Shown in pieces: positions 1-64,000 of a stretch of DNA of 64,000 nucleotides. The notes below the pieces were generated by a model. That model made no database searches, was not told where the DNA came from, and saw only the letters and a list, made by a program, of their open reading frames with translations. The position numbers and the translations under genes were made by a program. Location: assembly GCF_003790525.1 (NCBI RefSeq), contig NZ_CP033635.1; one strand, 5' to 3'. How positions within the stretch are numbered: position 1 is the first letter of the stretch; the number at the start of each line of letters is the position of its first letter. The stretch comes from Escherichia coli. Lineage in GTDB: Bacteria; Pseudomonadota; Gammaproteobacteria; Enterobacterales; Enterobacteriaceae.

Positions 1-340
1 TATAGATACCAAAAGCGGTCACATCGGCGATGGCGACAATTAGGATTTCAAAGCAGTAGGTCCAGCCGGTAATGTAACCTGCCAGCGGTCCGAGGTTTTC
101 CTGCGCATAACGCGAGAAAGAGCTGGCGGCCGGGTTATGTACCGACATTTCCCCCAGCGCGCGCATAATGATATACGCCGCGATACCACCGATAATATAG
201 GCCAACAACACGCTTGGACCGGCCATTTTGATGGCATCTGCCGAACCGTAAAACAGCCCGGTGCCAATTGCTGAACCCAGTGCCATAAAGCGTATGTGTC
301 GGGTACTTAGCCCACGCTTTAGCTTGTTCTTACTTTCCAT
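1..340 (-). CDS. proY: Proline-specific permease ProY, N-terminal part; gene continues beyond the window start
   Basis: Reverse-complement translation from ATG at 338-340 reads [41 protein letters not shown]..., an APC-family amino-acid permease N-terminus; no stop before window edge, so absent from the ORF track. Confidence 0.8.
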
Positions 341-362
341 CAATTCCTAACCCATCAACACA

Positions 363-396
363 ATAAAAAACCACGGGGCATCGCAGCCCCGTGGTT
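363..396 (-). terminator. Rho-independent terminator downstream of brnQ
   Basis: Inverted repeat ccacggggc / gccccgtgg (371-394) with an A-run on the plus strand at 365-370, i.e. a T-run after the hairpin on the minus strand. Confidence 0.6.
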
Positions 397-415
397 AAAA
401 CAAATGTTCAGTGAT

Positions 416-1735
416 TTAGTGAGCGCTGGAGGTCACCTGACGACCTGCCGCACGATCCCAGATAATGGCCAGAACCACCATCACCACTGTTGGCATTAAC
501 CACGCCAGACCTTGTTCGGCCAGCGGTAAACGCTGCGCCCAGGACGGTAAGATATCGCTGAATGCAGATGCCTTGATCCCGTCGAGAATACCAAAAAGCA
601 GGCTGATAAACATCGGCGGAGCAATCACGCGGGACGAATTATGCCACCATGAGCGTGTAAAACTTAATACAACCAGTGCGATACACGGCGGATAAATGGC
701 GGTCAACACCGGTACAGAGATCTGAATCAGCTGGCTCAAGCCGAGGTTAGACACCACCATCGAGAAGCCGCCGAGGATAAACACCAGCGTACGATAAGAG
801 AGCGGTACGTACTGGGCGAAGAATTCTGCACAAGCACAGGTCAGGCCAACCGCCGTGACCAGGCAGGCGATGAAGATTAACGCCGCCAGCAGGAAGCTAC
901 CGCCGCCGCCAAAGGTATGCTGAACGTAAGCATGCAGGATCGCCGCACCGTTTGCAGACTGATCGACCAGCGACGCGCTGTCTGAACCCAGACGGAACAG
1001 CGCCAGATACAGCAGAGTCAGACCAACACCCGCCATCAGGCCAGCCCAGACGGTATAACGGGTCAGCAGACGCGCTTCGGTAACGCCACGAGAACGCGCC
1101 GCGTTAACAATAACGATACCAAACACCATTGCGCCCAGCGTATCCATGGTCAGATAGCCGTTGACGAAGCCGTTAGAAAACGCAGCGTTTTGATAAGCCT
1201 CAGTCGCCGTGCTGATAGAACCCGCCGGCCAGATAATTGCGGCAACAGACAGGATGACCAGCGCGATAATTTTCAGCGGCGCAAGGAAGTTGCCCACGGT
1301 ATCCAGCAGCTTGCCCGGATAGAGCGAAACCAGAATAACGATAGCGAAATAAACCAGGCTGTAGATAAACAGCGGCAACGCGGAATCACCCGTCAGCGGC
1401 GCAATGCCCACTTCAAAAGAAACGGTAGCTGTACGCGGCGTAGCGAAAAGCGGCCCCACCGCCAGGTAACACACCGTTGCCAGCAGTACGCCAGCGACTT
1501 TACCGATTGGCGTGCTGAGGCTGTCAACACCGCCGCCAACTTTCGCCAGCGCCACCACCGTTAACACCGGTAGGCCAACGGCAGTAATGAGGAAACCGAA
1601 TGCCGCAGTCCAGACGTGTTCGCCTGCCTGCAAGCCGACCATTGGAGGGAAAATAATGTTACCTGCGCCGACGAACAACGCAAATGTCATAAAGCCCAGA
1701 GCGATGATATCGCGCGATCTTAATTGATGGGTCAT
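416..1735 (-). CDS. brnQ: Branched-chain amino acid transporter BrnQ
   Basis: 439-aa ORF, multi-pass hydrophobic membrane protein ([31 protein letters not shown]...); position next to phoR matches E. coli synteny. Confidence 0.93.
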
Positions 1736-2084
1736 AAATCATACTGCCTGTGGATGTGGTGTTGTAACGTTAAATTTTTGTGCCAATCCCTGGGGATGAT
1801 ACAGCGGTATATTTAAACAATTTTAGCGGGAAATACTCCCAACCAGGCGCGGCGAAGAATAGTTTTTCGATTTACCGCGTAAATGCAGTCAGTATGACAG
1901 CACCTGAAGCGCAATTTAAACGCTTATAACGTTTTAAAGCAAGAAGGGATCTAAAAACCAGAGGTATATAGCGATAAGAAATCACCAACCAGTATAAAAC
2001 ACTATTTCAATGAAAAAGACATGGCTAATCATGCGAACAAAAAATCACCAACCATTGTAAAATCTAACGCCCGTATTTCGACTG

Positions 2085-2114
2085 CAAAGAAAATAAGCCA
2101 GCATCGGCTGGCTT
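2085..2114 (-). terminator. Putative rho-independent terminator downstream of phoR
   Basis: Hairpin aagccagc / gctggctt (2095-2114) followed on the minus strand by a T-rich run (plus aagaaaat, 2087-2094). Confidence 0.45.
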
Positions 2115-2141
2115 ATGGCAATAAAAGATGACAAAGGCGAA

Positions 2142-3437
2142 TTAATCGCTGTTTTTGGCAATTAAACGTTCCGGGATAACAAAACTGAAACGTGTACCTT
2201 TTCCTACTGTACTCTCAATATTCAGGCGACTTTCGTGATGATTCACCGCATGTTTCACGATCGCTAACCCTAATCCGCTACCACCGGTTTGCCGGGAACG
2301 CGCTTTATCAACGCGATAAAAACGCTCGGTCAGGCGCGGAATATGCTCCGGTGCAATGCCCGGTCCGTTATCTTCAACGCTAAATTCGGCACCATGCGGC
2401 ACTCGCTGCCAGCGTACGGTGATATGCGTGCCTTCCGGCGTATGATTCACGGCGTTATAGACCAGGTTCGAAATCGCACTGCGTAGCTGATCTTCGCTGC
2501 CTGACACCTTGAGGCCGTTATCTATCTCAAAGGTAAATGTCTGTTTTTTCTGACTCAGAGTCTGAGCCTCGCGCTCAACAACGCGCAGCATCATCGGCAC
2601 ATCAACCTTTTCATTGAGCAACTGCGTCGGTGCGGCTTCTATTTTCGACAGCGTCAGCAATTGCTTCACCAGCCCTTCCATCCGCTGTGTCTGCTCGCGC
2701 ATGGTGTGCAACGCTTTTTCACGTACCGCGCCTTCCAGCGGTTGCTCATCCATCATCTCCAGGTAACCCTGTAACACGGTCAATGGCGTACGTAACTCAT
2801 GGCTCACGTTGGCAAAAAAGTTACGCCGCGCCCCTTCCAGTTGATGCATTTGCGTCACATCACGCGCCACCATCAGCAACTGTTTGTGGGTATAAGGCAT
2901 GACGCGAATTTCCAGATGCCGCCCGGTATTGAGCACCAGATTGAGCGGGCGAGAAAAATCACGCGTTTTCAGATATTGCGTAAACTCCGGATAACGAAGC
3001 AGATTAAGGATGTTCTGCCCGTTATCTTCCGGCCAGCGCAAACCAAGAATTTGTTGCGCCAGACCATTACACCAGAAAATACCGCCCTCTTCCGTGGTCA
3101 GCACCACCGCATCAGGCAGCGACTCCGCGCCGCTACGAAAGCGTTTAATCAGATTGCCCAGTTCGCGGCGGCGTTTTTTATTTCGCAACTGCATCTGGTG
3201 TAATCCGTATAGCAGCGGTTCCCAGCTACCACGCCCCGGTGGCGGGGTCATACTACGATCCACCCACAGCCACCATGAAAGGCGCAATAAATTCCAGAAA
3301 TGCCAGATAAGCAGTCCCGTTACCGATGCCAGCAAAAACCAGGGCAGGTAACCAAAAAATGCACCCAGGATGAAAGCCGGGAGGCAGCAAAGTAGCAGCT
3401 CCAGCACCAGCCTTTTCCACGACAGCCGTTCCAGCAC
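2142..3437 (-). CDS. phoR: Phosphate regulon sensor histidine kinase PhoR
   Basis: 431-aa ORF with N-terminal TM segment, H-box ([11 protein letters not shown]) and C-terminal ATPase motifs ([17 protein letters not shown]); directly downstream of phoB. Confidence 0.95.
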
Positions 3438-3494
3438 GTAAGATACTCCAGTTAAGAATTCATAAGCCCTGCTCTGCGTCCGATGAGCAAGGCG

Positions 3495-4184
3495 TTAAAA
3501 GCGGGTTGAAAAACGATATCCTGTACCGCGCACGGTCTGCACCATGCGGTCATGCCCGCCGGGCTCCAGTGCTTTACGCAGGCGACGAATGTGGACATCG
3601 ACCGTACGATCTTCCACATACACGTTGGTTCCCCAGACGTGGTTTAACAGCTGCTCGCGGCTGTACACGCGCTCAGGATGCGTCATAAAAAAGTGCAGCA
3701 GTTTAAATTCTGTCGGCCCCATCTCCAGCGGTTCTTCGCCCGCCATCACCCGGTGAGATGTCGGGTCGAGACTGAGCCCCTGCATCTCAATCACCTCTTC
3801 CACCGCCATTGGCGAAATACGGCGCATTACCGCTTTGATTCGCGCCACCAGCTCCTTCGGCGAAAACGGCTTGGTGATATAGTCATCCGCACCGGTTTCA
3901 AGGCCGCGCACGCGATCTTCTTCTTCCCCTCTGGCGGTCAACATCACCACTGGAATATCCCGGGTCATCGACTCGCGCTTGAGGTGTTTGATGAACTGGA
4001 TACCGGAGCCGCCAGGTAACATCCAGTCAAGGAGAATTAAATCCGGCCAGGGTTCATTCAGTTGATTCACAGCACTGTCATAATCTTCCGCTTCGACCGG
4101 CTGAAAGCCATTTTGTTCGAGCACGAAGCAGACCATTTCGCGAATTGGTGCTTCATCTTCTACGACCAGAATACGTCTCGCCAT
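3495..4184 (-). CDS. phoB: Phosphate regulon response regulator PhoB
   Basis: 229-aa [32 protein letters not shown]..., OmpR/PhoB-family receiver plus winged-helix domain. Confidence 0.97.
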
Positions 4185-4230
4185 GATTTGCCCTGTTGTA
4201 ATAAATAGGTTGCGATCATTAATGCGACGT

Positions 4231-4266
4231 CATTATGCGTCAGATTTATGACAGATTTATGAAAAG
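4231..4266 (-). promoter_or_regulatory. Pho box (tandem PhoB sites) in the phoB promoter
   Basis: Minus-strand reading cttttcataaatctgtcataaatctgacgcataatg contains CTGTCATAAATCTG-type direct repeats upstream of phoB. Confidence 0.75.
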
Positions 4267-4373
4267 CTCGTCGCACATATCTTCAGGTTATTGATTTCCG
4301 TGGCGCAGAAAAAAGCAAATGGCACATCTGTTTGGGTATAATCGCGCCCATGCTTTTTCGCCAGGGAACCGTT

Positions 4374-5576
4374 ATGCGCATCCTTCACACCTCAGACTGG
4401 CATCTCGGCCAGAACTTCTACAGTAAAAGCCGCGAAGCTGAACATCAGGCTTTTCTTGACTGGCTGCTGGAGACAGCACAAACCCATCAGGTGGATGCGA
4501 TTATTGTTGCTGGTGATGTTTTCGATACCGGCTCACCGCCCAGTTACGCCCGCACGTTATACAACCGTTTTGTTGTCAATTTACAGCAAACTGGCTGTCA
4601 TCTGGTGGTACTGGCAGGAAACCATGACTCGGTCGCCACGCTGAATGAATCGCGCGATATCATGGCGTTCCTCAATACTACCGTGGTCGCCAGCGCCGGA
4701 CATGCGCCGCAAATCTTGCCTCGTCGCGACGGGACGCCAGGCGCAGTGCTGTGCCCCATACCTTTTTTACGCCCGCGTGACATTATTACCAGCCAGGCGG
4801 GGCTTAACGGTATTGAAAAACAGCAGCATTTGCTGGCGGCTATTACTGATTATTATCAACAACATTATGCCGATGCCTGCAAACTGCGCGGCGATCAGCC
4901 TCTGCCCATCATCGCCACGGGACATTTAACGACCGTGGGTGCCAGTAAAAGTGACGCCGTGCGTGACATTTATATTGGCACGCTGGACGCGTTTCCGGCA
5001 CAAAACTTTCCACCAGCCGACTACATCGCGCTCGGGCATATTCACCGCGCGCAGATTATTGGCGGCATGGAACATGTTCGCTATTGCGGTTCCCCCATAC
5101 CACTGAGTTTTGATGAATGCGGTAAGAGTAAATATGTCCATCTGGTGACATTTTCAAACGGCAAATTAGAGAGCGTGGAAAACCTGAACGTACCGGTAAC
5201 GCAACCCATGGCGGTGCTGAAAGGCGATCTGGCGTCGATTACCGAACAGCTGGAACAGTGGCGCGATGTATCACAGGAGCCACCTGTCTGGCTGGATATC
5301 GAAATCACTACTGATGAGTATCTGCATGATATTCAGCGCAAAATCCAGGCATTAACCGAATCATTGCCCGTTGAAGTATTGCTGGTACGCCGGAGTCGTG
5401 AACAGCGCGAGCGTGTGTTAGCCAGCCAACAGCGTGAAACCCTCAGCGAACTCAGCGTCGAAGAGGTGTTCAATCGCCGTCTGGCACTGGAAGAACTGGA
5501 TGAATCACAGCAGCAACGTCTGCAGCATCTTTTCGCCACGACATTGCATAGCCTCGCCGGAGAACACGAAGCATGA
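4374..5576 (+). CDS. sbcD: SbcCD nuclease subunit SbcD (Mre11-like phosphoesterase)
   Basis: ORF 4332-5576; start placed at [13 protein letters not shown]... (calcineurin-like phosphoesterase motifs DWHLG, GNHD); 4-bp overlap with sbcC. Confidence 0.92.
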
Positions 5577-8500
5577 AAATTCTCAGCCTGCGCCTGAAAA
5601 ACCTGAACTCATTAAAAGGCGAATGGAAGATTGATTTCACCCGCGAGCCGTTCGCCAGCAACGGGCTGTTTGCTATTACCGGCCCAACCGGTGCGGGGAA
5701 AACCACCCTGCTGGACGCCATTTGTCTGGCGCTGTATCACGAAACCCCGCGCCTCTCTAACGTTTCACAATCGCAAAATGATCTCATGACTCGCGATACC
5801 GCCGAATGTCTGGCGGAAGTGGAGTTTGAAGTCAAAGGTGAAGCGTATCGCGCGTTCTGGAGCCAGAATCGGGCGCGTAACCAGCCGGACGGTAATTTGC
5901 AGGTGCCACGCGTAGAGCTGGCGCGCTGCGCAGACGGCAAAATTCTCGCCGACAAAGTGAAAGATAAGCTGGAACTGACGGCGACGTTAACCGGACTGGA
6001 TTACGGGCGCTTCACCCGTTCGATGCTGCTTTCGCAGGGGCAATTTGCTGCCTTCCTGAATGCCAAACCCAAAGAACGCGCGGAATTGCTCGAGGAGTTA
6101 ACCGGCACTGAAATCTACGGGAAAATCTCTGCGATGGTTTTTGAGCAGCACAAATCGGCCCGCACAGAGCTGGAGAAGCTGCAAGCGCAGGCCAGCGGCG
6201 TCGCGTTGCTCACGCCAGAACAAGTGCAATCGCTGACAGCGAGTTTGCAGGTACTTACTGACGAAGAAAAACAGTTAATTACCGCGCAGCAGCAAGAACA
6301 ACAATCGCTAAACTGGTTAACGCGTCTGGACGAATTGCAGCAAGAAGGCAGCCGCCGTCAACAGGCCTTGCAACAGGCATTAGCCGAAGAAGAAAAAGCG
6401 CAACCTCAACTGGCGGCGCTCAGTCTGGCACAACCGGCACGAAATCTTCGTCCACACTGGGAACGCATCGCAGAACACAGCGCGGCGCTGGCGCATACTC
6501 GCCAGCAGATTGAAGAAGTAAATACTCGCTTACAGAGCACAATGGCGCTTCGGGCGAGCATTCGCCACCACGCGGCGAAGCAGTCAGCAGAATTACAGCA
6601 GCAGCAACAAAGTCTGAATGCCTGGTTACAGGAACACGACCGCTTCCGTCAGTGGAACAACGAACTGGCGGGTTGGCGTGCGCAGTTCTCCCAACAAACC
6701 AGCGATCGCGAGCATCTGCGGCAATGGCAGCAACAGTTAACCCATGCAGAGCAAAAACTTAATGCGCTTGCGGCGATTACGTTGACGTTAACCGCCGATG
6801 AAGTTGCTAGCGCCCTGGCGCAACATGCCGAGCAACGCCCACTGCGTCAGCGCCTGGTCGCGCTGCATGGACAGATTGTTCCCCAACAAAAACGTCTGGC
6901 GCAGTTACAGGTCGCTATCCAGAATGTCACTCTGGAACAGACGCAACGTAACGCCGCACTTAACGAAATGCGCCAGCGTTATAAAGAAAAGATGCAGCAA
7001 CTTGCCGATGTCAAAACCATTTGCGAGCAGGAAGCACGCATCAAAACGCTGGAAGCCCAGCGCGCGCAGTTACAGGCGGGTCAGCCTTGTCCACTTTGTG
7101 GTTCCACCAGCCACCCGGCGGTCGAGGCGTATCAGGCGCTGGAGCCTGGCGTTAATCAGGCCCGGCTATTAACGCTGGAAAAAGAAGTGAAAAAGCTCGG
7201 CGAAGAAGGTGCGGCGCTACGTGGGCAACTGGATGCATTAACGAAGCAGCTTCAGCGCGATGAAAACGAAGCGCAAAGCCTCCGACAAGATGAGCAAGCA
7301 CTTACTCAACAATGGCAAGCCGTCACGGCCAGCCTCAATATCACCCTGCAGCCACAGGACGATATTCAACCGTGGCTAGATGCACAAGATGAGCACGAAC
7401 GCCAGCTGCGGTTACTCAGCCAACGGCATGAATTACAAGGGCAGATTGCCGCGCATAATCAGCAAATTATCCAGTATCAACAGCAAATTGAACAACGCCA
7501 GCAGCAACTCTTAACGGCATTGGCGGGTTATGCGCTGACATTGCCACAGGAAGATGAAGAAGAGAGCTGGTTGGCGGCGCGTCAGCAAGAAGCGCAGCGC
7601 TGGCAGCAACGCCAGAACGAATTAACCGCGCTGCAAAACCGTATTCAGCAACTGACGCCGATTCTGGAAACGTTGCCGCAAAGTGATGAACTCCCGCACT
7701 GCGAAGAAACTGTGGTACTGGAAAACTGGCGGCAGGTACATGAACAATGTCTCGCACTACACAGCCAGCAACAGACGTTACAGCAACAGGACGTTCTGGC
7801 GGCGCAAAGTCTGCAAAAAGCCCAGGCGCAGTTTGACACCGCGCTACAGGCGAGCGTCTTTGACGATCAACAGGCGTTCCTTGCGGCGCTAATGGATGAA
7901 CAAACACTAACGCAGCTGGAACAGCTCAAGCAGAATCTGGAAAACCAGCGCCGTCAGGCGCAAACGCTGGTCACTCAGACAGCAGAAGCGCTGGCACAGC
8001 ATCAGCAACACCGACCTGACGGCCTGGATCTCAGTGTGACGGTGGAGCAGATTCAGCAAGAGTTAGCGCAAACTCAGCAAAAGTTGCGTGAAAATACCAC
8101 CAGTCAGGGCGAGATTCGCCAGCAGCTGAAGCAGGATGCAGACAACCGTCAGCAACAACAAACCTTAATGCAGCAAATTGCTCAAATGACGCAGCAGGTT
8201 GAGGACTGGGGATATCTGAATTCGCTAATAGGTTCCAAAGAGGGCGATAAATTCCGCAAGTTTGCCCAGGGGCTGACGCTGGATAATTTAGTCCATCTCG
8301 CTAATCAGCAACTTACCCGGCTGCACGGGCGCTATCTGTTACAGCGCAAAGCCAGCGAGGCGCTGGAAGTCGAGGTTGTTGATACCTGGCAGGCAGATGC
8401 GGTACGCGATACCCGTACCCTTTCCGGCGGCGAAAGTTTCCTCGTCAGTCTGGCGCTGGCGCTGGCGCTTTCGGATCTGGTCAGCCATAAAACGCGTATT

Positions 8501-8716
8501 GACTCGCTGTTCCTTGATGAAGGTTTTGGCACGCTGGATAGCGAAACGCTGGATACCGCCCTTGATGCGCTGGATGCCCTGAATGCCAGTGGCAAAACCA
8601 TCGGTGTGATTAGCCACGTTGAAGCGATGAAAGAGCGTATTCCGGTGCAGATCAAAGTGAAAAAGATCAACGGCCTGGGCTACAGCAAACTGGAAAGTGC
8701 GTTTGCAGTGAAATAA
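5573..8716 (+). CDS. sbcC: SbcCD nuclease ATPase subunit SbcC (Rad50-like SMC protein)
   Basis: 1047-aa ORF with N-terminal Walker A (GPTGAGKTT), long Q/L/E-rich coiled coil, CPLCG zinc hook, C-terminal signature [15 protein letters not shown] and Walker B ([11 protein letters not shown]). Confidence 0.95.
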
Positions 8717-8841
8717 CTATTCAGCAGGATAATGAATACAGAGGGGCGAATTATCTCTTGGCCTCGCTGGTCGTTATCCTGCAAGCTATCACTTTATTGG
8801 CTACGGTGATTAGTAGCCGTTCTGGTGGTTGTGATGGTGGT

Positions 8842-10026
8842 ATGAAAAAAGTCATTTTATCTTTGGCTCTGGGCACGTTTGGTTTGGGGATGGCCGAATT
8901 TGGCATTATGGGCGTGCTCACGGAGCTGGCGCATAACGTAGGAATTTCGATTCCTGCTGCCGGGCATATGATCTCGTATTATGCGCTGGGGGTGGTGGTC
9001 GGTGCGCCAATCATCGCACTCTTTTCCAGCCGCTACTCACTCAAACATATCTTATTGTTTCTGGTGGCGTTGTGCGTCATTGGCAACGCCATGTTCACGC
9101 TCTCTTCGTCTTACCTGATGCTCGCCATTGGTCGGCTGGTATCCGGCTTTCCGCATGGCGCATTTTTTGGCGTCGGCGCGATCGTGTTATCAAAAATTAT
9201 CAAACCCGGAAAAGTCACCGCCGCCGTGGCGGGGATGGTTTCCGGGATGACAGTCGCCAATTTGCTGGGCATTCCGCTGGGAACGTATTTAAGTCAGGAA
9301 TTTAGCTGGCGTTACACCTTTTTATTGATCGCTGTTTTTAATATTGTGGTGATGGCATCGGTCTATTTTTGGGTGCCGGATATTCGCGACGAAGCGAAAG
9401 GAAAGCTGCGCGAACAATTTCACTTTTTACGCAGCCCGGCCCCGTGGTTAATTTTCGCCGCCACCATGTTTGGCAACGCAGGTGTATTTGCCTGGTTCAG
9501 CTACGTAAAGCCATACATGATGTTTATTTCCGGTTTTTCGGAAACGGCGATGACCTTTATTATGATGTTAGTGGGGCTAGGGATGGTGCTGGGGAATGTG
9601 CTAAGTGGCCGAATTTCAGGACGTTATTCACCACTGCGCATTGCAGCAGTGACTGACTTTATCATTGTACTGGCACTGCTGATGCTCTTTTTCTGCGGCG
9701 GCATGAAAATAACGTCGCTTATTTTTGCTTTTATTTGTTGCGCGGGATTATTTGCCCTTTCAGCACCTCTGCAAATATTGTTACTGCAAAACGCCAAAGG
9801 CGGAGAGTTATTAGGTGCCGCAGGTGGGCAAATAGCGTTTAACCTCGGTAGCGCCGTCGGCGCATATTGCGGTGGTATGATGCTGACGCTGGGGCTGGCA
9901 TATAATTACGTGGCGCTGCCTGCCGCCCTGCTTTCGTTTGCTGCGATGTCGTCGTTGCTGCTGTATGGTCGCTATAAGCGCCAGCAAGCGGCGGATAGTC
10001 CGGTGCTGGCGAAACCACTGGGGTAG
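8842..10026 (+). CDS. araJ: MFS transporter AraJ
   Basis: ORF 8758-10026; start placed at MKKVILSLALGTFGLGMAEFG...; 12-TM major facilitator profile. Confidence 0.85.
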   Translation: MKKVILSLALGTFGLGMAEFGIMGVLTELAHNVGISIPAAGHMISYYALGVVVGAPIIALFSSRYSLKHILLFLVALCVIGNAMFTLSSSYLMLAIGRLVSGFPHGAFFGVGAIVLSKIIKPGKVTAAVAGMVSGMTVANLLGIPLGTYLSQEFSWRYTFLLIAVFNIVVMASVYFWVPDIRDEAKGKLREQFHFLRSPAPWLIFAATMFGNAGVFAWFSYVKPYMMFISGFSETAMTFIMMLVGLGMVLGNVLSGRISGRYSPLRIAAVTDFIIVLALLMLFFCGGMKITSLIFAFICCAGLFALSAPLQILLLQNAKGGELLGAAGGQIAFNLGSAVGAYCGGMMLTLGLAYNYVALPAALLSFAAMSSLLLYGRYKRQQAADSPVLAKPLG

Positions 10027-10049
10027 ATTACTGTCACGTTGCGCGTTGC

Positions 10050-10145
10050 TTATTGCCGGATGCGGCATGAACGCGTTATCGGCCTGCGTTTCCGGCACAT
10101 TTTGCAGGCCTGATAAGACGCGGCAAGCGTCGCATCAGGCATGAT
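10050..10145. repeat. REP/BIME cluster between convergent araJ and mak
   Basis: Two copies of the REP core (gccggatgcggc...; ...gacgcggcaagcgtcgcatcaggc) in opposite orientation. Confidence 0.7.
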
Positions 10146-10165
10146 GCGCCAATTGCCTGGGTTTT

Positions 10166-11074
10166 TTACTCTTGTGGCCATAACCACGCAGCGCCGCGTA
10201 CGCCGCTGGAATCACCGTGCTTCGCCTTACGCACCGGCGTTTCACATTCGCCGCCGAAGACAAATTGTTTAATCAACTGCGGAACCGTTTGATATAAACG
10301 GTCTACATTGCTCATCCCGCCCCCCAGGACAATCACATCCGGATCGAGAATATTCACGACATGTGCCAGCGATTTTGCCAGCCGCAGCTCGTAGCGACGC
10401 AATGCCAGTTCCGCTACCGGATCGCTTTCTTCAACCAGGCGGATAATTTCACTGCCTTTCAGCGCATGTCCGCTCAAACGATGATAATCCGTCGCGAATC
10501 CCGTGCCCGAAATAAAGGTTTCAATACAACCTTGTTTACCGCAATAACAAGGGACTTCCTCGCGATAACGCAGTTCGTCTTCGTCCATCCACGGTAGCGG
10601 ATTGTGCCCCCACTCGCCTGCCGTGCCATTGCCGCCGATATGCGCCCGCCCATTGAATGCCACGCCCGCGCCGCATCCCGTGCCGATAATCACGGCAAAT
10701 ACCGTCTGTGCTCCCGCTGCCGCGCCATCTACTGCTTCTGAAACCGCCAGACAGTTGGCGTCATTTGCCAGCCGCACTTCCCGCTGCAACCGCGCGCTTA
10801 AGTCTTTATCGAATGGCTGACCGTTAAGCCAGGTTGAATTGGCATTCTTCACCACACCGGTGTAGGGCGAAATCGAACCAGGAATGCCCATACCTACCGT
10901 TCCGCGCTGCCCTGTCGCCTGCTCCGCCATATCAACCAACGTGGCGATCGTTTCAATAGTCTGCCGGTAATCATCACGCGGCGTGGGCAGACGATGGCGG
11001 TACAACTGCTCCCCTGCATCGCCCAGTGCAATCACTTCAGTTTTGGTGCCGCCTAAATCGATACCTATACGCAC
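10166..11074 (-). CDS. mak: Fructokinase / manno(fructo)kinase Mak (ROK family)
   Basis: ORF 10166-11212; start placed at GTG 11072-11074 ([14 protein letters not shown]...) preceded by aaggag RBS; ROK-family sugar kinase motifs. Confidence 0.88.
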
Positions 11075-11198
11075 GGTACTCTCCTTATTTTTTTCAATAT
11101 CAATAGCGTAGAGACGGACAACCGGATTGGCAATGCAAGGCCGCCGACAATTCGTTATCATGCCCGCTAAATTTAACGACAAGGCCGTGGAAATTATC

Positions 11199-12110
11199 AT
11201 GCTGTGGTTCAAAAATTTAATGGTTTACCGTCTTAGCCGCGAGATTTCGTTGCGTGCAGAAGAGATGGAAAAACAGCTAGCCTCAATGGCATTTACCCCA
11301 TGCGGCAGCCAGGACATGGCGAAGATGGGCTGGGTTCCTCCGATGGGATCGCACAGCGATGCGTTAACGCACGTTGCCAATGGTCAAATTGTTATCTGCG
11401 CGCGCAAAGAAGAAAAAATCCTCCCGTCTCCGGTGATTAAACAGGCGCTGGAAGCGAAAATCGCCAAACTGGAAGCGGAACAGGCGCGTAAGCTGAAGAA
11501 AACCGAAAAAGATTCGCTGAAAGACGAAGTGCTGCACTCTCTGCTGCCGCGTGCTTTCAGCCGTTTTAGCCAGACAATGATGTGGATCGACACGGTTAAC
11601 GGTTTGATTATGGTGGACTGCGCCAGCGCCAAAAAAGCGGAAGATACGCTGGCACTGTTGCGTAAAAGCCTGGGGTCGTTACCGGTTGTACCATTGAGCA
11701 TGGAAAACCCGATTGAACTGACGCTGACCGAATGGGTACGTTCCGGCAGCACGGCACAGGGTTTCCAGCTGCTTGATGAAGCCGAGCTGAAATCGTTGCT
11801 GGAAGATGGCGGCGTGATCCGCGCGAAGAAACAAGATCTGACCAGCGAAGAGATCACCAACCACATTGAAGCCGGAAAAGTGGTGACTAAACTGGCGCTT
11901 GACTGGCAGCAGCGCATTCAGTTTGTGATGTGCGACGATGGTTCGCTCAAGCGTCTGAAGTTTTGCGACGAGCTGCGCGATCAAAACGAAGATATCGACC
12001 GTGAAGATTTCGCCCAGCGCTTTGATGCCGATTTCATCCTGATGACTGGTGAACTGGCAGCGTTAATTCAAAACCTGATTGAAGGATTAGGTGGCGAAGC
12101 ACAACGTTAA
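11199..12110 (+). CDS. rdgC: Recombination-associated protein RdgC
   Basis: ORF 11127-12110; start placed at [18 protein letters not shown]...; 303 aa. Confidence 0.92.
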
Positions 12111-12128
12111 TTGCTGATTTGCCTTTAA

Positions 12129-12168
12129 TGCCGGATGCGACGCCTGCGGCGTCTTATCCGGCGTACGA
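12129..12168. repeat. REP element downstream of rdgC
   Basis: gccggatgcgacgcctgcggcgtcttatccggc palindromic REP-type sequence. Confidence 0.65.
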
Positions 12169-12267
12169 ATCCACACCAGGCATATAATCATTCGCTACGG
12201 CGGGCAATAATTTTTAGCGCAGCAATATTATGCGTTTTACGCTGTAACTTGCTCCAGGGGCGTTGTT

Positions 12268-12546
12268 TCATTGTTTTTCCTCAAGCCGGTGACGCGCTTC
12301 ACTGCGAATTTTCCGCGTTGCCCCGATTTTCACTAAATCCCGTAACTGCGAAAGAGCGGGTTGATCGACAAATAAAAGTAATGATGGCTCCTCTTTTAGC
12401 CACGCCGTTTTCACATCGGCAGCCAGCTGTGGATTATTAATAGCCAGCGACCGATCCTGAGACTCAGTCAATGTCGTTAACAACACCGGGGTATGTGCGT
12501 TGCGCAATGCCGTTTGGCGCAAATGAACATTGCGACTTTGCAGCAA
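12268..12546 (-). CDS. Hypothetical small protein; position corresponds to the ykiA locus between ppnP and rdgC
   Basis: 92-aa ORF from the six-frame track; no recognisable domain; overlapped by a 101-aa ORF on the other strand, so coding status is uncertain. Confidence 0.3.
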   Translation of the reverse strand: MLQSRNVHLRQTALRNAHTPVLLTTLTESQDRSLAINNPQLAADVKTAWLKEEPSLLLFVDQPALSQLRDLVKIGATRKIRSEARHRLEEKQ

Positions 12547-12753
12547 TGCACGCCACCATTCATCATCTGATTTATCTTTTATCGTCGCCAGTTCCGCAAC
12601 AATATCTGGAGATCTTCGCTGATATTTATATCAACCTTGATGAATTATGAATATATCGGAAATCGAAAAAATCCCAGCAAAGGAAATATTATTATGGGTT
12701 AAAGAGAGGACATTTCAGAAAAATGCCCTCCCGTTCAAGGGGAAGGCGAGGAA

Positions 12754-13038
12754 TTACAGATAGCGGCACAGATAAGAGGTGGGTTCGGCAACTTGCAGAT
12801 GAAACTCGCTGTGACCGGGAACATTAAACACCGAACCGGCTTCATACACTTGCCAGTCGGTCGCGTCAGGCAGTAACACATTCAGCGCGCCACTGATTAC
12901 CGTCATCTCTTCAGGCTCAGCGGTGCTGAAGGTGTATTCACCTTCAACCATAACACCCACGCTGGCGCGACCAGTGCTGCTGCTGGAAAAGCCGATCGAT
13001 TTCACTTTGCCGGAAAAGTACTCATTACTTTGAAGCAT
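12754..13038 (-). CDS. ppnP: Pyrimidine/purine nucleoside phosphorylase PpnP (YaiE, cupin-like)
   Basis: 94-aa [33 protein letters not shown]...; size and sequence match YaiE/PpnP. Confidence 0.85.
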
Positions 13039-13109
13039 AAACTGGCCCTGTCTGGTAGTTGAACATCTACTTCACTATAGGGGCCAGAGGCGCTGGCTGT
13101 CACGCAAAA

Positions 13110-13787
13110 TTACACCAGTAATTCCGCAGCCAGCCGTGCAATCAATACGTTAGAGAGCAAGACAGGAACATCGAGCTGTTTTTGCAGTAAATCGCGATGA
13201 CGCTGGTTAAATCCCAAACAATCCAGCATGATGACATCTGCACCTTTTGCCAGTAATTCTTTCCCGGCATCAATGATTTTTTGTTCCGAATCATGAATGG
13301 GGTTACCCAATGAAAATACTGGCGGTTTCTGCAAAATTTGCCATTTTTGCGCCTGAACGGTCAGCAACTCCTCAACCGGTACGATAACCCCCACCTGATG
13401 ATCTTCAACAATAGAGGAAACTAGCGGAGGCAATATTCGCGACGGCTCAAGAAAGATCGTATTACGCGCAGTCATACTACTAATGTTTGCTGTACTCATT
13501 AATAAAATGACGTCATAACCCTGATTATCGAGCACTTCAACCACACCTTGCAGGTCTCGTTCCACTTTGCGACGCGAAACATGGGCCAGCTGGTTGTCAT
13601 TTAATAATGTGAGAATTGTGTCTTCACCTGCTTCTGGCGCGTACTCCGCCATCACTTCTTCGCGGCTTAACTTCCCCAGCAGGCTATGATGGGAAATATT
13701 ATCTTCGTCAATGTATTCTGTCAGGAGCGGCAAAACTTCCTGCATAGGTACAATGCCGATGGTCAGGATCGCCAACGACGCACTCAT
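13110..13787 (-). CDS. aroM: AroM protein (function unknown)
   Basis: 225-aa ORF located downstream of aroL-yaiA as in E. coli. Confidence 0.82.
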
Positions 13788-14044
13788 TGTTCTTCCACCT
13801 TACTTTTATTTCGTCGTTAATTACCGGGCAAGCGCTAAGCACCACTGCTGACACTTACCTGTGCTACAAATGACAAAAAGCGTAGCAGCAGACCTGCACG
13901 GCATAATGTAAAGATTCCAAATGATTCCAGTAATGGATTGTTATTGTTTAATATTCTAATTATTTGAAAAACATGAATTGTGAAAAATGTGACGCAGATC
14001 CCTTGTGGTGGCACTCAGAATCCCTTCCGAGCAGTCTGATGCGG

Positions 14045-14245
<201 letters not shown>

Positions 14246-14285
14246 TTATTTCACGGGATGAACGTTAAGTATAGGCGCTCGAAAA

Positions 14286-14810
14286 TCAACAATTGATCGT
14301 CTGTGCCAGGGCGCTGCGAATTTCAGAAATCACCTGGCTGGGTTCGTTTGTTGCGTCGATGATAATATGCGCAACTTCGCGATATAGCGCATCGCGTTCT
14401 TCCAGCACTTCCTGAACTTCTTCGCTCAGCGGTTTCCCCGTTAAGGTTGGCCGTAAATCTTCTTCCGGTGCAGCTTGCAGTCGGTTAACCAGGACTGATA
14501 CTGGCGCACACAAATAAACCACGATCCCGTTATTTTGCATAAAGTGACGATTAAATTCCGTCAGGATAATGCCGCCGCCCGTGGCGATAACGGTGGATGG
14601 CGCAGTTACCGCTTCCAACGCCGCCGTTTCTCTGGCGCGGAATCCCGCCCACTCTTCCCTTTCGACGATCTCCGCGACCGTCATATTGAGCTGTGATTGC
14701 AACCACTGGTCGGTATCGACAAATCGACGGTTAAGCGAATCGGCAAGGGCCATTCCGACCGTTGTTTTACCACAGCCCCGAGGCCCGATCAGAAAAAGAG
14801 GTTGTGTCAT
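14286..14810 (-). CDS. aroL: Shikimate kinase II
   Basis: 174-aa ORF with P-loop [11 protein letters not shown]; shikimate kinase fold. Confidence 0.95.
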
Positions 14811-14859
14811 CGTGGGTTTTCCCCAATAGGTCGCAATGCGGCGAAAGCCGGTGTCATGA

Positions 14860-14990
14860 GAATAGCGATCATACCATCAAACTAGTACAATTTCGATTGT
14901 AAAGAAAAAATTCCACTTAAAGTGAAAATTTTAATACATCCCTTACTATACCAATAAATTTTCAAGAATGAAGTGTAAATAATAAATTAC
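14860..14990 (-). promoter_or_regulatory. aroL promoter region with candidate TyrR boxes
   Basis: TGTAAA-N6-TTTACA-like elements (e.g. tgtaaataataaattaca near 14965-14985; tgtaaag near 14900) upstream of aroL; placement not verified. Confidence 0.4.
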
Positions 14991-14992
14991 AT

Positions 14993-15451
14993 TTAGCCAC
15001 GACTACGTTGCACTTCCAGCCACCACTTCTCCAGCTCCGCGGCAAAGGCCTGGCGGTCACGTTGTGAAAGGCTATCTGGTCCCCCGGTCTGGATCCCACT
15101 GGCGCGTAAGGTATCCATAAAATCGCGCATCGTCAGGCGCTCACGAATGGTCGCTGGTGTGTAACGTTCGCCGCGAGGATTAAGCGCCGCCGCGCCTTTC
15201 TCGATGGCTTCAGCAGCCAAAGGTATATCTGCGGTGATCACCAAATCGCCCGCTTCACACTGCCGGACAATTTCGTTATCGGCAACGTCGAAACCTGCCG
15301 CGACGCGCAGCGTACGAATAAATCGCGATGGCGGCACGCGTAAACTCTGGTTTGCTACCAGTACCAGCGGCATCTGCATACGTTCCGCCGCGCGATACAA
15401 AATCTCTTTAATTACATTGGGACACGCGTCGGCATCCACCCAAATTGTCAT
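14993..15451 (-). CDS. yaiI: UPF0178 family protein YaiI
   Basis: ORF 14993-15571; start placed at [24 protein letters not shown]... (152 aa). Confidence 0.8.
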
Positions 15452-15570
15452 AAAGTCATCCTTTGTTGGGTAATCCTCTATTGTGTCGCGCTTTTGCCTT
15501 CCGGCATAGTTCTGTTTATGCTTCTGCCAGCGATTATCAAAACAATGAATTTCACGGCAGGAGTGAGGCA

Positions 15571-16380
15571 ATGGAAAAGAAAATCGGTTTTATTGGCTGC
15601 GGCAATATGGGAAAAGCCATTCTCGGCGGTCTGATTGCCAGCGGTCAGGTGCTTCCAGGGCAAATCTGGGTATATACCCCCTCCCCGGATAAAGTCGCCG
15701 CCCTGCATGACCAGTTCGGCATCAACGCCGCAGAATCGGCGCAAGAAGTAGCGCAAATCGCCGACATCATTTTTGCCGCCGTTAAACCTGGCATCATGAT
15801 TAAAGTGCTTAGCGAAATCACCTCCAGCCTGAATAAAGACTCTCTGGTCGTTTCTATTGCTGCAGGTATCACACTCGACCAGCTTGCCCGCGCGCTGGGC
15901 CATGACCGGAAAATTATCCGCGCCATGCCGAACACTCCCGCGCTGGTTAATGCCGGGATGACCTCCGTAACGCCAAACGCGCTGGTAACCCCAGAAGATA
16001 CCGCTGATGTGCTGAATATTTTCCGCTGCTTTGGCGAAGCGGAAGTAATTGCCGAGCCGATGATCCACCCGGTGGTCGGTGTGAGCGGTTCTTCGCCAGC
16101 CTACGTCTTTATGTTTATCGAAGCGATGGCCGACGCCGCCGTGCTGGGCGGGATGCCACGCGCCCAGGCGTATAAATTTGCCGCTCAGGCGGTAATGGGT
16201 TCCGCAAAAATGGTGCTGGAAACGGGAGAACATCCAGGGGCACTGAAAGATATGGTCTGCTCACCGGGAGGCACCACCATTGAGGCGGTACGCGTACTGG
16301 AAGAGAAAGGCTTCCGTGCCGCAGTGATCGAAGCGATGACGAAGTGTATGGAAAAATCAGAAAAACTCAGTAAATCCTGA
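15571..16380 (+). CDS. proC: Pyrroline-5-carboxylate reductase
   Basis: ORF 15463-16380; start placed at [20 protein letters not shown]... (NADP Rossmann motif); 269 aa. Confidence 0.95.
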
Positions 16381-16396
16381 TGACTTTTGCCGGACG

Positions 16397-17512
16397 TCAG
16401 GCCGCCACTTCGGTGCGGTTACGTCCGGCTTTCTTTGCTTTGTAAAGCGCCAAATCTGCCGATTTCAACCACTCACGATAGTGACTCATTTGTGGGTTCA
16501 GCGGCGCAACCCCCACACTAATCCGTAAAGTTACCTGTGGCGTATTCGGCAGACGTAATGTATTTAGCCCTTCATGCACTCGTAACATGGCGGTAATGGC
16601 GCTCTCAGCTGGCGTACCGGACATGATTACCGCAAACTCATCGCCGCCAAACCGACCAATCACATCGCTACCGCGCAGGGTTATTTGTAACTGTCGGGTA
16701 AGCGCCACAATCGCTTCATCGCCCACATCATGGCCCCAGGTATCGTTGATGCTCTTGAAATGGTCGATATCGATAATCAGTAATGTCGCATCGCGGTTAT
16801 GCCGCCGACAGTTATCAAATTCATTGCGTAACATAGTTTCCCAATGACGTCGGTTATACACGCCCGTCATACCGTCGCGGGTACTCATGACCTGCAACCT
16901 GCGTTTGTGTTCCGCCAGTTTAGTCGCCGTCTGGTAGCTGACCCAGCCAAACAGCAGAGGATAAATGACGATAATGGGAAGGGAGAGCCACCATTCCAGC
17001 GGCGCACTATTGAACGACACGGTGATGCCCGTCAGTTCGAGGGTGACAAGGCAGGAAACCACCATCAACACCAGACCCGCGACAAACAGACGGGGGCCGC
17101 CTGCCCCCATCAAATTCAGACACATAATCATCAACATCGCGGTGGAAGGCAGCACGTTTACGCCCATTACGCCTACCCACATTCCCGCTAATACTGCATC
17201 GGTTTTTAAGTTGTAAATTTCCCGGCTAAGCGGATCGACGGCCCTGCTCGCTATCTGCCAGGCTAAATGCGGCCAGACGAACGCCCAGCCGACCAACACC
17301 AGCCACCACCAGCCCGGCGGCGGGTGCGAAACCAGCGTTGAAGCAATCGGTAAGAACATGCCAGCCAGGCCAACCGCGCGGGGTAGTCTGACGCGACGAG
17401 CGAAGCGCAGCCCGGATCGCTGATGTTCGTTTTGAGGAGTTAAAGGAGGTTCCTCCCCATGCGCCGCCGCTTTTTTGAAAAAGTTTTCATCATTCATTAT
17501 TTTTGGGAACAT
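16397..17512 (-). CDS. dgcC: Diguanylate cyclase DgcC (AdrA/YaiC), MASE2 membrane domain + GGDEF
   Basis: 371-aa ORF with N-terminal TM helices and C-terminal GGDEF domain (RFGGDEF present). Confidence 0.9.
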   Translation of the reverse strand: MFPKIMNDENFFKKAAAHGEEPPLTPQNEHQRSGLRFARRVRLPRAVGLAGMFLPIASTLVSHPPPGWWWLVLVGWAFVWPHLAWQIASRAVDPLSREIYNLKTDAVLAGMWVGVMGVNVLPSTAMLMIMCLNLMGAGGPRLFVAGLVLMVVSCLVTLELTGITVSFNSAPLEWWLSLPIIVIYPLLFGWVSYQTATKLAEHKRRLQVMSTRDGMTGVYNRRHWETMLRNEFDNCRRHNRDATLLIIDIDHFKSINDTWGHDVGDEAIVALTRQLQITLRGSDVIGRFGGDEFAVIMSGTPAESAITAMLRVHEGLNTLRLPNTPQVTLRISVGVAPLNPQMSHYREWLKSADLALYKAKKAGRNRTEVAA

Positions 17513-17613
17513 TCAGAAACAATTTTCCCAAATTATAGAGACGGGGCTAAAGGCAGAAGTATGAAATTTCGGGTGAGCCATTTTCGTAGCTCACCCGTTA
17601 GCACTATCAGGTA

Positions 17614-17934
17614 TCAGGCGGCTTTCTTGAGGCAGGCGCTCATAAACTTATTACGATCATCACCTTTCAGAGATTGTTGCGTTGCTTGATTATTACATTC
17701 GCGCATCTTTTGCTGCTGTGGCGTCAAACTTTTTTCACCAGGCGCAGACTTGCTGTTCTTCAGGCAATCACTCATGTAGGTCTTACGAGCATCCCCTTTC
17801 AACGCCTGCGCCGTCGCCTGCTGATTACAGGAGGTCATACGCTGTTGTTGCGGGGTTAAGGTTCTCTCGGCAGCGCCGACGGTGGTTAAAAAAACCAGTC
17901 CGAAAAGCAAGGTAACCAGTAATGTTATTTTCAT
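17614..17934 (-). CDS. psiF: Phosphate starvation-inducible protein PsiF
   Basis: ORF 17614-17952; start placed at MKITLLVTLLFGLVFLTTVGA (signal peptide); two repeated MxxCNxQA..KGDxRxxxMSxCLK modules; downstream of phoA. Confidence 0.85.
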   Translation of the reverse strand: MKITLLVTLLFGLVFLTTVGAAERTLTPQQQRMTSCNQQATAQALKGDARKTYMSDCLKNSKSAPGEKSLTPQQQKMRECNNQATQQSLKGDDRNKFMSACLKKAA

Positions 17935-18009
17935 AGCACCATCCCTCTTCATGTTTTAACCATGAGCGTTTGCGCCCGTGATCTGCCATTAAGTCTGGTT
18001 GCTAACAGC

Positions 18010-18046
18010 AAAAAAACCACCCGACAGCGAAAATTCACCGCCGGGC
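18010..18046 (-). terminator. Rho-independent terminator after phoA
   Basis: Minus-strand hairpin (cccggcgg ... ctgtcggg, with G-U wobbles) followed by a T-run (plus-strand aaaaaaa at 18010-18016). Confidence 0.6.
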
Positions 18047-18052
18047 GCGGTT

Positions 18053-19468
18053 TTATTTCAGCCCCAGGGCGGCTTTCATGGTGTAGAAGAGATCGGTCTG
18101 GTCGGTCAGTCCAACGACATTGGCGGCATGTGGGCCATACGCTGCAATACGCAACTGACTGCCGGTATGTTCTTGTGAATCCTCTTCGGAGTTCCCGTAA
18201 CTCATCACCATCACTGCGCCATCTTTGGTATTTAGCGCCTGGGTGAGGCCCGGCGCTTTGGTGTCCGGCGCGACAATCTGGCTGGCGTGGGCGTGATCAG
18301 CGGTGACTATGACCAGCGTGTTGCCATCCTTTTTAGCGAATTCCAGCGCACGTTGTACGGCTTCATCGAGATCGACCGTCTCGCCAATTTGCCCACAAGG
18401 ATTCGCAGCGTGATCCTGTTTATCGATTGATGCACCTTCAACTTGCAGGAAAAAGCCTTTCTCATTTTTACTCAACAATTCAATGGCTTTGTCGGTCATC
18501 TGCGCCAGGGTCGGTACGCTGTCATTACGTTGCGGATTAGGCGTACAGGTAACTGCGGGCTTGTCGATATTGCCGTGGTACGTTGCTTTCGGTCCTAGCC
18601 AGCGCACTGGCATATTGCCGTCAGCAAACAGTCCTAATAGGGGTTTTTGCTGATTCGCTTCCGTCACCGAATTCAGTGAGGCAGCATCACTCACCAACTG
18701 ATAACCACGCGCCTGTGCCTGTTCACGCAGCGTTTTTCCCTGCCATTCACCGGCGGTTGCCGTTTCAGCAAAGGTTTTTGCGCCGCCGCCAAGCGTAACA
18801 TCGGCACGGGCGTTAAGCAGCTGTTCGGTAATCGATCCTTTTCCGCCTTTTTCCAGAGCGTTACCCGGACATTTTTCACTGGTCGCGCTCGGACCGTAGC
18901 ATTTGCGCGAGGTCACATGCGCCACCAGCGCAGCGGGCGTGGCATCCTGCAACTCTGCGGTAGAAACGTTACCGGTCGCCAGACCTGCGGCTTTTGCCAT
19001 TTCCAGAATCGTTGGGTGATCTTTTTCGTGAATATCGATGCCCAGCGCGCCGTTATAGGTTTTGACACCAGTTGACCAGGCGGTTGCTGATGCAGCCGAG
19101 TCGGTGACGTAGTCCGGTTTGCCGGTTTTTTTATTCAGCGCATAGTGAGTGTATTGCCCGGTAAGCGGTAAGGCATCGATACCTTTAAAAAAGCCGCCCG
19201 CACCTTCGGCATAATTGCGTGCGGCAGTAATTTCCGAGTCCCCCATCCCATCGCCAATCAGCAAAATAATATTTTTTGCAGGTTTATCGCTAAGAGAATC
19301 ACGCAGAGCGGCGGTCTGATCACCCGTTAAGCGGCGAGCACCGCCGGGCGCAGTAATATCGCCCTGAGCAGCCCGGTTTTCCAGAACAGGCATTTCTGGT
19401 GTCCGGGCTTTTGTCACAGGGGAAAACAGTAACGGTAAGAGTGCCAGTGCAATAGTGCTTTGTTTCAC
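18053..19468 (-). CDS. phoA: Alkaline phosphatase
   Basis: 471-aa ORF starting with GTG; [15 protein letters not shown] signal peptide; active-site region [12 protein letters not shown]. Confidence 0.97.
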
Positions 19469-19529
19469 TTTATTTTCTCCATGTACAAATACATTAAAAA
19501 TAAAAACAAAGCGACTATAAGTCTCGGCC

Positions 19530-19547
19530 GTGACAGCTTTATGACAG
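19530..19547 (-). promoter_or_regulatory. Pho box in the phoA promoter
   Basis: Minus-strand ctgtcataaagctgtcac (CTGTCAT direct repeats) upstream of phoA. Confidence 0.8.
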
Positions 19548-19567
19548 CTGTTGAAAAGATTAACTTT

Positions 19568-19828
19568 TTACTGACGAGGATGCTTCAATAACTTCTTTAC
19601 ATAATTGCGCAGCAGCTCCGTATCGTCGTCAGGAATGCTGGCATCGGGCTTTACCTCGTACAGCGCCCCCTCTACCTGATCAATCAACCTCTGTTGGTCA
19701 TTTTGCGCCATATTGCGAAGCATTGCAGTGACGATAATCTCCAAAGCTTCTACCTGCGCACACAGTTCTTTCGACTCTTCTTCTTTTTGGGCAAGCTTAA
19801 ATAACAACTCAGCAATGAGATTTTTCAT
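19568..19828 (-). CDS. iraP: Anti-adapter protein IraP (YaiB)
   Basis: 86-aa [40 protein letters not shown]...; coiled-coil small protein. Confidence 0.85.
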
Positions 19829-20290
19829 GTCTGTATTTCCTTATCCAAAGTATGGAGAAGTTAACATTATGTTTCACAACTTCATAGTGTCTGGAAGTAT
19901 TATTTTTATGACAAAGGAAATACTTTGCGCAAATATTTTTTGTTTGATTACCAGCGAAACGTTTCTCTTATTTTAATAATTACCCACACAAAATATAGGC
20001 TTTTAATTATCAACCTTTATTATAAATAAAAGTTATGAAATATATTCTCTTCGTTAACTTATAATTAAGAGAAAAAAACTCACTGCATGGCCATACAAGC
20101 CAGGAATAAATTAGCTTCCCGTTCATCATTTTTGTGATCTTGCGCACATCATTGAGATAACGCACTTTCTTCACCAGTACGTTGCACGCTTTGTCAGCAG
20201 AAGATTGCAACATTCTGTCAGAAGGCCGCGAATCCCCCGTTTTGTCGTGGTAATGTATGCACTTTGTGTTAGACGGGATAGGTTTTTAAG

Positions 20291-21385
20291 ATGGAAAAAC
20301 TGCGGGTAGGAATCGTTTTTGGTGGTAAATCAGCGGAACATGAAGTGTCTCTGCAATCGGCAAAAAACATTGTCGATGCCATTGATAAAAGTCGCTTCGA
20401 CGTTGTGCTGCTGGGCATTGATAAACAAGGGCAATGGCACGTCAGCGATGCCAGCAATTATCTGCTAAATGCAGACGATCCTGCCCATATTGCGTTGCGC
20501 CCTTCGGCGACCAGCCTTGCGCAGGTGCCTGGTAAACATGAACATCAGCTTATCGACGCGCAAAACGGTCAGCCGTTGCCGACGGTGGATGTCATTTTCC
20601 CGATTGTCCACGGTACGCTGGGCGAAGATGGTTCCTTGCAGGGAATGCTGCGGGTCGCCAATTTACCGTTTGTAGGTTCTGATGTTCTGGCTTCAGCGGC
20701 CTGTATGGATAAAGATGTCACCAAACGTCTGCTGCGCGATGCCGGGCTGAACATTGCGCCATTTATTACCCTGACGCGCGCTAATCGTCACAACATCAGT
20801 TTTGCCGAAGTGGAGTCTAAACTGGGGTTACCGCTGTTTGTAAAACCGGCTAATCAGGGCTCTTCTGTTGGTGTCAGCAAAGTAACCAGTGAAGAACAGT
20901 ACGCAATTGCCGTCGATCTGGCGTTCGAGTTCGACCATAAAGTGATCGTTGAGCAAGGGATCAAAGGTCGTGAGATCGAATGCGCAGTTCTGGGCAACGA
21001 CAATCCGCAAGCCAGCACCTGTGGCGAGATCGTACTCACCAGCGATTTCTATGCCTACGACACCAAGTACATTGACGAAGATGGCGCGAAAGTGGTTGTT
21101 CCGGCAGCCATTGCGCCAGAAATCAACGATAAGATCCGGGCGATTGCCGTTCAGGCCTATCAAACGTTGGGATGCGCAGGCATGGCGCGTGTAGACGTGT
21201 TTTTAACCCCAGAGAACGAAGTGGTGATCAACGAGATCAACACCCTGCCTGGCTTCACCAACATCAGTATGTATCCGAAGTTGTGGCAAGCCAGCGGTCT
21301 GGGTTACACCGACCTGATCACGCGTTTGATTGAGCTGGCGCTGGAGCGTCACGCTGCAGATAACGCACTGAAAACCACAATGTAA
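20291..21385 (+). CDS. ddlA: D-alanine--D-alanine ligase A
   Basis: 364-aa [29 protein letters not shown]...; ATP-grasp ligase. Confidence 0.95.
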
Positions 21386-21391
21386 TATTCA

Positions 21392-21420
21392 AACGCCCGG
21401 TAATATTCTTATTGGGCGTT
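21392..21420. terminator. Bidirectional hairpin terminator between ddlA and yaiZ
   Basis: aacgccc ... gggcgtt stem (21392-21420) with flanking T-run; the yaiZ stop codon lies inside the loop. Confidence 0.5.
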
Positions 21421-21621
21421 TTCAGTTTCTTCATCGCGACGACGAATAATCAGCCCCGCCAGCCAGAAACTAATCACCCACGTCACCAGACCGACGGCAT
21501 AGGTCTGCCAACCTTTTGCTTCAAATCCCAATAAACCCACCACGCCATTAAGAATGAATATAAGGCCAATGGCGAACGCATAGTAGTGCCAGTCACGGCG
21601 GATTTTTACAGGCAAGTTCAT
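21409..21621 (-). CDS. yaiZ: Small inner-membrane protein YaiZ
   Basis: ORF 21409-21753; start placed at MNLPVKIRRDWHYYAFAIGLIFILNG... (70 aa, two predicted TM helices). Confidence 0.6.
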   Translation of the reverse strand: MNLPVKIRRDWHYYAFAIGLIFILNGVVGLLGFEAKGWQTYAVGLVTWVISFWLAGLIIRRRDEETENAQ

Positions 21622-21880
21622 GGCAGCTCCGTTAACGAAAAACAACATCCTTGCATATTCTGCAACATCCGTCTGTGGCGTAGACAACATTTCCGTAATT
21701 GTTAATAAATTTAACTTAAGGTTGTCATTTTGTGACTCACGACGAAGATTCACGCTTCGGGAATATTCCCAACATCAATTTACCATGATTCTGATATTGA
21801 CAATCTTAATGACCTGTCAGACTTGCCATAAGCCGCTGGTATCACACCAGAAGAGAAGCAGATGACTTCCGGAGGTTTTT

Positions 21881-22189
21881 ATGGCTGATTTCACCCTGTC
21901 AAAATCGCTGTTTAGCGGAAAATATCGCAATGCCTCTTCAACGCCTGGCAATATTGCCTATGCGTTGTTTGTGCTGTTTTGCTTTTGGGCTGGGGCGCAA
22001 TTGCTGAACCTGCTAGTGCATGCGCCCGGCGTCTATGAGCGTTTAATGCAGGTCCAGGAAACAGGTCGCCCACGGGTGGAAATTGGTTTAGGTGTCGGCA
22101 CCATTTTCGGGCTGATCCCGTTTTTAGTAGGCTGCCTCATTTTTGCAGTAGTGGCGTTATGGCTGCACTGGCGACATCGCCGCCAGTAA
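21881..22189 (+). CDS. yaiY: Inner-membrane protein YaiY
   Basis: 102-aa ORF with two hydrophobic helices; position matches yaiY. Confidence 0.7.
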
Positions 22190-22246
22190 GATTTACTTGC
22201 CAGATAGGACCTAAAACGCTTTATCTGGCATGACATTCCTGTTTGA

Positions 22247-23341
22247 TCACTGTTTCATACAACGCGCCCGCCGTTCGTCTACGCGCTTCGCAAACCAGGC
22301 CGTAGTCAGGTTGCGGGTGATTTTCGGGCTTTCCAGTTGAATGCCAGGCAACATTTCGCGGGGTAGTGATTTACCCGTTTTCGCTTCGGCAAGTTGATAA
22401 ACTTTCTTGTACAGCGCCGTCTCCTCAAAAGAGAAGCTGTCCCCTTTCTCTAACTGGCGGCGAATTTCACTGTCGCTCATCCCCAGTTTTCCCGCCAGTT
22501 TGCGCGTTGCCAGTTCGGTTTTCCCGGGCTCTTTACTGTCGTAACGAATTAAATCACCGTCCAGTGCCAGCTTCACGCCGCTGACCTTACTGACCGCGTT
22601 CTGAAACGCGGCATTACGGCTGGCGTACCAGCCAGCGTTAAAATCAGCAAAACGGTATATCGGCGCGCTATAGCTGGCGGGATAATTCAGTAAATGGTAA
22701 GTACCAAACCACAACCCGCCGCGACGACTGAAGACTTCCTGACGGACTGTACCGTCCATTTTCCACGGATACCCTTTGGTATGCTGTTCGGCAAAGGCAA
22801 TGCTGACCTGCATCGGCCCACCGGTGCGCACCGGATTAAGCGAACCAAACAACGTCTGCCCCATTGGCACCATGCTGATCAGATCGTCAAAAATCGCGCT
22901 CAATTGCTTTTCAGTACGCACCGAATCTAACCGTTCGCTATAGCTTTTGCCGTTTGGCGATTTGATTTTTAGCGCGGTATGCACCAGAAAAGCAGGAATG
23001 TGCATCCGTTCAGCACGACGGTCAATCTCTTGCCAGGCGATCTTGCTTAAGCCCGGAACGGCCGGATCTGCCTGATAATTTGACTCCTGCTGCGCCACCG
23101 CCAGCACCGAGCAGACGTTTTCCAGCGTCGGTGCCAGCCCCTGACTTTCAAACGTGGTGGCGAGATCTTTCGCCCAGGCATCGCGGTCTTTCACGCTCGC
23201 AGGCATCTTCTGCCGCACGACGCTCGCCACATCTATCGCTTTTTCGCCCTTTTTCAACGGTTGCGGAGCCTGACTACTACACCCCGCTAAAACCAGAACC
23301 GCCAACAATGACAGCGAAGATAGATGATTGACGCGCGACAT
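22247..23341 (-). CDS. yaiW: Outer-membrane lipoprotein YaiW
   Basis: 364-aa ORF with lipoprotein signal (LLAVLVLAGCSSQ lipobox); 12 bp downstream of sbmA, suggesting a sbmA-yaiW operon. Confidence 0.85.
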   Translation of the reverse strand: MSRVNHLSSLSLLAVLVLAGCSSQAPQPLKKGEKAIDVASVVRQKMPASVKDRDAWAKDLATTFESQGLAPTLENVCSVLAVAQQESNYQADPAVPGLSKIAWQEIDRRAERMHIPAFLVHTALKIKSPNGKSYSERLDSVRTEKQLSAIFDDLISMVPMGQTLFGSLNPVRTGGPMQVSIAFAEQHTKGYPWKMDGTVRQEVFSRRGGLWFGTYHLLNYPASYSAPIYRFADFNAGWYASRNAAFQNAVSKVSGVKLALDGDLIRYDSKEPGKTELATRKLAGKLGMSDSEIRRQLEKGDSFSFEETALYKKVYQLAEAKTGKSLPREMLPGIQLESPKITRNLTTAWFAKRVDERRARCMKQ

Positions 23342-23353
23342 TACTTCTCCTTT

Positions 23354-24574
23354 TTAGCTCAAGGTATGGGTTACTTCCTGAATTTTGTCACCATCCAGCT
23401 CATGTTCAAAGCTGCGCAGACGTTTGTAGATAGACATCAACTCAACCAGTGTGGTCCATGAGTTAATCAGGTACTGGAAAGCTCCGCGAACCTGACCAAA
23501 AACGTTGGTAATCTGCGTCATCAGGCCGAGCGTAATCGTACCGGCAACAATTGACGGAAACAGCAAGAACAAACCGAAAACGTTATCGACCTGCAAATAG
23601 AGAATGCGGGCGATGTTGAAATACATATAGTGAAAATAGAGGCGGAAATAGTTTTTCCGTACGGCGCTAAACAGCTCGCGTACCGTAGGCGGCGTCGCGC
23701 GCGTGGCATCGTCTTCACCATAAACCAGCTCTTTACGGTAGGCAGCCTCTACACGCTGGTTTTTAAACTCCAGCCCCGGCAGTTTGATCCCTACCACTGC
23801 CAGTAATCCGGTCCCCATCAGCGACCAGACGATAGCGGCAATCACCAGACCATACGGAATGTGCCCGACAATCGGCAGCTCCGGCACATGCGCGGAGAGC
23901 GTTACCAGCACCGGCAGGAAGGCGATCAACGTCATGATAGCGTTGATAAAGCTGACGCCCATATTCTCCAGCGTTGAAGCAAAACGCATGGTGTCTTCCT
24001 GCACACGCTGTGCGGCACCTTCGATATGACGCAGTTGTTGCCAGTTCGCCATGTAATATTCGTTCATCGCCGTACGCCAGCGGAACACGTAGTGACTGAC
24101 AAAGAAGTTGTTCAGCACACTGATCACCACCGCGATCAGCGCAATCCCCAGAAAGACGCCAACTTCGCGGTAAAATTGTTCGATGGTGACTTTATGCGGC
24201 GAACTTAGCGCGGTTTGAATCAGATCATAGAACGGCGCATACCAGGCGTTGACGGCGACCCCGACTTCCACCAAAAACCAGGTGACGAAGATGATCAGTG
24301 CAGTACCGAGTATTGACCAGTATTGCCAACGATGCGGGCTGTAGATAAACCAGAACAATGCAAAAAGTCCTACGCAAACAATGTAGTAAGCGTAAAAAAT
24401 CAAGAAATCCAACGACCAGAAACGCGCGGCGCTAATCGGGATCTGCCCGGAAGCTCCGGTGATACGCGCCACCCAATCCCCCCCACCGGCTTGCCAGAAG
24501 ATAACGGCAATCAATGCCCAAACAAAGGCCGAGAGAAAAAACGGTCCCGGCTTTGGGAAAAAAGACTTAAACAT
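23354..24574 (-). CDS. sbmA: Peptide antibiotic/microcin transporter SbmA
   Basis: ORF 23354-24580; start placed at [22 protein letters not shown]...; polytopic membrane protein, 406 aa. Confidence 0.92.
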
Positions 24575-24925
24575 ATGCACTCCTGCTAACTTCTTATCGT
24601 TTTAACAACTGCTGTGTATTAACCGCATGACCGCTACAAAGCGTCAGCCAAATGAAACCGCCCATTGTGACCCATAGCAAGGCGCTTAGTTCGCCAGCCT
24701 GAGCATAAGAATTGTTTCGACGGATTTCACAAACCAAAGATTGTTTACATAAGCGGATTAACACGCGCAGGATCACAAATGCAGGCATTGGTGAGCAGGA
24801 AAAAGATCGTGTTTACGCGCCGTTACGTTTTTAACACTATTATTGCACTAATTCGCCCTTTGCAATCCATCAATGAGTAGTATAAATACGCTCAGTTACC
24901 TTCATTCAATTTATGGACACCACCG

Positions 24926-26083
24926 TTGAAACGTAGTCTGCTTTTTTCTGCCGTGCTGTGTGCGGCGTCATTGACCTCCGTCCATGCGGCGCAGCCGATC
25001 ACTGAACCGGAGTTCGCCTCTGATATTGTCGATCGTTATGCCGATCATATTTTTTACGGCAGCGGTGCCACGGGGATGGCGCTGGTTGTTATCGACGGTA
25101 ACCAGCGCGTCTTTCGCAGTTATGGCGAAACGCGACCTGGTAATAACGTTCGCCCGCAGCTGGATTCGGTAGTGCGTATTGCTTCCCTCACCAAGCTAAT
25201 GACCAGTGAAATGCTGGTGAAATTGCTCGACCAGGGGACCGTGAAGTTAAACGATCCGCTAAGTAAATATGCTCCGCCAGGCGCACGCGTGCCAACCTAC
25301 AATGGGACGCCCATTACGCTGGTGAATCTGGCAACCCATACCAGCGCCCTGCCCCGTGAACAGCCCGGTGGCGCGGCACATCGTCCGGTATTTGTCTGGC
25401 CAACGCGCGAGCAACGCTGGAAATACCTTTCCACTGCCAAACTAAAAGCCGCGCCGGGCAGCCAGGCCGCGTACTCCAACCTCGCATTCGATCTGCTGGC
25501 AGATGCACTGGCGAATGCGTCCGGCAAGCCTTATACCCAGTTGTTTGAAGAGCAGATTACCCGTCCATTGGGGATGAAAGACACCACCTACACCCCCTCG
25601 CCGGATCAGTGCCGCCGTTTAATGGTGGCAGAGCGCGGTGCCAGTCCATGCAATAACACGCTGGCGGCAATTGGCAGCGGCGGCGTCTATTCCACGCCTG
25701 GCGATATGATGCGCTGGATGCAGCAGTATTTGTCATCTGATTTTTATCAGCGCAGTAATCAGGCAGATCGCATGCAGACGTTGATTTATCAGCGCGCGCA
25801 GTTTACGAAAGTGATTGGCATGGATGTCCCCGGCAAAGCGGATGCGCTTGGTTTAGGCTGGGTATATATGGCCCCGAAAGAGGGTCGTCCGGGGATTATT
25901 CAGAAGACAGGCGGTGGTGGCGGTTTCATTACCTATATGGCGATGATCCCGCAGAAGAATATTGGCGCATTTGTGGTGGTCACTCGTTCTCCATTGACGC
26001 GCTTTAAAAATATGAGCGATGGCATCAATGACCTGGTGACCGAACTGAGCGGGAATAAACCGTTGGTCATCCCCGCGTCCTGA
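24926..26083 (+). CDS. ampH: Penicillin-binding protein AmpH (class C beta-lactamase-like D-alanyl-D-alanine carboxypeptidase/endopeptidase)
   Basis: 385-aa ORF with signal peptide and SxxK motif (IASLTKLMT). Confidence 0.92.
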   Translation: MKRSLLFSAVLCAASLTSVHAAQPITEPEFASDIVDRYADHIFYGSGATGMALVVIDGNQRVFRSYGETRPGNNVRPQLDSVVRIASLTKLMTSEMLVKLLDQGTVKLNDPLSKYAPPGARVPTYNGTPITLVNLATHTSALPREQPGGAAHRPVFVWPTREQRWKYLSTAKLKAAPGSQAAYSNLAFDLLADALANASGKPYTQLFEEQITRPLGMKDTTYTPSPDQCRRLMVAERGASPCNNTLAAIGSGGVYSTPGDMMRWMQQYLSSDFYQRSNQADRMQTLIYQRAQFTKVIGMDVPGKADALGLGWVYMAPKEGRPGIIQKTGGGGGFITYMAMIPQKNIGAFVVVTRSPLTRFKNMSDGINDLVTELSGNKPLVIPAS

Positions 26084-26766
<683 letters not shown>

Positions 26767-26780
26767 AACCTATTTCTTCA

Positions 26781-29702
<2,922 letters not shown>

Positions 29703-30190
29703 TTGTCATCCCTCCTCAGGGACGTAATAAGTTGATCCATCAATTATCAATGCATAGAAAACATATTATGTTTCGCGCTAACGATTATGCGGCGTTATTG
29801 AGGAATGGTTCAATTATTCTTTCCCCGAAGTCCGGTTACGGACATATATAAAGCACGGAGGAACACACAAAGAAAAAATTGATAAAAGCTTAATGTTTCA
29901 ACAAGTTAACAGGAGTTCCATTTTTAAAGCATATGCATTTAAAATATCAAACACACAAACCAGACAAATAATCTATCAATAACCAATGAACTTTAAATCA
30001 TTCCGTTTTTGAAAACGTCACCAAATCCCCAAAAACAATAATCTATAGCTATAAATAAAAATTAAAAATATTTTCAATGAATATAAATTTATTGCTATTT
30101 CTATTACAAAGATGTCCTGACCTCTCATTCATTCTCTTCTTGTCAACATCGCGACAACTTTCGTAAAACATCCCCACCCTGCTTCAGGTA
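29703..30190. promoter_or_regulatory. AT-rich divergent yaiT / hemB promoter region
   Basis: About 490 bp of visibly AT-rich non-coding DNA with A/T tracts between divergent genes. Confidence 0.5.
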
Positions 30191-30227
30191 TACTATGCCC
30201 CTCGATTCCACAAACATCAGGCAGACC

Positions 30228-31202
30228 ATGACCGACTTAATCCAACGCCCTCGTCGCCTGCGCAAATCTCCTGCGCTGCGCGCTATGTTTGAAGAGACAA
30301 CACTTAGCCTTAACGACCTGGTGTTGCCGATCTTTGTTGAAGAAGAAATTGACGACTACAAAGCCGTTGAAGCCATGCCAGGCGTGATGCGCATTCCAGA
30401 GAAACATCTGGCACGCGAAATTGAACGTATCGCCAACGCAGGTATTCGTTCCGTGATGACTTTCGGCATCTCTCACCATACCGATGAAACCGGCAGCGAT
30501 GCCTGGCGGGAAGATGGTCTGGTGGCGCGTATGTCGCGCATCTGCAAGCAGACCGTGCCAGAAATGATCGTCATGTCAGACACCTGTTTCTGTGAATACA
30601 CTTCTCACGGTCACTGCGGTGTGCTGTGCGAGCATGGCGTCGACAACGACGCGACCCTGGAAAATTTAGGCAAGCAGGCCGTGGTTGCAGCTGCTGCAGG
30701 TGCAGACTTCATCGCCCCTTCCGCCGCAATGGATGGCCAGGTACAAGCGATTCGCCAGGCGCTGGACGCTGCGGGCTTTAAAGATACGGCGATTATGTCG
30801 TATTCGACCAAGTTTGCCTCTTCCTTTTATGGCCCGTTCCGTGAAGCTGCCGGAAGCGCATTAAAAGGCGACCGCAAAAGCTATCAGATGAACCCAATGA
30901 ACCGTCGTGAGGCGATTCATGAGTCACTGCTGGATGAAGCCCAGGGCGCAGACTGCCTGATGGTTAAACCTGCTGGAGCGTACCTCGACATCGTGCGTGA
31001 GCTGCGTGAACGTACTGAATTGCCGATTGGCGCGTATCAGGTGAGCGGTGAGTATGCGATGATTAAGTTCGCCGCGCTGGCGGGTGCTATAGATGAAGAG
31101 AAAGTTGTGCTCGAAAGCTTAGGTTCGATTAAGCGTGCGGGTGCGGATCTGATTTTCAGCTACTTTGCGCTGGATTTGGCTGAGAAGAAGATTCTGCGTT
31201 AA
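30228..31202 (+). CDS. hemB: Porphobilinogen synthase (delta-aminolevulinate dehydratase)
   Basis: ORF 30195-31202; start placed at [23 protein letters not shown]... (324 aa). Confidence 0.95.
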
Positions 31203-31241
31203 TGATCATTATGCCGGGTTATCCAACCCGGCATTTCCCCC

Positions 31242-32093
31242 TTACCCCGCCCGATAAAACGGTTTATCCCCAAGGATCGTCGCCCGATGCATAATCCGCC
31301 GCTGTGGCAGGTAATCCGCATTGGCATAGTGCTGAGTCACGCGGTTATCCCAAATCGCGATATCATTTGGCTGCCAACGCCAACGCACCTGAAACTCCGG
31401 TTTGGTGATATGGGCAAACAAAAAACTTAACAAGGCTTCGCTCTCTTTCTCGCTCACATCAACAATTCGCGTAGTAAAGCCTTCATTCACAAACAGCGCC
31501 TGTTTACCGCTCACCGGATGCGTTCGCACCACCGGATGTAGCAACGGCGGATTTTTCGCGACCGCCTCGCGCCAGCGTTGATGCTCCTCCTCGGTTTTGC
31601 GGTATTTGTATTCCGGGAACGATTTACGGAAATCATGCTCCGCACGCAGCCCGCTCAGCAGCTGGCGGAAGGGAACAGAGAGCGCCTCATAGGCCGCAAT
31701 ACCGCTGGTCCAGAGCGTATCGCCGCCGGTCGAGGGTAACTCTTTTGCCGCCAGAATCGCCCCTGCGGGTGGCGTTTCAATAAATGTCACATCGGTATGC
31801 CAGTTGTCGTTATCTGGCGGATTATCGTTATGGGTATCCAGGACGATGATCTCGTCAACCCCTTCGGCATGAGGGTAAACAGGGTGAATATGCAGTTCGC
31901 CAAAACGCTGGGCCAGCGCGCGTTGCTGCTGCGGCGTAATAGCTTGATCGCGCAGAAACACCACCTGATGGCGTAGCACCGCATGGTAAAGCTGTTCAAA
32001 CTGATTATCGCTTAACGGGCGCGTCAGGTCGGCACCCGAAATTTGTGCGCCGATATACGGCCCCAGCGGGGTAATGCTCAGACGTTCACTCAT
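31242..32093 (-). CDS. tauD: Taurine dioxygenase (alpha-ketoglutarate dependent)
   Basis: 283-aa [30 protein letters not shown]...; HxD...H iron-binding motif (WHTDVTF). Confidence 0.95.
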
Positions 32094-32917
32094 TGTACTT
32101 CTCCATGCCAGGGCGTCAGACGGCGCTGTAACGCGCGCAAACCCAGTTCTAAAAGAAAGGCGATAATCGCAATCACCGCGATCCCCGCCAGCACCACGTC
32201 AGTCGCGAGAAATTCACCCGCTGACTGAACCATAAATCCTAAACCGCGCGTCGCGGCAATCAGCTCCGCCGCTACCAGCGTAGACCAGCCCACACCCAGA
32301 CCAATGCGTAATCCGGTGAGGATTTCCGGCAGCGCGCCGGGCAAAATGACAAACCACAGCACCTGCGCACGGCTGGCACCCAGCGACTGGGCGGCACGAA
32401 TGCGAACCTGCTGCGCGCTTTTCACCCCCGCCAGCGCCGACATCGCTACCGGGGCAAAAATCGCTAAATAGATCAGTAAGATCTTCGAAGTTTCACCAAT
32501 ACCAAACCAGATCACCATCAGCGGCAAATAAGCCAGCGGCGGCACCGGACGATAAAGCTCGATTATCGGATCCAGAATGCCGCGCACCGTCGGGCTTAGT
32601 CCCATGGCGATCCCGACCGGAATGCCGATCAACACCGCCGCGAGTAGCGCCAGCAAAATGCGCGTCAGGCTGGCTGCCAGATGCTGCCACAGCGTGGCGT
32701 CCATAAATCCCTGCGGTCCGGCAATGGTGAGCAGTTTTGCCAGTACCTGTTGCGGTGGCGGCAAAAACAGCGGGCTAATCAGTTGCAGCGCCGCGACTGC
32801 CCACCATACAGTGAGCAAAACCGCTAACGTACCAATGCTTAAGGTCACCTGACGCGAGAGCGGCCAGCGCCATTTCAGCCGATGCGAATGCAGTTTTTCA
32901 TTAATGAGCACACTCAT
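32090..32917 (-). CDS. tauC: Taurine ABC transporter permease
   Basis: 275-aa ORF, ABC permease; 4-bp overlaps with tauB and tauD. Confidence 0.93.
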
Positions 32918-33681
32918 GAGAATGCCTCCCGTTGCTCAAATACGCGGCTTAAAACATATTCGCGCATGGCGATGAATTGTGGATCGGACTTGATGCTGCG
33001 GCTCGGTTCCCCGGCAACAAAGCGGCGAGCAAAGTTGAGCGGCAGCCGCTCCAGCACGCGGCCAGGGCCGGATGAAAGCAGAACCAGTTCAGTCGCCATA
33101 AACACCGCTTCTTCTATATCGTGGGTAATCAACAGCACCTGCTTGCCCGTCTCCTGCCAGAGTTTCAGCAGCAGGGTTTGCATCTGATCGCGGGTGAAGG
33201 CGTCCAGCGCGCCAAACGGTTCGTCGAGTAATAACAGCTGGGGATTCGCCGCCAGCGCGCGGGTAATCCCCACCCGCTGACGTTGACCGCCGGAAAGCTG
33301 CCAGATGTAGCGTTTTTCCGCCCCTTCCAGGCCGACTTTTTTCAGCATCTGGTGCGCGATTTCCAGTCGCTGCATTTTCTCTACGCCTGCCAGTTGCAGG
33401 CCGAATGCCACGTTGTCCTGTACATTGCGCCACGGTAGTAGCCCTTCATTCTGAAAAACTACGCCACGCTCTGCTCCCGGTCCCTCAATACGCTTACCCG
33501 CCAGTTGAATGCTGCCATGCTGATAAGGCACAAAACCGGCAATCAGATTCAGCAAGGTGGTTTTGCCGCAGCCAGACGGTCCCAGAACCACCAGAAGCTC
33601 GCCGCTTTCCAGCGTCAGGTTGATATCTTCCAGTGCCGGTTTGCCGCCATAATCGGCGTAAAGATGAGAGATTTGCAGCAT
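32914..33681 (-). CDS. tauB: Taurine ABC transporter ATP-binding protein
   Basis: 255-aa ORF with Walker [13 protein letters not shown] signature LSGGQRQR, Walker B LLLLDEP. Confidence 0.95.
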
Positions 33682-33694
33682 CTGCTGCCTCCTT

Positions 33695-34657
33695 TTATTG
33701 CACGAAGCGCGAGGTCACGTACTGGCTGTAATCATTCGCCACGGCAGGGACTTTACCCTGATCTTTCAAAAACTGCGCGGTATCGATGATCGCTTTATTC
33801 ACCGGTCCGGTCAGTTCTGCCGTTTGTTGCTGCGGCGTCAGATAGGTATTCCCCTTCACCAGCCCCGGAACGTCACCTTCAGGCACGCCGCTTAACCGCG
33901 CCAGTTTGCTGATGTTTTCCGGCTGTTTCAGCCACGCGTCTGGGTTAGCAATGTACGGTTGCTGAGCATCGATGGCGCTTTTAGCGAACGCTTTCACGAC
34001 CTCAGGATGTTTCTCGGCAAAATCTTTGCGCACTACCCAGACATCCAGCGTCGGCGCACCCCACTGCCCGACCTGTTCAGAATCGGTCAGCACCTTGCCG
34101 TCTTTTTCCAGGGCGTTAACCGCCGGTGCCCAGACATAAGCACCATCAATGTCTCCCCGCTGCCATGCAGCGATAATCGCGGGCGGCTGCAGGTTCACAA
34201 TCTCCACTTGCCCGGGTTTAATACCCCAGTGTTTCAGCGCCGCCAGCAGGCTGTAGTGGGTGGTGGAGATAAACGGTACGGCGATGCGCTTGCCAATCAG
34301 ATCTTCCGGTTTGCTGATAGTTTTCTTTACCACCAGCGCTTCGGAGTTACCCAGTTTTGACGCCAGCAAGAAGACTTCAATCGGCACCTGTTGGCTGGTT
34401 GCAACCGCTAACGGGCTGGAACCGAGGTTGCCGATTTGCACGTCGCCTGAAGCCAGCGCCCGCACGATGCTGGCTCCGCTGTCAAACTTACGCCAGTCCA
34501 CGGTTGCTCCGCTTTCTTTAGCAAAGGTGTTGTCGGCCTGAGCCACTTTCGCCGGTTCGGCGGAGGTTTGATACGCCACGGTGACGTTCACCGCCTGCGC
34601 CTGAAAAGCGATGAATGCCAGTGCGGCAAGAAGTGTGTTACGCGATGAAATTGCCAT
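33695..34657 (-). CDS. tauA: Taurine ABC transporter periplasmic binding protein
   Basis: ORF 33695-34714; start placed at [22 protein letters not shown] (signal peptide), 320 aa. Confidence 0.93.
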
Positions 34658-34714
34658 GATTGTCTGCTCCCCTGTCTTGTTATGGGAGCAGTATTCAGGA
34701 ATAAAAACATTCAT

Positions 34715-35272
34715 TAAAAGAATTAGTCGTTATCGCACAGATGATTTTATTCTTAGCAAAAAAACGGCAAAGGAAAGATTAAATATGCAATTACTCCGTT
34801 CTAACAATTGGGAAAATTACTACACTTCATTTTAGTGATGCATAAACAACCACATTACGAGATTTATTACTTCATTATTTCTATCAATATCAATACATAT
34901 AATAAAACTATTATATTCGCATTGTATATATCACTGTATCATTCTCAATCACTCGCATATTACATTCACATAATGTATATAAACAATACTTGTTCACAGA
35001 ACATATTTTTTAAATGCAATTAATTGACAAACTAAATCACATCTAAATACAATGTATAAAACAAAATAACTATACATACCAAACATACAAACACTTAACA
35101 TATGAATTGCATAAAAACATTACCCAGTCGAACCTCCGGGTCTGAAAGCCCTTGCTTTTCAGTTATTAGCAACATTTAACATTTATAAATTAACATCTGG
35201 CTGCGCCAGAGATTACGTCTCTGAGTGCATCGTTGTGCTTGTAGTATAATAAATAAAATGGAGTGTCATTAA
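34715..35272. promoter_or_regulatory. Very AT-rich intergenic region (divergent tauA / yaiS promoters)
   Basis: About 560 bp dominated by A/T with numerous ATA/TAT/CATA repeats; tataat-like -10 near 35243-35248 upstream of yaiS. Confidence 0.5.
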
Positions 35273-35944
35273 GTGGATAAGGTTTTAGATTCAGCCCTCC
35301 TTTCTTCGGCAAATAAAAGAAAGGGTATCCTTGCTATTGGCGCACATCCTGACGATATAGAATTAGGCTGTGGCGCATCGCTTGCTCGTCTTGCGCAAAA
35401 AGGAATTTATATCGCAGCCGTGGTGATGACTACCGGCAACTCTGGCACAGATGGAATAATCGATCGCCATGAAGAATCGCGCAACGCCCTAAAGATATTA
35501 GGGTGCCACCAAACTATTCATCTTAATTTTGCTGACACCCGCGCTCATTTACAGCTCAATGATATGATTTCCGCCCTGGAAGACATCATTAAAAATCAAA
35601 TTCCTTCTGATGTTGAAATCATGCGGGTATATACCATGCATGATGCTGACCGCCATCAGGATCATCTTGCAGTCTATCAAGCCTCAATGGTTGCCTGCCG
35701 AACTATTCCACAAATTCTCGGCTACGAAACCCCAAGTACCTGGCTTTCATTTATGCCTCAGGTTTTTGAATCCGTTAAAGAAGAATATTTCACAGTCAAA
35801 CTTGCTGCATTAAAAAAACATAAAAGCCAGGAACGACGCGATTATATGCGTCATGATCGCCTGCGTGCAGTTGCACAATTTCGCGGGCAACAGGTCAATA
35901 GCGATCTGGGTGAAGGCTTTGTAATTCATAAAATGATTCTTTGA
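35273..35944 (+). CDS. yaiS: LmbE/PIG-L family N-acetylglucosaminyl deacetylase YaiS
   Basis: ORF with GTG start; N-terminal AHPDDIELGCG motif typical of LmbE-like deacetylases; true start uncertain. Confidence 0.8.
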   Translation: MDKVLDSALLSSANKRKGILAIGAHPDDIELGCGASLARLAQKGIYIAAVVMTTGNSGTDGIIDRHEESRNALKILGCHQTIHLNFADTRAHLQLNDMISALEDIIKNQIPSDVEIMRVYTMHDADRHQDHLAVYQASMVACRTIPQILGYETPSTWLSFMPQVFESVKEEYFTVKLAALKKHKSQERRDYMRHDRLRAVAQFRGQQVNSDLGEGFVIHKMIL

Positions 35945-35953
35945 GCAAATTGC

Positions 35954-37150
35954 ATGAAAACCTGGATATTTATCTGTATGGCCGTAGCAATATTGCTATG
36001 GTTCCTGAGTACGTTAAGGCGTAAGCCCAGCCAAAAAAAAGGCTGTATTGACGCCATTATACCTGCTTATAACGAAGGCCCGTGTCTGGCGCAGTCACTG
36101 GATAATCTGCTGCGTAACCCTTATTTTTGCCGGGTAATTTGCGTTAACGACGGCTCCACGGACAATACCGAAGCGGTCATGGCGGAAGTCAAACGCAAAT
36201 GGGGCGACCGCTTTATTGCCGTCACGCAAAAAAATACCGGTAAAGGTGGTGCGCTGATGAATGGCCTCAATTACGCCACCTGCGACCAGGTTTTTTTAAG
36301 TGATGCCGACACCTATGTTCCGCCCGATCAAGACGGAATGGGCTATATGCTGGCAGAAATAGAGCGCGGTGCTGATGCCGTAGGCGGCATTCCCTCTACT
36401 GCGTTGAAAGGCGCGGGTCTGTTACCGCACATCCGCGCGACCGTAAAGTTGCCGATGATTGTTATGAAGCGCACGCTACAGCAGCTCCTGGGCGGCGCAC
36501 CGTTTATTATCAGCGGTGCCTGCGGGATGTTCCGTACTGATGTATTGCGTAAGTTCGGTTTCTCTGATCGTACTAAAGTCGAAGACCTTGATCTCACCTG
36601 GACATTGGTGGCAAACGGCTATCGTATTCGGCAGGCGAATCGCTGCATCGTATACCCACAGGAATGCAACAGCCCGCGTGAGGAATGGCGTCGCTGGCGG
36701 CGTTGGATTGTGGGCTACGCGGTCTGTATGCGCCTGCATAAAAGACTTTTATTTAGCCGCTTCGGTATCTTCAGTATATTTCCTATGCTGTTGGTTGTGC
36801 TTTATGGCGTTGGGATTTATCTCACTACCTGGTTTAATGAATTCATCACCACCGGGCCGCATAGTGTGGTGTTGGCAATGTTTCCGCTTATCTGGGTCGG
36901 CGTAGTTTGTGTTATTGGTGCTTTTAGCGCCTGGTTTCATCGTTGCTGGTTGTTGGTGCCTTTAGCGCCGCTTTCCGTTGTGTATGTATTATTAGCTTAT
37001 GCCATCTGGATTATTTATGGACTTATTGCCTTTTTTACTGGACGCGAACCTCAGCGCGACAAACCCACCCGCTATTCCGCACTGGTGGAAGCGTCAACCG
37101 CTTATTCCCAACCTTCTGTCACAGGAACTGAAAAACTTTCTGAAGCTTAA
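35954..37150 (+). CDS. yaiP: Family 2 glycosyltransferase YaiP, with C-terminal membrane segments
   Basis: 398-aa ORF: GT-A signatures (IIPAYNEGP..., VNDGSTDNT, DAD) followed by several hydrophobic helices. Confidence 0.85.
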   Translation: MKTWIFICMAVAILLWFLSTLRRKPSQKKGCIDAIIPAYNEGPCLAQSLDNLLRNPYFCRVICVNDGSTDNTEAVMAEVKRKWGDRFIAVTQKNTGKGGALMNGLNYATCDQVFLSDADTYVPPDQDGMGYMLAEIERGADAVGGIPSTALKGAGLLPHIRATVKLPMIVMKRTLQQLLGGAPFIISGACGMFRTDVLRKFGFSDRTKVEDLDLTWTLVANGYRIRQANRCIVYPQECNSPREEWRRWRRWIVGYAVCMRLHKRLLFSRFGIFSIFPMLLVVLYGVGIYLTTWFNEFITTGPHSVVLAMFPLIWVGVVCVIGAFSAWFHRCWLLVPLAPLSVVYVLLAYAIWIIYGLIAFFTGREPQRDKPTRYSALVEASTAYSQPSVTGTEKLSEA

Positions 37151-37709
37151 TGTTAAAGAGAAAAATATTCAGATTGCAGACCAGGTAATTATTGATGAAA
37201 CTGCAGGTGAAGTTGTTATCGGCGCGAATACCCATATTTGTCACGGTGCCGTTATTCAGGGTCCGGTAGTGATTGGCGCAAACTGCCTGATAGGTAATTA
37301 TGCGTTTATTCGTCCTGGCACAATAATCAGCAATGGCGTAAAAATTGGTTTCGCCACCGAAATTAAAAATGCGGTTATTGAAGCGGAAGCAACGATTGGT
37401 CCGCAATGTTTTATTGCCGACTCGGTAGTCGCAAACCAGGCATATTTGGGCGCACAAGTACGTACCAGTAATCATCGTCTGGATGAACAGCCCGTGTCTG
37501 TTCGAACTCCAGAGGGAATTATCGCTACCGGATGCGATAAATTAGGTTGTTATATCGGACAGCGTTCACGCCTTGGCGTACAAGTTATTATTTTGCCTGG
37601 GCGAATTATTTCCCCGAACACGCAACTTGGCCCGCGCGTGATTGTAGAACGTAATTTACCTACCGGAACTTATTCACTCCGACAAGAACTTATCCGTACA
37701 GGAGATTAA
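36999..37709 (+). CDS. yaiX: Hexapeptide-repeat (left-handed beta-helix) acyl/acetyltransferase YaiX, apparently intact; start codon uncertain
   Basis: 236-aa ORF with repeated [LIV]G-x-x-x-x-I hexapeptides (VVIGANTHICHGAVIQGPVVIGANCLIGNYAFI...); the 5' 152 nt overlap yaiP in another frame, so the real start may lie downstream. Confidence 0.7.
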   Translation: MPSGLFMDLLPFLLDANLSATNPPAIPHWWKRQPLIPNLLSQELKNFLKLNVKEKNIQIADQVIIDETAGEVVIGANTHICHGAVIQGPVVIGANCLIGNYAFIRPGTIISNGVKIGFATEIKNAVIEAEATIGPQCFIADSVVANQAYLGAQVRTSNHRLDEQPVSVRTPEGIIATGCDKLGCYIGQRSRLGVQVIILPGRIISPNTQLGPRVIVERNLPTGTYSLRQELIRTGD

Positions 37710-37710
37710 A

Positions 37711-38484
37711 ATGATAAAACGGACGTTATTAGCGGCGGCCATTTTTAGCACATTGCCCGCTTATGCCGGGTTAACTTCCATTACCGCGGGCTACGATTTT
37801 ACCGATTATTCTGGCGATCATGGCAATCGTAATTTAGCGTATGCTGAACTGGTGGCGAAAGTTGAAAACGCAACGCTGCTTTTTAATCTTTCCCAGGGGC
37901 GTCGTGATTATGAAACTGAACATTTCAATGCCACTCGCGGTCAGGGTGCGGTCTGGTATAAATGGAATAACTGGCTGACAACCCGAACGGGTATTGCCTT
38001 TGCGGATAATACGCCGGTCTTTGCCCGCCAGGATTTTCGTCAGGATATTAACCTGGCACTGTTGCCAAAAACGCTTTTCACGACCGGTTATCGCTACACT
38101 AAATATTACGATGATGTCGAAGTCGATGCCTGGCAAGGCGGCGTATCCCTCTATACTGGCCCGGTGATCTCCAGCTACCGCTATACCCATTATGACTCCA
38201 GCGATGCAGGTGGTAGTTACAGCAATATGATTTCCGTGCGTCTGAATGACCCGCGCGGCACTGGTTATACGCAACTATGGCTAAGCCGCGGAACAGGCGC
38301 TTACACCTATGACTGGACGCCAGAAACACGCTACGGCAGCATGAAGAGCGTCAGTCTGCAACGTATTCAACCGCTGACTGAGCAACTTAATCTCGGGCTG
38401 ACGGCAGGTAAAGTGTGGTACGACACCCCAACCGATGATTATAACGGTCTGCAACTTGCAGCCCATCTGACCTGGAAATTCTGA
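37711..38484 (+). CDS. yaiO: Outer-membrane beta-barrel protein YaiO
   Basis: 257-aa ORF with signal peptide (MIKRTLLAAAIFSTLPAYA), alternating aromatic/hydrophilic beta-strand pattern, C-terminal ...LTWKF. Confidence 0.85.
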   Translation: MIKRTLLAAAIFSTLPAYAGLTSITAGYDFTDYSGDHGNRNLAYAELVAKVENATLLFNLSQGRRDYETEHFNATRGQGAVWYKWNNWLTTRTGIAFADNTPVFARQDFRQDINLALLPKTLFTTGYRYTKYYDDVEVDAWQGGVSLYTGPVISSYRYTHYDSSDAGGSYSNMISVRLNDPRGTGYTQLWLSRGTGAYTYDWTPETRYGSMKSVSLQRIQPLTEQLNLGLTAGKVWYDTPTDDYNGLQLAAHLTWKF

Positions 38485-38593
38485 TTGCTTCTGCCGCCCG
38501 CTATCCGGGGCGGCCTTCCCTGTCGATTAGGCCCCTCTTTCCTTTTTGTTATCCGACTACATTCACCGGATAAATTTTATTCTCCAGTGTTAT

Positions 38594-38642
38594 ATACTAT
38601 AGGGGGGTATGCATTGACATATAGCATACCCCCCTATAGTAT
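38594..38642 (+). promoter_or_regulatory. Candidate FrmR operator overlapping the frmRAB promoter
   Basis: Perfect 19-bp inverted repeat atactataggggggtatgc (38594-38612) / gcatacccccctatagtat (38624-38642) separated by 11 bp containing TTGACA (38615-38620); G6/C6 tracts as in RcnR/FrmR-family sites. Confidence 0.7.
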
Positions 38643-38668
38643 ATTGCGTGCAGATGATGAGGTGCGAA

Positions 38669-38944
38669 ATGCCCAGTACTCCGGAAGAGAAGAAAAAGGT
38701 CCTTACTCGAGTTCGTCGTATTCGGGGGCAAATTGATGCTCTGGAACGGTCGCTGGAGGGTGATGCCGAATGCCGTGCCATACTCCAACAGATCGCTGCC
38801 GTTCGGGGCGCGGCTAACGGGCTGATGGCAGAAGTGCTTGAAAGCCATATCCGGGAAACGTTTGACCGAAATGACTGCTACAGCCGCGAAGTCAGCCAAT
38901 CCGTTGACGACACTATTGAACTGGTTCGTGCCTATCTTAAATAG
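38669..38944 (+). CDS. frmR: Formaldehyde-responsive repressor FrmR (CsoR/RcnR family)
   Basis: ORF 38648-38944; start placed at [27 protein letters not shown]... (91 aa). Confidence 0.9.
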
Positions 38945-38948
38945 CTGA

Positions 38949-40088
<1,140 letters not shown>

Positions 40089-40179
40089 TTTCCCGCAGGT
40101 TTACCCGTCCAGTTCAGACGGGGTTCTTAATACTCTCCCCGGGCAGCCGTCCGGGGGATTAACCGTGAGATAATGACTG

Positions 40180-41013
40180 ATGGAACTCATTGAAAAACAT
40201 GCCAGCTTTGGCGGCTGGCAAAATGTGTATCGGCATTATTCCCAATCACTGAAATGTGAAATGAATGTCGGCGTCTATCTCCCACCAAAAGCCGGGAATG
40301 AAAAATTACCGGTGCTGTACTGGCTTTCGGGCCTGACCTGCAACGAGCAGAATTTCATTACTAAATCGGGGATGCAGCGTTACGCGGCTGAGCACAACAT
40401 TATTGTTGTTGCGCCGGACACCAGTCCGCGAGGCAGTCATGTCGCAGATGCCGACCGTTACGATCTCGGGCAAGGTGCCGGGTTTTACCTGAACGCAACG
40501 CAAGCGCCGTGGAATGAACATTACAAAATGTATGATTATATCCACAACGAGCTGCCGGATTTAGTGATGCAACATTTTCCGGCAACGACCAGAAAGTCTA
40601 TCTCAGGTCATTCTATGGGCGGACTGGGCGCGCTGGTGCTGGCGTTACGTAATCCAGATGAATATGTCAGCGTCTCGGCATTTTCGCCCATTGTCTCCCC
40701 ATCGCAAGTACCGTGGGGACAGCAAGCCTTTGCCGCATATCTTGGTGAAAATAAAGAGGCCTGGTTGGATTACGATCCGGTGAGCCTTATTTCACAAGGT
40801 CAACGCGTTGCGGAAATCATGGTTGATCAGGGGTTGAGTGATGATTTTTACGCAGAACAGCTGCGGACTCCAAATCTTGAAAAGATCTGCCAGGAGATGA
40901 ATATCAAGACGTTAATCCGTTATCACGAGGGTTATGATCACAGCTATTATTTTGTCTCCAGTTTTATTGGCGAGCATATTGCGTACCACGCCAATAAACT
41001 GAATATGCGTTAA
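40180..41013 (+). CDS. frmB: S-formylglutathione hydrolase (esterase D family)
   Basis: 277-aa ORF with GHSMGG serine-hydrolase motif. Confidence 0.93.
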   Translation: MELIEKHASFGGWQNVYRHYSQSLKCEMNVGVYLPPKAGNEKLPVLYWLSGLTCNEQNFITKSGMQRYAAEHNIIVVAPDTSPRGSHVADADRYDLGQGAGFYLNATQAPWNEHYKMYDYIHNELPDLVMQHFPATTRKSISGHSMGGLGALVLALRNPDEYVSVSAFSPIVSPSQVPWGQQAFAAYLGENKEAWLDYDPVSLISQGQRVAEIMVDQGLSDDFYAEQLRTPNLEKICQEMNIKTLIRYHEGYDHSYYFVSSFIGEHIAYHANKLNMR

Positions 41014-41019
41014 TAATAG

Positions 41020-41125
41020 TGCACGACTGCCGGATGCGGCGTGAACGCCTTATCCGCCTACATTTCGCCTGGAAACCGTAGGCATGATAAGACTCGCAAA
41101 GCGTCGCATCAGGCATCTGCACACG
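41020..41125. repeat. REP/BIME cluster between frmB and yaiL
   Basis: gccggatgcggcgtgaacgccttatccgcctac and gacgcatcaggcatctgc-type REP units in opposite orientation. Confidence 0.7.
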
Positions 41126-41137
41126 ATTTATCTATGT

Positions 41138-41677
41138 TTACCACATCAAATCATCAGGCACTTTGAAGTCAGCATACGGATCGTCTTCATCCTGCTCTTC
41201 GGCGCTGAGCGCGCTGTGCAACGCAATACTGCTGGCATCACGCTGAGCAATTTTATCGGCAACGCTGGCGGGAATAATGGCGTATTCACCCTCACTATTG
41301 TTATCGACCAACAAGCGGGCAATCGCCAGACGACCATTAATCAACTGCGTTTGCGTGAGCTTATCGACAAAAATCTTCTTAATCAGATTGCCGTCAGTGA
41401 AGTTAAAACCAATATCGCCATTGGCAATGGTAATTCGGTTCATTTCAATGAGCTGCTTCACCTGGGCTTTATATTCTTTCGCCAACGCCGCTTGTTTTTG
41501 TTGTTCGCTAAGCTGTTTATCACGCTCAAGCTGTGCCTTTTTATTTTCTTCTACCGCCGCCCGAGCTTCACGCGCCTGAACGCGCGATTTTTTCGCCGTT
41601 CTCTCGACCTTCGCCGCTTTTTTGCTGGTGACTAATCCTGCTTTGAGCAACTGCTCTTGTAAGGTAAGTTTTGCCAT
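41138..41677 (-). CDS. yaiL: DUF2058-type protein YaiL
   Basis: ORF 41138-41794; start placed at MAKLTLQEQLLKAGLVTSKKAAKVERTAKK... (179 aa); K/E-rich N-terminus. Confidence 0.78.
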   Translation of the reverse strand: MAKLTLQEQLLKAGLVTSKKAAKVERTAKKSRVQAREARAAVEENKKAQLERDKQLSEQQKQAALAKEYKAQVKQLIEMNRITIANGDIGFNFTDGNLIKKIFVDKLTQTQLINGRLAIARLLVDNNSEGEYAIIPASVADKIAQRDASSIALHSALSAEEQDEDDPYADFKVPDDLMW

Positions 41678-41778
41678 CTTTGTTTCCAAACCCGCTGAAT
41701 AATTTTTAGCGAGTATACCTGTAAACGCCGTAGGTGTATTGGGGGGAAGTCCCTTTCGCCCCTGCTTAATAAGGCGCG

Positions 41779-42990
41779 TCAGGCATCTGCACACGGCTGC
41801 ATTCGTGATCTCCGGCTCATCAAAATAAACACTGCCAGGCCGGCAACAAGAATACCCGGCGCAGAAGCGGCCATTACGCCAACCGTGCCAGTGCCTAATG
41901 CCAGCATTTTCCCGGCCAGTAACGGACCGCTCATAGCCCCCAGACGCCCTACCGCCACGGCTGTTCCCACACCTGTTGCGCGGATCTGCGAACTGTAAAA
42001 CAACGGTGCCAGGGCATACAAAACGCTTTGCCCACCTGTCGCAAACAACCCCGCGACGAATCCCGCCAGCAACATACCGTTAAATGACGACACCGTTCCC
42101 AGCGCCAGCAGCGAAGCTAACATGCCGCTATAAATCAGTAGCGACATGGTTACTGGACGCAGCTTATCCATCAATGCGCCCAACATTAACGTCCCGCTTG
42201 CCGCCCCCATTTGCAGTGCAAACATCACCCCTGCCGCCTGCGATGGCTGGAATCCTTGCTCCACCAAAAGCAGCGGTAGCCAGTTGATCAACATGTAGAC
42301 CACCAGCAGAGTGAAGAAATAACACAACCACAGCAGCAGCGTCGCGGTAGCCGTTTCTGGCGCAAATAACGCACGCAGTGGTGGCGCGGCCTGTTTTTCG
42401 CCAGCGAACACCGCCGACTCCGGCAGCCAGCGCATTAACAGCGGCACCAGAATCAACGGCACCACACCACCTACCCAAAACACCGTTTGCCATGCTAAGT
42501 TTGCCCCCGCGAAACCCAGTGTCGCCGCCAGCGCCGCGCCAATGGGAACACCGCAATACATCAGGCTCACTGCCGTCCCACGAAAACGTGGACCCGCGGC
42601 TTCAGACGTCAGGGCGATCAGATTCGGCAACGCCGCCCCCAGCCCGACACCGGTCATCAGCCGCGCAAAGACCAGTGAGGGGAAATCCCAGGCAATCGCC
42701 GTTGCCAGTGAGAACAAACCAAACAGCGCAACTGAGCCAATCAAAATGCGCTTGCGACCATAACGGTCCGCCAGCATCCCGCCAACCAGCGCGCCGGGTA
42801 GCAAACCGAGTATTCCGGCGCTGAATATCCAGCCCATTTGCATTTTATCGAGTGCAAAAGCCTGGGCGATGCCACCCGCCGCAATGCCAGCCGCCTGAAG
42901 ATCCAGCCCTTCCATCAGAGCGACCAAAAAACAAAGCCCGATGGTCAGCATCAGGCGGGATGAAGATGATGAAGGGGTACGAGTCGACAT
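41779..42990 (-). CDS. mhpT: 3-(3-hydroxyphenyl)propionate transporter MhpT (MFS)
   Basis: ORF 41779-43059; start placed at MSTRTPSSSSSRLMLTIGLCFLVALMEG... (403 aa). Confidence 0.88.
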   Translation of the reverse strand: MSTRTPSSSSSRLMLTIGLCFLVALMEGLDLQAAGIAAGGIAQAFALDKMQMGWIFSAGILGLLPGALVGGMLADRYGRKRILIGSVALFGLFSLATAIAWDFPSLVFARLMTGVGLGAALPNLIALTSEAAGPRFRGTAVSLMYCGVPIGAALAATLGFAGANLAWQTVFWVGGVVPLILVPLLMRWLPESAVFAGEKQAAPPLRALFAPETATATLLLWLCYFFTLLVVYMLINWLPLLLVEQGFQPSQAAGVMFALQMGAASGTLMLGALMDKLRPVTMSLLIYSGMLASLLALGTVSSFNGMLLAGFVAGLFATGGQSVLYALAPLFYSSQIRATGVGTAVAVGRLGAMSGPLLAGKMLALGTGTVGVMAASAPGILVAGLAVFILMSRRSRMQPCADA

Positions 42991-43068
42991 AAGATGAACC
43001 TCGTTGCGAGTGCAGGTGAGTCGCGGCTGATACATTGCCAGCCGCGTAATCAGAACCATTTAATGACT

Positions 43069-43125
43069 GCCTACGGGCGAAATATAGGCCGGACAAGACG
43101 TTTACGCCGCATCCGGCAGTCGTGC
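43069..43125. repeat. REP element between mhpT and mhpE
   Basis: ggccggacaagacgtttacgccgcatccggcagtcgtgc REP-type sequence. Confidence 0.65.
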
Positions 43126-43165
43126 TGGGATGGGCATACAAAATGCACGTTCTCGGCAGTCATCA

Positions 43166-44175
43166 TTATTTGTTGTTGCGCAGATCCAGCGCCACGTCGA
43201 CGATCATATCCTCCTGGCCGCCAACCATCCGGCGTTTGCCCAACTCAACGAGAATATCCACCGCGCTTAAGCCATAACGCGCCGCCGCCGTTTCACAGTG
43301 ACGCAGGAAGCTGGAGTAAACACCGGCGTATCCCAGCGCCAGCGTTTCGCGATCGACTCGTACCGGACGATCCTGCAACGGACGCACCAGGTCGTCAGCG
43401 GCATCCATTAACGCATAGAGATCGGTCCCATGCTGCCAACCCAGTTTATCCGCGGCGGCAATAAACACTTCCAGCGGCGCGTTACCTGCGCCCGCGCCCA
43501 TTCCCGCGAGACTGGCATCGATTCGGTCGCAGCCCTCTTCCACCGCCGCGATAGAGTTCGCCACGCCAAGACTCAGGTTATGGTGAGCGTGTATGCCGGT
43601 TTGCGTTTCTGGTTTCAGCACTGCTTTCAGGGCGCGGAAACGGTCACGGATATCGCTCATGTTCATCGCACCGCCAGAATCCACCACATAAATACAGGTC
43701 GCACCGTAGCCTTCCATCAGCTTTGCCTGCTTTGCGAGATTCTCCGGCGTGGTCATATGGCTCATCATCAGAAAGCCAACGGTGTCCATTCCGAGCTCGC
43801 GGGCATACTGAATATGCTGGGCGGAAACATCAGCTTCGGTACAGTGCGTAGCCACACGAACCACCCGCGCGCCAGCCTGCCAGGCATTTTTCAGATCGTG
43901 AATAGTGCCGATTCCAGGCAGCAACAACGTCGCGATTTTGGCGTGCTTCACCACATCCGCCGCCGCTTCAATCCATTCAAGGTCGCTATGTGCGCCGAAA
44001 CCATAGTTAAAGCTGGAACCTTGCAAACCGTCGCCGTGGGCCACTTCAATCGAATCCACGCGGGCATCGTCCAGTGCTTTGGCAACCTGGCGAACGTTTT
44101 CCAATGAATACTGATGACGAATGGCGTGCATACCATCACGCAACGTGACGTCCGAGATATAAAGTTTTTTATCGT

Positions 44176-44179
<4 letters not shown>
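43166..44179 (-). CDS. mhpE: 4-hydroxy-2-oxovalerate aldolase
   Basis: 337-aa [28 protein letters not shown]... (DRE-TIM aldolase). Confidence 0.95.
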
Positions 44180-45941
<1,762 letters not shown>

Positions 45942-46808
45942 TTAAGGGCGTGCGAGGAAATTCAGCACCAGTTGATTGAAAGCGTCGGCATGTTCCCACT
46001 GCGCCCAGTGACCACAGTCGCGGAAGATATGCAGTTCAGAACCGGCAATGCCGGACAGCAGACGCAGACCCGCATCCATCGGCACAAAGCGGTCGTTGCG
46101 CCCCCAGACAATCAGGGTTTGCGCTTTGATTTCCGCCAGCCGTGGGCCAAAATCCGGGAACTGTTTCGGATTGGCTTCCAGGCTCTTAACGAAGTTTTCC
46201 AGGTGATCGCGGCGCGACAGCATATTATTCAGACGCGCTTCAAACAGGGCGTCGGTCAAATCGCTGGTATCAAAAACGAAGATATCCATCATCAGCTTCA
46301 GGTTTTCGATAGTCGGCTGACGATAAAGCTGATTCAGTCGCTTAATACCTTCGGTTGGCATCGGCGTAAACAAACTCATGCCGCCCGTACCGCCGCCCAT
46401 CAGCACCAGTTTGCCGACGCGCTCCGGCCAGTTAAGGGTGAACGCCACAGAACTATGGCCACCCATCGAGTTGCCCAGCAGGTGGATTTTGGCGATATCC
46501 AGTTGATCCACCACGCTTTTCAGGATTCGTGCATTAAGATCCGATCGCGAACCACTATTAACGATCGAATCGCTCTTGCCCCAACCCGGACAATCCAGCA
46601 GGATCACCCGATAGCCCGCCTCTACCAGCGGATCGATATTGCGGCTGAAGTTCGCCCAGCCAGTAGCACCCGGGCCGGAACCATGCAGCAGGACAACAGT
46701 TTCGTCGCCTTGTCCGCAGTCATTAAAATGGATGCGCAGCGTTTTACCCGCTTCTTCTACATTCAGAAAACGGCTGGTGGCGGCTTCGGTTTGTGGCTGA
46801 TAACTCAT
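45942..46808 (-). CDS. mhpC: 2-hydroxy-6-ketonona-2,4-dienedioate hydrolase (alpha/beta hydrolase)
   Basis: ORF 45942-46871; start placed at [21 protein letters not shown]... (288 aa) so that it does not overlap mhpB; GNSMGG nucleophile motif. Confidence 0.9.
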
Positions 46809-46825
46809 CATCTTCTCCTGCATAT

Positions 46826-47770
46826 TCAGTTCTCTGTTCTGGCGCTTAACGAGCCAAATCCGGCAATCCACTCCGGGATTGGGCGGTAATAACGCCCTTC
46901 GCTACGCCAGTTGCCAAACGCAGAAATAGCGGCAAAAGCGGCGACCCAGGTTTTGATTTCATGTGTCGACTTTCCGGCAATGGCGGAAAGCTCTTCGTTA
47001 CTGACGGCATCCAGTTCCTGTATGCGTCCCTGCTCCAGCAAAGTCATGAACTGGTTATCCCAAATCGGGTTGAGCGGATGCAGCGTTCTCTGATCCTCAA
47101 CAAACTTCTCAGCGGCGCTAATCACCCGTTGCTGACGCAATTCGCGCTCACTGGCGGGTAAATCTTTCCCGCTCCCCAACAGACGGTCGCGCATATGGGC
47201 ATCGGCTTTCGCCAGTTCGGGCACCGGCGGCTGATGGGAAAGCCCACCGGACCCCAGGAACAGCACGCGTTTATTGAGAGTACTGGTGAAACGTCCAATG
47301 GCTTCCCCCAACATGCGGGTACGCTGGAAACCGGGCAGCGGCGTGGCGACACCGTTGATGAACACCGGCAGTACTGGCACCTTATCCAGCCCACCGAGCA
47401 GGAACTCCAGCGGCTGGGCGAACCCGTGGTCCACCTGCATACAGTAAGAAACGGCAAGATCGATCCCGCTCTTCATGACGGCATGCGCACAGGCCTCCGC
47501 CAGCTCCACAGGCACGGGCAGCTCTCCTGCCGCACTGCCGAAATCACCAATTGCCGTCGCTCCAACGCCTAAACAGAACGGTGGCATCACGTCATAGAAA
47601 AAGCCGTTGTAGTGATCTGGCGCAAACAGCACCACCAGTTCAGGGGAGAAAGCCGCAATACGCTCGCGGGCGCTGGCAATCACGCCATTGACCTCATCGA
47701 GTACCTCTTGCGCCGGGTCGACATATCCCACCAGCGGCGAGTGGGAAAGACAGTGAAGATAAGCGTGCAT
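46826..47770 (-). CDS. mhpB: 3-carboxyethylcatechol 2,3-dioxygenase (extradiol)
   Basis: 314-aa [26 protein letters not shown]... Confidence 0.93.
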
Positions 47771-47771
47771 A

Positions 47772-49436
47772 TCAGGCTACCTTTTCGACAGAAACGTCGG
47801 CATCAGGGCGGGTCAGCGTCATCACCGACGCCAGTTTATTCAGGGTCTTGCCCAGGGTTTGCGGAATGGCGGTGGCGGCAACAAAGCGATCCGGGCGCAT
47901 CACCACCAGCGAAGCATTGTGTTGCGCGAACCAGCTACGCAGGCGACCTTGCGTATCGCCCACGCGTAGTACGCCGTCGTGGTTATCCTGTGCGGTATGA
48001 ATTTGCACTTCCGGCACCACCTGAATGAAGCGTGTGCCCAACGCGCGCCACTGCTGGATTTGCTCGTCGCTCATCCCCCACAGTGGATTGCATCCCCAGC
48101 CAATTACCGCGAAGTTCGCGCCGATCGCGTTATCGAGCAGCGTCACGTCGCCGTTTTCCAGCGTGACTTTCGGCTGAATAAACATCTTGCCGACCGGAGA
48201 GTGCTTCGCTTCGCCCTCACGCACCAGCGCACCGCCGTAATATTGCGGCATCGGCTTGAAGCGCATTTCGAGGAAGTAGCGTTTTACTGGCGGCAGATAA
48301 TTCAACAGCCAGGAAACGCCGTCACGTAACGTACCCTGCCAGCGTTTCGGCGGAGCCAGCACGTTGCCCGCCGTCACGGACAGGTCAATCATCGCTTTGG
48401 CGTGATCGCGACGTTCTTGTTGATAGGTATCGAGCAGCGCATCGCGGGCTTTCCCCTGGATAACCAACGCCAGTTTCCATGCGAGGTTAAAGGCGTCGCG
48501 CATACCACTGTTATAGCCCTGCCCCTGCCACACCGGCATGATGTGCGCGGCATCGCCCGCCAGCAGTACGCGATCAATACGAAAACGTTGCGCCAGTCGC
48601 GCGTTGTGGGTGTAGACACGCTGGCGAATCAATTCAACATTGTCCGGATTAGGCAGCACTTTGCTTAACAGCTTGCGCATATTTTGCGGCTCACGCAGCT
48701 GTTCTTCGGTTTCTCCCGGCATCACCATAAATTCAAAGCGACGTACCGCATGAGGCAGCGCGGCAGAAACATACGGGCGCACCGGATCACAACACAAATA
48801 GATATGCGGCGTACTTAACGGATCGTTGGCGATATCTACCACAATCCACTGATTTGGCGCAGTTTTACCTTCAAACGGCACATTCAGGGTGCGACGGACA
48901 AAACTTGCCCCACCATCACAGGCCACCAGCCACTGGGCTTTGACCGTTTCCCGCTGCCCTTCTTCCGTTTTTAGGTGCAAGGTCACTTCGTCATCTTGCT
49001 GGCTGAAGGCCTCCAGCTCGCGGGAAAACAGGCAGCGCACATTCGGAAAACGCGACAATCCTTCCAGCATCACCGCATCGACCTGAGGCTGAATAAAGGC
49101 GTTACGGCGCGGCCAGCCAAATTCATCGGTCATTGGCTGAATATCAGCAAAACAGCGACCTTTTGGGGTGAGAAAACGCATCGCGTGCCACGGCGTAGTG
49201 TGCGGCAGAACATTATCGACCAGGCCAACCGACTGCATGGTGCGCAGCGCCTCGTCATCAATACCAATCGCACGCGGGTAGTCGATCAACTTATCGAGTT
49301 TCTCCACCACCAGCACGTCAATGCCCATCTGGCCGAGATAGTTCGCCATCATCAGCCCGACCGGACCGGCACCAGCGATCGCCACCTGAACGCTATGGTT
49401 AACAGCAGGCTGGATGTCAGGGTGTTGTATTGCCAT
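47772..49436 (-). CDS. mhpA: 3-(3-hydroxyphenyl)propionate/3-hydroxycinnamate hydroxylase (FAD monooxygenase)
   Basis: 554-aa ORF with FAD-binding motif ([18 protein letters not shown]). Confidence 0.95.
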
Positions 49437-49577
49437 TTCAGTACCTCACGACTCGGACAAAATGCCGTTGCGCGCACAGTACAGCGCAACTTGTTTTGTT
49501 AAAAACATGTAAATGATTTTTTATTGTGCGCTCAGTATAGGAAGGGTGTTTTCGGCTACAATCAAAACATGCCCGAA

Positions 49578-49594
49578 TGTGCACCAGGTGCACA
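49578..49594. promoter_or_regulatory. Perfect 17-bp palindrome in the mhpR-mhpA intergenic region; candidate MhpR operator
   Basis: tgtgcacc-a-ggtgcaca, an exact inverted repeat, seen directly; assignment to MhpR is from recalled literature and position. Confidence 0.55.
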
Positions 49595-49626
49595 ACGTTG
49601 TTTTAACTATATAAATGTCAATTAAT

Positions 49627-50460
49627 ATGCAGAACAATGAGCAGACGGAATACAAAACCGTGCGCGGCTTAACCCGCGGTCTAATGTTATTAAATATGTT
49701 AAATAAACTTGACGGCGGTGCCAGCGTCGGGCTGCTGGCGGAACTCAGCGGCCTGCATCGCACCACTGTGCGGCGACTGCTGGAGACGCTGCAGGAAGAG
49801 GGATATGTCCGGCGTAGTCCCTCCGATGATAGTTTCCGTTTGACCATCAAAGTGCGGCAATTAAGCGAAGGATTTCGTGACGAACAGTGGATTTCTGCAC
49901 TGGCTGCCCCACTGCTGGGCGATCTGTTGCGCGAAGTGGTATGGCCGACAGATGTGTCCACGCTGGATGTTGATGCAATGGTGGTACGCGAAACCACCCA
50001 TCGTTTCAGCCGATTATCCTTTCACCGGGCAATGGTCGGGCGACGGTTACCGCTTCTGAAAACCGCCTCGGGCCTGACCTGGCTGGCCTTTTGCCCGGAA
50101 CAAGAACGCAAGGAATTAATCGAGATGTTAGCCTCCCGCCCCGGTGATGACTATCAACTGGCACGAGAACCGTTAAAGCTGGAAGCCATTCTGGCGCGCG
50201 CGCGCAAAGAGGGGTACGGACAGAACTACCGCGGCTGGGATCAGGAGGAGAAGATCGCCTCTATCGCCGTACCGCTGCGCAGTGAACAACGGGTGATTGG
50301 CTGTCTGAATCTGGTGTATATGGCGAGCGCAATGACCATCGAACAGGCAGCGGAAAAGCATCTTCCGGCGCTGCAACGGGTGGCAAAACAGATCGAAGAA
50401 GGGGTTGAATCGCAGGCTATTCTGGTAGCGGGAAGGCGAAGCGGCGTGCATTTACGCTGA
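49627..50460 (+). CDS. mhpR: IclR-family transcriptional activator MhpR
   Basis: ORF 49615-50460; start placed at MQNNEQTEYKTVRGLTRGLMLLN... (277 aa). Confidence 0.9.
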   Translation: MQNNEQTEYKTVRGLTRGLMLLNMLNKLDGGASVGLLAELSGLHRTTVRRLLETLQEEGYVRRSPSDDSFRLTIKVRQLSEGFRDEQWISALAAPLLGDLLREVVWPTDVSTLDVDAMVVRETTHRFSRLSFHRAMVGRRLPLLKTASGLTWLAFCPEQERKELIEMLASRPGDDYQLAREPLKLEAILARARKEGYGQNYRGWDQEEKIASIAVPLRSEQRVIGCLNLVYMASAMTIEQAAEKHLPALQRVAKQIEEGVESQAILVAGRRSGVHLR

Positions 50461-50536
50461 CACCATCGAATGGCGCAAAACCTTTCGTGGTATGGCATGA
50501 TAGCGCCCGGAAGAGAGTCAATTCAGGGTGGTGAAT

Positions 50537-51619
50537 GTGAAACCAGTAACGCTATACGATGTCGCAGAGTATGCCGGTGTCTCTTATCAGACCGTTTCCC
50601 GCGTGGTGAACCAGGCCAGCCACGTTTCTGCGAAAACGCGGGAAAAAGTGGAAGCGGCGATGGCGGAGCTGAATTACATTCCCAACCGCGTGGCACAACA
50701 ACTGGCAGGCAAACAGTCGTTGCTGATTGGCGTTGCCACCTCCAGTCTGGCCCTGCACGCGCCGTCGCAAATTGTCGCCGCGATTAAATCTCGCGCCGAT
50801 CAACTGGGTGCCAGCGTGGTGGTGTCGATGGTAGAACGAAGCGGCGTCGAAGCCTGTAAAGCGGCGGTACACAATCTCCTCGCGCAACGCGTCAGTGGGC
50901 TGATCATTAACTATCCGCTGGATGACCAGGATGCCATTGCTGTGGAAGCTGCCTGCGCTAATGTTCCGGCTTTATTTCTTGATGTCTCTGACCAGACACC
51001 CATCAACAGTATTATTTTCTCCCATGAAGACGGTACGCGACTGGGCGTGGAGCATCTGGTCGCATTGGGTCACCAGCAAATCGCGCTGTTAGCGGGTCCA
51101 TTAAGTTCTGTCTCGGCACGTCTGCGTCTGGCGGGCTGGCATAAATATCTCACTCGCAATCAAATTCAGCCGATAGCGGAACGGGAAGGCGACTGGAGTG
51201 CCATGTCCGGTTTTCAACAAACCATGCAAATGCTGAATGAGGACATCGTTCCTACTGCGATGCTGGTTGCCAACGATCAGATGGCGCTGGGCGCAATGCG
51301 CGCCATTACCGAGTCCGGGCTGCGCGTTGGTGCGGATGTCTCGGTAGTGGGATACGACGATACCGAAGACAGCTCGTGTTATATCCCGCCGTTAACCACC
51401 ATCAAACAGGATTTTCGCCTGCTGGGGCAAACCAGCGTGGACCGCTTGCTGCAACTCTCTCAGGGCCAGGCGGTGAAGGGCAATCAGCTGTTGCCCGTCT
51501 CACTGGTGAAAAGAAAAACCACCCTTCCGCCCAATACGCAAACCGCCTCTCCCCGCGCGTTGGCAGATTCTTTAATGCAGCTGGCACGACAAGTTTCCCG
51601 ACTGGAAAGCGGGCAGTGA
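50537..51619 (+). CDS. lacI: Lactose operon repressor LacI
   Basis: GTG start at 50537 (gtgaaaccagtaacg...), VKPVTLYDVAEYAGVSYQTVSRVVNQ... helix-turn-helix; ends ...SRLESGQ; 360 aa. Confidence 0.97.
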   Translation: MKPVTLYDVAEYAGVSYQTVSRVVNQASHVSAKTREKVEAAMAELNYIPNRVAQQLAGKQSLLIGVATSSLALHAPSQIVAAIKSRADQLGASVVVSMVERSGVEACKAAVHNLLAQRVSGLIINYPLDDQDAIAVEAACANVPALFLDVSDQTPINSIIFSHEDGTRLGVEHLVALGHQQIALLAGPLSSVSARLRLAGWHKYLTRNQIQPIAEREGDWSAMSGFQQTMQMLNEDIVPTAMLVANDQMALGAMRAITESGLRVGADVSVVGYDDTEDSSCYIPPLTTIKQDFRLLGQTSVDRLLQLSQGQAVKGNQLLPVSLVKRKTTLPPNTQTASPRALADSLMQLARQVSRLESGQ

Positions 51620-51632
51620 GCGCAACGCAATT
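51612..51632 (+). promoter_or_regulatory. lac operator O3
   Basis: ggcagtgagcgcaacgcaatt overlapping the 3' end of lacI. Confidence 0.85.
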
Positions 51633-51653
51633 AATGTGAGTCAGCTCACTCAT
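51632..51653 (+). promoter_or_regulatory. CAP (CRP) binding site of the lac promoter
   Basis: taatgtgagtcagctcactcat; TGTGA-N6-TCACT half-sites present. Confidence 0.85.
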
Positions 51654-51667
51654 TAGGCACCCCAGGC

Positions 51668-51697
51668 TTTACACTCTATGCGTCCGGCTCGTATGTT
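51668..51697 (+). promoter_or_regulatory. lac promoter (-35 tttaca, 18-bp spacer, -10 tatgtt)
   Basis: tttaca at 51668-51673 and tatgtt at 51692-51697. Confidence 0.9.
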
Positions 51698-51703
51698 GTG
51701 TGA

Positions 51704-54816
<3,113 letters not shown>

Positions 54817-54822
54817 TAATAA

Positions 54823-56121
<1,299 letters not shown>

Positions 56122-56126
56122 GCAAT

Positions 56127-56162
56127 CAATGTCGGATGCGGCGCGAGCGCCTTATCCGACCA
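56127..56162. repeat. REP element between lacY and lacA
   Basis: gtcggatgcggcgcgagcgccttatccgac palindromic REP-type sequence. Confidence 0.7.
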
Positions 56163-56186
56163 ACATATCAGGACGGAATGATCGCA

Positions 56187-56798
56187 ATGAACATGCCAAT
56201 GACCGAAAGAATAAAAGCAGGCAAGCTATTTACCGATATGTGCGAAGGCTTACCGGAAAAAAGACTTCGTGGGAAAACGTTAATGTATGAGTTTAATCAC
56301 TCGCATCCATCAGAAGTTGAAAAAAGAGAAAGCCTGATTAAAGAAATGTTTGCCACGGTAGGGGAAAACGCCTGGATAGAACCACCCGTCTATTTCTCTT
56401 ACGGTTCCAACATCCATATAGGCCGCAATTTTTATGCAAATTTCAATTTAACCATTGTAGACGACTACACGGTAACGATCGGTGATAACGTATTGATTGC
56501 ACCCAATGTTACTCTTTCCGTTACGGGACACCCTGTACACCATGAATTGAGAAAAAACGGTGAGATGTACTCTTTTCCGATAACGATTGGCAATAACGTC
56601 TGGATCGGAAGTCATGTGGTCATTAATCCAGGCGTCACCATCGGGGATAATTCTGTTATTGGCGCGGGTAGTGTCGTCATAAAAGACATTCCACCAAACG
56701 TCGTGGCTGCTGGCGTTCCTTGCCGGGTTATTCGCGAAATAAACGAGCGGGATAAGCACTATTATTACAAAGATTATAAAGTTGAACCTTCAGTTTAA
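56187..56798 (+). CDS. lacA: Galactoside O-acetyltransferase (thiogalactoside transacetylase)
   Basis: ORF 56136-56798; start placed at MNMPMTERIKAGKLFTDMCEGLPEKRLRGK... (203 aa); hexapeptide-repeat acetyltransferase. Confidence 0.95.
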   Translation: MNMPMTERIKAGKLFTDMCEGLPEKRLRGKTLMYEFNHSHPSEVEKRESLIKEMFATVGENAWIEPPVYFSYGSNIHIGRNFYANFNLTIVDDYTVTIGDNVLIAPNVTLSVTGHPVHHELRKNGEMYSFPITIGNNVWIGSHVVINPGVTIGDNSVIGAGSVVIKDIPPNVVAAGVPCRVIREINERDKHYYYKDYKVEPSV

Positions 56799-56813
56799 AT
56801 AAGCACTGAAATA

Positions 56814-56846
56814 AATGTCGGATGCGCCATTGGGCACATCCGACAA
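56814..56846. repeat. REP-like palindrome downstream of lacA
   Basis: gtcggatgcgcc-attgg-gcacatccgac inverted repeat; may also serve as a terminator hairpin between convergent lacA and cynX. Confidence 0.55.
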
Positions 56847-56885
56847 TAATTCACTCTTCCATTATCTGGCGAAACAAGCATCGCA

Positions 56886-58040
56886 TCATGCCTCTTTGAC
56901 CCACAGCTGCGGAAAACGTGCTGGTGCAAAACGCAGGGTTATGATCATCAGCCCAACGACGCACAGCACATGAAACGCCCAGTCCATCAGGTAATTGCCG
57001 CTGATACTACGCAGCACACCAGAAAACCACGGGGCAAGCCCGGCGATGATAAAACCGATCCCCTGCATAAACGCCACCAGTTTGCCAGCAATAGCGGGTT
57101 GCGCAGAGTGATCGAGCGCCAGCAGCAAACAGAGCGGAAATGCGCCGCCCAGACCTAAACCACACACCATCGCCCAGAAGACCGGCAATTGCAGCGGCAG
57201 CCAGATAAAGCCGCAGAAACCCACCAGTTGTAACGCCAGCGCCAGCATCAAAAGTTTGCGCCGATCCTGATGGCGAGCCATAGCAGGCATCAGCAATGCC
57301 CCCGCAGCTTGCCCAAGCGTCATCAACGCCAGCAAGGAACCGCTGTACTGCGCGCTGGCACCAATCTCAATATAGAAAGCGGGTAACCAGGCAATCAGGC
57401 TGGCGTAACCACCGTTAATCAGACCGAAGTAAACACCCAGCGTCCACGCGCGGGGAGTGAATACCACGCGAACCGGAGTGGTTGTTGTCTTGTGAGAAGA
57501 GGCGACCTCGCGGGCGCTTTGCCACCACCAGGCAAAGAGCGCAACAACGGCAGGCAGCGCCCACCAGGCGAGTGTTTGATACCAGGTTTCGCTATGTTGA
57601 ACTAACCAGGGCGTAATGGCGGCACCAAGTCCACCGCCGCCCATCAGAGCCGCGGACCACAGCCCCATCACCAGTGGCGTACGGTGCTGAAACCGCCGCT
57701 TAATTACCGAAGGCATCACTGCCTGAATGATGCCGATCCCCACTCCACCAAGCAGTGCGCTGCTAAGCAACAGCGCACTTTGGGGGTAAAGCTCACGCAT
57801 CAATGCACCGACGGCAATCAGTAACAAACTGATGGCGACGCTGCGACGTTCGCTGACATGCTGATGAAGCCAGCTTCCGGCCAGCGCCAGCCCGCCCATG
57901 GTAACCACCGGCAGAGCGGTCAACAGGGCAGCCACGCTAAAGCTCATTCCGCTTGCCTGGCGCAATTGCGGTAGCAGTGGCCCGACGGAGGTGAGCAGTG
58001 GTCGCATATTAAGACCAATCAGCACCAGAACCAGCAGCAT
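56886..58040 (-). CDS. cynX: Cyanate transporter CynX (MFS)
   Basis: ORF 56886-58067; start placed at MLLVLVLIGLNMRPLLTSVGPLL... (384 aa). Confidence 0.88.
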   Translation of the reverse strand: MLLVLVLIGLNMRPLLTSVGPLLPQLRQASGMSFSVAALLTALPVVTMGGLALAGSWLHQHVSERRSVAISLLLIAVGALMRELYPQSALLLSSALLGGVGIGIIQAVMPSVIKRRFQHRTPLVMGLWSAALMGGGGLGAAITPWLVQHSETWYQTLAWWALPAVVALFAWWWQSAREVASSHKTTTTPVRVVFTPRAWTLGVYFGLINGGYASLIAWLPAFYIEIGASAQYSGSLLALMTLGQAAGALLMPAMARHQDRRKLLMLALALQLVGFCGFIWLPLQLPVFWAMVCGLGLGGAFPLCLLLALDHSAQPAIAGKLVAFMQGIGFIIAGLAPWFSGVLRSISGNYLMDWAFHVLCVVGLMIITLRFAPARFPQLWVKEA

Positions 58041-58072
58041 CGTGAACGTCTTTTGATGGTTACGCATGGCTG

Positions 58073-58561
<489 letters not shown>

Positions 58562-58573
58562 TTAAAAATAAGG

Positions 58574-59233
58574 TTACGCTGCGGTCGGTTGGCGTAGCGG
58601 TATGGCACAAACGCGAGGATTAGCGGCCAGTGGCACAAACTGGCGGGTTGCGCCGTCAAAAGCTGCGATGCTGCCGCTTGCAATGTCGTAGACCCAGCCG
58701 TGCAGGGCGATCCGCCCCTCTTCGAGCGCCAGGCGCACCGATGGATGAGTTTGCAAATTAGCCAACTGAGCAATGACGTTTTCACGTACCATCGCCGCAG
58801 CTTTTGACGGTAAATCGGGATGCGGGCGCGCCTCATTAACGACGCGGGCTGAATCGGCATAACGCAGCCAGTGGGAGACGGCAGGCATATGGTCCATGCA
58901 CTGACAGCTGGCAATGGCGGTCATCGCGCCACAGTTGGAATGACCGCAAATCACAATGTCAGATACCCGAAGCGCAGCGACGGCGTACTCCACCGAAGCA
59001 GAAACGCCACCGGGTTCCGGCCCGTAGGAAGGGACGATATTGCCCGCGTTGCGAATAACGAACAGATCGCCAGGCTCACGTTGCGTCACCAGCTCAGGGA
59101 CCAGACGGCTGTCGGAGCAGGAGATAAAAAGTGTGCGCGGGCTTTGCTGTGTCGCCAGCTGTTTAAACAAGGCTTCCCGCTTCGGAAATGCCTCGCGCTG
59201 GAATTTAAGGAATCCATCAATAATCTCTTTCAC
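58574..59233 (-). CDS. cynT: Beta-class carbonic anhydrase CynT
   Basis: 219-aa [46 protein letters not shown]...; zinc-ligand motifs CxDxR / HxxCG. Confidence 0.95.
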
Positions 59234-59342
59234 CGTTAACCTCTGTCTGTCTCTGGAATGAGAGGCAGACTACTCGCCGATTGTCATAAGGTAAAAGTCT
59301 CATTTATGATGAGTTCTATTGGATTTACTTATAGGTTGGCGA

Positions 59343-60242
59343 ATGCTCTCTCGACATATCAATTATTTTCTTGCCGTGGCTGAACATGGCAGCTTTACCC
59401 GTGCCGCCAGTGCGTTGCACGTCTCCCAGCCTGCGCTTTCCCAGCAGATTCGCCAGTTAGAGGAGAGTTTAGGCGTGCCGCTGTTTGACCGTAGCGGGCG
59501 AACGATTCGTCTCACTGATGCGGGAGAAGTCTGGCGACAGTACGCCAGCCGGGCGTTACAGGAACTGGGGGCGGGTAAACGGGCGATTCATGATGTTGCC
59601 GATCTGACGCGAGGATCGCTGCGTATCGCCGTCACTCCCACCTTTACAAGCTACTTTATCGGCCCTTTAATGGCGGATTTCTATGCGCGCTACCCCGGCA
59701 TCACGCTCCAGCTACAGGAAATGTCGCAGGAGAAAATCGAAGATCTGCTTTGTCGCGACGAGCTGGACGTTGGGATTGCCTTCGCGCCTGCGCATTCGCC
59801 GGAGCTGGAGGCAATTCCTTTACTGACAGAAAGTTTAGCGTTAGTCGTGGCGCAACATCATCCGCTGGCTGCCTGTGAACAGGTGGCGTTGAGTCGCTTG
59901 CATGATGAAAAACTGGTCCTGCTCAGCGCGGAATTTGCCACCAGAGAGCAAATTGACCACTACTGCGAGAAAGCGGGGCTACATCCACAGGTGGTCATTG
60001 AGGCGAACTCAATTAGCGCGGTTCTGGAGCTGATTCGCCGCACTTCCCTTTCCACATTGTTGCCAGCAGCGATTGCCACACAACATGACGGGCTTAAAGC
60101 GATTTCTCTTGCCCCACCGTTACTGGAGAGAACGGCGGTTTTGTTGCGGCGGAAAAATAGCTGGCAGACAGCCGCCGCGAAGGCATTTTTACACATGGCG
60201 TTGGATAAATGCGCGGTTGTTGGCGGAAATGAATCGCGGTAA
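59343..60242 (+). CDS. cynR: LysR-family regulator CynR
   Basis: ORF 59319-60242; start placed at [40 protein letters not shown]... (299 aa), divergent from cynTSX. Confidence 0.9.
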
Positions 60243-60254
60243 CCACTGACACAA

Positions 60255-60337
60255 TTGCCTGATGCGCTACGCTTATCAGGCCTACGAGTTCAGTGCTCTA
60301 CGTAGGCCGGATAAGGCGTTCACGCCGCATCCGGCAT
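60255..60337. repeat. REP/BIME cluster between cynR and codA
   Basis: gcctgatgcgctacgcttatcaggcctac and gtaggccggataaggcgttcacgccgcatccggca REP units. Confidence 0.7.
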
Positions 60338-60374
60338 AAACTACGCTCGCTTTGTCAACACACAGCCCAGCCGA

Positions 60375-61658
60375 TCACCGTTTGTAATCGATGGCTTCCG
60401 GCTGCTCCAGATACACGGTGGTTTGTGCCGGTTTCGTGCTGGCAATCACCTTACCACCACGTACCGAATAGCGTACCGGAACCTGACGGCGCAGCGCGTC
60501 AAACCCATTTTCAGCCGGTAGGATAATCAGGTTAGCGCTTTTTCCGGCGGCAATGCCGTAATCCTGCAAATTCAACGTCCTGGCACTGTGGTGGGTGATT
60601 AAATTCAGGCCATCGTTAATCTGCCCGTAGCCCATCAGCTGGCAAACATGCAGCCCCATATGCAGCACTTGCAGCATATTCGCCGTTCCCAGCGGATACC
60701 ACGGATCGAAGACATCATCGTGACCAAAGCAGACGTTAATGCCGGACTCCAGCATCTCTTTAACGCGCGTGATGCCGCGACGTTTTGGATACGTATCGAA
60801 ACGCCCTTGCAGATGAATATTGACCAGCGGGTTGGCGACAAAGTTAATACCGGACATTTTCAGCAAGCGGAACAGGCGCGAGGTATACGCCCCGTTATAG
60901 GAGTGCATTGCCGTAGTGTGGCTGGCGGTGACTCGCGCGCCCATGCCTTCACGGTGCGCCAGGGCGGCAACGGTTTCAACAAAGCGCGACTGTTCGTCAT
61001 CAATCTCATCACAGTGAACATCGATGAGACGGTCGTATTTTTGCGCCAGGGCGAAGGTTTTATGCAGCGACTCCACGCCATATTCACGGGTAAATTCAAA
61101 ATGCGGAATCGCCCCCACTACGTCTGCCCCTAAGCGTAACGCCTCTTCCAGCAACGCTTCACCGTTGGGATACGACAAAATCCCTTCCTGCGGGAAGGCG
61201 ACGATTTGCAGATCAATCCACGGCGCAACTTCCTGTTTCACTTCCAGCATCGCTTTCAACGCAGTCAGCGTTGCGTCGGAGACATCGACATGGGTACGCA
61301 CATGCTGAATGCCGTTGGCAATCTGCCATTTCAGCGTTTGCCAGGCGCGTTGTTTCACATCGTCATGGGTTAATAACGCTTTGCGCTCGGCCCAGCGTTC
61401 AATGCCTTCAAACAGCGTGCCGGACTGATTCCAGTTCGGTTGTCCGGCGGTTTGCGTGGTGTCCAGGTGAATATGCGGCTCCACAAACGGCGGTATAACT
61501 AAACCTTGTTCGGCATCCAGGCTGTTTTCAGTTATGGGCATCACGCCGGATTGCGCATCAATGGCGCTGATTTTTCCGTCCTGCAGATAAATCTGCCACA
61601 GCCCCTCTTTGCCAGGTAACCGGGCGTTAATAATTGTTTGTAAAGCGTTATTCGACAC
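60375..61658 (-). CDS. codA: Cytosine deaminase
   Basis: ORF 60375-61673; start placed at GTG 61656-61658 ([16 protein letters not shown]...), 427 aa; metal-dependent amidohydrolase motifs (HIHLD). Confidence 0.93.
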
Positions 61659-62907
61659 TGTTAGCCTCCACATGCGTCATTGCTGCTGTCGTTTTACGAT
61701 TCAAAATCGGGTTAAGGATCAGATAGCTCAGCGCGCCACCTAATACCGCGTTGACCGGAACAATTCCCGGTAACCAGTGGCCTGCGGCAATCCCCAAGGC
61801 GACCGCCAGAATCGCCACCCAATTGACACTCATCATACGCGTGGTCGCAAAGTGCTCATAGCGGCGACGGTTCATCAGATAGTCAGCGATGATCACGCCC
61901 CCTACCGGAGGAATAGCTGCCGAAAGGAAGGTCAGCCAGCCGACAAAATTGTTATACAGCCATAATGCGCAGACCGTACCGATAATACCGTTGATTACCG
62001 AAAGGGTTTTGCTCGACATCCCGGTAATGTTGGCGAAACCTAAGCCCGACGCATAGAGCGCGTTATCGTTGGTGGTCCAGATATTCAGCCCCAGCACCAC
62101 AATCGCAGGCAGCAGCAGACCCTGAGCAATCATCACATCAGAGATATCCGCCATCCCCAGTGCCGCCGCGCCCGCTGCACCGAAAATAAACATCAACGAG
62201 TTGCCGAGGAAAAAGGCCACCATCGCCACCAGCACCGCCAGTTTGGCATTACGACCAAACCGGACAAAGTCAGCGGTGAGCGTGCCCGCACTGATAAATG
62301 ACCCCACAACCAGCGCCAGCGCGACATTGAAATCTAACGGTTGTGCGGGAACGACCGCTTTTAATGCGTCCAGGCCGCCCATGCCGTTAACGGCCAACCA
62401 CACGGAATAACCGCCAAGACAGGCGATAGCCGGAACTGCAATCACCGAAAGAACCGTCAGCGCCGAAATGCCAAAGAAGACGGTTACGGTCATCAGTAAA
62501 CCGGAAACGGCAATCAGCAAATTAATATCCAGCCCAGTTGCCTTGCCCACCGGAATAGCAAACATCGCCACGCCAACGCCAAACCAGCCAACCTGAGTTC
62601 CGCCCAGTAGCAGTGAAGGCAGCCATGAGCCTTTAACACCAAAAGAGAAGCGAGCAAGAAGATGAGTGGTCAGGCCGGTTTTTGCGCCAATGTAACCAAG
62701 AAATGAAGTGTAAATACCGAGGAGAAGATTACCGATGAGGACTGCGAGGAAGAAATCATGATAGCTAAGACCGGTTCCGAGAGTGCCGCCGGTCCACATA
62801 CTGGCGGAAAAGAAGGTTAATCCCAGCATGACGAACGTCAATGCCAATACCCCTTTCCGCGCCGACTGCGGGACTGGCCCCTGGCTAAAGTTGTTATCTT
62901 GCGACAC
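61648..62907 (-). CDS. codB: Cytosine permease (NCS1 family)
   Basis: 419-aa [36 protein letters not shown]...; 11-bp overlap with codA. Confidence 0.93.
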
Positions 62908-63069
62908 GAAATTCCCCCTTTTTGCTGTTTGAAACCCAAAAAATCCGCCGCATTCTATTCATCTGAAGATAAAAAGCAATCGTTTTCGTAGGGGAATATA
63001 TTTTTTATATGAATGAGTGCAAAAAGGTGGGGGAAAAATTATCGGTGTAAAAACAGTGGGTAGGCATAA

Positions 63070-63138
63070 TAAGACGCGGTAAGCGTCGCATCAGGCATCG
63101 GCGCATGGTGTCGGATGCGCCAGGCGACGCATCCGACA
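63070..63138. repeat. REP/BIME cluster between codB and prpE
   Basis: gacgcggtaagcgtcgcatcaggcat and gtcggatgcgccaggcgacgcatccgac REP-type palindromes. Confidence 0.7.
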
Positions 63139-63143
63139 ATAAC

Positions 63144-64000
63144 CTACTCTTCCATCGCCTGGCGGATCTGATCCAACGACGCAGGATCATCAATGGTCGT
63201 CAGATCCCCAGGATCGCGTCCTTCGCAAATCGCCTGGATCGTGCGGCGCAGCATTTTTCCGGATCGCGTTTTCGGCAATTGCGAGACAAACCAGACGTGC
63301 GCCGGGCGGCCAAAGTTGCCAATCTGGCTGTCCACCAGCGCCATAATCGCCTTCTCTTGCGAATGCGCCACCTCACGATCTTCCAGACTGTCGCTCTCTT
63401 TCGGAATGACAAACGCCACCGCCACCTGCCCTTTCAGCGCATCTTTCACCCCAACCACCGCCACTTCGGCAACGCCCGGATGACTGGAGATACTCTCTTC
63501 AATCTCGCGCGTCCCCAGCCGATGCCCGGCAACGTTAATCACATCATCAGTACGCCCCAGGATAAAGTGATAGCCGTCAGCATCGCGGATGCCCCAGTCA
63601 AAAGTGGCGTACACCGGACGGGAAAACAGCGACCAGTACGTCTTCACAAAGCGGTCGTCGTCGCCCCAGATGGTCTGAATACAGCCTGGCGGCAATGGCC
63701 CCTCCACCACCAGCATCCCTTTCTCATTGACGCCACACGGTTCGCCGGTGACTTCATTAAGCAACTGCACGTTATAGCCATACATCGGCACGCCGGGGCT
63801 TCCCAGACGCGTCGGCCTGTCGTCCAGACCGCGAGCAATCGCCATAATCGGCCAGCCGGATTCGGTCTGCCAGTAGTTGTCGATGACCGGCACATCCAGC
63901 GTATTGCTCACCCAACTGGCGGTCGGCTCGTCCAGCGGTTCTCCAGCCAGATAGAGCACTTCCAGCGACGAGAGATCGTGTTTGCGAATTTCAGCGGTAG
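63144..64000 (-). CDS. prpE: Propionyl-CoA synthetase PrpE, C-terminal part; 5' end beyond window
   Basis: Reading frame open to the window end; C-terminal acyl-CoA synthetase (adenylate-forming) sequence ...GKMLRRTIQAICEGRDPGDLTTIDDPASLDQIRQAMEE. Confidence 0.85.
   Translation of the reverse strand, partial: TAEIRKHDLSSLEVLYLAGEPLDEPTASWVSNTLDVPVIDNYWQTESGWPIMAIARGLDDRPTRLGSPGVPMYGYNVQLLNEVTGEPCGVNEKGMLVVEGPLPPGCIQTIWGDDDRFVKTYWSLFSRPVYATFDWGIRDADGYHFILGRTDDVINVAGHRLGTREIEESISSHPGVAEVAVVGVKDALKGQVAVAFVIPKESDSLEDREVAHSQEKAIMALVDSQIGNFGRPAHVWFVSQLPKTRSGKMLRRTIQAICEGRDPGDLTTIDDPASLDQIRQAMEE

Follow-up and report, generated by a model that had tools for sequence, protein, structure and literature searches.

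The closest described counterpart of the locus analysed here is that of Escherichia coli K-12 (NC_000913.3, 408609-409030), which lies between ppnP and rdgC and carries ykiA (b0392, a pseudogene) and ykiD (b4732, "protein YkiD"). In K-12, a lacZ fusion of the ppnP-ykiA intergenic region was activated by BglJ-RcsB, the ykiA transcription start was mapped by 5'-RACE, and mutation of a site centred 79 nt upstream of that start abolished activation (Salscheider et al., PMC3950696). Synthesis of K-12 YkiD was demonstrated by tagging the chromosomal gene with SPA and detecting the product by immunoblot (VanOrsdel et al., PMC6001520, Table 1). The expression evidence for the ykiA promoter and for YkiD is therefore that of K-12 and not of SMS-3-5, the strain considered below. 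Our literature searches for the protein families involved (DUF2773, SF0329, PF10971 and PF25753) found nothing relevant.

We analysed a 64,000-nt stretch of E. coli DNA (the window), which matches SMS-3-5 (NC_010498.1, reverse strand) with 100% identity, and within it the interval of about 640 bp between rdgC and ppnP. A first-pass annotation, made from the DNA letters, had described this interval as unassigned, which proved wrong, since RefSeq places two minus-strand features in it, a DUF2773 pseudogene labelled "missing N-terminus" (12268-12606) and a 27-aa CDS (12188-12271). The suggestion that it corresponds to the ykiA locus was borne out by the K-12 annotation. The two strains share the ppnP-rdgC site, both deletion junctions described below and the gene order at ~95% nucleotide identity, and differ in that the SMS-3-5 ykiA frame has a 3-bp deletion (one codon) and several amino-acid substitutions. 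The pair of overlapping ORFs reported there is indeed present in the ORF listing, namely a plus-strand ORF of 101 aa starting with ATG (12135-12440) and a minus-strand ORF of 92 aa starting with TTG (12268-12546). The main features are as follows.

End at 12110: rdgC, left flank of the interval (ORF listing).
12130-12162: REP element, with the 3' ends of rdgC and ykiD converging on it.
12135-12440, plus strand: spurious 101-aa ORF, antisense to ykiD and ykiA.
12188-12271, minus strand: ykiD, 27 aa (MKQRPWSKLQRKTHNIAALKIIARRSE), RefSeq CDS WP_122991693.1.
12268-12606, minus strand: ykiA pseudogene (ykiA'), the last 112 codons and stop of a 759-aa DUF2773-family gene.
12754-13038, minus strand: ppnP, right flank of the interval (ORF listing and RefSeq).

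Since ykiA and ykiD both stand in the E. coli reference annotation already, the interval amounts to a known pseudogene plus a known small ORF and its biological weight is small; the only new details are the exact anatomy of the deletions and the recognition of YkiD as an internal-deletion relic of an SF0329-family gene. It is this 27-aa ORF, missed by the first-pass annotation, that is the only product of the interval with published evidence of translation (PMC6001520).

Very probably, the interval is the remnant of a decaying two-gene operon, in which two deletions left a dead ykiA and a 27-codon ykiD, together with a plus-strand ORF that arose by chance. In E. coli O55:H7 RM12579 the space between ppnP and rdgC holds an intact 2280-bp DUF2773-family gene followed by a 456-bp SF0329-family gene that overlaps its stop. 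Their products in O55:H7/O157:H7 are WP_120795310.1 (759 aa, DUF2773 family) and WP_000194199.1 (151 aa, SF0329 family). The parts retained in the window are 96% identical in nucleotide sequence to this operon and share with it the upstream region and an ATGA overlap between the two genes; the window differs in that the first gene is missing codons 1-646 and the second codons 12-135, so that neither parent protein can be made. We defined the junctions of the missing segments by blastn and junction alignment of the window to the intact RM12579 locus.

12240-12249: junction 1, where the blastn pieces overlap and only one copy of a 10-bp direct repeat (plus strand, CGCYGTAACT) is left.
12607-12611: junction 2, five unaligned bases (TGGAG on the plus strand) at a deletion of ~1.94 kb.

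At junction 1, 372 bp of the SF0329 gene (124 codons, codons 12-135) were lost in frame, and in O55:H7 the extra 372 bp are flanked by both copies of the 10-bp repeat, a signature that is consistent with deletion by slippage or short-homology recombination. At junction 2, window position 12612 aligns 2 nt upstream of the intact O55:H7 ATG and position 12606 aligns to codon 647, so that the DUF2773-family gene has lost codons 1-646, the start codon included. The homology at this second junction, which is common to the K-12, S56 and MRY15-131 loci, is limited to an imperfect GA(A/G)GAT beside the five filler bases.

In the ancestral state, on this reading, ppnP and rdgC flank a gene for a 759-aa DUF2773-family protein and, overlapping it translationally, one for a 151-aa SF0329-family protein. 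The ~1.94-kb deletion fused the promoter and leader of this operon to the last 112 codons of the first gene, giving a start-less ykiA, and the in-frame loss of 372 bp between the 10-bp repeats created ykiD with its original Shine-Dalgarno sequence, ATG and stop. The opposite polarity, in which the long form was made by insertion, was rejected on the basis of a syntenic full-length outgroup gene, a broad full-length family and the direct repeats at junction 1. The outgroup gene belongs to Escherichia sp. E4930, in which the ppnP-rdgC site likewise holds an ortholog, 759 aa long and 73% identical; judging from this ortholog and from the breadth of the family, the long form is ancestral.

How widespread the two states are was determined in 5,426 complete E. 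coli genomes, in three categories that overlap slightly. The window-type interval (at least 80% covered) was found in 4,543 of them (~84%), the 2280-bp gene was at least 80% covered in 444 (~8%), mostly O157/O55, and the internal SF0329 segment was kept in 921. In almost all other genomes nothing of the 2280-bp gene is left except its final 342 bp, and the breakpoint is identical. The ykiA'-ykiD configuration is thus common in E. coli. Individual strains show other states. MRY15-131 is an intermediate, having a truncated ykiA with an internal stop and an intact SF0329 gene; S56 has lost the rest of ykiA and carries a frameshifted SF0329 gene directly behind junction 2. In several unrelated E. 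coli strains IS1 is inserted at the locus (for example at locus positions 1295-1992 and 1296-1993), part or all of the ykiA/ykiD remnant is lost in some of these, and deletions are also seen. The locus, with the varied states of MRY15-131, S56, the IS1-bearing strains and E4930, has therefore been decaying repeatedly and in different ways, and the ppnP-rdgC gap appears to be a site at which insertions and deletions are tolerated. A comparison of E4930 with window positions 11199-13787 gave 96% nucleotide identity for rdgC and, across the remnant, only 87% for ppnP and aroM, which suggests a recombination boundary at or near the ykiA/ykiD locus.

What the lost proteins looked like can be gauged from their intact relatives. 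An exhaustive phmmer search returned 169 homologs of the DUF2773-family parent, about 35 of them full-length (750-800 aa, 25-35% identity). An AlphaFold model of the 759-aa parent, built from a 41-sequence alignment (pLDDT 91, pTM 0.80), begins with a hydrophobic helix, followed by a beta-helix (residues 65-176) and an alpha-solenoid (residues 240-759), and we interpret the N-terminal leader, MNRINILVICMVLFFMTGNACA/TEW, as a putative signal peptide. In Foldseek the full-length model gave no functional clue, as the solenoid matched only generic scaffolds of the HEAT/ARM type, among them importins and the A subunit of PP2A, and Pfam searches with the homologs gave LRV/HEAT matches. In the model, the last 500 residues of the parent form a helical-repeat solenoid like those of HEAT, ARM and LRV proteins (for example the PP2A A subunit and the leucine-rich repeat variant 1LRV). 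The resemblance is one of fold only, with 12-16% identity and low TM-scores; the parent adds its leader and beta-helix, and the window keeps about six terminal helices. Sequence searches of the PDB with both parents found nothing significant, and PADLOC returned no match for either intact protein and hence no support for a known defence system.

The 81-position Pfam model DUF2773 coincides exactly with the C-terminal tail left in K-12 as ykiA (12268-12510 in the window). The family proper consists of proteins of 750-800 aa with leader, beta-helix and HEAT/LRV solenoid, so that the Pfam entry describes only the C-terminal tail of a much larger, secreted-looking solenoid protein. The N-terminal beta-helix module occurs in fusions with repeat arrays of other kinds as well, for example with TPR in one homolog. 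Another homolog, of 746 aa and 49% identical (unidentified enterobacterial assembly, Logan SRR28530750, 6001-8241), is encoded elsewhere in the chromosome, with sprT/endA on one side and the gene of a galP-like MFS transporter on the other. It has no adjoining SF0329 gene, and DUF2773-family and SF0329 genes are therefore not obligate partners.

Turning to the ykiA remnant, the translated minus frame (12271-12606) matched Pfam DUF2773 (PF10971) with 130.6 bits and E=2.3e-38, well above the gathering score of 25 bits, over profile positions 1-81, corresponding to fragment residues 33-112 and to residues 679-759 of the full protein. The first-pass annotation had seen no recognisable domain in either ORF; this holds for the plus-strand ORF, which had no matches, and fails for the minus frame. 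The minus frame is open upstream as far as 12630 and its homology to the parent gene starts at 12606. The 92-aa length given for the minus ORF arises because the ORF call begins at the first internal TTG, at 12546. Placed on the AlphaFold model of the parent, ykiA' comprises the C-terminal ~6 helices of the alpha-solenoid; of what a full-length DUF2773-family gene should have, the window lacks the start codon, the beta-helix module at the N-terminus and the complete solenoid, and has the last 112 codons only. Compared with intact orthologs, ykiA' is truncated and has lost its translation start, and curated K-12 annotation and PGAP both class ykiA as a pseudogene.

To this evidence we added the codon-usage and selection checks that the first-pass annotation had proposed. 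Codon usage was scored as a log-likelihood trained on 43 long ORFs of the window; per codon, the score was +0.20 for ykiA, +0.36 for ykiD and -0.18 for the plus-strand ORF, and real neighbouring genes scored 0.31-0.49. The positive scores of ykiA and ykiD are remnants of a real coding history, and the earlier expectation that no more than one of the overlapping pair of ORFs corresponds to a gene was correct, the one with a coding history being the minus frame. Selection was measured by pN/pS and by codon-position counts in the same 9 window-type genomes (9-13 alleles were analysed overall), the pairwise counts not being phylogenetically independent. The values for ykiA' and the flanking genes were as follows.

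ykiA': pS 0.070, pN 0.041, pN/pS 0.58.
ppnP: pS 0.0425, pN 0.0000, pN/pS 0.000.
rdgC: pS 0.0493, pN 0.0014, pN/pS 0.029.
aroM: pS 0.0778, pN 0.0068, pN/pS 0.087.

The value of 0.58 for ykiA' compares with 0-0.09 in the flanks, and the C-terminal region of the intact genes that matches ykiA' has an omega of 0.23-0.28. Diversity of ykiA' over all sites was ~0.047 (574 differences, 36 pairs, ~336 sites), close to the pS of the flanks (0.04-0.08). Variable sites were spread evenly over the three codon positions in ykiA (16:13:17), ykiD (2:4:3) and the plus-strand ORF (12:14:11), and flanking non-coding DNA had a lower SNP density (6.5-9.5%) than ykiA (13.7%) or ykiD (13.1%). No purifying selection was thus seen in any frame of the interval (9 genomes, codon-position counts, with pN/pS for ykiA'), and ykiA' evolves in a relaxed or neutral manner (9 alleles, pairwise counts not tree-corrected). 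The pN/pS below 1 may reflect weak residual constraint or too little time for decay, two possibilities that cannot be separated. On these data neither ykiA' nor ykiD appears to be kept by selection. The first-pass annotation had reasoned that a lack of purifying selection or translation evidence in every frame would make both ORFs spurious and the interval simply a long 3' untranslated or intergenic region; purifying selection is indeed lacking, and the interval is nevertheless more than such a region, being a gene remnant with a promoter of its own that is active in K-12.

YkiD consists of SF0329-family codons 1-11 joined in frame to codons 136-151, as seen by comparison with the intact protein. 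In SMS-3-5 it is recognised as YkiD (b4732) by its orthologous position and its sequence, 26 of the 27 residues being identical to K-12 YkiD and the difference lying at residue 2 (T2K). The 27 residues on their own matched no Pfam or NCBIfam model, and the SF0329 models PF25753 and NF049912 failed to match them even at E up to 10; the intact O55:H7 SF0329 protein scores 81.6 and 94.6 bits against the same two models. The origin of YkiD is visible at the DNA level only, and from the DNA alignment YkiD is best regarded as an SF0329 derivative by descent and not as a family member in the functional sense. The stop codon of ykiA runs into the start codon of ykiD in the sequence ATGA, an overlap that is identical between the intact O55:H7 genes, and a ribosome-binding sequence is embedded in the 3' end of the ykiA frame.

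12278-12282, minus strand: Shine-Dalgarno-like GAGGA, 6 nt upstream of the ykiD ATG (read from the sequence).

This GAGGA is the native SF0329 ribosome-binding site, inherited from that gene.

One could propose, then, that YkiD is a functional micro-protein, an in-frame deletion product joining 11 N-terminal residues to the SF0329 C-terminal helix and kept by selection, for example as an interaction helix. YkiD-SPA was detected in K-12 (PMC6001520), the Shine-Dalgarno sequence and ATG are still in place, and the ykiD ORF was found in all 9 window-type alleles examined. Furthermore, Escherichia sp. E4930 has undergone an apparently independent in-frame deletion that yields a 21-aa ORF, MRLRRKTHNIAALKIIIRRSE, with a C-terminal tail as in YkiD, and both deletions fuse the SF0329 start signals to one C-terminal helix (KTHNIAALKII.RRSE). 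However, we consider a selected function very unlikely. Detection of a tagged protein shows translation, not function, and two SF0329 deletions would both be in frame by chance with a probability of ~1/9, which is not significant. Within the 27 sense codons there are 9 variable sites (11 in the 84-bp span including the stop), evenly distributed over codon positions as given above, and at a density above that of flanking non-coding DNA. At least five protein alleles occur in the nine genomes, including the non-conservative changes R to H, R to C and T to K, and in one allele the stop has shifted to give 26 aa; moreover, the deletion removed most invariant SF0329 residues. A more specific idea, very doubtful, is that YkiD is a micro-protein born by deletion and might serve as a regulator or decoy by way of a binding helix kept from the highly conserved SF0329 protein. 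The E4930 ORF lies at positions 8278-8345 of the E4930 locus, where the full-length DUF2773-family gene is retained.

Read as an in-frame internal-deletion relic of a 151-aa gene, YkiD is a validated small protein whose origin is now explained, and the case is a caution against taking tag-detected small proteins as functional genes.

It is very improbable that the ykiA fragment still yields a working, shortened protein (about 92-113 aa) under BglJ-RcsB control. Its K-12 promoter is active and regulated, older annotations list a YkiA of 113 aa, the frame is open in most truncated alleles (8/9 in the pN/pS set), and both the positive codon-usage score and a pN/pS below 1 could be read as signs of a living gene. 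A positive codon score is, however, as expected of a recent relic. The ancestral start codon and the N-terminal leader have been deleted, the frame has neither an ATG/GTG start nor a Shine-Dalgarno sequence before about codon 28 in any of the 9 alleles, and one allele has an internal stop. What would be made amounts to no more than a few terminal helices out of a 500-residue solenoid. The evenly spread variable sites, a diversity equal to the synonymous diversity of the neighbours and the pseudogene status in both annotations likewise speak against it.

That the plus-strand ORF is a real gene antisense to the remnant can be dismissed almost with certainty: although it starts with ATG, runs for 101 codons and is complete in 6 of the 9 alleles, only 19 aa of it are left in the other 3, its codon score is worse than that of its own shifted frames, it shows no codon-position bias and no family matches in Pfam/NCBIfam profile searches, its ATG is part of the REP palindrome, genomes with an intact SF0329 gene have 372 extra bp inside it, and it begins directly after the rdgC stop with no promoter-like site ahead of it. 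It is a chance ORF.

Returning to the operon remnant, we looked at the elements upstream of ykiA'.

12612-12724, minus strand: retained 5' leader and promoter region ("ykiA promoter"), with 94-97% identity to the sequence that precedes the intact genes.
12657-12650, minus strand: candidate -10-like GATATATT (sequence reading).
12720-12715, minus strand: candidate BglJ-RcsB core-like TTCTGA (sequence reading).
12725-12747, minus strand: intrinsic-terminator-like hairpin and T-run just downstream of ppnP (8-bp stem, 6 GC pairs, then ATTTTTCTGA).

The candidate -10 and the candidate TTCTGA fit the published core wwTTCykA and the 79-nt distance (PMC3950696). A consensus promoter scan picked out another weak site (12718-12691, 9/12), on which we do not rely. 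The surviving promoter, activated by BglJ-RcsB in K-12, would still transcribe a largely untranslated ykiA' leader, and ribosomes would initiate at the retained Shine-Dalgarno sequence and ATG, producing the 27-aa YkiD as a by-product. The BglJ-RcsB control ascribed to "ykiA" would really be control of the ancestral 759-aa gene; the "target gene" ykiA is a dead gene, and the real target would be the intact operon of O157:H7-type strains.

At the other end, the interval does begin with a REP element, as the first-pass annotation had it. The element at 12130-12162 matches the consensus pattern, for which 0 matches are expected in shuffled sequences, and folds into a hairpin of -29.6 kcal/mol (z = -4.5). 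Rfam gave 27.6 bits to the REP-derived naRNA4, below the gathering score, and a scan of 11900-13200 at permissive E-values gave sub-threshold REP-like matches only and no sRNA. Like other E. coli REPs, which it resembles in its consensus GCCGGATGCG...CTTATCCGGC palindrome, its stable hairpin, its genomic repetition and its position between convergent genes, it shows no notable peculiarity other than being single and not part of a BIME cluster. The rdgC and ykiA-ykiD transcripts converge on the element, whose hairpin probably marks their 3' ends or stabilises them. A second consensus REP is present in the window at 60306-60335 on the minus strand.

Follow-up and report, generated by a model that had tools for sequence, protein, structure and literature searches.

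The window, i.e., the whole 64-kb stretch of Escherichia coli DNA analysed here, contains between nt 17400 and 19800 a segment that is 100% identical in E. coli SMS-3-5 and in some two dozen further complete genomes, and in which the RefSeq gene order is iraP, phoA, psiF and adrA (dgcC), all on the minus strand. The genes listed in the initial annotation, as well as the spacing of 118 bp between phoA and psiF, were borne out by the ORF list, the RefSeq annotation and Pfam, and are arranged as follows:

18053–19468, minus strand: phoA, coding for alkaline phosphatase (471 aa, GTG start; ORF list, RefSeq annotation and Pfam Alk_phosphatase)
17935–18052, minus strand: phoA–psiF spacer, 118 bp
17614–17934, minus strand: psiF, 106 aa from the annotated ATG, with two PsiF repeats (Pfam PsiF_repeat)
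3495–4184, minus strand: phoB, response regulator (Pfam Response_reg, receiver, and Trans_reg_C)
about 2142–3437, minus strand: phoR, 3' of phoB

An upstream in-frame ATG for psiF is present at nt 17952, a start that is not conserved in other genera. The locus corresponds to the known phoA–psiF operon and to the known phoBR promoter, and is in this respect already known biology; this strain thus has an intact copy of a textbook Pho-regulon locus. When the whole window was compared with SMS-3-5, the two sequences were collinear except for one SNP (nt 24161, the sole base difference within the first 29 kb of the window) and for a 1336-bp IS3 insertion lacking in the window. An intact ORF of 969 aa, with an autotransporter beta-domain (Pfam Autotransporter), occupies nt 26793–29702 (minus strand) of the window, and its counterpart in SMS-3-5 is split by the 1336-bp IS3 (junction at nt 29016–29021) and annotated as two pseudogene fragments.

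Pho boxes were searched over the 64-kb window using the 18-bp consensus CTGTCATAWAWCTGTCAY and admitting up to three mismatches, which retrieved four matches against 0.14 expected by chance. Both Pho boxes already recognised in the initial annotation were recovered by the scan, and the promoter features are the following:

19530–19547, minus strand: phoA Pho box CTGTCATAAAGCTGTCAC (CTGTCAT-AAAG-CTGTCAC), one mismatch to the consensus
19514–19519, minus strand: phoA −10 hexamer TATAGT, read from the sequence, 10 nt downstream of the Pho box
4231–4266, minus strand: phoB Pho box region TTTTCATAAATCTGTCATAAATCTGACGCATAATGA, with two overlapping scan matches at nt 4237–4265, two mismatches each

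A further match (nt 51136–51153, three mismatches), far from the phoA and phoB promoters, was taken as a chance occurrence. The architecture is that of a Pho box, with two 7-bp repeats close to CTGTCAT, a 4-bp A/T-rich spacer and 11-bp phasing. In the phoA promoter the box is found in the −35 place, as it ends at nt 19530 and is separated by a gap of 10 nt from TATAGT (nt 19519–19514), which we take to be the −10 element on the basis of the established knowledge of the K-12 phoA promoter. The repeats in the phoB box are TTTTCAT, CTGTCAT and CTGACGC, with an exact CTGTCAT in only one of the three.

Compared with K-12 phoA–psiF (b0383–b0384), which is PhoB-activated, the window has the same genes, gene order, 118-bp spacer, promoter architecture and terminator fold, with five small differences in the non-coding parts compared (nt 19536, the leader T-run, nt 18039, nt 18024 and about nt 17970). 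The first is a T-to-C change in the phoA box (K-12 GTTGTCAC, window GCTGTCAC) which, at the sequence level, brings the second half-site (CTGTCAC) closer to the consensus; as an exact 57-mer, this variant was found in 562 of 5307 E. coli records (~10%), thus representing a minority allele. The T-run of the phoA leader (nt 19495–19499) is one nucleotide shorter than in K-12, and the spacer SNP at about nt 17970 is A in the window and T in K-12. No differences were found in the phoBR promoter Pho box, the sbcD–phoB spacer being identical to K-12 over its whole length, and the phoB box matches the PhoB site reported at K-12 position 417093, TTTCATAAATCTGTCATA, by ChIP-seq (PMC10294691). For the K-12 alleles, PhoB binding and PhoB-dependent transcription in vivo are described by the ChIP-seq and RNA-seq data of the same study (PMC10294691).

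Between phoA and psiF, the initial annotation had pointed out a hairpin with wobble pairs in its stem. Folding of the spacer bears this out and places the hairpin within an intrinsic terminator:

18010–18054, minus strand: intrinsic terminator after the phoA stop codon, G+C-rich hairpin followed by U7; sequence AAAACCGCGCCCGGCGGTGAATTTTCGCTGTCGGGTGGTTTTTTT

The hairpin (nt 18054–18013) comprises 6 + 12 bp, a bulge of 2 nt and a loop of 4 nt. In the core stem nt 18046–18035 pair with nt 18030–18019, and in the outer one nt 18054–18049 pair with nt 18018–18013, the U7 run (nt 18016–18010) being located immediately 3' of the hairpin stem and an A-tract upstream. A minimum free energy of −25.1 kcal/mol was calculated (z = −5.3), with none of 200 shuffled sequences being as stable, and a simple terminator scan independently flagged the same hairpin. 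A termination score of the d'Aubenton-Carafa type was also computed; it is indicative only, with no conclusion resting on it.

Two checks suggested in the initial annotation, namely alignment of the hairpin with the K-12 allele and comparison of the free energies, both revealed a difference. Exactly two stem positions differ from MG1655, nt 18039 (G in the window, A in K-12) and nt 18024 (T in the window, C in K-12), so that G·U replaces A-U in one pair and G-C in the other. Four G·U pairs are therefore present in the window hairpin, two of them common to K-12 and two allele-specific. An identical dot-bracket structure is obtained for the K-12 hairpin, with an energy of −28.5 kcal/mol, a difference of +3.4 kcal/mol for the window form, and the two single-change intermediates are at −27.8 and −25.8 kcal/mol. 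With the A/U pairs left out, as these cannot form when termination takes place, the energies were −23.0 kcal/mol for the window and −26.4 kcal/mol for K-12. Neither the G+C-rich stem base nor the U7 tract changes between the two alleles.

Stable 3' hairpins can protect mRNAs from exonucleases, a function able to coexist with termination, and the phoA hairpin might accordingly serve chiefly to stabilise the RNA, or be a REP-like repeat, instead of a terminator. We regard this as highly improbable in view of the full terminator anatomy (G+C-rich stem, immediate U7 and upstream A-tract) and of the conservation across genera of the GGGTGG(T)6–7 arm and tail. A REP/BIME repeat was rejected because the hairpin sequence is single-copy: unlike dispersed REP elements, the hairpin 57-mer has a median of one occurrence per genome, invariably at phoA. 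An Rfam scan of the whole 64-kb window at gathering thresholds did not retrieve any match.

To evaluate the distribution of the hairpin alleles, 5,426 complete E. coli genomes, among which clinical isolates are over-represented, were searched with a 57-mer spanning the hairpin, and only exact matches were counted. The window allele was found in 1338 records (about 25%), including E. coli B laboratory strains such as BL21 and REL606, and the K-12 allele in 3348 (about 62%); ATCC 25922 carries the exact 81-mer of the window allele. Both single-change intermediates exist in nature, A..T in 118UI and CB8671 and G..C in N96. Other variants include a change in the bulge in O157:H7, a U-to-C substitution turning one of the old G·U pairs into G-C, and one further G·U. 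All the sampled E. coli variants keep the pairing and the same fold, with energies from −22.3 to −28.5 kcal/mol. Strains with a K-12-type hairpin (K-12, O157, UTI89 and O104) and with a window-type hairpin (E. coli B, ATCC 25922 and SMS-3-5) are usually assigned to different phylogroups.

The core stem of the window, GGCGGTG...CGCTGTCGGG, is also present in E. albertii and in Escherichia sp. MOD1-EC7003, and among the non-coli Escherichia lineages G is found at the first polymorphic site in five of six and a G·U pair at the second in five of six. Since the window allele matches the Escherichia outgroups, by parsimony it is probably the ancestral form of the hairpin, with the K-12 form being derived through two changes, each of them apparently "repairing" a wobble pair. 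The initial annotation had considered that the terminator might be partially weakened: the allele does differ from K-12, but with its presence in about a quarter of genomes and in the outgroups, "weakened in the window allele" should rather be understood as "tightened in K-12", the K-12 hairpin being in this reading the strengthened form.

For comparison across species, one genome per species was scanned with PsiF, leading to 80 loci. In most of them phoA lies directly upstream of psiF, and in every spacer inspected a G+C-rich hairpin comes first and is followed by GGT(G)T6–7, the 3' arm and tail GGGTGG(T)6–7 being conserved across genera. In the alignment of 57 Enterobacteriaceae spacers, the six core pairs (the innermost conserved ones) are formed in 97–100% of the sequences, with many compensatory changes, and double-sided changes occur at 9 of the 18 stem pairs. 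The observed covariation score was not reached by any of 500 shuffles, pairing dropped from 77% to 33–55% in slid controls, and RNAalifold independently recovered the core stem. The two pairs polymorphic in E. coli are the most variable ones between genera (GC 32, GU 18 and AU 7 for one; GC 15, GU 14 and AU 12 for the other) and are always paired in the 57 spacers, so that G·U at these positions can be considered normal. As for stability, the window hairpin is above the median of the phoA terminators from 63 Enterobacteriaceae species and, at −23 to −25 kcal/mol, belongs to the more stable half of the phoA-positive loci; a few energy outliers among these loci derive from the automated choice of the T-run in long spacers.

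In about 15 species, including Salmonella, the E. cloacae complex, C. sedlakii and some Leclercia, phoA is missing and psiF adjoins iraP. The corresponding loci are the following:

L034, L043, L041, L045–L047, L051, L052, L070, L075, L079, L080, L085 and L095, upstream of position 2501: phoA-lost loci

In several of these species a relic Pho-box promoter is still found upstream of psiF, together with remnants of both ends of phoA. Where phoA is lost, the hairpin is truncated or has degenerated, with a median of −9.0 kcal/mol versus −20.7 kcal/mol (Mann-Whitney p = 2e-6, a value overstating the evidence because only about five or six independent phoA losses are represented). As the hairpin decays where phoA is lost, the cross-species data support a role in setting the phoA:psiF ratio, and the pattern fits a hairpin whose job would be to separate the expression levels of the two genes.

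Downstream of the terminator, the sequence preceding psiF contains the following elements:

17935–18009, minus strand: psiF leader, downstream of the terminator, comprising the block ACCAGACTTA and the Shine-Dalgarno region GAGGGATGGTGCT, with neither a Pho box nor a sigma-70-like match
17990–17999, minus strand: conserved block ACCAGACTTA between the terminator and the psiF ribosome binding site, ACCATCCTTA in some genera
17935–17947, minus strand: psiF Shine-Dalgarno region GAGGGATGGTGCT

For the expression of this gene, both the dependence on PhoB and the amount of psiF RNA relative to phoA were taken from the literature on K-12. In low phosphate, counts of about 310,000 for phoA and about 32,600 for psiF are reported in the wild type, and of about 1,550 and about 755, respectively, in a phoB deletion (PMC10294691, Table S1). 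These counts are DESeq2-normalised without length normalisation and refer to steady-state RNA. Calculated per nucleotide from the same table, the psiF/phoA ratio is about 0.46 in K-12 and the PhoB-dependent induction of psiF about 43-fold, and in the phoB deletion psiF stands at about 2.4 versus 1.1 for phoA. phoA–psiF is given as one operon in the K-12 PhoB regulon, and among the ChIP sites of that study examined here it has a single PhoB site, at position 401676, upstream of phoA (PMC10294691).

Consensus scans of the spacer (nt 17935–18052) found neither a Pho box with up to three mismatches nor a sigma-70-like site on the minus strand. psiF is thus co-directional with phoA, induced by PhoB and devoid of its own Pho box, as in a single transcription unit. 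With psiF at 0.46 of phoA in K-12 and no Pho box of its own, read-through must be regarded as normal and is substantial even with the tighter K-12 hairpin; it therefore does not depend on the window allele. A ratio of ≈0.46 is high for so stable a hairpin, and steady-state RNA mixes termination with decay. In K-12 Term-seq data from phosphate-replete media no 3' end is present at the phoA terminator (PMC7815308), because phoA is off in these conditions. In the literature, we found no low-phosphate Term-seq, no 3'-end or read-through measurement under phosphate limitation for either hairpin allele, no measurement of termination efficiency for phoA–psiF, and no BL21 phosphate-limitation dataset covering both psiF and phoA.

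Since psiF exceeds phoA per nucleotide in the phoB deletion, some PhoB-independent transcription reaches psiF, possibly from a weak promoter undetected by the consensus scan. This excess might be taken to indicate that most psiF transcription starts at a promoter of its own, located in the spacer or close to it, with the phoA terminator being essentially complete and the two genes co-regulated rather than connected by read-through; the persistence of psiF and of its conserved leader in species without phoA, as well as the conserved block ACCAGACTTA upstream of psiF, go in the same direction. Nonetheless, we consider this arrangement quite improbable, given that psiF is induced 43-fold by PhoB yet the spacer contains no Pho box or sigma-70-like site, and that none of the K-12 PhoB ChIP peaks examined lies near psiF (PMC10294691). 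In addition, the old phoA Pho-box promoter has been kept upstream of psiF in several species that lost phoA, which fits a dependence of psiF on the phoA promoter.

We favour, with a probability of about 0.85, the reading of the locus as a standard phoA–psiF unit in which the terminator would act as an internal attenuator, present in the window in a common variant of modest effect. Under phosphate limitation, phosphorylated PhoB would bind nt 19530–19547, in the −35 place, leading to transcription of phoA; the hairpin and U7 (nt 18010–18054) would terminate part of the phoA transcripts, and the remaining ones would cross the 118-bp spacer and continue into psiF. Partial termination, combined with read-through into a gene without its own Pho box, would therefore make the terminator an attenuator setting the phoA:psiF ratio. 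The anatomy, the allele difference and its frequency, the outgroup polarity and the covarying conservation of the hairpin were observed here; partial termination as the mechanism, and the small effect of the allele, are inferred.

Internal partial terminators setting gene ratios within operons are known from T1 of rpsU–dnaG–rpoD and from the rplL–rpoB attenuator. By analogy, phoA–psiF would have a terminator between co-directional genes served by one promoter, with the second gene expressed at only part of the level of the first. Unlike these systems, we know of no regulation of the read-through for phoA–psiF.

Free energy is a rough predictor of termination efficiency. Both changes are destabilising with respect to K-12, for a total of +3.4 kcal/mol, within a range of −22.3 to −28.5 kcal/mol spanned by natural variants, and one could suppose that termination is materially weakened by the two additional G·U pairs, the expression of psiF, and possibly of adrA, relative to phoA being then clearly higher than in K-12. 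This seems unlikely to us. The fold, the stem base beside the U tract and U7 are unchanged, the hairpin is still stronger than the 63-species median, and G·U occurs at the same pairs in 14–18 of 57 species; moreover, an allele found in ~25% of genomes and probably ancestral is therefore not a lesion, and read-through is already large in K-12 (PMC10294691). Of the "partially weakened" terminator of the initial annotation, what stands is the pair of additional G·U and their cost relative to K-12; for a hairpin of unchanged architecture and above-median strength, that description is too strong.

As the fold is retained at a predicted cost of 3.4 kcal/mol, a modest change in read-through is expected, and with G·U at two mid-stem pairs the window hairpin would increase it at most modestly. 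The terminator variant is real, common and structurally conservative, and only a small effect on termination is predicted for it. In the K-12 reference the phoA terminator is in its derived, tighter form, with about one quarter of genomes, including E. coli B, keeping the G·U form, and K-12 and B strains offer a natural comparison for the effect of two mid-stem wobble pairs on termination. The hairpin alleles might give a different stoichiometry of phoA and psiF, and of the downstream adrA, among strains.

Seven positions of the ACCAGACTTA block are invariant in all the 57 aligned spacers, and the block is kept in nearly all the phoA-lost species. Its sequence can pair with the psiF Shine-Dalgarno region (AGGGATGGT), and a helix ACCAGACTT/AGGGATGGT was predicted by folding in most species. 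RNAalifold did not select this helix. Both arms are conserved with zero compensatory change in the 57-spacer alignment, a pattern compatible with such a helix as well as with some other conserved signal. Judging from sequence conservation and complementarity, ACCAGACTTA could form an anti-Shine-Dalgarno helix or a binding site for a factor, controlling the translation of psiF independently of read-through. The candidate functions of the block are thus an anti-Shine-Dalgarno helix, a binding site or a promoter element; as a −10 hexamer or as a sigma-E −35 element it did not fit by eye. Taken together, an allele-dependent phoA:psiF stoichiometry and a translational control of psiF through ACCAGACTTA appear doubtful.

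A second hairpin lies beyond psiF:

17570–17597, minus strand: hairpin after psiF, −20.1 kcal/mol, without a good U tract

It marks the end of the operon. The psiF 3' end identified by Term-seq in K-12 (position 403649, about nt 17566 of the window; PMC7815308, supplementary file 1) coincides with this −20.1 kcal/mol structure. A low-count K-12 3' end is also reported on the opposite strand at position 403612 (about nt 17603 of the window, plus strand), antisense to the adrA/dgcC leader (PMC7815308), and a promoter-like site at nt 17475–17503 (plus strand) could feed it. Within phoA, K-12 Term-seq shows an ORF-internal 3' end 103 nt into the gene (K-12 position 401850, about nt 19365 of the window, minus strand), in a region that encodes the start of mature PhoA and contains the self-complementary sequence CCCGG...CCGGG.

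Follow-up and report, generated by a model that had tools for sequence, protein, structure and literature searches.

The gap between the divergently transcribed genes iraP and ddlA of Escherichia coli is very probably a divergent control region of composite make-up and not a gene; regions of this kind are known, and the locus has been well studied. What is new here is evolutionary: the length and AT richness of the gap most likely go back to the deletion of two genes, which brought three regulatory segments together. Three ancestral intergenic segments would thereby have been joined after the loss of the two genes. The first is the ddlA promoter and leader (~20188-20290). The second would be the promoter of an mdtG-like transporter gene of the major facilitator superfamily (MFS), with the layout of a class II CRP promoter (20101-20150). 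The third would comprise ~240 bp of iraP upstream DNA (19829 to ~20068) with its two transcription starts, a palindrome and an inverted repeat. The gap encodes no independent RNA or protein. All positions refer to the window, which is the whole stretch of 64,000 nucleotides that was analyzed, and the features of the gap are collected in Table 1.

The gap occupies positions 19829-20290 (462 bp, G+C 0.344), which bears out the initial annotation of a non-coding, AT-rich region between divergent iraP and ddlA. Its G+C content of 34.4% compares with 0.519 (51.9%) for the window; the segment 19968-20187 has a value of 0.31, and the lowest 200-bp interval inside the gap one of 0.255. The A/T-run string that had been quoted from it, ttattataaataaaagttatgaaatatattc, is found at 20019-20049. 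The two short ORFs that had been named also exist, at 19713-19976 (+) and 20010-20213 (-), the former being an 87-aa frame whose TTG start falls within iraP, antisense to it. Calling the gap unusually long was an overstatement. The first 50 kb of the window hold eight divergent gaps, and this one ranks third by length, behind tauA/yaiS (615 bp) and autotransporter/hemB (492 bp), and third again by AT richness (G+C 0.344, vs 0.301 and 0.329 for the same two gaps). Throughout the 64 kb, 200-bp intervals whose G+C does not exceed 0.30 occur only within these three gaps. The iraP–ddlA gap is real and non-random, yet it is what long divergent control regions of this genome typically look like.

A 901-bp stretch around the gap is present in 5422 of 5426 complete E. 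coli genomes and is 100% identical to E. coli SMS-3-5 and at least 11 other genomes among the matches listed. The IS3 element of SMS-3-5 is absent from the window, so that the two are offset beyond ~29 kb. Published K-12 positions were converted by subtracting them from 421214 (NC_000913.3) or from 420438 (U00096.2), and both conversions were checked by the start codons of iraP and ddlA.

Table 1. Features and alignment blocks of the iraP–ddlA region, in window coordinates. The last column gives the share of variable alignment columns among eight Escherichia sequences, with P values where calculated.
Feature	Position	Strand	Basis	Variable columns
iraP CDS (anti-adaptor protein IraP, 86 aa)	19568..19828	-	ORF list and RefSeq annotation of identical SMS-3-5 stretch	
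iraP promoter and leader	19835-19935			21%
Proximal iraP transcription start, 23-nt leader	19851	-	Cappable-seq, SMRT-Cappable-seq, Kim 2012	
Distal iraP transcription start, 67-nt leader	19895	-	Cappable-seq, SMRT-Cappable-seq	
iraP distal core promoter TTGCGCAAAGTATTTCCTTTGTCATAAAAATAATACT, AT-rich stretch just ahead of start	19896..19935	-	Conservation	
Spacer	19936-19951			82%
Palindrome block	19952-19978			14%
Palindromic operator-like element, AGCGAAACGTTTCTCT (+), GAGAAACGTTTCGCT (iraP strand)	19953..19968	.	Conservation	
Predicted NagC site aataattacccacacaaaatata	19976..19998	.	Published in-silico prediction	
Stretch with predicted NagC site	19979-20005			67%
AT-rich block, candidate ancestral iraP upstream DNA	20006..20068	.	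Alignment with Salmonella, Citrobacter, C. koseri	32%, P=1.4e-4
67-codon ORF, PGAP hypothetical protein WP_001317654.1, judged not a gene	20010..20213	-	ORF list	
Fast-evolving junction, likely scar of transporter-CDS deletion	20069..20100	.	Transporter-leader homology ends here	88%
CRP-box block, probable relic CRP-dependent promoter of lost mdtG-like MFS transporter gene	20101..20150	-	Orthology, conservation	22%, P=1.7e-6
Variable spacer, possible remnant of lost extensin-like gene's 3' flank	20151..20187	.	Similarity and variability	70%
ddlA promoter and 28-nt leader (ddlA-proximal block)	20188..20290	+	SMRT-Cappable-seq start, conservation	16%
ddlA CDS (D-alanine--D-alanine ligase A)	20291..21385	+	ORF list and RefSeq annotation of identical SMS-3-5 stretch	

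The origin of the gap becomes apparent from gene content across relatives. The comparison set consisted of 80 iraP loci, one genome per species, with E. fergusonii left out. The spacing between ddlA and iraP is 450-465 bp in all eight Escherichia lineages, ~2.4 kb in Salmonella, Enterobacter, Lelliottia, Leclercia, Kosakonia and others, and ~1.6-1.75 kb in a further group. In most other Enterobacteriaceae the extra DNA holds one or both of two genes, one of them extensin-like and the other an mdtG-like gene for an MFS transporter; Escherichia has neither. The extensin-like product is 227-237 aa long and carries an Extensin-like_C domain. The transporter is an MFS protein of ~400 aa which scores 543 bits against the MdtG model, just below the cutoff of 571. 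Some genera have retained only one of the two genes, and in Klebsiella and C. koseri another gene lies upstream of iraP. In most other Enterobacteriaceae, the transporter promoter lies between the extensin-like gene and the transporter gene. A blastx comparison of the E. coli, E. albertii and Citrobacter gaps with the transporter and extensin-like proteins found no remnants (all E-values >0.01). Because no pseudogene fragments are recognizable, the deletion is deduced from synteny and from the orphan promoter that it would have left behind.

This promoter corresponds to the central block of the gap, which reads TGTGCGCAAGATCACAAAAATGATGAACGGGAAGCTAATTTATTCCTGG on the iraP strand. It contains a CRP box, TGTGCGCAAGATCACA (core 20133-20148, center 20140.5), followed by AAAAATGATGAACGGGAAGCTAATTTATTCCTGG. 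The box matches the consensus at 9 of 10 core positions, with one core mismatch in Escherichia. Of 59 loci that keep the transporter gene, 40 have a CRP box ~130 bp upstream of the transporter ATG, and in 34 it is a perfect TGTGA-N6-TCACA. In a comparison anchored on the CRP box, the block shares with the transporter promoters TGTGA-N6-TCACA followed by AAA(A/T)ATGATGA(A/C)(C/T)GGGAAG(A/C)TAA; the sequence past the box is AAATATGATGACTGGGAAGATAAAAC in Enterobacter and AAAAATGATGAACAGGAAGACAAAAT in Salmonella. A -10-like hexamer (TAAAAT, TAAAAC or CAAAAT in other genera) occupies one fixed register, 28-33 nt past the center of the box. Since box, flank and hexamer register are orthologous to those of the transporter promoters, the Escherichia block is best explained as the promoter of the lost transporter gene. 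The same combination is seen in three Citrobacter species and in C. amalonaticus S646, where the transporter CDS has also been lost and the CRP-box block has also been kept. The literature found on this locus makes no mention of such an origin for the central CRP/FNR-bound block.

In class II CRP-dependent promoters, for instance galP1, CRP is centered near -41.5. The block resembles these promoters in having a near-consensus box and a -10-like hexamer in one register. It differs from them in that the gene it originally drove is gone and the putative Escherichia hexamer is weak and degenerate (TAATTT, or GAATTT in two lineages). Within E. coli the block is present in 5420 of 5426 complete genomes. 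Identity within E. coli, scored in 50-nt blocks, did not discriminate between parts of the gap, and low-complexity filtering took out the AT-rich block.

Outside Escherichia, blastn matches only the ends of the gap, ~82 bp by ddlA and 107-139 bp by iraP, and for this reason the center looked genus-specific. The lack of a blastn match for ~19968-20208, together with the low G+C of 19968-20187, fits an alternative in which the AT-rich center is horizontally acquired DNA, specific to Escherichia, silenced by H-NS and without an ancestral counterpart. FNR occupancy at ddlA/iraP is higher in a strain without hns and stpA, which suggests H-NS binding there. However, motif-anchored alignments show most of the center to be homologous to the transporter promoter or to iraP upstream DNA of other genera, and H-NS binding is compatible with a composite of relics too. 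In alignment A2 (Salmonella, several Citrobacter and C. koseri), the iraP-upstream homology reaches ~20066 and includes GAGAAACGTTTCGCT and the inverted repeat of the AT-rich block. This repeat, CATAA-N7-TTATA at 20019-20038, is accompanied by the motif ATAAGTTAA; outside Escherichia it reads CATAA-N7-TTATG, vs the TTATA arm in Escherichia. Only ~70 bp of the gap (20069-20100 and 20151-20187) are left without an assigned counterpart, and these evolve at the neutral rate or faster. An acquired island is therefore very improbable.

The rate seen in these two stretches is likely what deletion scars would show, in keeping with the joining of ancestral segments. The homology with the transporter leader ends at the first of them. 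The second has weak similarity to TAAAGCATAA..., which follows the extensin-like gene in other genera, and it is possibly a remnant of that gene's 3' flank.

Across the eight Escherichia sequences, the gap alternates between conserved islands, in which 14-32% of the columns are variable, and stretches between them, in which 67-88% are (Table 1). The neutral proxy came from the four-fold degenerate positions of the two flanking genes, ddlA and iraP, in these eight genomes; 55% of such positions vary. The P values are indicative only, because the blocks were chosen after the alignment had been inspected. Judged by this comparison, the CRP-box block is under purifying selection in Escherichia. 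From the retention of the box by selection, a continued cis-regulatory role can be argued, and the chances that the relic still works as a cis-regulatory site are about even.

Published experiments have placed two regulators at or near this block. In a Footprint-seq preprint (2026), CRP bound here in vitro with a Kd of 1.2 nM, among the tightest of the previously unknown sites, and the site was assigned to "ddlA / iraP". ChIP-seq of FNR gave a summit at U00096.2 400328 (window 20110), for which 400344 (window 20094) is stated as well, with two FNR motifs at the peak and the known iraP start outside it (Myers et al., 2013). The same study classed iraP as directly repressed by FNR, with repression in three expression data sets. 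The FNR summits lie 30-46 bp from the CRP box, which by our reading is itself a poor FNR site.

If the proposed history is correct, the orphaned CRP box would now face iraP from ~245 bp upstream of the distal iraP start. CRP-family proteins (CRP, FNR) might bind it and modulate iraP, either through a weak upstream promoter that gives an iraP leader of ~270 nt or by acting on the known iraP promoters. The strongest form of this proposal is that iraP has captured the CRP promoter of the lost transporter gene as a third promoter, responsive to carbon source and oxygen and with a leader of ~270 nt; we hold this to be possible but doubtful. Among the iraP-sense Cappable-seq entries available for this region, obtained from cells in M9 with 0.2% glucose, there is no start near the position predicted for the relic promoter (~20100). 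In this glucose medium, however, cAMP-CRP is low.

The box may also have an effect on ddlA. A stricter alternative holds that the conserved box serves ddlA and not iraP, as a far-upstream activator site centered at -122.5. In favor of this, the ddlA start is 122.5 bp from the box and the iraP starts are at least 245 bp away, the Footprint-seq study names both genes for the site, and a sigma-70 ChIP peak labelled ddlA, at window 20173-20222, is higher without oxygen. In other genera, however, the box faces away from ddlA, and in many of them a whole gene lies between the two while the flanking sequence is the same. The conserved flank is on the iraP side of the box, whereas the ddlA side is variable, and the FNR-dependent change in expression has been reported for iraP, not for ddlA. 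Exclusive service to ddlA is thus quite unlikely. SMRT-Cappable-seq records a single ddlA start, at NC_000913.3 400951 (window ~20263), which is preceded by a putative extended -10 element, TGGTAATGT, at 20248-20256. Identity over 20209-20290 is 70-89% across the Enterobacteriaceae loci that carry ddlA.

The Cappable-seq entries for this region contain two strong starts, at U00096.2 400587 (window 19851, relative read score 167.6) and 400543 (window 19895, relative read score 297.7), and a third, weak one at 400561 (window 19877). SMRT-Cappable-seq recovered the two strong starts at NC_000913.3 401362 and 401318, respectively, with transcripts from both running on into phoA. An independent study found an iraP start at the same position as the proximal one, window 19851 (Kim, 2012). 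The distal core promoter is conserved in Escherichia, Salmonella and Citrobacter, and the motif TCATAAAAATAcTAC is found 83 nt ahead of the iraP ATG in many genera; the -10 hexamer within the distal promoter is a putative assignment. The E. coli iraP promoter is reported to be activated by ppGpp/DksA (Bougdour and Gottesman, 2007; Girard et al., 2018). The region described here is the same locus. Its two starts and the AT-rich sequence before the distal one fit a ppGpp-activated promoter, and the published FNR peak falls at the center of the gap (Myers et al., 2013).

Further upstream, the palindromic element is centered ~65 bp from the distal iraP start. It is invariant across the 8 Escherichia sequences. 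In most of the 80 loci, including those of Klebsiella and Enterobacter, GAGAAACGTTTCGCT recurs with 0-2 mismatches at 115-133 nt upstream of the iraP ATG. A central CG is typical of LacI-family operators, and the ~16-bp iraP palindrome has one. At 13 of 16 positions it matches the perfect palindrome AGCGAAACGTTTCGCT found just upstream of rbsD in K-12. The latter is presumably the operator of RbsR, a regulator of the LacI/PurR family (Mauzy and Hermodson, 1992). The two elements share AAACGTTTCGCT and differ at three positions in the left arm of the iraP element. RbsR or a related LacI-family protein is a candidate to bind at the iraP palindrome. Cra and PurR were also considered as binders and set aside, as the rbsD palindrome is the better match for the conserved half-site CGAAAC; a literature search for iraP with Cra/FruR turned up nothing useful. 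The neighboring NagC site was predicted in silico in the FITBAR paper (PMC3098098). Conservation lends this prediction no support, because the stretch varies among Escherichia (A1 columns 346-375, 67% variable).

Taken together, the two mapped starts, the family-wide palindrome, the in-vitro CRP site and the FNR peak with its attendant repression support the suggestion of a complex regulation of iraP, largely on the strength of published data. The suggestion is plausible because the relic appears to be under selection, is bound tightly by CRP in vitro and lies close to an FNR peak with iraP repression.

The initial annotation also saw room in the gap for a small RNA, a suggestion that was not sustained. 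An independent small regulatory RNA, encoded on either strand, would have 367 bp at its disposal between the outermost mapped divergent starts, and single-sequence folding of that stretch gave z = -4.1 for the iraP-sense strand and z = -2.0 for the other. Low z-scores are expected here, given AT-rich palindromic DNA with a G+C-rich end attached, and the value of -4.1 is discounted because the helices are not conserved and no transcript runs over the stretch. RNAalifold on the eight Escherichia sequences, a set of limited power, returned covariation terms of +1.16 and +1.32 for the two strands, positive values being penalizing. Compensatory changes occur in only 3 of 117 and 5 of 91 predicted pairs, and the helices predicted do not persist through the variable stretches. 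Conserved RNA structure, for which a covariation analysis had been proposed, therefore finds no support on either strand among these eight sequences. A search of Rfam with E-values up to 10 gave chance-level matches only, the best of them reaching 21 bits vs a gathering score of 80 for a eukaryotic family.

Transcript maps agree with this result. The mapping of transcription starts, also proposed, is available from published K-12 maps, whose entries for this region place iraP starts at 19895, 19877 and 19851 and a ddlA start at ~20263, with no independent one among them. The three iraP-sense starts that the Cappable-seq entries give for the gap are all within 67 nt of the iraP ATG, and SMRT-Cappable-seq has only one ddlA start and two iraP starts. 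The Term-seq entries for this region pass from 399790(-) to 401850(+) with no RNA 3' end in the gap or anywhere else from the ddlA terminator to inside phoA, and no terminator-like site was found in 19400-20500. The Cappable-seq entries cover the iraP-sense strand, so that short ddlA-sense starts are not directly excluded, and against very short transcripts in that sense the data offer just the lack of 3' ends. A scan for the promoter consensus was uninformative, with 3 promoter-like sites vs 2.9 expected in shuffled sequence. With only iraP and ddlA starts, no 3' end, no Rfam match and no covariation, an independent small RNA is hardly credible.

A protein-coding alternative is less credible still. 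The automated NCBI pipeline PGAP calls the 67-codon ORF on the iraP strand as a hypothetical protein, WP_001317654.1, in many E. coli genomes, SMS-3-5 included, and the frame is intact in K-12 and in the window strain. Its start codon, however, is not conserved, being ATG or TTG depending on the lineage; K-12 has ATT at the position of the ATG, and the next candidate there is a TTG. Of 6 non-coli Escherichia lineages, 5 have the frame disrupted, by a 1-nt indel in two and by stop codons in three, E. albertii among the latter. Within the ORF, K-12 and the window show 4 differences, each of them altering the encoded amino acid. The translated ORF has no match in Pfam or NCBIfam at E-values up to 0.01, and the curated K-12 record does not contain it. 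Its only conserved stretch is the CRP-box block, which is conserved as DNA even where the frame of other genera differs. A genuine small-protein gene at this place is thus extremely improbable. Two smaller frames, MMNGKLIYS... inside the CRP block and MKYILFVNL on the ddlA-sense strand, were likewise rejected, as their length and start codon vary by lineage and neither has a Shine-Dalgarno sequence.

A parallel to the composite region is found in Salmonella, where the iraP promoter region contains a pair of PhoP boxes and the leader measures 218 nt (Tu et al., 2006; Zwir et al., 2012, PMC3335776). Counted from the iraP ATG, the boxes lie 272 and 178 nt upstream, outside the ~139 bp with a blastn match in E. 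coli; the looser alignment A2 does span the stretch that contains them. Their positions fit PhoP control of iraP as a Salmonella trait. Both organisms have a conserved iraP core of ~140 bp and a lineage-specific distal module able to give a long leader. The Salmonella module is a PhoP-dependent promoter in the DNA that separates the transporter gene from iraP. In contrast, E. coli has no PhoP boxes there, and its distal module would be the CRP box from the transporter promoter.

IraP sets the survival of RpoS, the sigma factor of the general stress response, and the inputs to iraP therefore decide when E. coli commits to its stress response. If the orphaned CRP promoter is active, the locus would represent regulatory rewiring by gene deletion, with a downstream gene inheriting the promoter of its lost neighbor. 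This would provide a mechanism for the published and unexplained repression of iraP by FNR from more than 200 bp upstream of the known starts. Should promoter capture prove true, cAMP-CRP and FNR would be tied directly to RpoS stability in Escherichia only, as a counterpart to the PhoP-dependent long-leader promoter of Salmonella. If the relic is inert, the analysis would provide only an evolutionary account of a long AT-rich intergenic region, along with grounds for removing a spurious "hypothetical protein" from the automated annotation of E. coli genomes.

The iraP-ddlA divergent gap, which the initial annotation had considered unusually long, is surpassed in both length and AT content by two other divergent gaps of the window, tauA/yaiS and autotransporter/hemB. 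Collinearity with SMS-3-5 is lost past ~29 kb, and the autotransporter and yaiS-like reading frames are listed with their SMS-3-5 counterparts below; these differences place the window in a strain other than the one indicated by its top megablast hit.

Features of the window and of related loci
Feature	Location	Size	Remarks
tauA/yaiS divergent gap	window 34658-35272	615 bp	30.1% G+C; 200-bp minimum 21.5%
autotransporter/hemB divergent gap	window 29703-30194	492 bp	32.9% G+C
autotransporter ORF	window 26793-29702	969 aa	intact; SMS-3-5 counterpart split by IS3 element
yaiS-like (PIG-L deacetylase) ORF	window 35273-35944		intact; SMS-3-5 counterpart a pseudogene
short ORF, ATG start, MSVAGIAALGSTFALF...	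L009 (Citrobacter sp. NCU1) 2590-2700; also L010, L011	~35 codons	directly past relic promoter
imperfect second palindrome copy gtaAAACGTTTCGAGg	L083 (K-12 rbsD upstream DNA) 444-460		~75 bp upstream of perfect AGCGAAACGTTTCGCT

Published genome-wide data sets describe transcription in the gap and on both sides of it. On the ddlA side, sigma-70 ChIP peaks lie at window 20173-20222 (K-12 U00096.2 400216-400265; Myers 2013 supplement); ddlA has its mapped start 40-90 bp farther downstream, at window 20263. The peaks are higher in the absence of oxygen (Myers 2013). The predicted start of the relic promoter, the CRP-box block left by a lost mdtG-like transporter gene, and the start of ddlA have their midpoint at ~20181, so the sigma-70 signal could represent a merger of these two promoters. 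A Rho-dependent termination site has also been mapped antisense inside ddlA, at window 20873 (-), corresponding to K-12 NC_000913.3 400341 (+) (Adams 2021, bicyclomycin table). Its presence implies antisense transcription inside ddlA, heading toward the gap and halted by Rho. On the opposite side, full-length SMRT-Cappable-seq transcripts (window 18053-19895, -) run from both iraP starts through phoA and were flagged as a novel operon in the SMRT-Cappable-seq study; iraP and phoA may thus be partially co-transcribed.

The operator-like palindrome of the gap, the iraP element, has a counterpart in K-12, where the perfect palindrome AGCGAAACGTTTCGCT adjoins rbsD. The imperfect copy farther upstream, gtaAAACGTTTCGAGg, resembles the iraP element in that each combines one good arm with one degenerate arm.

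The genes found upstream of iraP differ widely from one member of the Enterobacteriaceae to another, as exemplified by Salmonella (L013 and L016) and Klebsiella (L076 and L082) among the fetched iraP loci. Extensin-like and MFS genes are found there in varying combinations: none, one or both. The Citrobacter species that carry the short ORF past the relic promoter no longer have the transporter gene. Another arrangement is found in Klebsiella and C. koseri, in which an MFS gene and then a LacI-type regulator gene stand upstream of iraP instead, and ddlA is absent within 3 kb of iraP. One fetched locus, L070 (CACSKA010000001.1), is titled 'Chryseobacterium sp. 18061' and has an enterobacterial ddlA / MFS transporter / iraP arrangement; its CRP-like box and spacing are identical to those of L071 ('Citrobacter sp. 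18056'), and the assembly probably bears a wrong label or contains contaminating DNA. Across the family, the interval upstream of iraP looks like a hotspot of rearrangement.

Follow-up and report, generated by a model that had tools for sequence, protein, structure and literature searches.

A probable terminator of ampH embedded in the 3' coding end of the convergent gene iprA in Escherichia coli

Overlapping 3' untranslated regions (UTRs) of convergent genes can mediate cis-antisense regulation, for example at excludon-type loci. For the convergent pair ampH/iprA of Escherichia coli, neither a long antisense transcript nor a reciprocal pattern of expression is known. Overlapping bidirectional terminators, another arrangement found between convergent genes, are described as generating defined 3' ends in both directions and as having no resemblance to intrinsic terminators (bioRxiv 10.1101/2022.10.23.513370). 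Here we describe the junction of ampH and iprA, at which the two stop codons abut and ampH probably ends at a selected terminator of the Rho-independent type embedded in the 3' coding sequence of iprA.

The two genes lie in a 64,000-nt stretch of E. coli DNA that was analysed as a whole (the window; features are listed in Table 1). The TGA stop codon of ampH (26081-26083) is directly followed by TTA (26084-26086), the complement of the TAA stop codon of iprA (also called yaiV), and the + strand of the window reads ...ccc gcg tcc TGA TTA ata ctc... across a spacer of zero. The same abutment is annotated in RefSeq for strain SMS-3-5 (iprA 416894..417517, ampH 417518..418675) and for K-12 MG1655 (iprA 394506..395129 on the + strand, ampH 395130..396287 on the - strand), which bears out the original prediction of end-to-end stop codons. 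The region of iprA and ampH is 100% identical to the annotated SMS-3-5 genes, and the window and K-12 sequences are identical over the junction. The AmpH ORF matched Pfam Beta-lactamase (E = 9e-68), and the IprA/YaiV ORF matched Pfam HTH_46 (E = 6e-31; residues 153-220 of a 222-aa ORF). By domain content and orthology, AmpH is assigned to the class C beta-lactamase-like penicillin-binding proteins and IprA to the IprA/YaiV regulator family.

Table 1. Features at and around the ampH/iprA junction, in window coordinates.
Feature	Position	Strand	Basis
ampH CDS, 385 aa, DD-carboxypeptidase/endopeptidase AmpH	24926..26083	+	ORF list, Pfam, RefSeq SMS-3-5 and K-12
Weaker hairpin GCGGGAAUAAACCGUUGGUCAUCCCCGC, last ampH codons	26049..26076	+	folding; resampling p about 0.05, both senses
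Junction TGA+TTA	26081..26086	.	sequence, annotation, comparative spacer distribution
iprA (yaiV) CDS, 207 aa, stop TAA = complement of 26084-26086	26084..26707	-	Pfam, RefSeq start, homologs
Putative ampH terminator hairpin	26095..26127	+	folding, covariation, synonymous resampling, paralog comparison
U-rich tail UAUUCAUUU	26128..26136	+	sequence, tail statistics across species
ampH mRNA primary 3' end	26134	+	K-12 395,079, - strand; PMC10687069
Conserved RNA hairpin AAUGCCCGUCAAGGAUUUGACGGGCAUU, ehaB-iprA spacer	26726..26753	-	folding z = -5.35; Term-seq
ehaB/yaiT autotransporter gene, upstream of iprA, intact	26793..29702	-	ORF, Pfam Autotransporter, annotation names

The 222-aa version of the iprA ORF, with its ATG at 26752, was rejected as carrying a spurious N-terminal extension, and this extension coincides with the conserved RNA hairpin upstream of iprA. 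The start at 26707 agrees with RefSeq and with nearly all homologs (207-208 aa), in which the C-terminal end GKLVxINRLPxEY is invariant. That iprA is a yaiT-linked regulator, as originally described, is supported by paralogous loci elsewhere in Citrobacter genomes, at which an iprA-like gene again comes after an autotransporter gene. IS3, present in SMS-3-5 and K-12, is absent from the window. A HusR genomic SELEX peak, given as lying between yaiU and ampH, falls within yaiV and has no bearing on the junction. An Rfam search of 24500-27000 at permissive thresholds returned zero matches; neither the ampH hairpin nor the hairpin upstream of iprA is thus a curated RNA family.

The compactness of the junction is an old feature. 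Among complete E. coli genomes, 5,412 of 5,426 contained the 96-nt junction at >=95% identity. In Enterobacteriaceae species, ampH was convergent with iprA in all 80 loci compared, and the stop-to-stop distance was between -4 and +5 nt in 70 of the 80 species: -4 in 15 (with a shared TTAA), 0 in 14, 1 in 13, 2 in 16 and 3-5 in 12. Larger distances were found in the others (13-17 nt in six, 33 nt in one, 43-44 nt in two and 157 nt in one); the 157-nt case (locus L008) is a genuine insertion. Since distances of -4, 0, 1 and 2 are about equally common, any special meaning of a spacer of exactly zero was rejected. Other convergent pairs in about 50 kb around the locus have spacers of 16, 23, 39, 57, 77, 124, 126 and 139 nt; ampH/iprA is a local extreme in spacer length, yet not qualitatively different. 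Judged from these comparisons, the abutting stop codons are one state of an old, compact convergent junction common to most Enterobacteriaceae.

Downstream of the ampH stop codon, within the last 16 codons of iprA and on the ampH strand, there is a stem-loop followed by a U-rich tail. The stem-loop, AAGGCAAAC-GGUUG-AUAG-CGACC-A-GUUUGCCUU in ampH-sense RNA, consists of 14 bp (9 + 5) with one bulged A and a 4-nt loop, has a predicted folding energy of -20.9 kcal/mol, and is antisense to the iprA codons K-G-K-L-V-A-I-N-R-L-P-S; the tail is antisense to the codons E-M-N. Together with the last two bases of the stem, the tail forms UUUAUUCAUUU (8 U in 11 nt, interrupted), which is found in E. coli, Citrobacter and Salmonella. 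The interruptions reflect a second constraint on the U-tract, which has to specify Glu-Met-Asn-Lys on the opposite strand. The Enterobacter clade has a poorer tail, with only 3-4 U among the 10 nt that follow the stem, although its hairpin is no weaker; the median over 77 species sequences was -18.8 kcal/mol. A scan with consensus promoter and terminator patterns flagged only the inner 5-bp stem (26104-26117); with 5 found against a mean of 2.5 (sd 1.6) in shuffles, the scan was not clearly above chance and is uninformative alone.

Published 3' ends coincide with this structure. From the hairpin, a 3' end was forecast at K-12 395,077-395,085, ahead of our finding the published termini at 395,079 and 395,078. 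The former is listed as the 'Primary' 3' terminus of ampH in LB RNAtag-seq (PMC10687069, Supplementary Data 3) and the latter in re-analysed Term-seq data of Dar and Sorek (PMC10687069, Supplementary Data 2); the peak spans K-12 395,076-395,085, equivalent to window 26128-26137 (PMC10687069). The termini correspond to window 26134-26135, 7-8 nt past the last paired base and 51 nt after the stop codon. In the re-analysis of the Dar and Sorek data, the end was not significant in one of three replicates (PMC10687069), and it is missing from the Term-seq compilation curated by Adams et al. 2021; both observations are consistent with low expression of ampH. That compilation has no iprA end either, by gene name or by coordinate. 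The claim that the 3' ends of transcripts must overlap is thereby confirmed, the mapped end of ampH being 51 nt inside the iprA coding sequence. As for the statement that there is no room for separate terminators, no intergenic room exists indeed, but the probable terminator of ampH sits inside iprA codons, with the 3' ends just after it. In the ampH direction, the mapped end falls inside the coding 3' end of the neighbouring gene, a position that the original prediction had named as counting against it.

We propose that transcription of ampH, rather than running freely into iprA, would stop at the stem-loop and its U-rich tail. The same 42 nt would then encode the C-terminal wing of the winged-helix domain of IprA on one strand and serve as the terminator of ampH on the other, and both functions would be kept by selection through synonymous sites and through wobble pairs that work only in ampH-sense RNA. 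The mRNA of ampH would have a 3' UTR of 51 nt, complementary over its whole length to the last part of iprA.

Such a hairpin could simply follow from the conserved peptide of IprA, whose KGKL and RLP codons happen to be complementary: codon positions 1 and 2 of the conserved KGK and LP residues account for a large part of the pairing, and the peptide is part of Pfam HTH_46. The structure would then have no function of its own and the 3' end would be incidental. We consider this highly improbable. Synonymous resampling of the same peptide gave -8.0 +/- 3.6 kcal/mol relative to the observed -20.9 kcal/mol (p = 0.0004), and the lowest p among 30 control windows treated in the same way was 0.0075. 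iprA-like paralogs that encode a similar peptide without facing a convergent ampH folded to only -9.1 and -5.7 kcal/mol (two distinct sequences). The 3' end mapped in vivo, moreover, lies exactly 7 nt past the stem.

Base changes across species also speak for selection on the stem. In 77 distinct sequences, the outer stem was 99.5% paired in the ampH sense. Three pairs formed by third codon positions covaried: 13-43 (AU in 42, GC in 32), 19-37 (AU in 56, GC in 17) and 16-40 (CG in 75, UA in 2); the covariation score observed was reached by none of 500 shuffles. By parsimony on a tree built from ampH sequences, these pairs switched independently at least 7 to 11, 4 to 6 and 2 times, respectively. 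Repeated switches of this kind are not expected from the peptide alone, nor is the strand specificity of the G-U pairs: the alignment cells of the outer stem that deviate from Watson-Crick pairing comprise 20 G-U pairs and 2 mismatches in the ampH sense, versus 1 G-U pair and 22 mismatches in the iprA sense. At three loci a separate canonical terminator is present in the spacer, and there the embedded hairpin is below the median strength; it folds to -3.4 kcal/mol in Buttiauxella and -12.9 kcal/mol in S. arizonae (the weakest two of all) and to -16.1 kcal/mol in S. diarizonae, a pattern of relaxed selection seen in these three loci. On these comparisons, sites in the last iprA codons that look synonymous are under selection for the RNA structure of another gene.

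The asymmetry of the wobble pairs bears equally on the idea that the hairpin has its role in the message of iprA, where it might for example stabilise the mRNA or make ribosomes pause close to the stop codon, or that it is a terminator shared by both directions. The iprA-sense RNA does fold (-14.8 kcal/mol), with a synonymous-resampling p of 0.017. Single-base variants, however, still pair as G-U in the ampH sense only; the iprA-sense RNA then has C-A mismatches. Read in that direction, the stem finishes 8 nt short of the iprA stop codon (11 nt before the end of the stop), at which position termination would yield mRNAs without a stop codon; the bases following the iprA-sense stem are U-poor, and the LB RNAtag-seq and the Dar and Sorek sheets report no iprA 3' end. 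A role in the iprA sense therefore has the least chance of all the explanations weighed here.

The probable terminator of ampH has to be distinguished from an element that merely defines or protects a 3' end. In that alternative, transcription of ampH would be terminated further downstream, for example by Rho acting on untranslated RNA antisense to iprA, and the transcript trimmed back by 3'-to-5' exonucleases to a hairpin that owes its conservation to the protection of the mRNA. The ends recorded by Term-seq and RNAtag-seq are stable 3' ends of any origin, whether generated by termination or by trimming to a hairpin. In the Enterobacter clade, the U-poor tails are accompanied by a stem that is conserved and stronger (-22 to -26 kcal/mol). 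A second, weaker ampH-sense 3' end at 26083 (K-12 395,130) lies 7 nt after the hairpin at 26049-26076 (PMC10687069); this hairpin has no U-tract and gives no significant signal of selection in either sense, and ends defined by a hairpin thus do occur here. Against trimming, the E. coli end 7 nt past the stem and within UUUAUUCAUUU shows the classic geometry of intrinsic termination. Adams et al. list a site internal to ampH (395,316) among their Rho termination regions but not the site of the hairpin, which is absence of evidence only. The spacer terminators of Salmonella and Buttiauxella are canonical, carry U-runs and point in the same direction as that of ampH, suggesting that selection has acted on the termination of ampH at this place. 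Taking these points together, we regard processing as unlikely, and infer that the mapped end arises by termination rather than trimming.

Transcription on the iprA side has a different outcome. The conserved hairpin in the ehaB-iprA spacer lies 18 nt before the start codon of iprA; 34 of the 80 loci have it, and among them it shows compensatory changes as well as wobble pairs that fit only the iprA sense. A strong Term-seq 3' end at K-12 394,492 on the + strand (signal 0.998; window about 26721) is located 4-5 nt past this hairpin (PMC10687069). In LB, most transcription approaching iprA ends at this upstream hairpin, before the start codon, and it is likely that little iprA-side transcription reaches the junction under standard conditions. 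No hairpin with a U-run, as expected of an intrinsic terminator of iprA, was detected within 300 nt downstream of the gene, and neither of two gene-named tables, the LB RNAtag-seq and the Dar and Sorek sheets, lists an iprA 3' end (K-12 + strand, downstream of iprA). A mirror-image terminator of iprA in the 3' coding end of ampH was considered as well and rejected, the candidate at 26049-26076 not being significant (p about 0.05 in both senses). Transcripts of iprA would presumably continue antisense into ampH until stopped by Rho or another mechanism.

These observations allow a view in which the junction has no effective terminators and, with polymerases or transcripts colliding, works as a switch, through convergent interference or cis-antisense RNA, between the genes of a penicillin-binding protein and a regulator. 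The zero spacer and the lack of a detected iprA terminator or 3' end fit this view. Collision-driven termination at convergent genes of E. coli has been documented (bioRxiv 10.1101/2022.10.23.513370), and the ampH 3' UTR could form a duplex with 51 nt of the iprA mRNA. In addition, iprA is strongly inducible by cysteine (log2 fold change 4.5; PMC11408624), and transcription from the iprA side may matter under some conditions. We nevertheless judge such a switch improbable, because ampH appears to have a terminator of its own, kept by selection and matched by a mapped 3' end, because transcripts heading towards iprA in LB mostly end before its start codon, and because the wobble asymmetry shows selection for the structure of the ampH-sense RNA rather than for an element that works alike in both senses. 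A search of expression data for a link between ampH and iprA found none. With hairpin and tail placed inside the end of iprA, the ampH mRNA overlaps iprA by only 51 nt, and convergent interference at this locus is probably minor.

A further variant is that the embedded terminator is leaky or conditional. The ampH 3' UTR (26084-26134) is antisense to the stop codon and the last 16 codons of iprA, sequences present in any full-length iprA mRNA; this UTR, or read-through beyond it, could act as a conserved cis-antisense RNA on iprA, with reciprocal action by induced iprA. We give this little credence. If true, it would couple a cell-wall DD-endopeptidase to IprA, a regulator of oxidative stress and fimbriae, and a need for the overlap, beyond compaction, would explain the junction of a few nucleotides across Enterobacteriaceae.

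With termination of ampH at the embedded hairpin as the preferred reading, the locus is a clean example rather than a discovery: zero spacer between convergent genes does not mean absent termination. The dual use of the sequence is visible across a bacterial family as compensatory synonymous changes and strand-specific wobble pairs. Annotation of gene ends alone misjudges 3' UTRs, that of ampH being wholly inside iprA. Where the last part of iprA is deleted or recoded, in knockout collections or codon-optimised constructs for instance, the terminator of ampH would be lost, and polar or antisense effects are possible.

Compared with canonical intrinsic terminators of E. coli, that of ampH shares a 14-bp stem-loop, a 3' end 7 nt past the stem and, in E. 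coli, a tail rich in U, and it, too, follows the stop codon of one gene only. It differs in being located wholly within the coding sequence of the convergent neighbour, with no intergenic spacer, and in its interrupted U-tract. Two convergent pairs in the same region, proC/dgcC and ddlA/yaiZ, have spacers of 16 and 23 nt, likewise too short for a whole terminator, and their mapped primary 3' ends reach 42 nt into dgcC and 17 nt into yaiZ. These intrusions indicate that terminators reaching into convergent coding sequences are common in E. coli. Both pairs, however, retain some spacer, whereas ampH/iprA has none and its whole terminator is coding on the other strand.

The locus resembles the overlapping bidirectional terminators identified by SEnd-seq (Ju et al. 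2019) in that a convergent pair has a hairpin at its meeting point and overlapping 3' regions. In contrast to that class, the mapped end and the U-rich tail of ampH/iprA are found in the ampH direction only (LB RNAtag-seq, Dar and Sorek sheets), and the hairpin has been kept in the ampH sense rather than in both, the evolutionary signal being strand-specific. As at cis-antisense or excludon-type loci, the 51-nt 3' UTR of ampH is perfectly complementary to the 3' end of the iprA mRNA, but the overlap is short and bounded by a terminator. At the ampH/iprA junction there is probably an intrinsic terminator of the ordinary kind, in a dual-coding setting of unusual compactness, and not a conflict between two genes.

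The coding sequences of ampH and iprA (formerly yaiV) converge at window 26070-26090 (tccccgcgtcc TGA TTA ata). The abutting stop codons of the original prediction are borne out by this sequence and by RefSeq, in which the two coding sequences abut exactly in Escherichia coli SMS-3-5 and K-12 MG1655 (K-12 coordinates: iprA 394506..395129 (+), ampH 395130..396287 (-)); window 25300-26900 is 100% identical to SMS-3-5. The zero-spacer junction is real, yet public annotation already has it. The gene model first proposed for yaiV, a 222-aa ORF, starts too far upstream: RefSeq and almost all of the 120 homologs among the matches listed place the start of iprA at the ATG at 26707 (207 aa), so the 15-codon N-terminal extension (26708-26752, -) was rejected as not coding. 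The ATG of the longer ORF sits in the 5' arm of the upstream hairpin, a stem-loop preceding iprA. One 259-aa protein (P0071), from a single ENA metagenome contig, fuses IprA residues 1-126 to AmpH residues 254-385 with 100% identity; it would require an inversion across the junction, or an assembly chimera.

Features of the ampH/iprA region and nearby tight convergent pairs (window coordinates unless a locus record is named)
Feature	Position	Strand	Description
ampH	24926..26083	+	385-aa ORF, stop TGA 26081-26083; Pfam Beta-lactamase, E = 9e-68
iprA (yaiV)	26084-26707	-	stop TAA = complement of TTA 26084-26086; winged-helix Pfam HTH_46, E = 6e-31
embedded hairpin	26095-26127	+	RNA folding: AAGGCAAAC-GGUUG-AUAG-CGACC-A-GUUUGCCUU, 9 + 5 bp, -20.9 kcal/mol
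second, weaker ampH-sense 3' end	26083 (K-12 395,130)	+	LB RNAtag-seq; last base of ampH stop
upstream hairpin	26726-26753	-	AAUGCCCGUCAAGGAUUUGACGGGCAUU, 12-13 bp, folding z = -5.35; 18 nt before iprA start
dgcC/proC	locus record L084, 5819-5836		tight convergent pair, spacer 16 nt
yaiZ/ddlA	locus record L084, 806-830		tight convergent pair, spacer 23 nt

The embedded hairpin, in the ampH sense, begins 12 nt past the ampH stop and is followed directly by the tail UAUUCAUUU. Its whole length falls, on the opposite strand, within the final 16 codons of iprA (codons KGKLVAINRLPS, the tail corresponding to EMN), and no Rfam family matches it. Anatomically, it is a Rho-independent terminator for ampH within the iprA coding sequence. 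The original prediction had left no room for separate terminators; this does not hold, because codons of the neighbouring gene contain the probable ampH terminator.

The ampH 3' end was predicted at K-12 395,077-395,085 (-) before published data were seen. Bar et al. 2023 (PMC10687069) report a 'Primary' ampH 3' terminus at 395,076-395,085, with the dominant position 395,079, in RNAtag-seq of MG1655 in LB (adjusted p 5e-6 to 2e-10, three libraries); their own fold is the same -20.9 kcal/mol hairpin, and the ampH 3' UTR is given as 52 nt. The Term-seq data of Dar and Sorek, re-analysed in PMC10687069, place the end at 395,078 (significant in 2 of 3 replicates). Over 81 nt of the junction K-12 does not differ from the window, in which 395,079 becomes 26134, 7 nt past the last paired base. 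Adams et al. 2021 do not have the end, by name or by coordinate, in their curated Term-seq lists and give for ampH only a Rho-dependent region inside the gene at K-12 395,316; that region corresponds to window ~25897 (+), ~186 nt upstream of the ampH stop. Two independent datasets support the ampH 3' end and a third is without it, a pattern that could be expected of a gene with weak expression. The Term-seq check proposed originally goes against the predicted interference in the ampH direction, where the 3' end maps inside the iprA coding 3' end. Of the claim that the transcripts must overlap, the part that stands is that ampH mRNA ends inside iprA; the overlap is limited to 51 nt. The weaker 3' end at 26083 follows, by 7 nt and without a U-tract, a hairpin in the final ampH codons (26049-26076); it may mark a pause site or an intermediate of trimming.

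The main alternative is that termination happens farther downstream and the embedded hairpin then fixes the ampH 3' end as a barrier to exonucleases; tails poor in U in the Enterobacter clade point towards it. The hairpin carries marks of selection in the ampH sense. Across 77 distinct, gap-free 63-nt segments, the 14 proposed pairs were formed in 89.5% and the outer 8-bp stem in 99.5%, and none of 500 shuffles matched the observed pairing or covariation score. Three pairs join two third-codon positions, and all covary in the 77 sequences: Pro position 3 with Lys/Arg position 3 (AU 42, GC 32), Arg position 3 with Lys position 3 (AU 56, GC 17) and Leu position 3 with Gly position 3 (CG 75, UA 2). 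On a neighbour-joining tree of ampH sequence distant from the junction, at least 4 to 6, 7 to 11 and 2 independent changes are needed at these pairs; intermediate states occur in just a handful of sequences. Non-Watson-Crick cells of the outer stem comprised 20 G-U and 2 mismatches when read in the ampH sense versus 1 G-U and 22 mismatches in the iprA sense (all 14 pairs: 114 and 113 versus 6 and 221); the selected structure belongs to the ampH transcript.

Synonymous codon resampling of the same IprA peptide gave -8.0 +/- 3.6 kcal/mol versus the -20.9 observed (p = 0.0004), and p-values from 30 control coding windows were roughly uniform, with a minimum of 0.0075. Two Citrobacter iprA-like paralogs that do not face ampH encode a near-identical C-terminal peptide and have antisense folds of -9.1 and -5.7 kcal/mol. 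These second iprA-like genes, in C. farmeri and C. arsenatis (L085 2501-3124, L087 2501-3127; 55-59% identity), do not adjoin ampH and are again directly downstream of an autotransporter gene; autotransporter and iprA-like gene together look like a two-gene cassette that has been conserved. Three loci have a canonical hairpin and U-run in the spacer, each oriented to terminate ampH, and their embedded hairpins are all weaker than the -18.8 kcal/mol median (weakest overall, Buttiauxella at -3.4 and Salmonella enterica subsp. arizonae at -12.9; subsp. diarizonae, -16.1), which suggests relaxed selection beside separate terminators (n = 3 loci). The subsp. diarizonae and arizonae loci (L025, L064) have, besides the embedded hairpin, a canonical hairpin with AUUUUUG as ampH terminator in a 43-44-nt spacer after the iprA stop; at the arizonae locus the IprA match begins only at residue 34, with 58% identity, so iprA may be degraded there. 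The junction is already annotated and the ampH 3' end is present in a published supplementary table; the analysis adds a demonstration that the embedded hairpin, conserved throughout the family, is a dual-coding element under strand-specific selection.

Loci were fetched from 80 Enterobacteriaceae species via alignment of 18 diverse IprA proteins, and ampH is convergent on iprA in all 80. Stop-to-stop distances, corrected for split alignments, were -4 nt (shared TTAA) in 15 species, 0 in 14, 1 in 13, 2 in 16, 3-5 in 12 and 13-17 in 6; longer ones occur in Buttiauxella (33), two Salmonella subspecies (43-44) and one Citrobacter amalonaticus (157). Zero distance is one among several equivalent states that this old, compact junction takes. 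The IprA C-terminus (GKLVxINRLPxEY) is constant in length, which makes the iprA stop position ancestral. The junction was found in 5,412 of 5,426 complete E. coli genomes, and other convergent pairs within ~50 kb of the locus have spacers of 16, 23, 39, 57, 77, 124, 126 and 139 nt. In C. amalonaticus S646 (L008), a 157-nt G+C-rich, palindrome-filled (REP-like) insertion between the stops displaces the ampH end, and relic codons (...IVPAS, stop) still adjoin iprA.

On the iprA side, no terminator hairpin with a U-run was found within 300 nt past the stop, synonymous resampling of the hairpin at 26049-26076 was not significant (p about 0.05 on either strand), and the sheets naming genes (LB RNAtag-seq; Dar and Sorek Term-seq) contain no 3' end for iprA. 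The upstream hairpin is conserved at 34 of the 80 loci, 16-21 nt before the iprA start, with compensatory variants (GUCA/UGAC, GCCA/UGGC, ACCA/UGGU) and wobbles that fit the iprA sense only (13 G-U and 7 mismatches versus 1 and 19 antisense). It matches no Rfam family and has no U-tract after the stem in the iprA direction. A very strong Term-seq 3' end lies 4-5 nt past it (K-12 394,492, window ~26721, signal 0.998). In LB, transcription toward iprA mostly stops before the gene, and the hairpin could either terminate ehaB (yaiT, the upstream autotransporter gene) or act as an attenuator within the 5' UTR of iprA. A CyuR site is predicted just upstream, and cysteine raises iprA expression (log2 4.5; PMC11408624). 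iprA is inducible, and therefore transcription converging on ampH may vary with conditions. Interference or antisense regulation upon iprA induction is possible; nothing found supports it. ehaB is intact in the window (969-aa ORF). Over 7,722 nt the window differs from SMS-3-5 by 1 mismatch and by the absence of a 1.3-kb IS3 that interrupts the SMS-3-5 copy of ehaB; the K-12 site carries a different IS3 copy. The 6 bases at window 29016-29021 flank the IS on both sides in SMS-3-5 and look like a target-site duplication.

The ampH terminator is of the ordinary intrinsic type, though placed unusually compactly, and such placing is itself common. Nearby in K-12, proC has its 3' end 42 nt inside dgcC, and ddlA has its own 17 nt inside yaiZ; these primary 3' ends are inside convergent neighbours, and therefore terminators intruding on coding sequence are locally common. 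The overlapping bidirectional terminators described from SEnd-seq give ends both ways and are unlike intrinsic terminators in appearance. The ampH/iprA junction differs from that class in having its 3' end, U-rich tail and evolutionary signature in one direction only.

Follow-up and report, generated by a model that had tools for sequence, protein, structure and literature searches.

Probable initiation of Escherichia coli yaiX inside yaiP, in a derived out-of-frame overlap

The yaiS-yaiP-yaiX-yaiO cluster, of which yaiO is the last gene, was analysed within a 64,000-nt stretch of Escherichia coli DNA (strain SMS-3-5; contig NZ_CP033635.1 of assembly GCF_003790525.1; hereafter the window). Features of the yaiP-yaiX junction are collected in Table 1. 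The YaiX product matched the Hexapep profile PF00132 at a score exceeding its cutoff (E = 9.9e-18) and fell slightly below the cutoff of LbH_EIF2B (51.7 bits, cutoff 54 bits). Positions 36999-37150 are common to yaiP and the longest yaiX ORF, and codon starts modulo 3 equal 2 for yaiP and 0 for yaiX; the 152-nt out-of-frame overlap described earlier from the letters alone was thus recovered, as were the in-frame GTT and AAA codons said to follow the yaiP stop (TAA is followed by AAT GTT AAA). Given that this junction is present in approximately 4,450 of 5,426 complete E. coli genomes and that an overlap was found in every enteric orthologue examined, the geometry is not one strain's accident. 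An ATG at 37150-37152, which overlaps the yaiP stop (TAATG), was rejected as a yaiX start; it lies in the third frame and opens a short ORF only.

Table 1. Features of the yaiP-yaiX junction and its surroundings (window coordinates)
Feature	Position	Strand	Remarks
yaiP CDS	35954..37150	+	398 aa; stop TAA 37148-37150; GT2 glycosyltransferase by Pfam, C-terminal membrane helices
Longest yaiX ORF	36999..37709	+	236 aa; predicted hexapeptide/LbH acyltransferase; frame closed upstream by TAG 36993-36995
ATG opening the 236-aa form	36999..37001	+	By-product of TAT (YaiP Tyr) plus the next G
Suppressed synonymous variation in yaiP	37016..37042	+	Codon identity 0.863; yaiX codons M-D-L-L-P-F-L-L-D
ATG, most probable yaiX start	37017..37019	+	230-aa form MDLLPFLLD...; 22 codons 5' of WW
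TTG, in-frame codon 10	37026..37028	+	Minor alternative start
YaiP C-terminal motif TGREPQRDKPTRY	37037..37075	+	Conserved across Proteobacteria; constraint mainly in the YaiP frame
CAC (His28 of the long ORF)	37080..37082	+	Site of the putative ancestral yaiX ATG/GTG, lost in enterics
TGG TGG (WW)	37083..37088	+	Conserved N-terminal motif of the LbH family
YaiP read-through tail, lineage-specific	37091..37150	+	Past the putative ancestral TGA site (GCG 37091-37093 in the window); YaiX frame dominant
CTG, PGAP yaiX start in SMS-3-5	37128..37130	+	193 aa, WP_072157198.1; probably mis-set
GTA in the window, GTG in phylogroup-B2-type strains (e.g. JJ1887)	37185..37187	+	PGAP starts a 174-aa yaiX at that GTG
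yaiO	37711..38484	+	Outer-membrane beta-barrel; strong GGAG SD; 1 nt past the yaiX stop

Ahead of codon 91, the only canonical starts in the yaiX frame were ATG 36999, ATG 37017 and TTG 37026. The sequence-only reading had posed a choice between an unusually long overlapping start and a non-ATG codon near the yaiP stop, and had suggested a search for a ribosome-binding site with GTG or TTG beside that stop. No canonical start was found within 120 nt of the yaiP stop in the window, and no usable Shine-Dalgarno (SD) sequence there. Anti-SD duplex energies were calculated upstream of every candidate; none of the yaiX candidates stood out, and strong SDs were seen only for yaiO and yaiS (the absence of an SD for yaiX is also remarked in PMC13058169). 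The duplex energy was -3.1 kcal/mol for ATG 37017 (about the background quartile), +0.9 kcal/mol for ATG 36999 and +1.5 kcal/mol for CTG 37128, where an AGGA ends 1 nt from the codon and is therefore not a usable SD. ATT 37074, ATT 37104, CTG 37128, ATT 37167 and ATT 37173 were rejected as starts, in that they lacked an SD or would lose conserved sequence. Opening energies placed 36999-37026 among the easiest stretches to open (5.8-6.7 kcal/mol; 5th percentile 7.1, median 12.3), with the lowest value among the candidates at ATG 36999 (5.8 kcal/mol).

A different junction, which we take as ancestral in type, is kept in Stenotrophomonas, Pseudomonas, Acinetobacter, Sphingomonas and related genomes. 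All ten non-enteric loci read ...AGGTAnnnnnATGTGGTGGnnTGA, with an ATG or GTG start of yaiX directly before two Trp codons (M-W-W), a glycosyltransferase stop (TGA) 11 nt past the first of these, and hence an overlap of 14 nt. The SD-like sequence is supplied by the glycosyltransferase gene itself, whose Arg-Tyr codons read AGG TAT; for the Arg of PTRY, 9/10 non-enteric loci have AGG and enterics have CGN. Short-overlap coupling of this kind is absent in the window. The distant homologues (204-206 aa) open with MWW(R/N)(E/D)L, which aligned to H28-W29-W30 of the E. coli long ORF. Relative to these non-enteric orthologues, the enteric YaiX N-terminus is 22 aa longer and the YaiP C-terminus up to about 24 aa longer, and within Enterobacteriaceae the lengths agree. 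The overlaps of 14, 134 and 152 nt each leave a remainder of 2 on division by 3, and the relative phase of the two genes is unchanged.

In enterics, the ATG, the SD and the stop of this junction are all lost and the WW codons are retained. WW at 37083 lies 68 nt inside yaiP, and yaiX-frame conservation extends at least that far. In 20/20 enteric loci both ORFs were intact and the yaiX frame was open from an ATG 21-23 codons 5' of WW; this equivalent of ATG 37017 was the only conserved canonical start (20/20), and counted from it the overlap was about 83-152 nt. A stop sits 1-7 codons 5' of the conserved ATG in many of these loci. Codon choice in the other frame indicates yaiX-frame selection on WW: read in the YaiP frame, these positions were xTG GTG in 17/17 enteric loci (YaiP residue L, V or M), and the share of GTG among Val codons elsewhere in the same yaiP genes was only 23%. 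Upstream of WW, the YaiP motif TGREPxRDKPTRY is kept across Proteobacteria. Downstream, the YaiP tail counted from the L/V/M-V-E site varies from 5 to 27 aa among enterics and is variable in sequence, and identity over the same DNA was 21% for the YaiP tail versus 36% for YaiX. An ATG or TTG is also found 2-4 codons 5' of WW in several enteric lineages (L009, L027-L030), which might use it instead.

These data bear on a start beside the yaiP stop at a weak or non-canonical codon (CTG 37128, ATT 37167 or 37173, or GTG 37185 in B2 strains), for which the overlap would be at most 23 nt and the open frame upstream incidental. The 193-aa PGAP model used across E. coli, Yersinia, Citrobacter and Salmonella presupposes such a start. 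The equivalent of CTG 37128 is a canonical GTG, TTG or ATG in several lineages, an AAAGAG stands at workable spacing 5' of ATT 37167, and in a published survey no co-directional overlap above 60 bp proved genuine (PMC2478687). Such a start would, however, drop WW, which the codon data place under yaiX-frame selection, as well as the conserved residues 31-43, for which the structure prediction is confident. That confidence comes from an AlphaFold2 model built on a 32-sequence alignment, a mediocre one (mean pLDDT 58.6) used only to locate the onset of order: residues 31-60 had pLDDT 72-88, and residues 1-30, WW included, had low confidence. The ordered part thus begins upstream of residue 44, at which PGAP starts the protein. 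Moreover, in lineages L027, L028 and L033, in which YaiP stops early, the stretch from the YaiP stop to the CTG-equivalent codon stays in frame and similarity at the protein level is kept. The unfavourable duplex at CTG 37128 counts against that codon, and a start there or further downstream would leave unexplained the synonymous constraint at 37016-37042 described below. Because there is neither an SD nor a canonical start beside the yaiP stop, and because conserved, confidently modelled sequence (residues 31-50) would be deleted, we regard a non-ATG start there as quite improbable.

Synonymous-codon identity of yaiP was compared over 14 diverged enteric lineages. Identity was 0.641 in the overlap versus 0.385 upstream of it (Mann-Whitney p = 2e-5, approximate since the lineages are phylogenetically non-independent). 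The stretch with suppressed synonymous variation (Table 1) was the top 9-codon window among the last 125 yaiP codons, and the constraint set in exactly at ATG 37017, not at 36999. Two Gly codons in this stretch were GGA in every lineage (background 21%). The same columns in the non-enteric control showed no rise (0.42 versus a background of 0.40), and the middle of the extension (37043-37075) showed weak extra constraint (0.465). A T-ending Tyr/His codon at the ATG (TAT-GGA, Y-G, in the window) is not decisive alone, because 75% of the Tyr/His codons in these genes end in T. Conservation of MDLLPFLLD... is partly forced by the YaiP motif in the other frame, and the two are separable by synonymous-site analysis only. 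An RNA element or internal promoter was rejected as the source of the constraint: there was no Rfam match at E <= 1 and no sigma-70-like site, and RNAalifold over the 14 lineages predicted no conserved structure. Selective constraint is detectable in both frames within the overlap, through the conserved motif for YaiP and through the synonymous sites and the WW codons for YaiX.

The homologue comparison proposed in the sequence-only reading therefore favoured the long form, with conservation reaching at least WW and synonymous constraint beginning at ATG 37017. For the same reasons, the conserved start is that at 37017 (134-nt overlap) rather than the one at 36999, so that of the two solutions first offered the long overlapping start stood, at a different ATG. 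Main initiation in Escherichia at ATG 36999, which would yield 236 aa and the full 152-nt overlap (the KEGG/GenBank "236-aa variant"), is nevertheless the alternative that we take most seriously, and we consider it unlikely. This is the first ATG past the in-frame TAG, it lies in the same accessible A/U-rich stretch with the lowest opening energy, E. coli and E. whittamii both retain it, and the cloned 236-aa form was active when overexpressed from a plasmid (PMC13058169). Outside Escherichia its occurrence is sporadic: it is present in one Citrobacter locus (L037) and missing in the other Citrobacter loci, Salmonella, Enterobacter and other enterics, in which the Tyr is often encoded by TAC or replaced by another residue. 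It also lacks an SD, does not coincide with the onset of synonymous constraint, and is not the start chosen in the curated K-12 record. Outside Escherichia, the six codons from 36999 to 37017 fit a spurious 5' extension; the extension from 37017, conserved and constrained, does not.

The constrained stretch contains a run of six T (37031-37036), at which, for instance, a +1 frameshift would move the yaiP frame into the yaiX frame. On this account enteric yaiX would have no start of its own and would be made as a YaiP-YaiX fusion; TTT TTT would let tRNA-Phe re-pair, and the synonymous sites of the run are largely conserved. Yet none of the 120 best homologues had GT2 fused to an LbH domain, the run is broken by TTC in L027, L028 and L030, the synonymous constraint starts upstream of it (at the ATG), and neither a stimulatory element nor an Rfam match was found. 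We give frameshifting hardly any credence.

It is also very improbable that enteric yaiX is a decaying gene, untranslated or barely translated natively after loss of its start and SD, with a functionless overlap. The lack of an SD would suit such decay, as would K-12, which tolerates an IS2 insertion that splits yaiX and a nonsense codon in yaiS. Against decay, approximately 4,450 complete E. coli genomes and many enteric genera carry an intact ORF whose LbH domain is strongly conserved at the protein level, and the constraint at WW and at the N-terminus is frame-specific. In addition, repair of the K-12 pseudogene yaiX' led to clumping for which yaiP was also needed, a result available only from a meeting abstract cited in PMC3531124.

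Taken together, we think it likely that yaiX is a real gene whose coding begins inside yaiP, most probably at ATG 37017 (230 aa), that two frames are read over 37017-37150 (134 nt), and that this arrangement is derived. The ancestral state would have been the 14-nt overlap, with the yaiX ATG or GTG before WW and the SD-like AGG TAT within the glycosyltransferase gene. The enteric lineage would then have lost the yaiX start, the AGG and the TGA. YaiP would read through to the next stop and so acquire its variable tail, and yaiX would have moved to a pre-existing out-of-frame ATG, a by-product of the conserved YaiP Tyr/His-Gly codons (NAT GGN), by which YaiX would gain a 22-residue overprinted N-terminal extension. 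yaiX would thus start 134 bases inside yaiP because enterics lost both its original start and the original yaiP stop. Initiation itself we infer to be internal and SD-independent, in the A/U-rich stretch of low structure. The translational coupling or reinitiation at the yaiP stop that had been raised earlier is unlikely, since the likely start precedes that stop by 134 nt. A more far-reaching version, that an overlap of about 134 nt is family-wide with both frames translated and selected, the start relocated, and that MDLLPFLLD has taken on a separate role, such as the docking of YaiX onto the YaiP synthase or the membrane, is offered tentatively, as a possibility that we would not favour.

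The suspicion that annotation pipelines mis-set starts at this junction was borne out. PGAP begins yaiX at CTG 37128 in SMS-3-5 and at the GTG equivalent to 37185 in B2 strains, and the curated K-12 MG1655 pseudogene b4579 (fragment 1) begins at the equivalent of ATG 37017, 134 nt into yaiP, with MDLLPFLLD.... Thousands of RefSeq E. coli genomes carry yaiX from the CTG (193 aa) or from the strain-specific GTG (174 aa); both starts remove conserved sequence, including the conserved N-terminal segment, and are probably wrong. Two further lengths are those of curated K-12 (230 aa) and of KEGG with the KEGG-derived work in PMC13058169 (236 aa). The native start matters for functional work, which has tested 71-aa and 236-aa forms of YaiX (PMC13058169). 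Literature searches on the four genes of the cluster returned neither start mapping nor any ribosome-profiling or N-terminal data for intact yaiX, and no publication was found that justifies the b4579 start or analyses its evolution. The finding is a modest one and reveals no new mechanism. Same-strand overlaps of more than 60 bp are, as a working rule, put down to misannotation. The yaiP-yaiX junction is a well-supported exception and, as the ancestral and derived states are both available, a traceable case in which an overlap would have grown from 14 to 134 nt by stop loss and start relocation.

Among known arrangements, MG1655 b4579 has the same ATG and the same implied 134-nt overlap; it differs in being split by IS2, and the intact yaiX annotated by PGAP elsewhere disagrees with it. 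Short-overlap coupling resembles the non-enteric relatives (14 nt, with the AGG-TAT SD inside the GT2 gene) and also the yaiX-yaiO junction. E. coli yaiX differs in that its likely start has no SD and precedes the yaiP stop by 134 nt, which makes termination-reinitiation implausible. Unidirectional overlaps are modelled to arise through loss of a stop, replacement of a start, or both (PMC3887535; class "v" of PMC2478687), and both events are seen at yaiP-yaiX. Pallejà et al. (PMC2478687) treat such double extension as annotation error; in the present case the two extensions are fixed in a whole bacterial family, the 5' one with a selective signature of its own. No co-directional overlap that this 2008 survey accepted as real reaches half the length of the yaiP-yaiX overlap. 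A known same-strand, out-of-frame terminal overlap is likewise kept across enteric genera with lineage-variable length; by comparison, the yaiP-yaiX overlap exceeds twice that length (134 nt in E. coli, about 83-150 nt at the other enteric loci), has an origin that can be followed back to an ancestral overlap of 14 nt, and is backed by synonymous constraint rather than by alignment alone.

The yaiP-yaiX region was 100% identical to that of E. coli SMS-3-5 (NC_010498.1), with the gene order tauA (minus strand), yaiS, yaiP, yaiX, yaiO, frmR, frmA and frmB/fghA. As the sequence-only reading had stated, the yaiP ORF and the longest yaiX ORF share 152 nt out of frame (36999-37150), and the yaiX-frame codons past the yaiP TAA (AAT GTT AAA) include the GTT and AAA that it had placed there. 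Canonical yaiX-frame starts ahead of codon 91 were limited to two ATG codons and one TTG (see table). A third-frame ORF with a TTG start spans the same region. At the other end of yaiX, the junction with yaiO is an ordinary coupled one, unlike that with yaiP: 1 nt separates the genes in the window, yaiO has a strong GGAG Shine-Dalgarno (SD) sequence (-7.4 kcal/mol), and some relatives show a 4-nt overlap.

Features of the yaiS-yaiP-yaiX-yaiO region (window positions)
Feature	Position	Length	Remarks
yaiS	35273-35944	223 aa	intact ORF in window; incomplete pseudogene in SMS-3-5 (PGAP)
ykiC	35810-35929	39 aa	minus strand
K-12 yaiS substitution	equivalent of 35828		C to T (CAG to TAG), Gln186 stop
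yaiP ORF	35954-37150	398 aa	matches GT2 glycosyltransferase models
Third-frame ORF	36943-37131	62 aa	TTG start
Longest yaiX ORF	36999-37709	236 aa	matches hexapeptide/left-handed beta-helix models
yaiX start ATG	36999	236 aa	KEGG annotation
yaiX start ATG	37017	230 aa if repaired	curated MG1655 record; 134 nt inside yaiP
Nine codons from the ATG (yaiP frame)	37016-37042		codon identity 0.863
TTG, yaiX frame	37026
T6 run	37031-37036	6 nt	TTT TTT in yaiP; CCT TTT TTA in yaiX
WW codons of yaiX	37083-37088	6 nt	TGG TGG
yaiX start CTG	37128	193 aa	PGAP, SMS-3-5 and many other E. coli
yaiX start GTG	equivalent of 37185	174 aa	PGAP, B2-type strains, e.g. JJ1887; GTA in window
IS2A insertion site in K-12 yaiX	~37298/37299		yaiX uninterrupted in window (SMS-3-5)
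yaiX stop TAA	37707-37709
yaiO start ATG	37711

Annotations of the yaiX start disagree. In addition to the two PGAP starts, PGAP calls yaiX a pseudogene fragment in a K-12 derivative, and the translation of fragment 1 in MG1655 begins MDLLPFLLD... A 2026 paper using KEGG annotations took yaiX from the first ATG as a "236-aa variant", and its authors saw no SD (PMC13058169). The start at 37017 is itself not new, since the curated K-12 annotation already has it; what is added here is a reconstruction of how the junction evolved, the signs of constraint on both frames and the view that the PGAP starts are truncated, by which the annotation is corrected.

A search with the 236-aa translation returned several hundred homologues, many of them environmental proteobacterial proteins of 204-206 aa that covered 86% of the query. 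These begin MWW(R/N)(E/D)L, with their Met opposite His28 of the E. coli protein and their WW opposite W29-W30. Because this WW aligns with the two Trp codons of the window, conservation in the yaiX frame reaches at least 68 nt into yaiP, the result that the sequence-only reading had named as favouring the long form. Its expectation that starts are mis-set at this junction was also borne out; the PGAP starts were judged truncated.

For analysis of the junction, 22 loci were fetched from species-representative genomes, of which 10 non-enteric proteobacterial loci (Stenotrophomonas, Pseudomonas viridiflava, Acinetobacter, Sphingomonas and several MAGs) were informative. In all 10 the GT2 protein ends ...TGREPxRDKPTRYxxVV[EDGA]*, the junction reads ...AGG TAn nnn nAT GTG GTG Gnn TGA, and the left-handed beta-helix (LbH) gene starts at an ATG or GTG immediately 5' of TGG TGG. 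The GT2 stop follows the first W codon by 11 nt, which makes an overlap of 14 nt. In these GC-rich genomes (L011-L014, L017-L021, L023), Arg of the RY pair is encoded by AGG in nine loci and by AGA in one, and this rare codon gives an SD-like AGGTA 6-7 nt ahead of the LbH start, which appears to serve as the SD of the overlapping gene while embedded in a conserved protein motif. In two candidate phyla radiation MAGs (L015, L016) and two Firmicutes loci (L025, L026), LbH homologues start M(Y/I)(R)WW and no long upstream ORF overlaps them in another frame; in a further locus (L024) the GT2 gene finishes ahead of the LbH start. Overlap of the yaiP-yaiX type therefore seems to be limited to Proteobacteria.

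The enteric junction was compared across 20 loci, including E. coli (three strains), E. whittamii, Citrobacter, Superficieibacter, Salmonella, Enterobacter, an E. coli accessory copy (L034), a MAG (L010) and two unassigned contigs (L032, L035). In L035 the source gene caller had missed yaiP and called a 96-aa minus-strand ORF, while a 399-aa GT2-frame ORF is intact at 1435-2634 of that locus. Where the ancestral gene has its ATG or GTG start ahead of WW, enterics have a codon for His, Tyr, Pro, Arg, Leu or Ala. With CGN as the Arg codon of the RY pair, they also lack the SD. The ancestral TGA is absent too, and YaiP reads on over a stretch of variable length; its C-terminus measures 5-27 aa from the L/V/M-V-E site. 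All 20 loci have an ATG 22 codons 5' of WW (21 or 23 with an indel) from which the frame is open, and in many a stop lies just 1-7 codons ahead of it. This ATG is built from the YaiP codons of a conserved Tyr/His-Gly pair (NAT GGN) and, because 4 of the 10 non-enteric loci carry it too, pre-existed as a by-product. Only Escherichia and one Citrobacter locus had the ATG at 36999, the matching Tyr codon elsewhere often being TAC; this ATG may be an additional second start in Escherichia.

Because the MDLLPFLLD... extension overlaps a highly conserved YaiP motif, its protein conservation is not independent evidence. Synonymous sites of yaiP, which are second codon positions of the yaiX frame, were therefore examined, using the fraction of identical codons among sequence pairs with the same amino acid in 14 enteric lineages (upstream yaiP nucleotide identity 53-83% in the 11 tabulated). 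Codon identity was 0.385 in yaiP 5' of the overlap and 0.641 from the ATG to PTR (Mann-Whitney p = 2e-5), and the nine codons from the ATG ranked first among the 9-codon windows over the final 125 codons of yaiP. Two Gly codons among the nine are GGA in every lineage; in the rest of these genes, GGA accounts for 21% of Gly codons. In the non-enteric control, where yaiX starts beside WW, the same columns gave 0.42 versus a background of 0.40. At WW, 17/17 enteric loci read xTG GTG in the YaiP frame, whereas GTG makes up 23% of Val codons elsewhere in enteric yaiP, and the YaiP residue varies (Leu, Val or Met); the yaiX frame is thus the selected one there. Pairwise identity 3' of WW was 36% for YaiX versus 21% for the YaiP tail. 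The alike C-terminal ends of 22-aa YaiP tails are the same DNA as the YaiX segment LKxFLKL, which is retained also in lineages with an earlier YaiP stop. As causes of the synonymous constraint, an RNA element (Rfam search), a promoter-like site and a consensus RNA structure were looked for and none was found. These patterns point to a YaiP frame dominant from 37017 to ~37080, except in the first nine yaiX codons, and a yaiX frame dominant over 37083-37150, where the YaiP tail would be variable read-through.

A scan by duplex energy found no meaningful SD at any upstream yaiX candidate start (-3.1 kcal/mol at 37017, about the background quartile). Opening energy was unusually low over 36999-37026 (5.8-6.7 kcal/mol; 5th percentile 7.1 and median 12.3 across yaiP and yaiX), and initiation is probably internal and SD-independent. 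At CTG 37128, opening energy was 11.6 kcal/mol and an AGGA ends 1 nt ahead of the codon, too close to act as its SD. With conservation reaching so far into yaiP, the proposed non-ATG start near the yaiP stop was not supported; nor was reinitiation or coupling at that stop, which is implausible as it lies 134 nt 3' of 37017. In principle, a +1 slip on the T6 run could carry ribosomes from the yaiP frame into that of yaiX, but the run varies among lineages, and no homologue was seen in which the two proteins are fused. The AlphaFold2 model of YaiX was mediocre (mean pLDDT 58.6). Since pLDDT was 72-88 for residues 31-60, the ordered part starts 5' of the PGAP start; residues 1-30 were below 45, and the 22-residue N-terminal extension looks flexible in the model.

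The four-gene cluster is kept from enterics to Stenotrophomonas and encodes a PIG-L deacetylase, a GT2 synthase with membrane helices, an LbH acyltransferase and the YaiO beta-barrel. According to a meeting abstract from EcoGene, repair of yaiX' in K-12 leads to vegetative clumping that also requires yaiP (PMC3531124), which fits a putative surface polysaccharide system. The K-12 operon carries two lesions, a nonsense codon that leaves a 185-aa YaiS and the IS2 insertion in yaiX. Antisense within the 3' part of intact yaiS lies ykiC, a small gene whose product was detected by tagging in K-12 (PMC6001520). Some genomes have the entire cluster in two diverged versions (L006 and L008, both Citrobacter braakii ATCC 51113), with ~64-80% protein identity to the query, and a distinct copy in accessory or plasmid DNA of E. 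coli (L034; proteins P0050/P0051, one annotated plasmid-borne) suggests horizontal spread.

The best-supported reading, from comparative sequence evidence, is yaiX from ATG 37017 (230 aa). Of the two alternatives given in the sequence-only reading, the long overlapping start is thus supported, at 37017 in place of 36999 and with 134 nt rather than 152, over which both genes would be translated, each in its own frame. Through three losses (yaiP stop, yaiX start and SD), a 14-nt coupled junction would have grown into the long overlap, with an existing out-of-frame ATG recruited as the new yaiX start. Stop loss with start replacement is a recognised origin of overlaps (PMC3887535). We consider this a modestly interesting, well-supported case of long same-strand overlap, and the evidence speaks for a genuine overlap within Enterobacteriaceae. 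By contrast, a published survey that covered 338 genomes judged no co-directional overlap >60 bp to be real, the longest genuine one being holD-rimI at 32-56 bp (PMC2478687); under its length rule, the yaiP-yaiX junction would count among the errors of "5' and 3' extension".

Follow-up and report, generated by a model that had tools for sequence, protein, structure and literature searches.

Does the long inverted repeat in the frmR promoter of Escherichia coli function as the operator of FrmR, the formaldehyde-responsive repressor, or does its symmetry reflect a nucleic-acid structure, a mobile element or the binding sites of another regulator? This question was addressed in a window (the whole stretch of DNA that was analysed) of 64 kb, for which an earlier note had proposed a G/C-tract operator in the style of the CsoR/RcnR/FrmR family, through which FrmR occludes its own promoter. 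Published work on this promoter (PMC5146963), the identity of one site with that of Salmonella and a comparison of 80 frmR loci all supported this proposal. The palindrome is, very probably, the operator-promoter of the frmRAB formaldehyde-detoxification operon, with two type I FrmR sites and autorepression relieved by formaldehyde. The E. coli Pfrm palindrome is real and functional, and is already published and experimentally characterised; the anatomy of the repeat and its sites, their uniqueness in the window and the phylogenetic footprint were established in this analysis.

Anatomy of the inverted repeat and the frmRAB promoter

The following features were assigned around the repeat:

38592..38644, no strand: whole 53-bp palindrome, with 21-nt perfect arms and an 11-nt spacer
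38594..38610, no strand: distal site S1, ATAC-TATAGGGGG-GTAT, type I with a G6 tract, just upstream of the -35 hexamer
38614..38619, + strand: -35 hexamer TTGACA, within the spacer, in the gap between S1 and S2
38626..38642, no strand: proximal site S2, ATAC-CCCCCTATA-GTAT, with a C6 tract, covering the promoter spacer and the -10 hexamer
38635..38640, + strand: alternative -10 hexamer TATAGT (15-nt spacer), also inside S2
38637..38642, + strand: -10 hexamer TAGTAT (17-nt spacer), inside the right arm and S2
38647..38649, + strand: approximate transcription start, predicted
38659..38662, + strand: Shine-Dalgarno sequence GAGG, 6 nt before the frmR ATG, assigned from the sequence
38669..38944, + strand: frmR, formaldehyde-responsive repressor of 91 aa, with Pro2, Cys35 and His60
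38979..40088, + strand: frmA, S-(hydroxymethyl)glutathione dehydrogenase (TIGR02818)
40180..41013, + strand: frmB (annotated fghA), S-formylglutathione hydrolase (TIGR02821)

Using a repeat finder, two arms of 21 nt with 100% complementarity were detected at 38592-38612 (ATATACTATAGGGGGGTATGC) and 38624-38644 (GCATACCCCCCTATAGTATAT), separated by an 11-nt spacer (ATTGACATATA) and containing the G6 (38602-38607) and C6 (38629-38634) tracts, respectively; the dyad axis is located at 38618, inside the -35 hexamer. The earlier note had described 19-nt arms (38594-38612 and 38624-38642) around the same 11-nt spacer: these coordinates were exact and the 19-nt symmetry stood, although not as its full extent, since perfect pairing continues for 2 nt outward on each side. 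Among perfect inverted repeats in the 64-kb window with spacers of up to 30 nt, the palindrome ranked first, and the runners-up had 13-nt arms; when the window was simulated 60 times with a first-order Markov model, the maximum arm length was 9-13 nt, against 21 nt in the real sequence. The symmetry is, therefore, genuine and far exceeds what chance would produce.

Two other 13-nt perfect inverted repeats may be described here. One is found at 26725-26754 (TAATGCCCGTCAA-atcc-TTGACGGGCATTA). The other (TGTGTGAAATTGT...ACAATTTCACACA, 51697-51731) surrounds lac O1 in the lac promoter/O1 region (51640-51765) just upstream of lacZ, where 6 of the 126 positions differ from the K-12 derivative J53: a G to A change at 51703 lengthens the symmetry flanking the operator, and the other differences are in the promoter and Shine-Dalgarno region (GGAAACAG to GGATACAG). 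This lac allele (51660-51745) is rare, with at least 99% identity in 41 of 5282 E. coli records.

The -35 and -10 hexamers (TTGACA-17-TAGTAT) agreed with the sigma-70 consensus at 10 of 12 positions and were the sole sigma-70-like match in 38300-39100; TTGACA in the spacer and a -10-like TAGTAT in the right arm were both found where they had been claimed. In the sigma-70 genomic SELEX data (Shimada 2014; PMC3946193), the frmR promoter is given as TTGACA-15-TATAGT, which shares the -35 hexamer and places the -10 hexamer 2 nt upstream of TAGTAT. S1 ends 3 nt before the -35 hexamer, and S2 spans the promoter spacer together with the -10 hexamer. The right arm ends 25 nt upstream of frmR, whose annotated ATG is at 38669; the open reading frame listed by the program starts at a different codon (GTG, 38648). 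The product belongs to PF02583, scored 189 bits with the NCBIfam equivalog NF008464 (cut-off, 133), and matched the crystallised EcFrmR sequence (PDB 5LBM) over its full length (residues 1-91); its translation (MPSTP...AEC35R) contains the formaldehyde-sensing Pro2 and Cys35, and also His60. The window is chromosomal DNA of E. coli. A 221-nt query around the repeat had matches in 5415 of 5426 complete E. coli genomes, with yaiO and frmR as the annotations, and the gene order in one fully matching genome was yaiP, an acetyltransferase gene, yaiO, frmR, frmA, fghA (frmB) and yaiL.

Each arm contains one 17-bp site: S1 (38594-38610) is ATACTATAGGGGGGTAT and S2 (38626-38642) is ATACCCCCCTATAGTAT. 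They are inverted, bracket the -35 hexamer and have centres 32 bp apart, corresponding to ~3.05 turns of B-DNA. The pattern ATAC-N9-GTAT had two matches in the 64-kb window, one per arm, and no further FrmR site of this pattern was found there. The sequence and location expected of a type I operator of the CsoR/RcnR family were present: a G/C tract within the range of 3-8 bp (G6 and C6), ATAC...GTAT on both sides of each tract, and a location in the promoter of an operon encoding a PF02583 repressor. As for a FrmR operator, exact ATAC-N9-GTAT upstream of a frmR orthologue occurred in two copies. As a refinement of the proposal, the recognised unit is the 17-bp site inside each arm rather than the whole 19-21-nt arm or the 53-bp palindrome; the latter is produced by two near-consensus sites that face each other head to head.

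Characterised operators and the footprint across frmR loci

Others have demonstrated that FrmR binds to the promoter fragment, is released by formaldehyde and represses in vitro and in vivo, that the sites can be transplanted, and that a flank is needed in Salmonella. In the description of E. coli Pfrm by Denby 2016 (Sci Rep 6:38879; PMC5146963), tandem type I ATAC-N9-GTAT sites make up a large inverted repeat with its centre at -29. In that study, the Kd of FrmR for a Pfrm PCR fragment was ~220 nM (~3600 nM for an unrelated control promoter), the complex was dissociated by formaldehyde, in vitro transcription of frmRAB was blocked by FrmR unless it was treated with formaldehyde, and one FrmR tetramer was modelled per E. 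coli site (PMC5146963). According to Herring and Blattner 2004, as cited in another paper, Pfrm is no longer repressed when frmR is deleted. ATACN9GTAT sites transplanted into the constitutive promoter J23100 made it repressible by FrmR, and truncation of Pfrm just upstream of the FrmR sites abolished repression in one study (PMC11127321), suggesting that the two sites alone may not suffice in the native context. With the Salmonella frmRAPro probe, two FrmR tetramers were bound with a KDNA of ~1e-7 M, and no binding of FrmR was detected after mutation of the left flank including ATAC (Osman 2015, 2016; PMC4528141, PMC5016687). The stoichiometry, thus, differs between sources (two tetramers on the single Salmonella site, and one per E. 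coli site in the model). In the FrmR literature surveyed, the binding and transcription assays on E. coli Pfrm used PCR fragments, and no base-resolution footprint of E. coli FrmR on Pfrm was found.

The earlier note had suggested a comparison with published FrmR operators; the window matched the description of Pfrm, and S2 was identical to the Salmonella site. Pfrm of E. coli K-12 (Denby 2016) is the same element at the same locus, with identical 17-bp cores, -35 and -10 hexamers. It differs in the length of the perfect arms, which is 21 nt in the window and only 19 nt in K-12 because of a C to A change at 38625, and at 38648 near the predicted start (G in the window and A in K-12). In Salmonella Typhimurium frmRAPro (probe, TTCTGATAGTATACCCCCCTATAGTATATGGAG), a stretch of 19 nt (ATACCCCCCTATAGTATAT) is identical to 38626-38644, namely the proximal site and its 3' flank. 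This operator has a C6 tract with T/A-rich flanks, to which FrmR tetramers bind, and formaldehyde weakens the binding. Whereas the Salmonella probe contains a single C tract for two tetramers, E. coli adds an inverted site 32 bp upstream, beyond the -35 hexamer.

The operator of the paralogue RcnR, in the rcnR-rcnA intergenic region (Iwig and Chivers 2009; TACT-G6-N-AGTA), resembles the frm sites as tandem type I sites with G/C tracts and short AT-rich inverted-repeat flanks, and the two have in common the outer frame TAC-N8-AGTA and their location in an autoregulated promoter region. They differ in the arrangement: RcnR sites are of 15 bp, with tracts on the same strand and 20 bp apart, whereas frm sites have ATAC/GTAT half-sites and are inverted and 32 bp apart. 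Furthermore, the tract of the frm sites, unlike that of RcnR, lies off-centre against one half-site, and TATA occupies the opposite side. A plasmid rcnR-rcnA region had the same arrangement of TACT-C7-AGTA and TACT-A-C6-AGTA in direct orientation, 20 bp apart. Could the sites then be used mainly by another regulator, such as RcnR, instead of FrmR? The common frame and G/C tract, and a score of 68 bits for FrmR on the RcnR model, are in line with this. However, the RcnR motif TACTGGGGGGNAGTA had no match at 38592-38644 even with 3 mismatches allowed, RcnR operators are 15-bp sites in direct orientation at a distance of 20 bp, and FrmR itself binds and represses Pfrm in published work, in which repression in vivo needs frmR. 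We consider main use by another regulator extremely improbable, and the sites are regarded below as those of FrmR.

The mobile or plasmid-borne frmR clade (L008, L010 and L018: an Edwardsiella plasmid, Enterobacter and Morganella) also has two inverted ATAC-N9-GTAT sites flanking TTGAC in a perfect palindrome with arms of 18-21 nt; it differs in the tract (GTGGAG/CTCCAC and not G6/C6), the spacing of the sites (34 bp) and the spacer (17 nt). Genes similar to frmR were present on 1437 plasmid records, including 466 with 90-95% identity to E. coli FrmR.

For a wider comparison, 80 loci with relatives of FrmR (52-100% identity) from Gamma-, Beta- and Alphaproteobacteria were used. Exact ATAC-N9-GTAT was found within 160 nt upstream of the gene in 65 of them, against a background in the rest of the same loci of 5 matches in 366 kb (0.002 per 160 nt). 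A proximal site that ends in TATAGTAT and overlaps the -10 hexamer was nearly universal, and most loci had one site only; in the Brucella and Ochrobactrum-type loci, the proximal site directly abuts TTGAC. The second site upstream of the -35 hexamer occurred in 18 of the 80 loci, mostly in Enterobacterales, Aeromonas and Deefgea, and was inverted in most cases; from the start of one site to that of the other there are 32 bp in Escherichia and, in most of the other genera, 33-35 bp. In Erwinia, both sites were in direct orientation. When 12 distinct two-site promoters from Enterobacterales, Aeromonas and Deefgea were aligned, ATACT, GTAT, TTG, ATAC and TATAGTAT were invariant, and the tracts and the spacer varied. 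Invariance of the half-sites and hexamers gives a phylogenetic footprint of two protein sites and promoter hexamers, not of a stem. Several taxa had a G-rich tract instead of a C-rich one beside TATAGTAT. Judging from these sequences, a G- or C-rich tract on either strand is consistent with the shape readout of the tract that has been proposed for the CsoR/RcnR family (PMC5146963).

Some loci in this set had other characteristics. In Tatumella (L019-L021, L024 and L025), a single C-rich tract is enclosed by the 8-nt flanks ATACTATA and TATAGTAT, so that reading it on both strands gives two overlapping ATAC-N9-GTAT sites sharing one tract; this layout may be related to the two tetramers per site of the Salmonella probe. 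In Lysobacteraceae and Xanthomonadaceae (L034-L036, L053, L056 and L078), ATACTCCCCCCCACT directly abuts the ATG assigned by protein match, which leaves two readings, a true start codon located downstream of this ATG or a leaderless mRNA. One of these loci (L035, a Lysobacter MAG) has a perfect inverted repeat (GGTGGAGTAAGCGCAGCGCAACTCCACC...) ~160 nt before its frmR homologue; this 28-nt repeat encloses a 25-nt spacer and is not related in sequence to the FrmR motif.

Pairing potential, strain-level symmetry and the upstream flank

A palindrome of this length may also act as a hairpin, either as a structured RNA element or by limiting read-through from yaiO as an intrinsic terminator or attenuator. 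Indeed, folding of the single strand gives a stem of 21 bp (-21.5 kcal/mol; z = -7.3), and the palindrome is located 107 nt downstream of the yaiO stop codon. On the other hand, the stem is followed by TGCGTGC and not by a T run, a terminator scan of 38300-39100 was empty, and the loop would be 11 nt and hold the consensus -35 hexamer. No match in the window reached the gathering level of Rfam 15; at this locus, the only models with E <= 1 were those of eukaryotic miRNA hairpins, with 20-27 bits against gathering values of 73-139. Conservation across loci is found on the ATAC/GTAT half-sites and promoter hexamers and not on the pairing: the arms differ by up to 4 mismatches across promoters, and the stem is, therefore, not preserved, the direct orientation of the sites in Erwinia allows no hairpin, and most frmR loci have only one site. 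A functional hairpin is, thus, highly implausible compared with FrmR sites.

A separate G+C-rich stem without a T run (GCCGCCC...GGGCGGC) was observed at 38493-38514, just after the yaiO stop codon. Its fold was not significantly better than those of shuffled sequences (z = -1.8), and we rejected it as a terminator.

The perfection of the palindrome varied among strains. Of 5135 matching records, 3554 carry the 53-mer of the window unchanged, which makes it the majority allele of E. coli. At the position of GCATAC in the window, K-12 MG1655 has GAATAC (38625 C to A) and O157-type strains have TCATAC (38624 G to T), and one E. coli strain has changes in the distal tract; in E. albertii, the two 17-bp sites differ from each other by one mismatch, and the inner flank carries further changes. 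The two innermost symmetric base pairs are outside the 17-bp sites and free to vary. Since K-12 and O157-type strains each mismatch at one of them, the perfection is a strain-level, allele-specific property. Of the "unusual length and perfection" that had been pointed out for this repeat, the length held, being the longest in the window, and the perfection held for the window but varies even among E. coli strains. The 17-bp cores, on the other hand, are constant in E. coli, where the flank upstream of them and even the identity of the gene beyond it vary.

The occurrence of a perfect palindrome with different tracts in the mobile clade prompted a test of co-variation between the arms. Among 9 unique inverted two-site promoters, S1 and the reverse complement of S2 differed on average by 1.67 mismatches within promoters and 2.11 between promoters, giving a permutation p of ~0.07 on lineages that are not independent. 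Concerted evolution of the arms was not adopted as an explanation, since this value on non-independent lineages is not convincing.

The gene upstream of frmR is yaiO in the window and K-12, and fbpC in strains ERL06-2497 and PA11. Between the yaiO and fbpC strains, the sequence is unrelated until ~25 nt before the palindrome and is then conserved, corresponding to an additional feature:

38566..38591, no strand: conserved upstream flank, kept in strains with a different upstream gene

This flank may serve as wrapping or UP-like DNA.

Upstream of the palindrome, E. coli has a recombination boundary, and the neighbouring gene is either yaiO or fbpC. Together with the unusual length and perfection of the palindrome and the frequency of frmR-like genes on plasmids, this would fit a DNA-structural or mobile-element feature (a cruciform sensing supercoiling, a recombination site or a relic of terminal inverted repeats) that overlaps the promoter incidentally. 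However, across 5134 E. coli genomes the median number of places with this sequence was 1, so that it is not a repeat family of the dispersed REP or MITE type. In three proteobacterial classes, the 17-bp motif accompanies frmR, in most cases as one copy, from which no cruciform can form, and the perfect symmetry is lost at the innermost bases in K-12 and O157-type strains. An 11-nt spacer would, in general, also disfavour cruciform extrusion. There is very little chance that such a feature accounts for the palindrome, and we return to the two FrmR sites.

Autorepression by FrmR and its meaning

In the absence of formaldehyde, tetrameric FrmR would be present on the sites and block sigma-70 RNA polymerase, by which the operon including frmR itself would stay repressed. 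Formaldehyde forms methylene bridges between Pro2 and Cys35 of FrmR subunits, and the cross-linked FrmR leaves the DNA, which allows the transcription of frmR, frmA and frmB. With frmR as the first gene of the operon, this is a negatively autoregulated circuit. In this model, we infer that each site takes one tetramer, that bound FrmR excludes RNA polymerase sterically, and where exactly transcription starts.

Alternatively, the two inverted sites and the ~25-nt flank may form one cooperative, wrapped FrmR complex of 2-4 tetramers over the -35 hexamer, similar to that of RcnR, in which case the symmetry of the arms would perhaps be maintained; selection or homogenisation by template switching might be responsible for this, instead of two independent sites. 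The two tetramers on the Salmonella site, the loss of repression by truncation and the perfect palindromes in two clades with different tracts are compatible with such a complex, whereas the weak co-variation of the arms (p ~0.07) and the natural E. coli alleles breaking the innermost symmetry count against it. We consider this arrangement rather unlikely, although less remote than the hairpin, the mobile element or another regulator.

Pfrm with its two FrmR sites is a textbook-level control element of formaldehyde detoxification in E. coli, and already serves as a sensing part in biosensors for formaldehyde and methylglyoxal and in synthetic methylotrophy; the present result, therefore, carries little weight as a discovery. 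Its added value is modest: the footprint across classes, the G/C tract on either strand and the allele-specific perfection of the palindrome. According to the cross-class footprint, the proximal site overlapping the -10 hexamer is the ancestral, near-universal element of frmR promoters, and the second inverted site an add-on.

Follow-up and report, generated by a model that had tools for sequence, protein, structure and literature searches.

The analysed window is a 64,000-nucleotide stretch of the Escherichia coli chromosome that runs from brnQ to prpE and includes the lac and mhp genes as well as frmRAB. Its gene map, following the RefSeq annotation of strain SMS-3-5, reads brnQ, phoRB, sbcDC, araJ, mak and rdgC, further on tauABCD, and then frmRAB, yaiL, mhpT, mhpEFDCBA, mhpR, lacIZYA, cynXST, cynR, codAB and prpE. 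A 1.2-kb query around the element described below was matched in 5,425 of 5,426 complete E. coli genomes, with 100% identity in SMS-3-5. Compared over longer distances, SMS-3-5 (reverse strand) showed zero differences from window positions 29016-64000 and a single different base against positions 1337-29021. An unbroken 969-aa autotransporter ORF lies at 26793-29702, in a gene that is split by an IS3 family element in SMS-3-5 and by IS3B in K-12 (yaiT). Since the window has no IS3 at this site, the DNA must come from a close SMS-3-5 relative that lacks this insertion.

The gene frmB, the last of the frmRAB formaldehyde detoxification genes, and yaiL converge on a 124-bp gap that holds a BIME at 41029-41114, in which a Y-type REP and an inverted Z1-type REP are joined tail to tail (CTAC ... 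GTAG) by a 16-nt linker. The sequence-only reading had delimited this element as 41020-41125, which correctly frames one BIME together with its flank motifs. The parts of the gap are as follows.

41011-41013, + strand: frmB stop codon.
41020-41028, + strand: left head-side flank motif, TGCACGACT; it joins the tandem BIME units in K-12 and also flanks the Y REP at 43118-43125.
41029-41061, + strand: frmB-proximal Y-type REP, GCCGGATGCGGCGTGAACGCCTTATCCGCCTAC; covariance model 45.1 bits, E 6e-8; blastn-short against the Y consensus 28/28, E 2e-11.
41062-41077, unstranded: tail-to-tail linker of the short type, ATTTCGCCTGGAAACC, between CTAC and GTAG.
41078-41114, - strand: yaiL-proximal inverted Z1-type REP, GTAGGCATGATAAGACTCGCAAAGCGTCGCATCAGGC; covariance model 35.6 bits, E 7.7e-6; blastn-short against Z1 E 8e-5.
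41115-41127, + strand: right head-side flank motif, ATCTGCACACGAT, partly repeated at 41775-41795, at the mhpT stop codon.
41138-41140, - strand: yaiL stop codon.

Both units are eroded. The Y REP, which starts 15 nt past the frmB stop codon, carries a 1-nt deletion (CCGGCCTAC to CCGCCTAC) with its CTAC tag intact, and the Z1 REP, 23 nt from the yaiL stop codon, has an eroded stem and an intact tag. Taken singly, the two hairpins are weak (Y, -14.5 kcal/mol, z -2.4; Z1, -9.1 kcal/mol, z -1.1), whereas the Z1 at 10104 and the consensus Y at 60302 each reach -21.3 kcal/mol. Folded as RNA in its entirety, the BIME forms one long REPIN-like hairpin by pairing of Y with the inverted Z1, at an energy of -52.9 kcal/mol (z -4.7) on the + strand, that of frmB, and -52.1 kcal/mol (z -3.3) on the - strand, that of yaiL. 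The G deletion in Y and a C-to-A change in Z1 face each other in this long hairpin; they were considered as a compensatory pair, and this was rejected because strain FCI5 has the same Z1 variant beside an intact Y.

The identity of these units was assessed with a covariance model built from 16 K-12 REPs of the pgi-mal-ubiA-alr and cvpA-fabB-mnmC regions, which are unrelated to the window, with the known stem imposed. Run with filters off, the model found ten distinct REPs in seven gaps of the window (E 6e-11 to 3.5e-3); other matches at E <= 0.77 are opposite-strand echoes of these ten palindromes, with nothing else below E ~2. The 13-mer head motif GCCGGATGCGGCG, allowing at most two mismatches, occurs 17 times in the window versus 3.8 +/- 2.1 times in shuffled sequence, none of 100 shuffles reaching 17. 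Searches by blastn-short with the REP queries Y, Z1 and Z2 printed in PMC11208160, the Y form being the consensus of 356 REP elements (PMC12306157), recovered nine units (E 5.6e-15 to 1e-3), with strong matches confined to intergenic gaps. A query containing the BIME hit a median of 15 megablast places per genome, and matches of the model also occurred at K-12 loci as well as at four unrelated loci of SMS-3-5.

Alignment of the ten window REPs gave a consistent stem, in which 94.8% of cells pair versus 35-46% when the partner is slid out of register, and three stem pairs show compensatory changes (G-C/U-A, G-C/A-U/C-G). All ten have a G.U pair at alignment columns 11/29, and the bulge is visible in the MFE structures. 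The GTAG/CTAC tag is intact in five, both focal units included, and replaced by one-base variants in the other five (CTGC twice, GTAC, CTAT and CAAC). All ten lie outside annotated coding sequence and 3' of a gene, in convergent or tandem gaps, with none in a divergent gap. Their distances from the stop codon are 15 nt after frmB, 9 nt after lacY and 14 nt after cynR, and 19 to 48 nt elsewhere. The heads, GCC(G/T)GATG, face the nearest upstream stop codon in 10/10 cases within the window; this was dropped as a general rule because the K-12 pgi REP pair is oriented the opposite way.

These results bear out the sequence-only reading, which had called the palindromes ordinary E. coli REP/BIME sequences and had made this dependent on their fit to REP consensus models: the units match Y, Z1 or Z2, are recovered by an independently built model (45.1 and 35.6 bits for the focal pair, ten REPs in the window), share a conserved stem with compensatory changes, and occupy extragenic 3' sites. 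The remaining REP and REP-like sites of the window are listed below.

10055-10140, unstranded: BIME in the convergent araJ/mak gap, with Y at 10055-10087 (+), a 16-nt linker and Z1 at 10104-10140 (-); 23.7 and 44.5 bits.
12130-12166, + strand: single REP, 19 nt past the rdgC stop codon; 39 bits, E 1.4e-6.
41717-41797, unstranded: degenerate relic of linker, inverted Z1 and flank in the yaiL-mhpT gap, of which only the ends survive, CCTGTAAACGCCGTAGG ... CGTCAGGCATCTGCACACG; fold z -0.1.
43084-43117, - strand: single Y REP 3' of mhpE; 47.2 bits; tag CTAT.
56131-56164, + strand: REP within the operon between lacY and lacA, 9 nt past the lacY stop codon; 52 bits, E 1.8e-9; identical in K-12.
56817-56844, unstranded: REP-like, perfect but non-canonical hairpin, GTCGGATGCGCC ATTG GGCACATCCGAC; 9.9 bits, E ~4; -21.2 kcal/mol.
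60257-60335, unstranded: BIME-2 unit in the convergent cynR/codA gap, with Z2 at 60257-60285 (+), a 16-nt linker and a consensus Y at 60302-60335 (-); 35.6 and 58.6 bits.
63060-63096, - strand: single Z1 REP between prpE and codB; 28.9 bits, E 2.4e-4.
63110-63137, unstranded: perfect, non-canonical hairpin, a paralogue of 56817-56844; 10.3 bits, E ~3.4; -23.9 kcal/mol.

The araJ-mak BIME is atypical and of the same kind as the focal one. At 10085-10107 its tags are changed in a complementary manner, CTAC to CTGC and GTAG to GCAG, such that pairing in the long inter-REP hairpin is kept; a claim built on this complementarity was dropped, the first K-12 copy having the GCAG change only. The rdgC REP combines a Y-like outer stem with a Z1-like inner stem (hairpin -25.9 kcal/mol, z -5.4) and is the same in K-12. 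The cynR-codA BIME-2 matches the consensus at 29/29 and 34/34 positions, its Z2 lying 14 nt past the cynR stop codon. IS621 inserts at ATCAGGCCTAC in REPs (PMC11208160), and the sole perfect copy of this target in the window is at 60275-60285 within the same unit, the focal Z1 carrying a one-base variant. Beside the mhpE Y REP, positions 43068-43074 retain TGCCTAC, a 7-nt relic of a partner REP tail. On the - strand at 53577-53591, within the lacZ coding sequence, 15 nt are also identical to the Y REP head, GCCGGATGCGGCGTG; this stretch has a near-palindromic core (GCCGGATGCGGC / GCCGCATCCGGC) and is not a REP, and could be a false positive for motif-based REP finders.

Nine REP-bearing gaps had been proposed, of which seven hold up (about 10050, 12130, 41020, 43070, 56130, 60255 and 63070) and two do not. 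At about 56815, the hairpin has a REP-like head, but its 3' arm is a near-exact complement of that head and not the REP arm CGCCTTATCC, and it is devoid of the GTAG/CTAC tag and of the conserved G.U pair with its adjacent unpaired C/T. Its paralogue at 63110-63137, 6 nt 3' of the prpE stop codon (63144-63146), likewise lacks the G.U/unpaired pattern. At about 41770, the sequence is a relic that gave no match to the covariance model. Alignment shows that it shares two ends with the focal element, CCTG-AAAC-CCGTAGG and CGTCAGGCATCTGCACACG, and that mhpT takes its last codons and stop codon from the head of the relic. The description of the units as often occurring in inverted pairs applies to three of the seven gaps, which hold tail-to-tail pairs. 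The idea that they mark operon boundaries fits in part, failing for the lacY-lacA REP, which lies inside an operon, and maybe also for mhpE-mhpT.

A high density of these palindromes had also been claimed, and this we do not find: ten REPs in 64 kb is near the K-12 average and not exceptional. From published K-12 totals of 584 (PMC3333891) to 697 (PMC12306157) REPs, about 8.1-9.6 would be expected in 64 kb versus the ten observed (Poisson P ~0.3-0.5), and the seven REP-bearing gaps compare with 4.9 predicted from 356 REP elements (P ~0.23). Four arbitrary 50-kb loci of SMS-3-5, searched with the same model, contained 3, 6, 3 and 1 REPs (13 per 200 kb); the density of the window is 2.4 times that of these loci (Poisson P ~0.01), in a small sample of which two loci are mostly long polysaccharide operons. 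By the blast criterion, two K-12 control loci held 11 and 5 REPs. Where K-12 is syntenic with part of the window, 22 REPs occur within 40 kb. We read the density of the window as average to moderately rich, and unremarkable.

The REP content of the same gaps differs between strains, a comparison with other E. coli genomes that the sequence-only reading had proposed. K-12 has more units than the window at five gaps. The araJ-mak gap is 244 bp with two tandem BIMEs in K-12 and 139 bp with one BIME in the window; the frmB-yaiL gap, 223 bp with two BIMEs versus 124 bp with one; the mhpE-mhpT gap, 577 bp with five Y and four Z1 units versus 175 bp with one Y; the cynR-codA gap, 336 bp, with a duplication of ~200 bp that includes the BIME-2 (the unit being present twice), versus 132 bp; and the prpE-codB gap, 329 bp with three REPs and the hairpin versus 236 bp. 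The lacA-cynX gap has wholly different sequence in the two strains, with a Z2 and a truncated Y in K-12 and the hairpin plus a prpE relic in the window.

The focal locus is present in 5,283 of 5,426 complete E. coli genomes (~97%; at least 80% of a 724-bp query covered). Among 59 evenly spaced chromosomes, the focal gap has one BIME copy in 34, two copies in 24 and an aberrant arrangement in one (~58:41, one to two). The locus spans 718-725 bp in the 34 one-copy chromosomes and 823-827 bp in 23 with two copies, the other two of the 59 being a two-copy locus truncated by IS1 and the aberrant locus. Two-copy strains such as K-12, FCI5 and DETEC-S560 carry a tandem duplication of the focal BIME with a period of ~100 bp. 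Three copies of GCACGACT bracket the two K-12 units; this flank motif is also present in the window, and the bracketing is the footprint expected of unit gain and loss. In single-copy strains, the REP arms are nearly invariant and the linker differs in almost every lineage. This variation of the linker, together with that in copy number, is consistent with the published description of BIME linkers as highly variable and of BIME number as varying by locus and strain (PMC3333891).

Two outlier genomes were recorded at this locus. In DETEC-S560 (locus L006, 3173-3900), an IS1 abuts the last frmB codons, 15 bp before the two-copy BIME, and the DNA between tauA and frmB (yaiS to frmA) is deleted. 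The outliers were searched for IS insertion targeted to the focal REP, and the idea was dropped, as the DETEC-S560 IS1 ends in frmB and not in the REP. In HS-02 (locus L007, 1800-1960), the frmB-yaiL gap consists of 160 bp of heavily scrambled BIME-like sequence, which is either real decay or an assembly error.

Repeated sequence also brackets neighbouring genes. The gene yaiL lies between two copies of a module running from linker-GTAGG to TCAGGCATCTGCACACG, at 41068-41124 and 41717-41797, the second being internally degenerate. The two modules share a 17-nt exact repeat (41106-41122 and 41779-41795), within a direct repeat of 95% identity at 41105-41125 and 41775-41795, which suggests that yaiL sits inside an old BIME array. 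The yaiL-mhpT pair is in turn bracketed by inverted Y REPs with the GCACGACT flank, which form a 36-nt inverted repeat at 41021-41056 and 43090-43125 with 92% complementarity. An inversion of yaiL-mhpT between these inverted Y REPs found no support, the frmB-yaiL adjacency being kept in the same 5,283 genomes. Elsewhere in the window, positions 56814-56872 and 63110-63170 correspond, the lacA-cynX gap having a copy, ~80% identical, of the hairpin and the last ~27 nt of prpE (...ACTCTTCCAT..CTGGCG). The 6.3-kb block cynXST-cynR-codAB thus lies between direct repeats of prpE 3'-end sequence, and the lacA-cynX junction has several alleles across E. coli. That REP/BIME-derived sequence has shaped the gene order around the focal element, and that its copy polymorphism acts as a strain-specific dial on frmRAB and yaiL expression, appears to us improbable.

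Published classes of BIME provide a frame for the focal element. BIME-1 combines Y and Z1 with a long conserved L linker, often with an IHF site, and is single-copy; BIME-2 combines Y and Z2 with a short linker and occurs in tandem copies; atypical BIMEs are chimeras that are likewise multi-copy (PMC3333891). The focal element shares with the IHF-binding (RIB/RIP) BIME-1 the Y and Z1 units and their inverted orientation, but its linker is 16 nt long, the IHF core motif WATCAANNNNTTR is absent from the focal gap, as from every REP gap of the window, and it is amplifiable, with two copies in ~40% of genomes. The short linker, the lack of an IHF core and the presence of one or two copies therefore identify it as an atypical BIME and not a BIME-1. 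With BIME-2 elements such as REP325 (naRNA4, Rfam RF02564), it has in common the tail-to-tail pair, the 16-nt linker and tandem amplification, but the partner of Y is a 37-nt Z1, by its best blast match, and not the Z2 that defines BIME-2. The naRNA4 model scored at best 31.8 bits at 41019-41059 under relaxed thresholds, below its gathering threshold of 59.5 bits, and no Rfam family reached its gathering threshold in the whole window.

Relative to the atypical BIMEs of Gilson and Bachellier, as summarised in PMC3333891, the inverse Y plus Z1 arrangement, the short variable linker in place of the long L motif and the strain-variable tandem copy number (one in the window, two in K-12) all agree. 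Nothing essential differs, the focal element being an eroded single unit with the Y deletion and the Z1 stem mismatches. The REPINs of Pseudomonas (PMC3116915) are similar in that two inverted REPs and a spacer form one long hairpin, with dependence on a RAYT presumed; they belong to another sequence family, and E. coli BIMEs amplify locally in tandem. It belongs to a known kind, with no departure from the REP/BIME elements described in E. coli. Overall, we put the probability at about 0.93 that 41029-41114 is an atypical BIME of Y and inverted Z1 in the convergent frmB/yaiL gap, with a 3'-UTR role proposed by analogy.

In this role, the BIME would likely be a 3'-UTR stem-loop that serves as an RNA-decay barrier and a partial terminator. 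As judged from other REPs, it would be transcribed as part of the 3' UTR of each converging mRNA, where the stem-loops (a separate hairpin for each REP, or a single long Y:Z1 hairpin) would impede 3'-to-5' exonucleases and could act as a partial, Rho-dependent transcription stop, so that the upstream message would be protected and read-through into the opposing gene limited. The Y REP, 15 nt past the frmB stop codon, falls within the <16 nt range reported to lower translation of the upstream gene, and might do so here. The stabilisation of RNA and the targeting by IS elements that the sequence-only reading had attributed to these units come from the literature, for REPs in general. REPs have been described as dual partial Rho-dependent terminators and stabilisers that block 3'-to-5' exonucleases, and REPs in convergent gaps are correlated with raised expression of both neighbours, their effects having large context dependence with no uniform effect on half-life (bioRxiv 10.64898/2026.03.23.713779).

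Spread and amplification of the unit may have involved the REP-associated tyrosine transposase (TnpA-REP/RAYT), encoded outside the window, and unequal recombination between the GCACGACT flanks, which together would account for the one- versus two-copy polymorphism. For binding, TnpA-REP uses the GTAG and stem mismatch of a REP; it cleaves both the linker and the inverted partner and can recombine BIMEs in vitro. Its gene, the REPtron, lies between yafL and fhiA and is lost in some E. coli lineages (PMC3333891). Both focal units retain the tag and the stem mismatch.

Several alternatives to a 3'-UTR role were weighed. The focal element may have no function, being selfish DNA left over from REP/BIME proliferation, non-autonomous, in decay and tolerated in a gap where it is harmless. 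This is a serious minority possibility that bears on function alone and leaves the REP/BIME identity untouched. The 1-nt deletion in Y, the several stem mismatches in Z1 and the weak single hairpins (z -2.4 and -1.1) are in line with it, as are the freely polymorphic copy number, the smaller number of copies in the window strain than in K-12 at five gaps, and the REP relics at 41717-41797 and 43068-43074. The erosion of both REPs is as consistent with neutral decay of selfish DNA as with function, and the split between one and two copies across strains reveals no evident constraint. Retention of the BIME at the locus in ~97% of the 5,426 genomes speaks against a mere relic, however, as do the far greater conservation of the REP arms than of the linker between lineages, the strength of the combined long hairpin (z -4.7) and the published genome-wide association of convergent-gap REPs with higher expression of both genes. 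It is rather unlikely that the BIME would instead work at the DNA level as a protein-binding site, bound by gyrase, as proposed for BIME-2-like elements, or by IHF, as proposed for BIME-1, and would relieve or insulate the supercoiling of convergent transcription. Positive supercoils would be expected to accumulate in a gap between convergent units, and binding of host proteins by REP/BIME sequences, with IHF recruitment among the examples, is cited in PMC2817692, PMC3479197 and PMC3333891. The IHF version is excluded by the missing core in all REP gaps of the window and by a 16-nt linker in place of the long L, and a model REP was without a role in chromosome compaction or REP-REP contacts (bioRxiv 10.64898/2026.03.23.713779).

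Two further explanations would deny the elements their REP identity. An ordinary terminator of the intrinsic (Rho-independent) type, acting in both directions on frmRAB and yaiL and only looking like a REP, would suit a convergent gap with GC-rich hairpins and no other terminator, but the results refute it as to identity and we hold it to be very unlikely: a scan of 41014-41137 on both strands returned no terminator site, T-runs are missing after both hairpins whichever strand is read, and the sequence recurs across the genome, at a median of 15 places per genome, and is recognised by REP models from unrelated loci. The palindromes could still less be a CRISPR-like array, a novel regulatory repeat or a product of chance, for which nothing speaks beyond the repetition itself. 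The sequence-only reading had cautioned against mistaking them for CRISPR or a new kind of repeat, rightly so: the REP gaps hold one or two units each, inverted and not direct, and none of the REP loci contains a tandem array; Tandem Repeats Finder reported only one unrelated 15-nt repeat in the whole window; and the enrichment over shuffled sequence and the model E-values exclude chance. An atypical BIME with a likely 3'-UTR role stands as our preferred reading.

The result is mainly a negative one, in that the palindromes can be labelled REP/BIME and set aside when new repeats, CRISPR arrays or regulatory RNAs are sought. The differences from K-12 at five gaps and the split between one and two copies at the focal gap illustrate the known plasticity of BIMEs. 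BIME copy number could provide a simple strain marker, and its differences between strains could offer natural material on a possible tuning of neighbouring-gene expression by REP dosage.
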